Part shown: positions 1-24,198 of the stretch, in pieces
Position numbering within the stretch: position 1 is the first letter of the stretch
Layout of the letters: the number at the start of each line of letters is the position of its first letter
Assembly (NCBI GenBank): GCA_964016885.1
Contig: CAXHJY010001056.1
Coordinates: forward strand, 1 to 24,198
Length of the DNA stretch: 24,198 nucleotides
Reading direction: 5' to 3'
Origin: Eledone cirrhosa
Taxonomy: Eukaryota
The notes under the pieces: model-generated
Database searches by the model: none
What the model was told of the DNA's origin: nothing
Seen by the model: the letters and a program-made list of their open reading frames with translations, nothing else
Program-made: the position numbers and the translations under genes

Positions 1-64
1 GTATAAGACGTGAATTGTCATCTCTCCGGATTTGAAATTTTAATATTTTAAATCGACAGTAATA

Positions 65-159
<95 letters not shown>

Positions 160-250
160 TATATAGATATAGGCTTGGCACTTGTTGGTATAAGACGTGA
201 ATTGTCGTCTCTCCGGATTTGAAATTTTAATATTTTAAATCGACAGTAAT
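1..250 (+). repeat. 63-bp direct repeat (1-63 and 188-250) separated by a TA microsatellite
   Basis: gtataagacgtgaattgtc[a/g]tctctccggatttgaaattttaatattttaaatcgacagtaat occurs twice with one mismatch; the first copy is cut by the window edge. Confidence 0.9.
66..170. repeat. (TA)n microsatellite with rare TG/AG interruptions
   Basis: Direct reading of the sequence. Confidence 0.97.
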
Positions 251-734
251 CGGATTTATGTATGGTTTTAATTCTTCAGAGGACAAGGAAAACATACAAA
301 AAAGATAAGTTTTTGTGCTTTGACGCAATTATTTTGAAGTATATTTTACATATATTACCGTTTTGAACATGTTTATTTTCACTGTATGATTCATTCATAG
401 GAGACAACACACACACGTGCTTTCTATTTTTGTTTGTCTACCATACAGAGCATTTTGGTTTAACTTAAGCAGATCTTGTATTAATTCTGATTTTTCTGAG
501 TAACATAATTTAATTTTATATAATCTTGTTTGATTTTGTATAATCTTATCTGTATTTGACCCGATTTCGTTGTTTCTTGTATGATATGCTGATATTGCAA
601 TAACTTTGTGTATTTGTAAACAGACATTTACATCGTGTTTCTATATCTCTATGTTTCCGGTTTCTTCCATTCATTAATTTAAATTTAAAAATTTATTTTT
701 GTATTTGTGAACTGCTGTTGCTCACGTTCTCACG

Positions 735-1047
735 CTGTCTCTATCTCTCTCCTTCCTTCCTCTCTCTCTCTCCCTCTCTCTCTCGATCAACGAGCTCTCT
801 TTCTCCCTCTCTCTAGATCAACGAGCTCTCTCTCTATCTATCTCCTCTCTCTCCCTCTGACCCCCCCCCCCCACTCTTCCCGCTATCTCTCTCGCTCCCC
901 TCTTCTGTCTCCCCCTTTTCTTTTCTTTTCTTCTGTTTCTCTTTCTTTTTCTCTCGCTGGAGTTATATCTCTATCTCCCTCCCTCACTCTGTCCCTCTCT
1001 AACCTCTACCCTACACCTCCCACTGTCTCTCTTTCTCCCCTCCACAG
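735..1047 (+). repeat. CT-rich polypyrimidine tract in the putative LINE-A 5' UTR, ending in CAG
   Basis: (CT)n-like low-complexity sequence ending ...ctttctcccctccacag, 4 nt before the ORF1 ATG at 1052. Confidence 0.8.
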
Positions 1048-1051
1048 CGAA

Positions 1052-2008
1052 ATGGACTGCATGCAGGAAAAATGGGAAAAATGTGAAATCAGGAGTCAGC
1101 GAAACTGGTCGAAGATTGAACTAGCGGTTTTGATCAAGGGGTGGACTATGGCTGATGGGTCTCCACCAAGCAAAAAGATGGCGGAGAACCTGAAGAGCCA
1201 TGGGTTTATGAGGACCCTGGTACAGATAAAGAGAAAAGAAATTGAGAAGGCGTATGTCCTCATAGCGCCTCATATGGCGATGCTAAGCCGTGTCCTCAGG
1301 GAGGAGAAAACCGAAGGGAGGGATGAGGAGAAGGAGAGGGAAAAGGAAGAGGAAAAAGAGGGGGAAAAGGAAAAGGAGGAGAGCACAAGCACGGACCTGA
1401 AAGAAAATGATATACCCTCCGCTACAGGCAGGGAGGGCAGGCCGGGCAACCAACAAGCTAAGGGCAAAGGTGAAAAGCGAAATCACCTTCCGAAGGAGAA
1501 CCAAGTGCAGAGGGACCAGTGGACAACTGTTCAAAGAAAGAACAGAAAGCACCGAGACACTGGGAGCAAAAATCCCCAAGTAATGTGCAAGTTTTTCAAG
1601 AACGGGACATGCTGGCATGGAGAGACAGGGATGGGATGCAGATTCGCCCACCCTAGGTCTCGAACGAACTATGCCCATCATACTCGCGCAACATGCCCCA
1701 GCCTAAGCCGAAATAAGCCGCTCCAGAAGTATGCTGATGTCGCGCGTGCTGCACCAACAAGGAGAAGGCACGCTCATGCCGACGAGATACAGATGGCAGC
1801 AGCAGATCAGAAAAATTTTTTAGTGATGGCAGAGAAGATTGTGGGACAGCTGACCTGGCTGCATCGTCTCCAGAGCCAGGGTCATCCACACCAGCACTCG
1901 AGACCACCGCAGTTAAGGGACCCAGAGTGGCCGCCGCTGACACCAGACCAGGTGTCATACCGACAGCCATTACTGGCACCCCAAAAGTCACACCAGTGCT
2001 GCTGCTGA
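1052..2008 (+). CDS. LINE-A ORF1 protein (318 aa): N-terminal Myb/SANT-like domain, E/K-rich linker, CCCH zinc finger
   Basis: First ATG in the 707..2008 frame (MDCMQEKW). RNWSKIELAVLIKGW...GFMRTLVQIKRK resembles a Myb/SANT-like trihelix. CKFFKNGTCWHGETGMGCRFAH = C-x7-C-x8-C-x3-H. The upstream S/L/P-rich part is just the CT tract. Confidence 0.75.
   Translation: MDCMQEKWEKCEIRSQRNWSKIELAVLIKGWTMADGSPPSKKMAENLKSHGFMRTLVQIKRKEIEKAYVLIAPHMAMLSRVLREEKTEGRDEEKEREKEEEKEGEKEKEESTSTDLKENDIPSATGREGRPGNQQAKGKGEKRNHLPKENQVQRDQWTTVQRKNRKHRDTGSKNPQVMCKFFKNGTCWHGETGMGCRFAHPRSRTNYAHHTRATCPSLSRNKPLQKYADVARAAPTRRRHAHADEIQMAAADQKNFLVMAEKIVGQLTWLHRLQSQGHPHQHSRPPQLRDPEWPPLTPDQVSYRQPLLAPQKSHQCCC
1816..1822 (+). 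promoter_or_regulatory. Candidate -1 ribosomal frameshift slippery heptamer T TTT TTA (LINE-A)
   Basis: ORF1 codons AAT TTT TTA GTG (N-F-L-V). The -1 frame is stop-free from 1717 and continuous with ORF2. Confidence 0.6.
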
Positions 2009-4955
2009 ATGTCAGGGGCCTGGTGAAACTCAGCAACATGAGTAAAATTTCCTACCTGGGAGACTTAGCCATAAGCAATCAAGCACTATGCATGGCACTA
2101 ACCGAAACGCACCTGACAAGCAGTATAGCAGATGCAGAAATACATATACCGAAATATACTGTATTTCGTTCGGACAGGAAGGAGAGAACTCATGGTGGGG
2201 TTGCTCTGTATATCCGTGAAGATGTCACACCAATTGTACTGTTGACACATTCAAACTCAGTCTGTGACACACTGATAATACATATGAAGCAACTACAGAC
2301 GGTAATATGTGTCACATATCGGCCGCCCGATGCCCCCAGTCATGAGGGTAAATTTGAGGATAGCCTAAGTAGGATAGAAGAGGTCCTTGACAAACTGGAC
2401 CAGGGTCTCAACATCCTACTGCTGGGAGACTTCAACCTACCAAAGGTCAAATGGCCTGAGGGCCACCTCCTCCCTGGAATGACGTCAATAGAACAGAGAC
2501 AGACGGAATCCCTGCTGGCCCTCACACACAGGCTGTTCATGGAGCAAGCAATACTCCTCCCAACAAGAGGCGAAAATGTCCTGGACCTCTGTTTTACAAA
2601 CAACGAAGTGCTCATCCACAATGTAAAGGTGACACCAACAATTCTCTCGGATCATAACTTGGTAGAGCTAATGATATGTGGTCCAAGAGAACCAACAGAG
2701 ACAAAACCACCAAGAAGCTCCGGGACGCTATCCAGCCTTAACTTCTACGGGGCTGACTGGAAGAAGATTAAGAGTGAAATCCGGAAGCAAACATGGAGTG
2801 CAAACATCGCCACACAAGACACTAACACACAATTTCAACACTTCATGACAACAATACACACCATATGCAAAAAGTGTGTCCCGGAGAAAGAGGCAAACAG
2901 ACACAAAAATCTTATTCCCAGAGATAGGAAAATCCTTATGAGACGTAGAACTAAACTCTCAAACCAGTTGAATAGAGAACAAAACCAAAACAAGAAGGAA
3001 TCCTATTTGAAACGTGCACTACTTGACACCGAGATTGCACTCAAGCTTTCACATGGGAATGAGAGGGCAAGGAAAGAGAACATGGCCATAGAAAACATTA
3101 AAACAAACCCTAAGGCCTTCTTTAAATTTGCAAAAGAAACTGCCTCAGTACACTGCAAGATTGGACCACTCTTCCACACGGACGGTTCATTAACCGAAAA
3201 TCCCCAAGAGATATGTGAAATACTGAACGAACAGTACAAAAGTGTCTTCACATGTCCACTGAGGCACATGCAAATAACGAAGCCAGAGGAGTTCTTTGAT
3301 GCCACAACACTACATCAAGAAATGGCAACCATCAACCACATAGACATAACGGAAGAGGATGTGGTGTACGCCATTGATGAAATTAGAACAGACTCGGCTG
3401 CTGGACCTGATGGATTCCCAGCAGTTCTCCTAAAAATATGTAAGCGGGCCTTAGCAACTCCACTGAAGATGCTCTTCAGAAGCTCCTTGGCTAGCGGTGT
3501 ACTACCCAGGGAGCTGAAAGAAGGCACAATATGCCCTATCCATAAAGGAGGTAGTAGAGCAGAGGCCAAGAACTATAGGCCAGTCTCCCTGACGTCGCAT
3601 ATCAGTAAGGTCATGGAGCGAGTCGTCAGAAAGAAACTAATCACTTTCCTCGAAGAAAATGACTGCCTGACTAGCATGCAACATGGCTTCCGCCCAGGAA
3701 GAAGCTGCCTTACACAGCTGCTACATCACTACGACTGGGTACTGAGACAGCTACTAGACAGCTCACATGTAGACGTGATATATCTTGACTTTGCGAAGGC
3801 CTTTGACAAGGTCGACCACGGAATGATATGTCACAAACTACACGGACTCGGCATACTGGAAAAGTAGGTGAGTGGCTGCATGGCTTCCTGAGGGACAGAA
3901 GCCAGGCAGTCGCAGCAAATGGGGCCCTCTCGAGGGAAACACCGATAACAAGTGGGGTGCCTCAGGGGACAGTCCTGGGACCACTACTGTTTTTGGTGGC
4001 TCTCTCGGACATGCCCTCTGTGGTGCATGCAACAACATCCCTCACTAGCTATGCTGATGACACTAAGGTAGCACAGGCAATCAAAAACCCGGCTGACGCT
4101 GCCCTCTTACAGCAGGATCTGGATGCCATATACAGATGGGCGGAAGAAAACAACATGCAGTTTAATGCTGGCAAATTCCAAGCCCTACAATACAAACCTG
4201 CAAACACAAACACAAATATAGCGGAACACAGCTACACAGGACCAGGAGGGACCGATATCCCCGTGTCAAAATCGATACGAGACCTGGGCATAGACATGAG
4301 CGATGATGCATCTTTTTCTTCACACATCATGAAGGTGGCGACAGCATGTAGACGATTCGCTGGCTGGATCTTGAGGACTTTCCTTACAAGAGATCGAAAC
4401 ACCATGTTGACACTGTGGAGGACTTTTGTCCTAAGCCGCCTGGACTACTGCTCCCAGCTGTGGTCACCCCATAGTGTCAAACTAACCACAGAGCTTGAGG
4501 CAATCCAGCGAAGCTACACCAAGAGGATTGCCAAGATGAGGGAGACAAGCTACTGGGAGAGGCTGAAGGAACTGAACCTCTACTCCTTGGAGCGAAGACG
4601 GGAGAGATACGCAGTGATCTACATGTGGAAAATCCTGGAGGGACTAGCACCAAACTTTGGCATTGGGAGCTGGACCAACCGTCGAACAGGACGTCACTGT
4701 GTGGTGCCAAAGGTCCCGTCTTCCACATCTAGAATAAGGAGCAGGTATTGCAATAGCCTGGGATTCAAGGGCCCTCAACTCTTCAACAGGCTGCCGAGGC
4801 ATCTGCGAGACTTGCATGACGTGGAGGTGGATGTCTTTAAGAAACATCTCGACAGGATCCGGGATGAGCCCACAGCAAGACACGAGGGAAACCTAAGGGC
4901 AGCAGCAACAAACTCCCTCCTACACCAGTGGCCAACCTATACAGGCTGGAGATAA
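1816..4955 (+). CDS. LINE-A ORF2: apurinic-type endonuclease plus reverse transcriptase, with one 1-bp frameshift at ~3855
   Basis: APE motifs LLNVRGL, ALTETHL, YRPP, LLGDFN, LDL, SDH; RT motifs [32 protein letters not shown]. ORFs 1927..3867 and 3828..4955 join if one A is restored (GGC ATA [A]CT GGA AAA GTA = G-I-T-G-K-V). Confidence 0.92.
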
Positions 4956-5021
4956 AATGTGTAGCAACAAGGGCGGTGCCCCAGCATGGCCTCAGCCGGA
5001 TGGCTGAAACAGGTAAAAGAG

Positions 5022-5128
5022 TATACATATATATATATATATACATATACACATATATACACATATATACACATATATACATATATATACACATATATAC
5101 ATATATATACACATATATACATATATAT

Positions 5129-5175
<47 letters not shown>

Positions 5176-5272
5176 CATATACATATATATATATACATAT
5201 ACATATATATATATACATATACATATATATATATATATACATATACATATACATATATATATATACATATAC

Positions 5273-5327
<55 letters not shown>

Positions 5328-5334
5328 CATATAC

Positions 5335-5389
<55 letters not shown>

Positions 5390-5398
5390 CATATACAT

Positions 5399-5433
<35 letters not shown>

Positions 5434-5686
5434 TATATACATATATATATATACATATATATATACATATATATATATACATATACATATACATATATAC
5501 ATATACATATATATATACATATATATATATACATATACATATATATATACATATATATATATACATATACATATATATATACATATATATATACATATAT
5601 ATATATACATATACATATATATATATACATATACATATATATATATATACATATATATATATACATATACATATATATATATATAC

Positions 5687-5721
<35 letters not shown>

Positions 5722-6012
5722 CATATACATACATATACATATATATATATACATATACATATATATATACATATATATATATACATATACATATACATAT
5801 ATACATATACATATATATACATATATATATATACATATACATATATATATACATATATATATATACATATACATATATATATACATATACATATACATAT
5901 ACATATATATATATACATATATATACATATATATATATACATATACATATATATATATACATACATATATATATATACATATACATATATATATATACAT
6001 ATATACATATAC

Positions 6013-6046
<34 letters not shown>

Positions 6047-6112
6047 ATATATATAAGTTTCTTTATACATATATATATATATATACACATATATATATAT
6101 ACATATATATAC

Positions 6113-6207
<95 letters not shown>

Positions 6208-6370
6208 CATATATACATATATATACATATATATATATACATATATATACATATATATATATATACACATATATATACACATATATATATATACATATAT
6301 ATACACATATATATATATATACATATATACATATATATACATATATATACACATATATATACATATATAC

Positions 6371-6401
<31 letters not shown>

Positions 6402-6608
6402 CATATATATATATACATATATACATATATATATACATATACATATATATACATATACATATATATACATATACATATATATATATATACATATACATAT
6501 ATATACATATATATACATATACATACATATACATATGTATATATATACATATACATATATATACATATACATATATATACACATATATATACATATACAT
6601 ATATATAC

Positions 6609-6639
<31 letters not shown>

Positions 6640-6642
6640 TAT

Positions 6643-6673
<31 letters not shown>

Positions 6674-6704
6674 TACATATATATATACATATATATATAT
6701 ATAC

Positions 6705-6737
<33 letters not shown>

Positions 6738-6738
6738 C

Positions 6739-6797
<59 letters not shown>

Positions 6798-6815
6798 CAT
6801 ATATATATACATATA

Positions 6816-6847
<32 letters not shown>

Positions 6848-6914
6848 CATATATATATACATATATATATACATATATATATACATATATATATACATAT
6901 ATATATATATATAC

Positions 6915-6945
<31 letters not shown>

Positions 6946-7050
6946 CATATATATATACACATATATATATACATATATATATATATATACATATATATAT
7001 ACATATATACATATATATATACATATATATATATATACATATATATATAC

Positions 7051-7081
<31 letters not shown>

Positions 7082-7082
7082 C

Positions 7083-7133
<51 letters not shown>

Positions 7134-7134
7134 C

Positions 7135-7165
<31 letters not shown>

Positions 7166-7190
7166 CATATATATATACATATATATATAC

Positions 7191-7221
<31 letters not shown>

Positions 7222-7294
7222 CATATATATATACATATATATATACATATATATATATATATACATATATATATACATATATATATATATATAC

Positions 7295-7325
<31 letters not shown>

Positions 7326-7326
7326 C

Positions 7327-7377
<51 letters not shown>

Positions 7378-7378
7378 C

Positions 7379-7451
<73 letters not shown>

Positions 7452-7676
7452 TATATACATATGCACATATATATATACATATATATATACATATATATAT
7501 ATACATATATATATACATATATATATACATATATATATACATATATATATACATATATATATACATATATATATACACATATATATATACATATATATAT
7601 ACATATATATATACATATATATATACATATATATATACATATATATATACATATATATATATACATATATATATAC

Positions 7677-7735
<59 letters not shown>

Positions 7736-7751
7736 CATATATATAATATAC

Positions 7752-7800
<49 letters not shown>

Positions 7801-7832
7801 CATATATATACATATACATATATATAATATAC

Positions 7833-7867
<35 letters not shown>

Positions 7868-8104
7868 CATATATATATACATATATATACATATACATAT
7901 ATATACATATACATATATATACATATATATATATACATATATATACATATATATATATACATATATATATATACATATATATATATACATATATATATAT
8001 ACATATATATATATACATATATATATATACATATACATATATATATATATACATATATATATATACATATATATATATATACATATATATATATACATAT
8101 ACAC

Positions 8105-8135
<31 letters not shown>

Positions 8136-8258
8136 CATATACATATATATATATATACATATATATATATACATATACATATATATATATATACATATAT
8201 ATATATACATATACATATACATATATATATACATATATATATATACATATACATATAC

Positions 8259-8290
<32 letters not shown>
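5022..8290. repeat. Compound (TA)n(CA) microsatellite array, ~3.3 kb
   Basis: TA runs punctuated by CA on the + strand; a 9-nt non-repeat interruption at 6056-6064. Confidence 0.98.
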
Positions 8291-8292
<2 letters not shown>

Positions 8293-8897
8293 TGTTATAT
8301 TTGGGGAGGGTCATATTTGCGTAATATTGCCAGAATTAATAACAGAACACACTCACTGTTTGGTTGGTTTTCGCTTCTCGCTGTCTTTTATATATATATA
8401 TCTGCGATCTAACTTACTCGGTCCTCAATGTTGCCATTGACTGACCGGCGGTCAAAAATAATACAGATACAATATAGACAAACACATATATATATAGTTT
8501 ACATAAATCTTTCGTTGCACATCTGCAACATCGTCAGTGGTGTTATATTCATTGTTCCTCCTGTTGTGTTGTATGTCTACGCCATTTTTTTGTTCAGTCA
8601 ATGGCGTAGACATACAACACAACAGGAGGAACAATGAATATAACACCACTGACGATGTTGCAGATGTGCAACGAAAGATTTATGTAAACTATATATATAT
8701 GTGTTTGTCTATATTGTATCTGTATTATTTTTGACCGCCGGTCAGTCAATGGCAACATTGAGGACCGAGTAAGTTAGATCGCAGATATATATATATAAAA
8801 GACAGCGAGAAGCGAAAACCAACCAAACAGTGAGTGTGTTCTGTTATTAATTCTGGCAATATTACGCAAATATGAGCCTCCCCAAATATAACAATAT
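8289..8897. repeat. Long near-perfect palindrome: 298-bp arms (8289-8586 / 8600-8897), 13-nt loop
   Basis: Paired positions sum to 17186 at both ends, so no net indel; one mismatch seen (G8310/G8876); loop tttttgttcagtc. Confidence 0.95.
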
Positions 8898-8938
8898 CTG
8901 TTTCGACACACGATTTCATATAAAAAACCTCGCAAAAC

Positions 8939-10957
<2,019 letters not shown>

Positions 10958-11233
10958 ATACTTAACTAAAACACACACACACGAACTTGTGAGTACATTT
11001 TCCTTTAACTACAAATTATTATTATATACTTTCGTCTTTTCATTAACTTAATTAATTTCAAATAACCAGAATATACATATATATATATATATATACTCAT
11101 ATTTATATATATACGCTTCTCACTCACACACAAGAAAAACAAAAAACAAAAATAAATCAAAAATAAATTAAAAAAAAAAAAATATATATATATTGAAATA
11201 CTTAACTAAAACACACACACACTCAAAACTAGA

Positions 11234-12424
11234 ATGGCTAACCAGCAAAAATCCAAACAGAACTGGTCTGATAATGAAATCGACATTCTAATAAACACAT
11301 GGCATTGCCTTTCCCAAACAGAAAATATAGATGCTTCATCTCTGAACGACATTGCTAAACGTACAGTTCAATTTTTGAAAACTCGATCTGAACAACAGAT
11401 TCAAAATAAATTAAAGCAAATCGAAATTGCTTTTAAATTAATCAATAAACATTTGGATAAACTACGGTGTGTTTTCTCTTCGAATGCTGTCCAGCAGCAG
11501 CAACAACAACAACAGCAGCTACAACAGCAACAACAACAACAACAGCAGCTACAACAGCAACAACAACAACAGCTACAACAACAACATCAACAACAGCTAC
11601 AACAACAACATCAACAACAGCAACAACAACAGTGTGAACCACTCCTTGATTCATCAACAATGGCCGATCTACTAAATGAAACTATTGACCCCCCAGTAGC
11701 CTCTGTCTCACAGCATGAAACGCCACATCCTTTCTCTGGCCCAGCAGTCCAATCATCACCACTGCCAACATCTCTGCCTACTACTACTACTACTACTACA
11801 ACATTTTTGTCTACTGCTATGTCAAGGAATTTACCTTCTAATACCAGAACAAGAACTCTCCCTCCCACAGTCCACAAAGGTCGTCAAATCCTACCCAAAC
11901 CATCATCTACACCTCTCACAACACCCACACCCATATACCCACCCACTCGAAACCCCATCATTTGCCGCTACTCTCTACGCTATAGAATATGTACGGATAG
12001 TGGCTGCAAATTCACCCATTTACCTAGGACAAAACGATCTATCCCCACAAACAGCCACCACCATAATACATACTCTAATTTAACACCAACACAACCACCA
12101 ATAACTCAAACAAGGAATCCACAAATCTGCCGTTTTTCCCTGCGAGACAGATTGTGTTTAGACCGGGATTGTCCCTTTACCCATCTCCCGGGGACCCGTC
12201 GGATAAATGAAAATAAAATTAAAAATAAAAGCAAAAACAAAAACCATAACCTACATAAAAATAACCACTACCACAGTCACCAACAGTCTTCTAAACAGGA
12301 AACTTCTTCCTCTTTTTTAGCCATAATGAATCTGGCAAAAGAACTGGAAAAAAACATTCGAGCTATCACCCAGCACCACCCTCCACTATCACCCCACTGC
12401 ACAAACTCCCATTGCTGCCATTAA
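11234..12424 (+). CDS. LINE-B ORF1 protein (396 aa): Myb/SANT-like N-terminus, polyQ and P/T/S linker, two CCCH zinc fingers
   Basis: QNWSDNEIDILINTW...RSEQQIQNKLKQI; CRYSLRYRICTDSGCKFTH and CRFSLRDRLCLDRDCPFTH (both C-x8-C-x4-C-x3-H). Confidence 0.82.
   Translation: MANQQKSKQNWSDNEIDILINTWHCLSQTENIDASSLNDIAKRTVQFLKTRSEQQIQNKLKQIEIAFKLINKHLDKLRCVFSSNAVQQQQQQQQQLQQQQQQQQQLQQQQQQQLQQQHQQQLQQQHQQQQQQQCEPLLDSSTMADLLNETIDPPVASVSQHETPHPFSGPAVQSSPLPTSLPTTTTTTTTFLSTAMSRNLPSNTRTRTLPPTVHKGRQILPKPSSTPLTTPTPIYPPTRNPIICRYSLRYRICTDSGCKFTHLPRTKRSIPTNSHHHNTYSNLTPTQPPITQTRNPQICRFSLRDRLCLDRDCPFTHLPGTRRINENKIKNKSKNKNHNLHKNNHYHSHQQSSKQETSSSFLAIMNLAKELEKNIRAITQHHPPLSPHCTNSHCCH
11492..11632 (+). repeat. (CAA/CAG)n repeat encoding polyglutamine within ORF1
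   Basis: cagcagcagcaacaacaa... in the ORF1 frame. Confidence 0.9.
12313..12319 (+). promoter_or_regulatory. Candidate -1 ribosomal frameshift slippery heptamer T TTT TTA (LINE-B)
   Basis: ORF1 codons TCT TTT TTA GCC (S-F-L-A). The -1 frame opens after TAA at 12292-12294 and runs without a stop into ORF2. Confidence 0.62.
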
Positions 12425-15400
12425 CAAACAAACAAATTAACAACACACCAAAACAATTAAAACCATCCACTCTCGCCTCTACATTTTTGCTTAACGCCCA
12501 AGGCATCAGCCCTTCCACCAATACTCAAAAATGGAAGATCAAATTCCTGGAGGACTGGATTGATGTCCATCCAAACCACATCCCTTTCTTCGTCCTCACT
12601 GAAACCCATCTCAGTAACCTCCACTTGGAAGCCGAGGTGAAAGTGAAAAATTTCAAAGCCATCCGTGCTGATCGCGCTGGCAGAAGAAAGGGCGGAACTG
12701 CCATTTATGTCCATAATTCTTTCTCAACAGAGGCTATGAACATATTCACTAATGGATACTGTGAGGCAGTCACTGTATTCAGTCAAACCAACAACCTATT
12801 AGTAGTTGGGCTCTATAGGCCACCCCAAACGCCTGTACCATGCTTCAAGGAATGCCTCAACAGCATAAAGTGTTTCATCCAAGAGTGTCACCCTGACAAC
12901 ATCTTAATGATGGGGGACTTCAACCTCCCCGGAGTTGACTGGTCCACAAACACCCTGCCACCAGGTTCTTCTGCCTCAACCTCTGACAGGGAAGCTGTGG
13001 AATCGCTTCTTGACTTCATGGATGATTTCTTCCTATCCCAACTAGTGCTCGAACCAACGAGGTGCCACAAAAACGTCCTAGACTTAATTTTCAGCAATCA
13101 CACTGACAATATCCACAATATTGCAGTGGAGAAAACTCTACTCTCTGATCATGACATGGTTCTCTGTGATCTGAGATTCCACCGTCCAATATACAAACCC
13201 AATGTCATTTCTCCTGTCCATCCGTTTGACGCTATGGATTTCCACAATGCAAACTGGAAGCGATCAGTCATGATCTTGCACATGTCGACTGGTCCTTCAC
13301 GCACACTCATACACCCACTAACATCAAAAAGTCCTGGCAGACATTTGTGGACACTGTTACAAACATATGTGCTAAACACACCCCATTAAGAACTATAAAC
13401 AAATCTAAGAGCAGAATCCCTAGAAATAGAAAAACGCTCATCAGAAAAATTAAGAGAACGAACAAAAAAATCAACAATCTGAAATACTGTCAGCAGCAAC
13501 ACATCAACTTGACTGCCATTTCATCACTAGAGATTAAAAAACATAACCTCCAAAACAACATAATGTCCCTCATCAACAATCAGAGAAGAGCTGAAGAGGC
13601 CTGGGCCATTGAGAAGATCAAACTCAATCCCAAAGTGTTCTTTTCATTTGCAAAAAAACACAAAATCACTGGCTCTACTGTTGGCCCTCTAATTGATGAA
13701 AATGGCACTCTTCAAGACAATGCTAAAACTATGGGTGAGATACTGCAGAAACAATACTGCTCTGTTTTCAGCAATCCTGATATGGCCGATCTGGGCTGTA
13801 TCGGCGATGTTACTCCCCATTACACCTTATCGGACATAACGTTTGGCGCCCCTGATGTCTTGGCGGCAATAAAGGAAATCAAGCATAATTCAGCAGTAGG
13901 TCCCGATAGGTTCCCTGCTTGTGTCTTGAAGGCGTGTCAACACCAACTTGCTTCTCCTCTTGCCAATCTGTGGCGGAACTCACTGGATGCTGGATATGTG
14001 CCAGAAAACCTTCTATCCCAGTCTGTTGTCCCAGTTTTCAAAAAGGGAAACAAATCCCTTGCCGTGAATTACCGTCCAATCTCACTCACCTCTCATATCA
14101 TTAAGGTATTTGAGCGAGTGGTGAGATCGCGAATGACCCACTTCCTTGAGAGTAACAATATGCTGAACTCCAACCAGCATGGATTCCGTAATGGAAGGGA
14201 TTGCCTGACGCAACTACTGCATCACTTTGATGACATTTTGAGAGCCTTGGGAGAGGGTTCCAACACTGATGTTATCTACCTTGATTTCAGCAAGGCCTTT
14301 GACAGGGTTGATCATAACATTCTACTGAGAAAGCTGTCCAATATTGGTGTCACTGGAAAGCTGCTGCAGTGGATCAAGAGCTTCCTGTCAAACAGAACCC
14401 AACATGTTGTAGTTGAGGGAGTCAAATCAAGCCCAGCCAAAGTCAGTAGTGGAGTCCCACAAGGCACTGTGTTGGGCCCACTTCTCTTCATCATCTATAT
14501 TAATGACATCACTGACATCATCAAACACAGCAACATTAAAATTTTCGCTGATGATTCCAAGCTCCAAAAGGTCATCAATGGCGTGGATGACCGGATAAGC
14601 CTTCAGTCAGACCTACTGGCTGTTACCCAATGGGCAGAAAAGAACAACATGTTACTGAACGAAGACAAATTCGAACTGATCCACTTTGGAAAAGAGGATG
14701 CTCTGAAACTCCCGTACTCCCTTCCCTCCGGGGAAACTCTCGTGGCATCTAACAACATCAGAGACTTGGGAGTAACCGTGGACAGCAACATAAGCTGGAC
14801 CACGCATATAAGCAGCAAAGTTGACATGGCCCGCAGAATGTGTTCCTGGATCCTCAGAACCTTCCAGTCGAGAGATTCCCGCACCATTATCCTTCTCTTC
14901 TCTACTTTCGCCCGACCACACCTTGAATACTGTTGTCCACTGTGGTCTCCCCACACGAAACAAAGTATCATGAAACTTGAAGCTCCTCAAAGGGCAATCA
15001 CGAAAAAGATAGATGGCATGTCAGACCTTGACTACTGGGGTCGATTGGAAAACCTGAAACTTTACTCACTCCAACGTCGCCGTGAGCGTTATATTATCTG
15101 CATGATGTGGAAAATGTTCCATCATCACTGCCCAAATGATGTTGGCATCGCCTTCAAGATACACCCAAGGCTTGGGCCCCGTGCTATCCGTCCCATTCAA
15201 AAATCTAAATCGCAACTCATAACAACAATACGGCACAATTATTTCACCTCAATCGGCCCTGCTCTCTTCAACATCACACCAGGACACGTCAAAACAGAAA
15301 CTGACCACACAAAATTCAAGAAGTCTTTGGACAAATTCCTCCAAGTAATCCCGGACAAACCACCCACACCCGGATATGTCTCCGCAAACAGTAATTCTCT

Positions 15401-15431
15401 TCTCGAATGGGCCATGGTGCCCAAATTCTGA
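12313..15431 (+). CDS. LINE-B ORF2: APE endonuclease plus reverse transcriptase, with one 1-bp frameshift at ~13256
   Basis: FLLNAQG, VLTETHL, YRPP, MGDFN, LDL, SDH; [32 protein letters not shown]. ORFs 12412..13389 and 13347..15431 join if one G is restored (AAC TGG [G]AA GCG ATC = N-W-E-A-I). Confidence 0.92.
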
Positions 15432-15506
15432 ATTGAAAGACTTCGCCAGGTGGTGCTATTAAGTTAGACATGGCCTGGGCCAATACTGGCCAAAACATTT
15501 CAAAGT

Positions 15507-15567
15507 TATATATATATACATACATATACATATATACATACATACATATATATACATACATATATAC

Positions 15568-15633
<66 letters not shown>

Positions 15634-15652
15634 ACATATATATACATACATA

Positions 15653-15693
<41 letters not shown>

Positions 15694-15744
15694 ACATACA
15701 TATATATACATATATATATATACATACATATATATATATACATA

Positions 15745-15799
<55 letters not shown>

Positions 15800-15909
15800 A
15801 CATATATATATATACATACATACATATATATACATATATACATATATATACATATATACATATATATACATATATATACATATATACATATATATATATA
15901 CATACATAC

Positions 15910-15958
<49 letters not shown>

Positions 15959-17035
15959 CATACATATATATATATACATACATATATATATATACATACA
16001 TATATATATATACATACATATATATATATACATATATATATATACATACATATATATATATACATATATATATATACATACATATATATATATACATACA
16101 TATATATATATACATACATATATATATATATACATACATATATATATACATATATATATATACATATATATATATACATATATATATATACATATATATA
16201 TATACATATATATATATACATATATATACATATATATATATATACATATATATACATATATATACATATACATACATATATATACATATATATACATATA
16301 CATACATATATATACATATATATACATATATATACATATATATACATATATATACATATATATATATATACATATATATACATATATATATATACATATA
16401 TATACATATATATATACATATATATATACATATATATATACATATATATACATATATATATATACATATATATATATATACATATATATACATATATATA
16501 TATATACATATATATACATATATATATATATATACATATATATACATATATATATATATACATATATATACATATATATATATATACATATATATACATA
16601 TATATATATATACATATATATACATATATATATATATACATATATATACATATATATATATATACATATATATACATATATATATATATACATATATATA
16701 TACATATATATGTATATATATATACATATATACATATATATGTATATATATATACATATATACATATATATGTATATATATATACATATATAGGTATATA
16801 TATATACATATATATGTATATATATATACATATATACGTATATATATATATATATATACGTATATATATATACATATATACGTATATATATATACATATA
16901 TACGTATATATATATACATATATACGTATATATATACATATATACGTATATATATATACATATATACGTATATATATATATATATATACATATACGTATA
17001 TATATATATATACATATACGTATATATATATACAT
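15507..17035. repeat. Compound (TA)n(CA) microsatellite array with TACA, TATG and TACG variant patches
   Basis: Direct reading; CG-containing units are confined to ~16837-17020. Confidence 0.98.
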
Positions 17036-18609
17036 AAGGCATCTGGGTCTGTAGGTCACACTATAACCACACGTATCGTTAACCAGGTAATACTAGAGGG
17101 GGCCATACCAAAAGATTGGTGCAGTAGCATCATTGTCAACTTCTACAAAGGTAAAGGCGATGCACTAGATAGAGGAAACTATAGAGGTATAAAGTTGATG
17201 GACCAGGTCATGAAAGTAACAGAAAGAGTTATAGCACAGCTGATTAGGGACCGGGTGAATATAGACGAGATGCAATTTGGGTTTGTACCAGGAAAAGGCA
17301 CCACTGATGCGCTCTTCCTTGTGAGGCAATTACAGGAAAAGTACCTAGCTAAAAGTAAGCCACTCTACTTGGCATTGTCGACCTTGAGAAAGCCTTTGAC
17401 AGAGTTCCACGTGCAGTAATCTGGTGGGCTCTTAGAAAACTAGGAGTAGATGAATGGCTTGTGAAAGCGGTACAAGCCATGTATAGGGGAGCAGTCAGCA
17501 AAGTTAGGATTGGCAATGAGTATAGCGAGGAATTTAGCGTACAGGTTGGGGTCCACCAGGGCTCTGTTCTTAGCCCTCTCCTGTTCATCATAGTCCTGCA
17601 GGCAATAACGGAGGAGTTTAAGACCGGATGCCCATGGGAACTCCTGTATGCTGATGACCTCGCACTCATAGCTGAATCTATGGTAGAACTAGAGAATAAA
17701 TTCCAAACCTGGAAGCAGGGACTAGAGAGAAAGGGCCTCAAAGTCAACATGACAAAGACTAAGGTCCTTATAAGTAGACGAGAAAACAGAACCCAGATCC
17801 CCTCAGGGAAATGGCCTTGCTCAGTATGTAGGAAAGGTGTAGGTAGGAACTCCATTCTTTGCCCCAAATGCAAACAATGGGTACACAAGAGATGTAGCGG
17901 GATCTCAGGAAGCTTAATTAAGAATGTAGGATTCACATGCAGCAGCTGTGCTGAAACAGCAAGCAAACAGCCAAAGGAAACAAGTACCACCAATCTCTGG
18001 GAGGGCCCTGTAGAAACAGTAGACAGCTTCTGCTACCTAGGTGACCGAATTAGCAACGGAGGTGGGTGCTCAGAAAGTACAATAACTAGGGTAAGAACGG
18101 GATGGAAGAAGTTTAGGGAACTACTACCACTGCTAGCTGCAAAAGGCTTCTCCCTCAGAATGAAAGGCAGACTGTATGATGCGTGTATCCGAACAGCGAT
18201 GTTGCATGGTAGTGAGACCTGGGCGCTGAAGGTGGAAGACTTACGTAGATTAGAGAGAAACGAAGCCTGCATGCTCCGATGGATGTGTAACAGTAATATA
18301 CGTGAACGACAAAGCATAAAGGAATTGAGAGAGAGACTGAGCATAAGAGGAATCAAATGCTGCGTGCAGGAGAGGCGGTTACGCTGGTATGGACATGTGA
18401 TGCGTATGAAGGATGACAGCTGCATAAAAAGGTGCAGAGCACTAGAAGTTGATGGAAACCGCGGAGTGGGGAGACCCAAGATGACTTGGGATGAGGTGAT
18501 AAAAGCCGACCTTACCCAACTACACCTCTCAAAGTCAATGACACACGACCGTGACTTCTGGCGTCACGCAGTAATACAGGGTACCCGACCTCCCATGGGT
18601 ACATGCTGA
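17036..18609 (+). pseudogene. Truncated RTE reverse transcriptase with a 1-bp deletion at ~17375
   Basis: Starts mid-ORF (KASGSVGH). ggcattgtcgac versus ggcatttgtcgac in copy 2 breaks [10 protein letters not shown]. Confidence 0.88.
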
Positions 18610-18910
18610 AGCATATAAACAATATGCCCCCCCCCCACCGCAAGGTGGTCGTGGAGGTGCCACGGCAAAAAAGCACCCAGCCCACACTGTAAAGTGGACG
18701 TGTAGGCGCCACGAAAAAGCACCCAGCACTCACTGTAAATGAGGTTGGTGTTAGGAAGGGCATCCAGCTGTAGAAATCAAGCCAGATCAGTTCCTGTATG
18801 AGCAAGGCATGGTCAGCCGACCAGACACTGCCCACAACAGGACAACCCGTCTAACCCATGCTAGCGTGGAAGAACGGACGTAAAACGGTGATGATGATGA
18901 TGATGATGAT
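17036..18910 (+). mobile_element. RTE-clade LINE, copy 1, 5'-truncated, with (GAT)n tail
   Basis: RT with [36 protein letters not shown]; ~300-nt 3' UTR ending GGACGTAAAACGGT(GAT)n. Confidence 0.93.
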
Positions 18911-19296
18911 ACGTATATATATACATATATATATATATACATATACATATATATACATATATATGTATATATATATATATATGTATATATATATGTATAT
19001 ATATATACATATATATACATATATATATACATATATATACATATATATAATACATATATATACATATATATATATACATATATATATATACATATATATA
19101 CATATATACATATATATATACATATATAACATATATATATATATATACATATATACATATATATATACATATATACATATATATATATATATACATATAT
19201 ACATATATATATATACATATATATATACATATATACATATATATATATACATATATATATACATATATACATATATATATATACATATATATATAC

Positions 19297-19393
<97 letters not shown>

Positions 19394-19394
19394 C

Positions 19395-19427
<33 letters not shown>

Positions 19428-19746
19428 CATATATATATACATATATATATACATATATATATACATATATATATACATATATATATACATATATATATAC
19501 ATATATATATATATACATATATATATACATATATATATATACATATATATATACATATATATATATACATATATATATACATATATATATATACATATAT
19601 ATATATATAAACATATATATATATAAACATATATATATACATATATATATACATATATATATACATATATATATATATACATATATATATACATATACAT
19701 ATATATATAAACATATATAAACATATATATATATAAACATATATAT
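18911..19746. repeat. Compound (TA)n(CA) microsatellite, TAAACA variant at its right end
   Basis: Direct reading. Confidence 0.97.
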
Positions 19747-19880
19747 GTAGATAAATCTACCAAGAGTTTACGGTAGTGTCCAATCCGTATGAAGAACTCA
19801 ATGTATTCCGGATATCATGGAAAGAAGAAATGTAATGAAAAATCACTTTCGGTGAAAGATAAACGGTATACAGAGTCAAG

Positions 19881-20101
19881 ATAAAATATTAAACAAATAA
19901 TGAATAAACAATTCCTTATATTAAACAAAAAAAGTTCATTATTTAATGATAGTTTGTATAATTTTGTATAATTTTGTACATAGATCTGTTGAATATGCAT
20001 GCCACTCTAACACATATATATCCTAGAAACGATCGTTAAATAATGAACTTTTTTTGTTTAATATAAGGAATTGTTTATTCATTATTTGTTTAATATTTTA
20101 T
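19881..20101. repeat. 66-bp perfect inverted repeats (19881-19946 / 20036-20101) around an 89-nt spacer; MITE/foldback-like
   Basis: ataaaatattaaacaaataatgaataaacaattccttatattaaacaaaaaaagttcattatttaa and its exact reverse complement; imperfect pairing extends ~12 bp further inward. Confidence 0.9.
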
Positions 20102-20528
20102 AAACATATATATATATATAAACATATATATATAAACATATATATATAAACATATATATATATAAACATATATATATATAAACATATATATATATAAACA
20201 TATATATATATAAACATATATATATATAAACATATATATATATAAACATATATATATATAAACATATACATATATATATACATATATATATATAAACATA
20301 TATATATATATACATATATATATACATATATATATATATACATATATATATATACATATATATATACATATATATATATATACATATATATATACATATA
20401 TATATACATATATATATATATATACATATATATACTTATATATATATACATATATGTATATATATATACATATATGTATATATATATACATATGTATATA
20501 TATATACATATATATATATACATATATG

Positions 20529-20573
<45 letters not shown>

Positions 20574-20574
20574 G

Positions 20575-20640
<66 letters not shown>

Positions 20641-20702
20641 CATATATGTATATATATATATACATATGTATATATATATACATATATATATATACATATA
20701 TG

Positions 20703-20748
<46 letters not shown>

Positions 20749-20756
20749 CATATATG

Positions 20757-20801
<45 letters not shown>

Positions 20802-20802
20802 G

Positions 20803-20850
<48 letters not shown>

Positions 20851-20930
20851 CATATATATATATACATATATGTATATATATATACATATACATATATATA
20901 TATACATATATGTATATATATATATATATG

Positions 20931-20976
<46 letters not shown>

Positions 20977-20978
20977 CA

Positions 20979-21022
<44 letters not shown>

Positions 21023-21125
21023 TGTATATATATATACATATATATATATATACATATATATATATACATATATGTATATATATATACATATATATATATA
21101 TATACATATATGTATATATATATAC

Positions 21126-21156
<31 letters not shown>

Positions 21157-21164
21157 CATATATG

Positions 21165-21196
<32 letters not shown>

Positions 21197-21204
21197 CATA
21201 TATG

Positions 21205-21236
<32 letters not shown>

Positions 21237-21275
21237 CATATATGTATATATATATACATATGTATATATATATAC

Positions 21276-21310
<35 letters not shown>

Positions 21311-21355
21311 CATATATACATATATATATACATATATATATATATACATATTTAT

Positions 21356-21389
<34 letters not shown>

Positions 21390-21479
21390 ATATATTTATA
21401 CATATATGTATATATATATACATATATATATATATATACATATATGTATATATATATACATATATGTATATATATATAC

Positions 21480-21514
<35 letters not shown>

Positions 21515-21561
21515 CATATATACATATATATATACATATATATATATATATACATATTTAT

Positions 21562-21595
<34 letters not shown>

Positions 21596-21605
21596 ATATA
21601 TTTAT

Positions 21606-21639
<34 letters not shown>

Positions 21640-21658
21640 ATATATATACATATATGTA

Positions 21659-21690
<32 letters not shown>

Positions 21691-21691
21691 C

Positions 21692-21740
<49 letters not shown>

Positions 21741-21890
21741 CATATATATATATACATATATGTATATATATACATATATATATATATATACATATATGTA
21801 TATATATATACATATATATATACATATATACATATATGTATATATATATACATATATATATACATATATATATATATACATATATATACA

Positions 21891-21930
<40 letters not shown>

Positions 21931-21935
21931 TGTAT
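20102..21935. repeat. Compound (TA)n(CA) microsatellite with TAAACA and CATATATG variant patches
   Basis: Direct reading. Confidence 0.97.
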
Positions 21936-22275
21936 ATTCATTCATTTCATTTTTACGTCTGCTTTTTCCCTGCTTCCAAGGGTGGGACGGGAACTGATTC
22001 TGGCTTGATTTCTACAGCTGGATGCCCTTCCTAACACCAACCTCATTTACAGTGAGTGCTGGGTGCTTTTTTGCCGTGGCACCTCCACGACCACTTTGCA
22101 GTGGAATGGTAGGGACCCCAGTCCCTATCATCTCATTTCTACAGCTGAGTAAACTGGAGCAATCTGAAATAAAGTGTCTTGCTCAAGGAAACAACACATC
22201 ACCCGTTCTGAGAATTGAACTCACAACCTTTCAATTGCAAGCCCAATGCTCTAACCAGTAAGCCATGTGCCTCCA
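21936..22275 (-). mobile_element. tRNA-derived SINE (~340 bp) with an RTE-derived 3' part and (AATG)n tail
   Basis: Minus strand: A-box-like TGGCTTACTGG (22255-22265), B-box-like GTTCAATTC (22212-22220), central CCTTGAGCAAGACACT motif (22173-22188), a segment (21990-22104) nearly identical to the RTE 3' UTR, and tail CAGACGTAAAAATGAAATGAATGAAT. Confidence 0.85.
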
Positions 22276-22280
22276 TATAT

Positions 22281-24198
22281 ATCATCATCACCGTTTTACG
22301 TCCGTTCTTCCACGCTAGCATGGGTTAGACGGGTTGTCCTGTTGTGGGCAGTGTCTGGTCGGCTGACCATGCCTTGCTCATACAGGAACTGATCTGGCTT
22401 GATTTCTACAGCTGGATGCCCTTCCTAACACCAACCTCATTTACAGTGAGTGCTGGGTACTTTTTCGTGGCGCCTACACGTCCACTTTACAGTGTAGGCT
22501 GGGTGCTTTTTTGCCGTGGCACCTCCACGGCCACCTTGCGGTGGAGGGGGGGGGGGGGCATATTGTTTATATGCTTCAGCATGTACCCATGGGAGGTCGG
22601 GTACCCTGTATTACTGCGTGACGCCAGAAGTCACGGTCGTGTGTCATTGACTTTGAGAGGTGTAGTTGGGTAAGGTCGGCTTTTATCACCTCATCCCAAG
22701 TCATCTTGGGTCTCCCCACTCCGCGGTTTCCATCAACTTCTAGTGCTCTGCACCTTTTTATGCAGCTGTCATCCTTCATACGCATCACATGTCCATACCA
22801 GCGTAACCGCCTCTCCTGCACGCAGCATTTGATTCCTCTTATGCTCAGTCTCTCTCTCAATTCCTTTATGCTTTGTCGTTCACGTATATTACTGTTACAC
22901 ATCCATCGGAGCATGCAGGCTTCGTTTCTCTCTAATCTACGTAAGTCTTCCACCTTCAGCGCCCAGGTCTCACTACCATGCAACATCGCTGTTCGGATAC
23001 ACGCATCATACAGTCTGCCTTTCATTCTGAGGGAGAAGCCTTTTGCAGCTAGCAGTGGTAGTAGTTCCCTAAACTTCTTCCATCCCGTTCTTACCCTAGT
23101 TATTGTACTTTCTGAGCACCCACCTCCGTTGCTAATTCGGTCACCTAGGTAGCAGAAGCTGTCTACTGTTTCTACAGGGCCCTCCCAGAGATTGGTGGTA
23201 CTTGTTTCCTGTGGCTGTTTGCTTGCTGTTTCAGCACAGCTGCTGCATGTGAATCCTACATTCTTAATTAAGCTTCCTGAGATCCCGCTACATCTCTTGT
23301 GTACCCATTGTTTGCATTTGGGGCAGAGAATGGAGTTTCTACCTACACCTTTCCTACATACTGAGCAAGGCCATTTCCCTGAGGGGATCTGGGTTCTGTT
23401 TTCTCGTCTACTTACAAGGACCTTAGTCTTTGTCATGTTGACTTTGAGGCCCTTTCTCTCTAGTCCCTGCTTCCAGGTTTGGAATTTATTCTCTAGTTCT
23501 ACCATAGATTCAGCTATGAGTGCGAGGTCATCAGCATACAGGAGTTCCCATGGGCATCCGGTCTTAAACTCCTCTGTTATTGCCTGCAGGACTATGATGA
23601 ACAGGAGAGGGCTAAGAACAGAGCCCTGGTGGACCCCAACCTGTACGCTAAATTCCTCGCTATACTCATTGCCAATCCTAACTTTGCTGACTGCTCCCCT
23701 ATACATGGCTTGTACCGCTTTCACAAGCCATTCATCTACTCCTAGTTTTCTAAGAGCCCACCAGATTACTGCACGTGGAACTCTGTCAAAGGCTTTCTCA
23801 AGGTCGACAAATGCCAAGTAGAGTGGCTTACTTTTAGCTAGGTACTTTTCCTGTAATTGCCTCACAAGGAAGAGGGCATCAGTGGTGCCTTTCCCTGGTA
23901 CAAACCCAAATTGCATCTCGTCTATATTCACCCGGTCCCTAATCAGCTGTGCTATAACTCTTTCTGTTACTTTCATGACCTGGTCCATCAACTTTATACC
24001 TCTATAGTTTCCTCTATCTAGTGCATCGCCTTTACCTTTGTAGCAGTTGACAATGATGCTACTGCACCAATCTTTTGGTATGGCCCCCTCTAGTATTACC
24101 TGGTTAACGATACGTGTGGTTATAGTGTGACCTACAGACCCAGATGCCTTCAGCATCTCGGCAGCTATACCCGATGGACCGGTTGCCTTCCCTATCTT
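22281..24198 (-). mobile_element. RTE-clade LINE, copy 2, continuing beyond the window edge
   Basis: Reverse complement of copy 1 over 22281-24150 with about a dozen differences; short (GAT)n tail at 22281-22290. Confidence 0.94.
22576..24198 (-). CDS. RTE reverse transcriptase (partial, uninterrupted) containing a PHD finger
   Basis: The frame is open to the window edge (KIGKATGPSGIAAEMLK...), so the ATG at 24156 is internal; [14 protein letters not shown] and FCYLG are present. Confidence 0.92.
   Translation of the reverse strand, partial: KIGKATGPSGIAAEMLKASGSVGHTITTRIVNQVILEGAIPKDWCSSIIVNCYKGKGDALDRGNYRGIKLMDQVMKVTERVIAQLIRDRVNIDEMQFGFVPGKGTTDALFLVRQLQEKYLAKSKPLYLAFVDLEKAFDRVPRAVIWWALRKLGVDEWLVKAVQAMYRGAVSKVRIGNEYSEEFSVQVGVHQGSVLSPLLFIIVLQAITEEFKTGCPWELLYADDLALIAESMVELENKFQTWKQGLERKGLKVNMTKTKVLVSRRENRTQIPSGKWPCSVCRKGVGRNSILCPKCKQWVHKRCSGISGSLIKNVGFTCSSCAETASKQPQETSTTNLWEGPVETVDSFCYLGDRISNGGGCSESTITRVRTGWKKFRELLPLLAAKGFSLRMKGRLYDACIRTAMLHGSETWALKVEDLRRLERNEACMLRWMCNSNIRERQSIKELRERLSIRGIKCCVQERRLRWYGHVMRMKDDSCIKRCRALEVDGNRGVGRPKMTWDEVIKADLTQLHLSKSMTHDRDFWRHAVIQGTRPPMGTC

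Follow-up and report, generated by a model that had tools for sequence, protein, structure and literature searches.

Two LINE elements in the Eledone cirrhosa window

The window, i.e., the whole stretch of DNA that was analysed, comprises 24,198 nt from Eledone cirrhosa (assembly GCA_964016885.1, contig CAXHJY010001056.1, positions 1–24,198, forward strand). Our starting point was a first-pass annotation of one of its elements, LINE-A, which a model reader had made from the sequence, without database searches. Both LINE-A and a second element, LINE-B, lie on the forward strand and have the makings of an APE-type LINE, with an ORF1 followed by an ORF2 that contains an APE endonuclease and a reverse transcriptase (RT), along with dispersed 5′-truncated copies. 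The ends of both run into (TA)n arrays, the examined copies sit in (TA)n microsatellite, and the two endonucleases share 34% identity.

ORF1 of LINE-A (1052..2008; 318 aa) opens with the ATG at 1052 and closes with the TGA at 2006–2008. Its product has a charged N-terminal region, a single CCCH-type zinc finger (Pfam zf-CCCH, E = 0.022, a match that falls short of the curated cut-off), an N-F-L motif, and a Gln/Pro/His-rich tail, and can be aligned with the ORF1s of the clade described below. ORF2, with its endonuclease and RT (2005..4955), was rightly annotated as being in the −1 frame relative to ORF1. Two gaps break it in the window copy (by reference to copy L193), one of 1 nt near 3854 and one of 12 nt near 4852, and an open frame of 1076 aa is present in many family-A copies. 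The first-pass annotation had taken the −1 frame to be stop-free from 1717 and the ORF overlap to be 292 nt; here, a TGA at 1735–1737 had been overlooked, and the frame is open from 1738, with a corrected overlap of 271 nt. Inside this overlap, as already annotated, is the slippery heptamer T TTT TTA (1816..1822) in ORF1 phase (AAT TTT TTA), which is of the X XXY YYZ type and is overlapped by a second such word, A AAT TTT (1813–1819). The overlooked TGA sits 78 nt 5′ of the heptamer in 30/30 family-A copies. From the slip site to the endonuclease, the −1 frame encodes a Ser/Thr/Pro/Ala-rich linker (1822..2007), over which the ORF1 frame is open too. Moreover, the first ATG of ORF2 (2038) does lie after the APE motif LLNVRGL, as had been claimed, ten codons past its Asn (AAT at 2008–2010) and 30 nt beyond the ORF1 stop, and thus within the endonuclease, whose Pfam match (PF03372) starts at 2005.

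In LINE-B, ORF1 (11234..12424; 396 aa) has a weakly matching Myb/SANT-like N-terminus, poly-Gln, two CCCH-like fingers, and an S-F-L motif. The heptamer T TTT TTA is again found in ORF1 phase (12313..12319), and a stop of the −1 frame is located 18 nt upstream. The −1 frame of ORF2 (12295..15431) contains the linker, APE, and RT, with a 1-nt gap near 13255 in the window copy (by reference to L032). Its APE Asn is at 12493, and the first ATG follows 81 codons further on, more than 300 nt beyond the ORF1 stop. An alignment of family copies had been proposed as a check on the heptamer and its phase, and both are kept in 30/30 A copies and 20/20 B copies, though these are top matches of ~99% identity that say little about selection. 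In genome G000, three protein searches returned family A again; the exact 23-nt context of the LINE-A heptamer is present there at 154 places. A motif pattern search of the same genome gave 7 places, and a search of viral contigs returned no relatives.

The heptamer across a diverged clade

For comparison, we used 80 metagenome loci that had been retrieved by APE motifs and similarity alone, blind to the heptamer. In an APE tree of 79 rows, 32 of these loci form a clade with LINE-A and LINE-B (34 members; SH-aLRT 99), and the A/B clade is recovered in an RT tree of 45 rows (SH-aLRT 99), both being quick trees with SH-aLRT as their sole support measure. Three loci too short for the APE tree (L151, L167, and L169) were scored as non-clade. 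Among the clade members, 30 could be evaluated, as three are cut by contig ends and one is without a junction. The exact T TTT TTA in ORF1 phase is found in 26 of the 30 (24 metagenome loci, A, and B), the other four sites being G TTT TTA, T TTT TTG, T TTT CTG, and, in a decayed copy, T TTT TCA. When TTTTTTA was scored in the 800 nt that precede the APE match, its distribution over phases 0/1/2 was 26/0/0 in the clade, 2/2/1 in the 48 other loci, and 0/0/1 in an extra background set of 34 more distant loci from a genome contig search.

Here, the conservation of nucleotides goes beyond what the amino acids need. At the clade site, the Phe codon is always TTT (30/30) and the Leu codon is TTA in 27/29, as against 7/28 TTT for the invariant GDFN Phe and 6/30 TTA for the TETxL Leu, which served as control residues in ORF2. 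The codon before Phe-Leu ends in T in 29/30 loci, spread over several amino acids. The median pairwise APE identity in the clade is 35%; grouping at 60% identity gives 20 clusters, of which 18 contain the exact heptamer, and judged by such conservation across a diverged clade, its occurrence is in excess of chance. A related pattern is seen among ORF1 proteins. All 141 relatives with the finger motif (among the best 150) carry F-L, and residues lacking a U-ending codon (K, E, Q, M, and W) directly precede it in 2/141, versus 25–44/141 at the five preceding positions, in a test whose profile was built from F-L-bearing sequences, possibly including some of those tested. A preference for helix N-capping could partially explain this depletion.

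Upstream, the −1 frame is closed by a stop at a median of 12 nt (0–108) 5′ of the heptamer, and at 0 nt in two loci, so near that there is no room for an upstream ORF2 start. Among the 25 clade loci scored for starts, no conserved AUG stands ahead of the endonuclease; the first in-frame AUG falls past the APE Asn in 18 and at scattered positions in the other seven. The N-termini of predicted ORF2 proteins are uninformative on this point, since every start codon is rendered as Met by the gene caller. In Zorro3, retrotransposition drops to <5% when a conserved Asn early in the endonuclease is mutated, according to the available text of PMC1965478, and we infer that the clade's APE Asn is its equivalent.

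Probable frameshifting, its 3′ context and the competing explanations

Going by the sequence evidence, LINE-A and its clade very probably make their endonuclease-RT as an ORF1-ORF2 fusion, via programmed −1 ribosomal frameshifting at U UUU UUA. What the sequences show is an in-phase site that is conserved clade-wide, followed by a −1 frame that is open from there into the APE domain, with no conserved AUG. The first-pass annotation had come to the same fusion from LINE-A, and it now gains support from the in-phase heptamer of LINE-B and 24 metagenome relatives, with a codon conservation far above that of the controls. By this mechanism, most ribosomes would read through and produce the 318-aa ORF1p, with its C-terminal hydrophobic helix and Gln/Pro tail. 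A minority would slip back one base with tRNA-Phe and tRNA-Leu, giving the transframe peptide QKNF(L/F)SDGRED, a prediction made at first pass that follows from the sequence. The slipped product would be a fusion of ~1,300 aa, with the ORF1 N-terminus and CCCH finger, a flexible linker, APE, and RT.

As for a 3′ stimulator, the annotated LINE-A stem (1851–1860 with 1874–1884, extended by 1840–1844 with 1886–1890) does appear in the predicted minimum-energy fold as a stem-loop (1840..1890), but its strength is no better than that of shuffles (z of −0.07, +0.75, and −0.85 in three windows), and with this background-level z and a distance of 17 nt from the heptamer, it is unsupported as a stimulator. 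A possible 5-bp pairing between the loop and downstream sequence (1866–1870 with 1900–1904) was spotted by eye. Fold prediction gave no stem-loop 5–9 nt 3′ of the heptamer in either element, and none at all in LINE-B. Over 26 loci, the mean folding z reaches its minimum immediately downstream of the heptamer (−1.01 ± 0.25 at +8) and is ~0 farther off, and hairpins are predicted 6–9 nt downstream in many clade relatives, with clear ones in several. Consensus folding of two subgroup alignments yielded 0 pairs, and a common stem was found only in four loci chosen afterwards, with two-sided change at 1 of 10 pairs. The 3′ stimulators of the clade appear to be lineage-specific. The available text of PMC4373837 has U UUU UUA slipping in a minimal 25-nt context with the stem absent, and elements A and B likely depend mostly on the heptamer alone.

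Alternatively, TTTTTTAG might be a 3′ splice site, with a spliced mRNA feeding ORF2, as the first-pass annotation had also offered. In 23 of the 26 exact loci, the letter after the heptamer is G, giving an acceptor-like TAG behind the T run, and the close opening of the −1 frame would also suit an exon start. However, no AG comes right after the T run in the other three exact sites or in the variants L106 and L134, the run is free of C in 26 loci, though splice acceptors tolerate this letter, and the preceding 15 nt show no enrichment in pyrimidines (0.40 versus 0.45 background). Moreover, LINE proteins act in cis (available text of PMC3708506), and spliced copies should therefore be re-inserted in the genome. 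In genome G000, the exon-start pattern without the T run occurs at 0 places, versus 154 for the exact unspliced context, and the examined 5′-short copies are simply truncated, abutting microsatellite, other sequence, or N. On these grounds, splicing at the heptamer is disfavoured and, in our estimate, very unlikely. No RNA run was listed among the sequencing runs containing the sequence, and a joint at 1822–1824 was found in none of four contig runs from one study, which, as the kind of run is not given, has no bearing on splicing or expression.

We consider it just as improbable that ORF2 is reached through termination-reinitiation without an AUG, close to the ORF1 stop, with the heptamer serving another role. 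This has been proposed for mammalian L1, for which the available text of PMC5009743 considers AUG-independent initiation likely. In fact, a restart is conceivable in the 12 of 25 loci, LINE-A included, where the ORF1 stop shares letters with the Leu-Asn codons of APE, a coincidence that arises because these codons spell TAA/TGA in the +1 frame, and LINE-A also has in-frame GTG and CTG codons shortly upstream. In the other 13 loci, however, the stop is 8–71 nt upstream of the Leu-Asn codons, and neither A nor B has an ORF2 AUG at or next to the ORF1 stop in a SART1-type stop-start overlap. Reinitiation also leaves unexplained both the invariant heptamer and why the −1 frame stays open for 177–585 nt between heptamer and Asn.

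That amino-acid constraint alone, from F-L in ORF1 and F-F in ORF2, forces T TTT TTR is a reading we hold to be already largely refuted and extremely unlikely. By the genetic code, dual F-L/F-F coding does fix six of the seven letters, and F-L opens the conserved hydrophobic helix of ORF1. Yet F-F is under constraint only where the −1 frame is translated, F-L alone gives the heptamer with p ~0.005–0.06 per locus, and in four loci a stop lies 0–3 nt upstream, so that entry into the −1 frame must be at the site itself. Finally, RNA polymerase slippage, which would add a U and fuse the frames in some transcripts, has a homopolymer run right at the junction and a +1 insertion at the site in 2/62 family-A copies in its favour, but is scarcely credible, as cis action means that the U-added RNAs would be those copied back and the exact one-T-longer context is at 0 places versus 154 in genome G000, with a run of just six T, a near-invariant A as seventh letter, and a fixed codon phase. 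Eleven copies stood out by the length of their open frames; of these, eight are 5′ truncations starting downstream of or inside the site, three have deletions, and none has a T insertion at the site.

Relation to known systems and meaning for the family

The predicted frameshift bears a close likeness to that of HIV-1 gag-pol. The heptamer is identical, in LINE-A even in its N-F-L context, a structural protein is upstream with the enzyme in the −1 frame, the 0 frame runs past the site, and a G usually comes after the heptamer (PMC4373837 and PMC5009743, available text). Unlike HIV-1, the clade consists of non-LTR retrotransposons with APE and RT, no protease was seen, there is no single conserved stem-loop, and the frameshift is a prediction from sequence. 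Like SART1 and mammalian L1, these would be bicistronic LINE RNAs with ORF2 made from an internal position. However, where SART1 has a UAAUG stop-start overlap and L1 has non-overlapping ORFs with unusual initiation (PMC5009743 and PMC3708506, available text), the frames in the clade overlap by 130–580 nt, with no conserved AUG. The CR1, L2, Rex1, Crack, and Ingi LINEs use 2A ‘StopGo’ recoding (available text of PMC3708506, whose main text, as far as available, has 0 occurrences of the word ‘frameshift’), which is likewise a virus-like translational recoding in APE-type LINEs, though it makes two products from one frame, whereas two frames would be joined in the LINE-A clade. For Paramecium LINE groups 1–2, a +1 shift or reinitiation was suggested (PMC5405496), and Drosophila HeT-A, which has no RT, has a frameshift inside gag (available text of PMC5009743).

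Also close are TRE5-A and TRE3-A of Dictyostelium, two-ORF APE-RT LINEs stated to need a −1 frameshift for ORF2 in the available part of a review (PMC5911963), where they are listed as L1 clade with tRNA-gene targeting, in a legend that gives neither slippery site nor assay. As described there, they differ from the LINE-A clade, whose ORF1 is of its own CCCH-finger type and whose many diverged lineages share a near-invariant heptamer. A −1 frameshift in LINEs as such has thus been stated before; we found no report of the clade-wide heptamer signal, and the available text of a major recoding review has no LINE case of a slippery site between ORF1 and ORF2. By its APE-RT ORF2, the clade resembles the CR1/L2 (Jockey) group, with one bird CR1-like RT matching at 34%, and weak PHD matches, all under the curated cut-off, occur in 5 of 14 related ORF1s. 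The sole named CR1-like RT falls outside the LINE-A clade, in a tree with an unresolved backbone and no reference set. The CCCH-finger ORF1 type is absent from the available text of a LINE survey (PMC4120745; 0 occurrences of ‘CCCH’).

Taken more broadly, it seems rather probable that a large animal LINE clade, as yet without a name (~2,000 ORF1 clusters at 50% identity), uses Gag-Pol-style expression for its enzyme, whereby, at a near-invariant HIV-type U UUU UUA, the endonuclease-RT takes the place of the C-terminal helix in a CCCH-finger ORF1, with the 3′ stimulator re-invented per lineage. As in Gag-Pol, frameshifting would set a low ratio of enzyme to ORF1p, and the fusion would place the RNA-binding finger on the enzyme. 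For the translation of LINE ORF2, the tested cases point to reinitiation. A clade that has fixed the HIV heptamer offers a precise and cheap test, together with a predicted fused ORF1-ORF2 enzyme that would change the picture of RNP assembly. Moreover, studies of frameshift stimulators can draw from it dozens of naturally occurring U UUU UUA cassettes that differ in their 3′ contexts. If the frameshift reading is true, ORF2 starts in the clade are currently mis-called, and the non-LTR retrotransposons would have a conserved −1 frameshift system.

Junction of LINE A and its genomic family

Among long (TA)n arrays, the window carries LINE A (about 1052-4955), LINE B (11234-15431) and, on the minus strand, two near-identical copies (17359-18609 and 22576-24198) of a third element; it encodes an RT and contains an internal cysteine cluster, and by its motifs we take it to be RTE-like. 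In LINE A, as the first-pass annotation had proposed, ORF2 lies in the -1 frame relative to ORF1, and ORF1 reads AAT TTT TTA, with the heptamer T TTT TTA at 1816-1822. That annotation had the ORF2 frame stop-free from 1717, but a TGA at 1735-1737 was missed; the frame is open only from 1738, and accordingly it overlaps ORF1 by 271 nt rather than 292 nt. The first ORF2 ATG (2038) was rightly placed downstream of the endonuclease start, being ten codons beyond the Asn of the endonuclease LLNVRGL motif; here, the Pfam endonuclease match begins at 2005, and the G-L of NVRGL is aligned to residue 17 of a solved L1 endonuclease chain. We also noticed two overlapping heptamers at 1813-1822 (A AAT TTT and T TTT TTA), the former abolished and the latter left intact by a common family-A variant at 1814.

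A and B belong to young, abundant families, with 988 and 1266 candidates, respectively, in the 3.0-Gb genome containing the window, and with their top 40 matches 99-100% identical. All 30 A and all 20 B copies fetched carry the heptamer, and in many A copies the ORF2 frame is open over 1076 aa; thus the -1 layout is no defect of the window copy. When the comparison was widened to 62 distinct A copies, the 20-nt site context was exact in 45, and changes in the others were scattered, some being inside the heptamer. The B endonuclease is 34% identical to that of A, and T TTT TTA lies at 12313-12319 in the identical phase. Despite this divergence, the 3' UTRs of A (4970-5015) and B (15445-15500) have a common motif order (GG-GGTGC ... 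CATGGCCT ... TGGC ... AAAC), possibly a conserved RT-recognition stem-loop. Moreover, (TA)n-type microsatellite directly flanks both LINEs (1-200, 5020-10960 and 15500-17050) and directly surrounds most 5'-truncated family-A copies examined (L080, L092, L098, L190-L198), which suggests a target preference. Three of these from different contigs (L092, L098 and L194) join the microsatellite at nearly the same truncation point (window-equivalent 1926-1928), which may mark a hot spot of truncation or result from later duplication.

Conservation of the heptamer and of ORF1

As relatives, we took the best 80 of at least 446 confirmed metagenome loci, picked by two endonuclease motifs only. A quick endonuclease tree (79 rows) grouped 32 of these with A and B (SH-aLRT 99), and an RT tree (45 rows) recovered the group (SH-aLRT 99), joined there by a protein named from Argonauta hians. 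Of these 34 clade members, three stop short of the site and the junction is lacking in one. T TTT TTA is exact and in ORF1 phase in 26 of the 30 evaluable members, with G TTT TTA, T TTT TTG, T TTT CTG and T TTT TCA found by eye at the corresponding codons of the other four. Clade median pairwise identity is 35%, and 18 of 20 clusters (60% identity) hold the exact site. Within 800 nt upstream of the endonuclease match, TTTTTTA occurs in phases 0/1/2 in 26/0/0 cases for the clade and 2/2/1 for the other 48 fetched loci; for 34 more distant loci, the counts are 0/0/1. At the site, Phe is TTT in 30/30 and Leu is TTA in 27/29, as against 7/28 and 6/30 for invariant ORF2 control residues, and T is the last base of the codon preceding Phe in 29/30. 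Upstream, the -1 frame is bounded by a stop at a median distance of 12 nt from the heptamer, and from the heptamer to the Asn this frame is open for 177-585 nt, encoding a Ser/Thr/Pro linker; the first ORF2-frame AUG is downstream of the Asn in 18/25 scored loci. Judged from these sequences, the heptamer is real and strongly conserved, and is probably a recoding signal. Outside the clade, L137, L145, L148 and L178 have an A-rich in-phase heptamer near the ORF2 frame start, at least in L145 and L148 below a long ORF1 frame, and are possibly separate frameshift cases.

Aligned clade ORF1 proteins share the order of CCCH-type fingers, a short G-T-x-R motif, a variable linker, the heptamer-encoded F-L and a hydrophobic helix. 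An ORF1 profile search gave 2,078 clusters (E<=0.001); among the top 150 matches, 141 have the finger motif, and F-L is found in all 141. Codons for K, E, Q, M and W cannot end in U. These residues precede F-L in 2/141 proteins, as compared with 25-44/141 at the five earlier positions, though the test is to some extent circular and part of the depletion may come from helix capping. Weak PHD matches are seen in 5/14 ORF1s scanned; in a 921-aa clade ORF1 (P0322, P0341), the CCCH part and a weak PHD match both follow a ubiquitin C-terminal hydrolase domain (PF00443, E 4.6e-38).

Expression of ORF2

The stem proposed for LINE A by the first-pass annotation does fold, but only at shuffle level and 17 nt from the heptamer; folding against shuffles found no significant 3' stem in A or B. 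Averaged over the 26 clade loci with the exact site, folding z falls to -1.0 immediately 3' of the heptamer, and hairpins lie 6-9 nt downstream in several loci. Consensus folding of two clade subgroups found no consensus structure 3' of the site, and a stem common to four loci, selected post hoc, has one two-sided change. The HIV heptamer is described as slipping in a minimal context, with the stem raising slippage to 5-10% (PMC4373837).

A spliced mRNA with its acceptor at the site, an alternative in the first-pass annotation, is quite improbable as the source of ORF2: while a G directly follows the heptamer in 23/26 loci, the AG is missing in 3/26, there is no upstream pyrimidine tract (pyrimidine fraction 0.40 vs 0.45 in the background), and the genome gave 0 spliced against 154 unspliced copies. 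This count and that for extra-T copies cover exact matches only and presuppose cis action in the clade, as described for LINE proteins (PMC3708506). Just as improbable is non-AUG reinitiation: in 12/25 loci the Leu-Asn codons are overlapped by the ORF1 stop, but this reading leaves the heptamer without explanation. Amino-acid constraint alone is more doubtful still as the cause of the heptamer, since in four loci the -1 frame has a stop 0-3 nt before the heptamer, which excludes earlier entry into it there. Polymerase slippage on the T run is the most remote, with some +1 insertion at the site in 2/62 family-A copies but 0 exact extra-T copies in the genome.

The CR1/L2 group is a candidate placement for the clade, given that a bird CR1-like RT matches at 34% and that we take the motifs to be those of this group. 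Elsewhere, unusual initiation is described for L1 (PMC5009743), UAAUG for SART1 (PMC10275272, PMC2699510, PMC3708506), and for Paramecium LINEs the suggestion is either a +1 shift or reinitiation (PMC5405496). Searches of mainly open-access full texts turned up no description of a LINE clade that conserves a U UUU UUA site; an earlier mention may exist in subscription journals or Repbase Reports. A -1 frameshift, as proposed here, is stated for the LINEs TRE5-A and TRE3-A in a review legend (PMC5911963). Quite probably, and as the best reading for the clade, -1 ribosomal frameshifting takes place at the heptamer; much as in HIV-1 gag-pol, slippage would yield ORF1p plus a rarer, presumably functional fusion of ~1,300 aa.

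Follow-up and report, generated by a model that had tools for sequence, protein, structure and literature searches.

The ORF1 proteins of LINEs are regarded as RNA chaperones that carry RRM, coiled-coil, CCHC, PHD or esterase modules. For the CR1 lineage, a published classification covers two-ORF elements in which an APE-type endonuclease precedes the reverse transcriptase (RT) and a modular ORF1 falls into types I–V, its Table 1 listing PHD, RRM, CCHC, transposase-22, coiled coil, zf/lz and esterase (PMC4120745). Myb, SANT, CCCH and frameshift are all absent from the main text of that study, which bears out the statement of an earlier note on this DNA that CR1/L2-group ORF1s are usually described with other domains (PHD, RRM, esterase or coiled coil). 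R2-like elements have a single ORF with a C-terminal RLE endonuclease, and zinc finger and Myb domains give target recognition in R2-type elements, as far as the consulted part of the source goes (PMC13708176). TRAS1 and SART1, of the R1 clade, are APE-type LINEs found in telomeric repeats, with a target that is set by the endonuclease according to the part of the source consulted (PMC1919474). Fusion of the TRF1 Myb domain, or of TRF1, to the TRAS1 endonuclease raised repeat cleavage 21–45-fold, with cut sites that stayed those of the endonuclease (PMC2868851, consulted in part). Harbinger elements encode Myb-like proteins with a SANT-Myb-trihelix motif that bind both the terminal repeats and the transposase, in the sections consulted of PMC9392472. 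In the consulted part of a review, HeT-A and TART are the only non-LTR elements named in connection with -1 frameshifting (PMC5009743). Among cephalopods, 13 recently active CR1 families have been described in Octopus vulgaris (PMC13282606, consulted in part), and a preference for (TA)n is described for Naiad elements, which occur in Octopus (PMC8557442, likewise).

We analysed a 24,198-nucleotide stretch of Eledone cirrhosa DNA (the window), which is a mobile-element mosaic with (TA/TACA)n arrays in between; the arrays account for 9608 of the 24198 bases (39.7%). Two APE-type LINEs are found in it, A (ORF1 at 1052-2008) and B (ORF1 at 11234-12424), each family being represented by a single copy within the window. 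Their RT cores are about 55% identical, and from motif likeness we presume both to be CR1 elements. Arrays lie 3' of A (5020..8290), 5' of B (8938..10957) and 3' of B (15505..17036), the last running up to an RTE-type copy on its 5' side, where that copy is truncated. Over the 12 kb spanned by these three arrays (5020-17036), the array variants are strongly polar, with TACA on the + strand and TGTA nearly absent. Two copies of an element that we take from its features to be RTE-type are 99% identical and lie in inverted orientation: copy 1 (17037-18898, + strand) is 5'-truncated and frameshifted near 17360-17420, and copy 2 occupies 22281-24149 on the - strand (an interval also given to 24198). 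They have (GAT)n tails and a PHD finger directly after the RT core (Pfam 26.8 bits, cut-off 24). About 117 bp at 21987-22104 match the RTE 3' UTR at 91–92% within a separate short element, which is probably a SINE with an RTE-shared tail. A 605-bp palindrome (8291-8895; 97.9% self-inverted) has a TA array on each side and is either a MITE-like element or an assembly fold-back; a second, weaker palindromic element (19883-20099; 81% self-inverted) also adjoins a TA array. Near the start of the window, a 61-bp direct repeat (98%; 1-61 and 188-248) flanks a short (TA)n array.

A and B resemble CR1-lineage LINEs in having two ORFs, an APE endonuclease ahead of the RT and a modular ORF1; all their features lie on the + strand. 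ORF1 of B is an open frame of 396 aa (11234..12424), and the end at 12200 given earlier falls short of it; ORF1 of A is an open frame of 318 aa (1052..2008). The shared N-terminal pattern that had been reported was recovered from both by pattern search: W-S-x-x-E-x3-L-I-x-x-W starts at residue 11 of B (nt 11264) and residue 19 of A (nt 1106), and R-[TS]-x-x-Q-I-x-x-K at residue 51 of B (nt 11384) and residue 54 of A (nt 1211). With 21 identities over 74 positions (pairwise E 3e-7), the two N-termini are homologous on the evidence of the alignment. As also described before, the linkers that follow are unrelated and of low complexity, E/K-rich in A and, in B, a (CAA/CAG)n-encoded polyglutamine linker (11495..11631) followed by a P/T-rich one. 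The region 5' of ORF1 B (10958..11233), in which the 5' end of the element is not delimited, contains a 25-bp direct repeat (10958-10982 and 11198-11222) bracketing 240 bp, which may reflect either duplication of the 5' part or a small insertion of independent origin. Ahead of ORF1 A runs a long CT-rich tract (720-1051) that ends in CAG four bases before the ATG and, because it resembles a splice acceptor, the 5' UTR of A may be spliced.

The top Pfam match of both N-terminal pieces was PF13837 (Myb_DNA-bind_4), with E 5.6e-5 (23.9 bits) for ORF1 B and E 0.21 (12.5 bits) for ORF1 A, both under the gathering cut-off of 27; no Myb or CCCH region from the window itself reached its cut-off in Pfam. 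In B the domain spans residues ~9-82 (11258..11479) and has three helices and a short fourth, as delimited by PF13837, AlphaFold and fold matches. That of A (1100..1297), in which the loop joining helix 1 to helix 2 is shorter, is weak alone and was placed by homology to B and by the family alignment. Relatives gave stronger matches: P0009 scored 31.7 bits, above the cut-off of 27, and five of the eight aligned family N-termini matched at E<=1 (best 6.1e-8). When 11 fetched proteins were scanned whole, only P0009, P0010 and a fish protein matched PF13837 at E<=1, and full-length P0005, P0006, P0012, P0013, P0014 and P0015 gave no Myb match in Pfam at that level. A search of 1.84 billion proteins returned four matches at E<=0.001, three being family-like fragments (P0009, P0010 and P0012) and the fourth the fish protein, which has seven PF13837 repeats (E 8e-5) and is the sole named full-library match. 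Scored against an HMM of the Myb/SANT repeats of this protein, ORF1 B reached 24.2 bits (0 of 1000 shuffles did so, maximum 10.9) and ORF1 A a marginal 9.5 bits (0 of 1000, maximum 9.1), in a test that is partly circular since the fish protein was itself found with B.

The conserved Trp/hydrophobic core and the R-[ST]-x-x-Q ahead of helix 3 are present (hhalign probability 81%, E 1.2e-5). R51, Q55 and K59, at or in helix 3, are invariant across all 10 alignment rows, and the helix-3/4 stretch is basic in each of the four sequences examined (K+R 5-8 against D+E 1-3). The domain shares with PF13837 proteins (Harbinger Myb-like/trihelix, MSANTD) the W-x3-E...L-x3-W...I-A...R-S-x2-Q...K pattern, the helix layout and, by eye, a fourth-helix motif (KHLDKLRCVF vs KFYEQLGRIL). 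It differs from them in heading a retrotransposon ORF1, in having Q-I for Q-C and in a shorter helix 3-4 stretch. By these sequence features the domain family is Myb_DNA-bind_4 (trihelix-like), located in ORF1, unlike the Myb of R2. Sequence searches of the PDB gave nothing significant, the best matches being the Z-alpha domains of PKZ (E 0.29) and GCN4 peptides (E 0.4-0.6). TA/CA repeats are able to form Z-DNA, and a Z-alpha (Z-DNA-binding) reading of 11330-11470 was considered; it was rejected, as the PDB match is not significant and the fold search gives it no support.

An AlphaFold model of the ORF1 B domain, built on a 10-row family-only alignment with no known Myb protein in it, had a pLDDT of 87.5 and a pTM of 0.73, with helices at residues 8-24, 32-42, 48-66 and 69-77. 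Among the 50 matches listed by VIA-align, most were Myb, SANT, GARP or homeodomain chains, led by RAD Myb (Z 6.9, rmsd 2.9, 60 aligned) and ARR1 (Z 6.9, rmsd 1.8, 57 aligned), with none of those listed at or above the bar of Z 8. Foldseek returned the same fold classes, the DNA-binding domain of Zeste among them, but no match at E<=0.001, and the SANT domains of DMAP1 and DNAJC2 were among the fold matches. Such a search cannot tell Myb from homeodomain, the fold giving the superfamily and the sequence the subfamily. A first model, made from a two-row alignment (pLDDT 65), had no Myb match and was dropped as uninformative.

The Myb likeness might in principle be chance, that is, a generic helical bundle. 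The sub-cut-off scores of the window proteins, the lack of a significant match in the PDB sequence searches and the first AlphaFold model would all suit this explanation. They are set against the P0009 score above the PF13837 cut-off, a sole named full-library match that is a multi-Myb protein, a confident model that matches Myb/homeodomain folds and the low confidence of the first model itself (pTM 0.30). We consider chance very improbable, and largely refuted already. The Myb/SANT-like assignment made in the earlier note agrees with the top PF13837 match, the P0009 score and the AlphaFold and Foldseek comparison it had called for, which predicts a Myb/homeodomain-type helical fold even though no Foldseek match reached E<=0.001. 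We are highly confident that the ORF1 N-terminus adopts a fold of this kind, predicted to be a divergent Myb/SANT (trihelix-type) one.

Both ORF1s had also been said to end in CCCH fingers. The fingers are present, as three motifs with C-x(7-8)-C-x(4-8)-C-x3-H ligands: two in B (11963..12019 and 12128..12184, each C-x8-C-x4-C-x3-H) and a single one in A (1586..1651, C-x7-C-x8-C-x3-H). Pfam scored them just below its cut-offs, zf-C3H1 matching the B finger region in two stretches (E 7.6e-4, 19.6 bits, cut-off 20.9) and zf-CCCH matching the A finger (E 0.0018, 18.6 bits, cut-off 20.5). They are not the end of the protein, however, which continues for about 80 residues in B and 118 in A. The residues past the last finger include the F-L slippery codons described below. 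A-type members also conserve a stretch beyond F-L as read in the ORF1 frame, a sign that the C-terminal part of unshifted ORF1p may be functional. P0005-P0008 and P0013 retain the A-type finger, and in the ESM Atlas the finger region of a relative has CCCH proteins as its neighbours, at lead level with all scores <0.9. The motifs very probably bind zinc, and the fingers likely bind the element's RNA, as expected from the CCCH family. CCCH-bearing ORF1s may also exist in crustacean CR1-like elements, in which case the fingers would be less new than the Myb domain.

ORF2 follows in the -1 frame relative to ORF1 in both elements. In B, frame 1 encodes a linker and an APE-type endonuclease (12295..13389) and has no ATG up to 12700; the RT and C-terminal region continue in frame 2 (13230..15431) after one frame switch near 13260, which is a mutation or an assembly error. 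In A, the linker, the endonuclease and the RT start are in frame 1 (1738..3867), whose first ATG (2038) lies inside the endonuclease, and frame 2 (3807..4955) follows one switch near 3855. Since each has a frame switch in ORF2, neither copy is intact as read. Exo_endo_phos_2 and RVT_1 are above the Pfam cut-offs in both A and B, with the APE endonuclease preceding the RT.

The sequence TTTTTTA occurs once in the coding region of each element, at 1816 in A and at 12313 in B, in phase and within the ORF1/ORF2 overlap. In B it forms the slippery heptamer U UUU UUA in -1 phase (12313..12319) and is the sole TTTTTTA in 11234-15431. In A, two heptamers overlap in -1 phase, A AAU UUU (1813) and U UUU UUA (1816), covering 1813..1822; we take this AAU UUU UUA to be the same as the HIV-1 site. 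At the codon usage of the element concerned, an F-L dipeptide would be spelled with the heptamer codons with a probability of about 0.004-0.005 per element. S-F-L is found at the matching place in P0006, P0007, P0008 and P0013. For a third family (C), two-frame decoding of P0008 against P0015, in which this region is translated in a different frame, was compatible only with T TTT TTA or T TTT CTA, in a comparison of two different copies with two of 21 steps infeasible. Within ~80 nt downstream, a method limited to structures without pseudoknots detected no 3' stimulatory RNA structure (z -0.07 in A, +0.18 in B). The ATG adjacent to the ORF1 stop of A sits in the ORF1 frame, and translational coupling there was rejected for this reason. 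The -1 frameshift that had been proposed to join ORF1 to the endonuclease-RT thus agrees with an in-phase UUUUUUA found once per element and an ORF2 with no AUG ahead of the endonuclease, and we think it likely that -1 ribosomal frameshifting at U UUU UUA fuses the two. The arrangement is like that of retroviral gag-pol in having U UUU UUA in the ORF overlap, and unlike it in belonging to a non-LTR element with no downstream stimulatory structure detected.

The named ORF1 relatives are all Octopus vulgaris proteins, and family C is among the relatives. A profile search of longer proteins gave four matches among 8000 candidates scored, all of them family members; P0003 and P0004, from a homologue search with full ORF1 B, were polyglutamine-only matches and were dropped. 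A contig scan with ORF2 of B yielded none from 30 candidates, and there was no match by tblastn against plasmids or in Rfam. Scanning contigs with the RT alignment gave 16 loci (L001-L016) from 115 candidates, in prokaryotic MAG records, where they are likely contaminating eukaryotic contigs. An RT tree without labelled references was built with 11 of these 16 loci, after four partial matches and L007, which nearly duplicates L006, had been set aside; it groups A and B with L001 (100/99) and separates this clade from the other ten RT relatives. L001 is the closest RT relative, and its contig does not include the ORF1 region. None of the 16 loci matched the family's N-terminal profile (best E 2) or had a credible ORF1 CCCH finger, three of the four regex matches falling in CA/TG repeats, and six upstream ORFs of the more distant RT relatives had no Myb or CCCH match. 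Two of the ten other RT relatives have upstream ORFs of SH3/esterase type. In these LINE ORFs, on contigs in bacterial MAG records (L003:4384-5637 and L002:4776-5420), an SH3 domain stands before a GDSL esterase, with Pfam values in L003 of E 6.8e-9 for SH3_9 and E 2.2e-10 for Lipase_GDSL_2.

The 3' UTRs of A (4972..5021) and B (15447..15506) each contain two adjacent predicted hairpins (z -2.03 and -2.59, respectively) and then run directly into (TA/TACA)n, with no 3' tail separable from the adjoining array. They have a motif in common and the same two-hairpin layout with different stem sequences, and the hairpins are likely an RT recognition signal. The earlier note had reasoned that a Myb domain fused to the endonuclease-RT could explain insertion into (TA)n, as a sequence-specific reader aiming insertions at microsatellites. 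In line with this, the 3' ends of A and B, set by the shared hairpins, join TA arrays directly, arrays lie on both sides of B, and the upstream open frame of P0010 reads MYMYMYVY, a translated TA/TG-type repeat, 18 codons ahead of the likely start. The target recognition by zinc finger and Myb in R2-type elements and the in vitro function of a Myb-endonuclease fusion (PMC2868851, in the part consulted) would be precedents. Yet array already makes up 39.7% of the window, and elements with no Myb-ORF1 seen adjoin it too: RTE copy 1 does so on either side, at the 5' end (which is truncated) as well as at the 3' end, and the first palindrome's left end and the second's right end also border arrays. 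Element ends that are delimited by arrays are partly circular evidence, a problem that affects neither the truncation point of the RTE copy nor the 3' ends of the LINEs; at the 3' end of RTE copy 2 there are just a few TA units. The 60 bases ahead of ORF1 A are CT-rich and not TA, and the nearest RT relative, L001, whose ORF1 is not on the contig, has no TA array after its 3' end. Elsewhere, Naiads prefer (TA)n with no mention of Myb in the consulted part of PMC8557442, and in TRAS/SART it is the endonuclease that sets the target (PMC1919474, consulted in part).

The claim that the Myb domain explains (TA)n insertion is thus not supported so far. Because elements without a Myb-ORF1 occupy the same repeats, TA targeting by this domain is unproven and currently a weak hypothesis, and we think a (TA)n reader improbable. 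The same holds for the fuller scenario in which an APE-type LINE captured a Harbinger/trihelix-type Myb, and -1 frameshifting of the retroviral kind hangs this domain and RNA-binding CCCH fingers on the endonuclease-RT as an independently evolved counterpart of the R2 module that steers insertion into (TA)n, which strikes us as doubtful. The position in TA arrays likely reflects endonuclease preference together with a general pile-up of mobile elements in arrays. A and B are like TRAS1/SART1 in being APE-type LINEs found in simple repeats. The Myb-like segment of TRAS is located in ORF2.

We somewhat favour DNA binding by the ORF1 domain and give about an even chance to its acting as a low-specificity DNA/chromatin tether. 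Most ribosomes would then make free, gag-like ORF1p and a minority a fusion of ~1300 (A) or ~1400 (B) residues. The CCCH fingers would hold the element RNA in cis, the Myb domain carried by the minority frameshift product would dock the particle loosely on DNA or chromatin, and the endonuclease, not the Myb domain, would choose the nick. If the frameshift occurs, such a protein would be like R2/RLE-type elements in placing a Myb-type domain upstream of the RT in one polypeptide, and unlike R2 in its APE-type N-terminal endonuclease, its two ORFs, its CCCH fingers downstream of the Myb and the status of the fusion as a minority product.

The fold does not fix the ligand, because Harbinger Myb-like proteins bind both terminal repeats and transposase. 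The domain could instead be a protein-interaction module, through SANT-like binding of histone tails or partners, nuclear import or ORF1p assembly, and not a reader of target DNA. SANT domains of DMAP1 and DNAJC2 among the fold matches speak for this, and Pfam reports no coiled coil or RRM in the ORF1s of A and B, so that assembly may depend on some other domain. In SANT histone readers, however, helix 3 is typically acidic, and the helix here is basic and has its R, Q and K invariant. Precedents for a protein module are the Harbinger Myb-like proteins, which bind the transposase and bring about its nuclear import (PMC9392472), and the PHD finger of several subgroups of other CR1 ORF1s (PMC4120745), both as given in the parts consulted. 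We rate this reading as rather unlikely. Binding to sequences of the element itself (the promoter DNA at the 5' side, the end of the cDNA, or the RNA) is quite improbable in our judgement. It would parallel Harbinger Myb-like proteins, which have a related domain type and bind the TIRs of their element (PMC9392472, in the sections consulted), and could draw on the 25-bp direct repeat in the 5' region of B and the 3' motif common to A and B, but in a self-comparison of the window the 5' region of A showed no DNA similarity to that of B. A loose tether on DNA or chromatin remains the reading that we prefer.

Myb/SANT or CCCH domains in a LINE ORF1 are undescribed in the part of the full-text literature searched, which lay outside Repbase Reports, subscription journals and bioRxiv supplements. 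The same holds, within that scope, for slippery-site frameshifting in CR1 elements (including PMC13343379 and, each consulted in part, PMC11203168, PMC10294476 and PMC4700185). The Myb/SANT and CCCH architecture of ORF1 in these CR1-like LINEs thus appears to be real and undescribed, a prior mention being possible. It would represent an added ORF1 type with a possible DNA-reading domain, and fusion of ORF1 to ORF2 by frameshifting is rarely documented for non-LTR elements in the sources consulted. Even if the domain does not steer insertion, the architecture would still be a compact, testable and new form of ORF1. If it does, an APE-type retrotransposon would be shown to bear an exchangeable module for targeting, which would be useful for RNA-based gene insertion tools and would help us to understand why octopus mobile elements crowd into TA arrays. 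Should Myb-steered insertion into (TA)n prove true, it would help to build the microsatellite-rich octopus genome.

Follow-up and report, generated by a model that had tools for sequence, protein, structure and literature searches.

A conserved slippery heptamer in CR1-like LINEs suggests translation of ORF2 by -1 programmed frameshifting

Introduction

How the second open reading frame (ORF2) of LINEs is translated is a long-standing open question. Among viruses, the heptamer U_UUU_UUA is the -1 frameshift site of HIV-1 and of the alphaviruses, and Semliki Forest virus shifts without any 3' structure having been found, according to the available part of PMC2569925. Heptamers beginning with G_GA and G_UU are described as tolerated variants in the available portions of PMC3542737 and PMC5009743. 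As for LINEs, a review states that the APE-type elements TRE5-A and TRE3-A of Dictyostelium need a -1 frameshift for ORF2 (PMC5911963); its account of these elements, in the portion available, gives neither a slippery site nor a test. The literature searched yielded no report of -1 frameshifting for animal CR1 elements, and the available text of PMC4120745, which deals with CR1-lineage LINEs, has 0 mentions of frameshift, overlap or CCCH.

Results and discussion

The window analysed is a stretch of 24,198 nucleotides from Eledone cirrhosa (contig CAXHJY010001056.1, forward strand). One of its elements, LINE-B, is an APE-type non-LTR retrotransposon (LINE), with ORF1 followed by an APE endonuclease and reverse transcriptase, and with dispersed copies. 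Its features are as follows.

11234..12424, + strand: ORF1, 396 aa (stop-to-stop 11210..12424)
12292..12294, + strand: TAA closing the -1 (ORF2) frame upstream, with further same-frame stops back to 12208
12295..15431, + strand: ORF2, APE endonuclease and reverse transcriptase, first ATG at 12736
12313..12319, + strand: predicted -1 shift site: U_UUU_UUA, a slippery heptamer in phase with ORF1; G follows at 12320
12319..12474, + strand: ORF2-frame linker from the shift site to the endonuclease, about 52 codons, Pro/Ser/Thr-rich, overlapping ORF1 as far as 12424
12320..12336, + strand: weak 4-bp hairpin with zero spacer, unsupported as a stimulator
12349..12355, + strand: A_AAA_AAC, a second canonical heptamer in phase with ORF1
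12412..12417, + strand: TTG CTG in the ORF2 frame, 10 and 7 nt ahead of the ORF1 stop, in weak context; rival start codons

The N-terminus of ORF1 is Myb/SANT-like and is followed by a poly-Q tract, two CCCH-type fingers (assigned by reading the sequence) and a C-terminal helix that starts at the slippery site; the Pfam match of ORF1, PF13837 (E 0.0026), is under its curated cut-off. ORF2 is split in the present copy (12295-13389 and 13230-15431) and runs unbroken through 1045 codons in many others, with the Pfam domains PF14529, PF03372 and PF00078.

Most of the preliminary description of this junction was borne out. ORF1 reads TCT TTT TTA G at 12311-12320, the -1 frame opens after the TAA 18 nt upstream of the heptamer, the two frames overlap by 130 nt, and ORF2 has no AUG at its start, its first ATG (aa 148) lying well past the endonuclease motif LLNAQG at 12487. 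That description counted only three more stops upstream in the -1 frame, where there are seven within 90 nt, and it overlooked the second heptamer. The latter was rejected as the main shift site, as the sister family L063 has G_AAA_AAC instead; not being kept there, it is probably incidental.

The junction is identical in 30/30 of the best copies retrieved, and exact-pattern counts in this genome gave 576 copies with the T6 run, 5 with T7 and 4 with T5. With 576 copies carrying the same site, the heptamer is no mutation of the present copy, and a copy-specific indel as the origin of the overlap is excluded by both observations.

A second element in the window, LINE-A, has the same arrangement.

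1052..2008, + strand: LINE-A ORF1
1738..4955, + strand: LINE-A ORF2, -1 frame; interrupted in the present copy near 3807-3867; other copies have an open frame of 1076 codons
1813..1822, + strand: LINE-A slippery site, A_AAU_UUU (1813-1819) overlapping U_UUU_UUA (1816-1822), then G

The two elements do share heptamer and phase, with T TTT TTA at 1816-1822 in LINE-A and at 12313-12319 in LINE-B, and their ORF1 sequences are indeed barely alignable, in two short stretches only (best E 1e-5). Their endonucleases are 29% identical.

The comparison was extended to 22 families with the junction, 4 from this genome and 18 from metagenome contigs. The clade is tentatively labelled CR1-like on its general features and because several related elements carry a PHD finger in their ORF1; in a quick tree, the 29 near sequences make up one side of a branch with SH-aLRT 99. 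The metagenome loci have a best identity of 31-60% to named proteins. The wider group is broad: more than 2,000 clusters of related ORF2s match at E 1e-100 or below. Other searches added little: viral contigs gave 69 pattern matches, of which 0 were confirmed, genome contigs gave only 5 distant loci, and looking for an additional family in this genome brought up LINE-A copies once more.

A Phe of ORF1 falls in one alignment column in 23/23 ORF1 proteins under four MAFFT modes; the ORF1 protein P0146, seen at protein level only, reads E-F-T at the site. Relatives might have written this Phe-Leu in synonymous, non-slippery codons, as the preliminary description allowed, but the aligned Phe is TTT within a slippery heptamer in 22/22 families. 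The heptamers are U_UUU_UUA in 12, G_GAU_UUU in 8 and G_UUU_UUA in 2, the last two types having been accepted as slippery after the data were seen, so that 12/22 are strictly canonical. The idea of a clade-wide recoding signal thus stands as regards conservation, but not as a single shared heptamer. Against the codon-shuffled expectation proposed earlier, synonymous resampling of the same peptides predicts a heptamer in 2.6/22 families and in 0.87/10 deep lineages; multiplied probabilities would overstate independence here, as the families share ancestry.

Codon usage elsewhere in the same elements points the same way: Phe is TTT at 316 and TTC at 458 of 774 codons, and TTT TTA accounts for only 2/93 Phe-Leu pairs. 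Synonymous sites are saturated among these families, none of 20 invariant endonuclease residues is written with one codon across all 22, and upstream in ORF1 the three heptamer types together occur just once in 7182 codon positions. In a subclade with CTN or CGG after the Phe (SH-aLRT 98 in a quick tree), G_GAU precedes the Phe in 8/8 families, and one of these has exchanged Leu for Arg with the heptamer kept. That one subclade changed both heptamer and register, with Phe-Leu mostly kept, argues for selection on slippage and not on the peptide. Conservation of the heptamer exceeds amino-acid need in this clade.

The reading frames fit a -1 shift. Between the site and the end of ORF1 the -1 frame is stop-free in 22/22 families, over 26-177 codons (expected, 2.0/22); every family has 3-9 stops in the +1 frame, and upstream of the site the -1 frame contains 279 stops in 3579 codons. 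There is no ATG from the site to the endonuclease start in 21/22 families; L140 has two ATGs within the linker. Among database ORF2 calls, 66/92 begin inside the endonuclease.

Judged from these sequence data, LINE-B ORF2 is probably made by -1 programmed frameshifting, giving a Gag-Pol-like ORF1-ORF2 fusion. A fraction of the ribosomes translating ORF1 would slip back one base at U_UUU_UUA, presumably by tandem slippage in which the Phe and Leu tRNAs re-pair on UUU UUU; in the one subclade, the GAU and UUU tRNAs would re-pair on GGA UUU. The predicted product runs from ORF1 through the linker to the endonuclease and reverse transcriptase; intact copies would give a protein of roughly 1,400 aa, in which 362 and 1037 aa meet at the junction S-F-L/F-S-H-N. 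Because the last long helix of ORF1 begins at the site, the predicted fusion keeps the zinc fingers and loses this helix. Slippage at low efficiency would keep the polymerase scarce relative to ORF1 protein. The likely slippage at the heptamer would explain how ORF2 is translated with no usable start codon.

A 3' stimulatory structure was sought in the 22 families at 12 offsets, by folding of nested structures, and none was shared (mean z about 0); z was below -2 in 1/22 families at 0-6 nt and in 2/22 at 9 nt. The windows downstream of the LINE-B and LINE-A sites folded no better than shuffles. The hairpin noted earlier in LINE-B does exist, but a stimulatory role is unsupported (z 0.18 vs shuffles, 12320-12400). 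When the 30 nt that follow the site were tested for long-range pairing in 10 families, against 8 shuffles each, no clear signal emerged; the result for L140 was marginal, just under its best shuffle. In view of this lack of shared RNA structure, any stimulator would have to act as unstructured sequence, through a protein or through the nascent chain.

The main rival to frameshifting is splicing, because TTTTTTAG is also acceptor-shaped and serves as an acceptor in two Octopus gene models. Here TTTTTTAG would be a 3' splice acceptor, to which a phase-2 donor in ORF1 joins ORF1 in frame with ORF2. The acceptor shape was overlooked in the preliminary description. A G follows TTA in 10/14 U-rich families vs 24% background (p 2e-4 if independent), LINE-B has a long pyrimidine tract ahead of the AG, and the predicted Octopus vulgaris models CAI9731129.1 and CAI9714779.1 run from ORF1 into ORF2 in a sister family, matching an intron of about 146 nt that ends at this AG. 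However, AG directly after the heptamer codons is present in 10/22 families and absent in 12/22, and where it is absent the phase of the first AG varies. There is no conserved donor, the best phase-2 donor in LINE-B being 847 nt upstream. Copies bearing the mark of splicing are missing too: no LINE-B copy has foreign sequence joined at the AG vs 576 unspliced, family C has 0 spliced-type copies vs 37 unspliced, and LINE-A has 0, a count with no matched unspliced figure; the pattern used overlooks any donor whose base at -3 or -4 is T, although the family C donor would have matched it. Splicing also leaves G_GAU_UUU unexplained, and it is regarded as unlikely.

Still less probable is termination-reinitiation, the textbook model for LINE ORF2 in the available part of PMC2881922, by which ORF2 would start for itself at the near-cognate TTG/CTG of 12412-12417 with the heptamer incidental. 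While LINE-B, L063 and LINE-A have TTG, CTG or GTG 4-10 nt ahead of the ORF1 stop, a near-cognate codon lies within 15 nt of that stop in only 7/22 families, so the start considered in the preliminary description is no feature of the clade. UAAUG/AUGA coupling or an upstream UGGGA motif, the marks of SART1/calicivirus-type reinitiation, is found in 0/22, and reinitiation leaves unexplained both the codon fixation and the 26-177 codons free of stops that precede the end of ORF1.

Slippage of RNA polymerase on the T run, adding one U and so giving some transcripts with a fused frame, is highly improbable. The T6 run is suited to it and the five genomic T7 copies do join the frames, but T7 and T5 are equally rare beside T6, which looks like noise. 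In L1 the ORF2 protein copies the RNA that encodes it (cis preference); if this holds here, T7 copies should dominate under polymerase slippage. Moreover, the eight families with G_GAU_UUU have only T4. As improbable is the reading that the motif is nothing more than base composition and the conserved x-F-L that begins a predicted helix of ORF1: peptide constraint fixes no codons where TTC is preferred, Phe-Leu is seldom TTT TTA and synonymous sites are saturated, it leaves ORF2 still without a start, and the codon controls and resampling have already largely refuted it.

The proposed frameshifting may extend further. Beyond the 22-family clade, an in-phase heptamer lies in the overlap at 12/14 more distant loci with a long -1 upstream ORF, or at 10/12 after three copies of one element are collapsed, most being A_AAA_AAC. 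It is therefore tentatively suggested, at somewhat less than an even chance, that -1 frameshifting is the general ancestral route to the polymerase in CR1-group LINEs, acting without a structured stimulator and swapping the last helix of ORF1 for the enzymes.

Comparison with known systems

If frameshifting is confirmed, a large clade of animal LINEs makes a retrovirus-like fusion, the annotated protein changes and the frameshift sets the ORF1:ORF2 ratio. AUG-less ORF2 calls would be explained, as perhaps would gene models that bridge the site by an invented intron.

The site has the same heptamer, phase and zero-frame Phe-Leu as viral -1 sites (HIV-1 gag-pol, alphavirus 6K/TF), as described in the available parts of PMC2569925 and PMC5009743. 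As in gag-pol, a -1-frame polymerase follows an RNA-binding protein. Unlike the viral sites, the present ones lie in a non-LTR retrotransposon and are known here from sequence, and a stem-loop or pseudoknot went undetected in 21/22 families (folding of nested structures); these families would be natural variants apparently shifting without 3' structure. LINE ORF2 has no protease, so the fusion may stay uncut. The G_GA start of G_GAU_UUU in 8/22 families is shared with dianthoviruses, umbraviruses and insect flaviviruses; the first two use local and long-range structures, as far as the available text of PMC5009743 and PMC3542737 goes, whereas none was found in the present LINEs.

Among LINEs, L1 and SART1 likewise have a bicistronic RNA with ORF2 dependent on ORF1 translation, but their reinitiation and UAAUG models give a separate ORF2 protein (PMC2881922, available part), whereas a fusion is predicted here and stop-start coupling occurs in 0/22. 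TRE5-A and TRE3-A, from an amoeba, belong to a different lineage and carry a C-terminal zinc finger (PMC5911963, available part). CR1-lineage LINEs of the Jockey superfamily share the order of ORF1, APE and RT, and the tandem CCCH fingers of the present ORF1 fall outside the ORF1 types listed in the available portion of PMC4120745. Viral -1 sites are thus known and -1 frameshifting has been stated for the TRE LINEs; to these is added here a slippery site conserved throughout a 22-family CR1-like clade.

Junctions in the window and in genomic copies

In LINE-B the ORF1 phase reads TCT TTT TTA G at 12311-12320, and the -1 frame, which opens at 12295 after a TAA, overlaps ORF1 by 130 nt and continues into the APE endonuclease (PF14529 and PF03372 domain matches). 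LINE-A has the same heptamer, yet the two ORF1s are barely alignable, the endonucleases are 29% identical and one reverse-transcriptase (RT) stretch is 38% identical.

11234-12424, + strand: LINE-B ORF1, read from sequence
1816-1822, + strand: LINE-A slippery heptamer, the same as in LINE-B

The heptamer and its phase, the overlap and the sharing by such dissimilar ORF1s had all been claimed in the preliminary description and were confirmed, as was the lack of an ATG until deep in the endonuclease. The first ATG of LINE-B ORF2 is at 12736, downstream of the endonuclease motif LLNAQG (12487), so a start there would remove the N-terminal Asn motif. In Zorro3, mutation N17A of the conserved N-terminal endonuclease Asn, probably the same residue, reduced transposition to <5% (PMC1965478).

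As ORF2 is broken further downstream in both window copies, the junction was checked in genomic copies. The LINE-B junction is not an accident of the window copy; it was identical in 30/30 of the best copies retrieved, and many genomic copies have a single open ORF2 frame (1045 codons for LINE-B, 1076 for LINE-A). Exact-pattern counts of the LINE-B T run in the genome were 576 with six T, 5 with seven and 4 with five. The five copies with one added T at the site (L236-L240), in which the frames are thereby joined, and the four that are one T short look like homopolymer noise. The same genome holds two extra families, a LINE-B sister (L063) and family C (L093). Octopus vulgaris proteins share 92-99% identity with family C ORF1, and an Argonauta protein shares 63% with LINE-B RT, which makes an octopod host likely.

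The ORF1s of LINE-A (1052-1300) and LINE-B (11234-11480) share a Myb/SANT-like N-terminus (E 1e-5 to each other) where relatives carry PHD, and both terminate C-C-x-stop. The endonuclease tree separates the two LINEs widely, and their ORF1s may have been exchanged, or have converged, in this host.

The window LINEs are all surrounded by (TA)n/(TACA)n arrays of great length (4960-11000, 15500-17050 and 18850-22000) and 5'-truncated copies elsewhere likewise adjoin TA repeats, hinting at microsatellite targeting. Another LINE, presumably RTE-like, is present as near-identical copies in opposite orientation at 17050-18609 (+) and 22576-24198 (-), with a PHD finger within ORF2 after the RT domain.

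Conservation among relatives

An endonuclease-alignment search of metagenomes gave 171 confirmed stretches. From the best 80 of these, a quick tree set 25 apart, along with the four genome families, by a single branch (29 rows, SH-aLRT 99); L121, which is without the junction, and six near-identical duplicates were left out, giving 22 families. The 10 deep lineages share 29-60% endonuclease identity (median 35%), and related ORF2 clusters bear names from ctenophores and cod. In most ORF1s of the clade a PHD finger is combined with tandem CCCH fingers, LINE-A and LINE-B having the Myb/SANT-like N-terminus instead. Two ORF1s are unusually long at >900 codons (L140:3-3077 and L142:3-2750), the latter with two PHD fingers. 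In MetaClust protein P0011, whose endonuclease matches Mnemiopsis protein P0014, ORF1, the N-F-L helix and the endonuclease follow one another in a single chain; this may be an element that naturally has one ORF, or else a gene model in which the frameshift was bridged.

The site was defined as the in-phase TTT, flanked by a T, that comes first once the -1 frame has opened; in L063, which has two, the one 6 nt further on was taken. A slippery heptamer was found in 22/22 families, as U_UUU_UUA (12), G_GAU_UUU (8) or G_UUU_UUA (2), with 2.6/22 expected for the broad slippery class on synonymous-codon resampling. The clade-wide recoding signal proposed earlier thus held, albeit as three heptamer types and not one; the check suggested with it, whether relatives write F-L with non-slippery codons, came out negative. 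Of 774 Phe codons elsewhere in the same elements 316 are TTT, and of 93 F-L pairs 2 are TTT TTA. All 20 invariant endonuclease residues examined vary in codon over the 22 families; common descent is therefore not enough to fix a codon. A protein-only check, not wholly blind because the ORF1s were trimmed to <=230 residues upstream of Phe, placed the site Phe in one column for 23/23 ORF1s in four alignment modes.

The -1 frame contains no stop between the site and the end of ORF1 in 22/22 families (26-177 codons; expected 2.0/22). The +1 frame has 3-9 stops over the same overlap in every family, and 7.8% stops are found in the -1 frame upstream of the site, its opening lying <=18 nt from the Phe codon in 14/22. 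The site is separated from the endonuclease by a linker rich in Pro/Ser/Thr (44-190 residues), which contains no ATG in 21/22 families (L140 has two).

In eight families, all of one subclade (SH-aLRT 98), the residue after Phe is CTN or CGG, and in 8/8 of these G GAT precedes Phe: where the UUA half is gone, a G_GA-type site has arisen one codon upstream. Both G_GA and G_UU starts are tolerated slippery variants (PMC3542737, PMC5009743). This register swap, a single evolutionary event for which relaxed heptamer forms were admitted only after the data had been seen, is a prediction of selection on tRNA slippage. Judged on sequence, the conserved recoding signal is real, and most likely a -1 programmed frameshift.

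A further screen covered 60 more distant loci, beyond this clade. Fourteen were scored as having a long upstream ORF in -1 overlap, 12 of them with an in-phase heptamer in the ORF1/ORF2 overlap and two (L159, L198) with none.

L163, L179, L181, L193-L196, L200: A_AAA_AAC, K-N-L motif (8 loci, three being copies of one element)
L162, L192: G_GAA_AAC
L168: U_UUA_AAC
L185: G_GAU_UUU

A_AAA_AAC lies 30-36 nt past the -1 frame opening in L179, L193, L196 and L200. Other loci have a +1 or 0 arrangement, some of which may be broken copies. An extension of slippery heptamers to distant CR1-type elements is a tentative lead, these being raw counts and some overlaps being long.

Alternative explanations

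The LINE-B slippery site, TTTTTTAG, is also shaped as a 3' splice acceptor, and splicing would join ORF1 to ORF2 in frame. G follows TTA in 10/14 families against a 24% background, and two O. vulgaris gene models, one named 'fission process 1', lead from ORF1 of family C into its ORF2 as expected of an intron that ends at the site AG.

L093:1150-1296: bridging gene models P0141 (CAI9731129.1) and P0156 (CAI9714779.1), as if through an intron of ~146 nt with its end at the slippery TTTTTTAG

Spurious introns are also placed at frameshifts by gene finders. Splicing is improbable: the site AG is absent in 12/22 families, no donor is conserved, and the register swap to G_GAU_UUU is not predicted. 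Copies joined at the AG numbered 0 against 576 for LINE-B, 0 against 37 for family C and 0 for LINE-A, with patterns that miss some donors; this argument depends on ORF2 copying its own RNA, which is the behaviour of L1 and an assumption for CR1.

Reinitiation of ORF2 at TTG/CTG 12412-12417, the near-cognate start that the preliminary description had set against the heptamer, is possible in LINE-B, but such a codon is near the stop in only 7/22 families, and UAAUG, AUGA or UGGGA in 0/22. Polymerase slippage on the T run and peptide constraint on ORF1 alone are both most improbable; neither predicts the register swap.

Proposed mechanism and known systems

By -1 frameshifting, the majority of ribosomes would complete ORF1 and a minority would slip at the site, giving a fusion of ~1,400 aa in an intact LINE-B. 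In the predicted structure of family C ORF1 (mean pLDDT 54) the Phe, residue 380, is at the start of the sole long helix (377-421, pLDDT about 50-70), preceded by a disordered linker and well-predicted zinc fingers. On this model the fusion would retain the zinc fingers and drop the C-terminal helix, which, at a guess, oligomerises.

A literature search of mostly open full texts and few subscription papers found no slippery-site frameshift proposal for animal CR1-type LINEs; older CR1 descriptions may already have suggested frameshifting. In excerpts of a 2016 frameshifting review HeT-A and TART are the only non-LTR elements named (PMC5009743). A -1 frameshift is needed in Dictyostelium TRE5-A and TRE3-A according to a review (PMC5911963), to which the excerpted PMC5006619 adds nothing further. 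Reinitiation is given for L1 and SART1 (PMC2881922), and frameshifts, overlaps and CCCH fingers are unmentioned in excerpts of an ORF1 survey (PMC4120745).

Over the 22 families z-scores of pseudoknot-free folding 3' of the site average ~0 at all offsets, and a search for long-range pairing in 10 families turned up nothing clear. The LINE-B hairpin is as weak as first described (z 0.18, no spacer). One family alone has a strong hairpin (L143:705-790; z about -4), starting ~4 nt after U_UUU_UUA, and could serve as a naturally occurring positive control in reporter assays. The clade departs from the -1 programmed frameshift class in that no shared structured stimulator was found. Semliki Forest virus, in which no compact structure was detected, shifts at 10-17% on this heptamer (PMC2569925), so a missing stimulator is not fatal to the frameshift reading. 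The signal is predicted to work in like manner to retroviral gag-pol.
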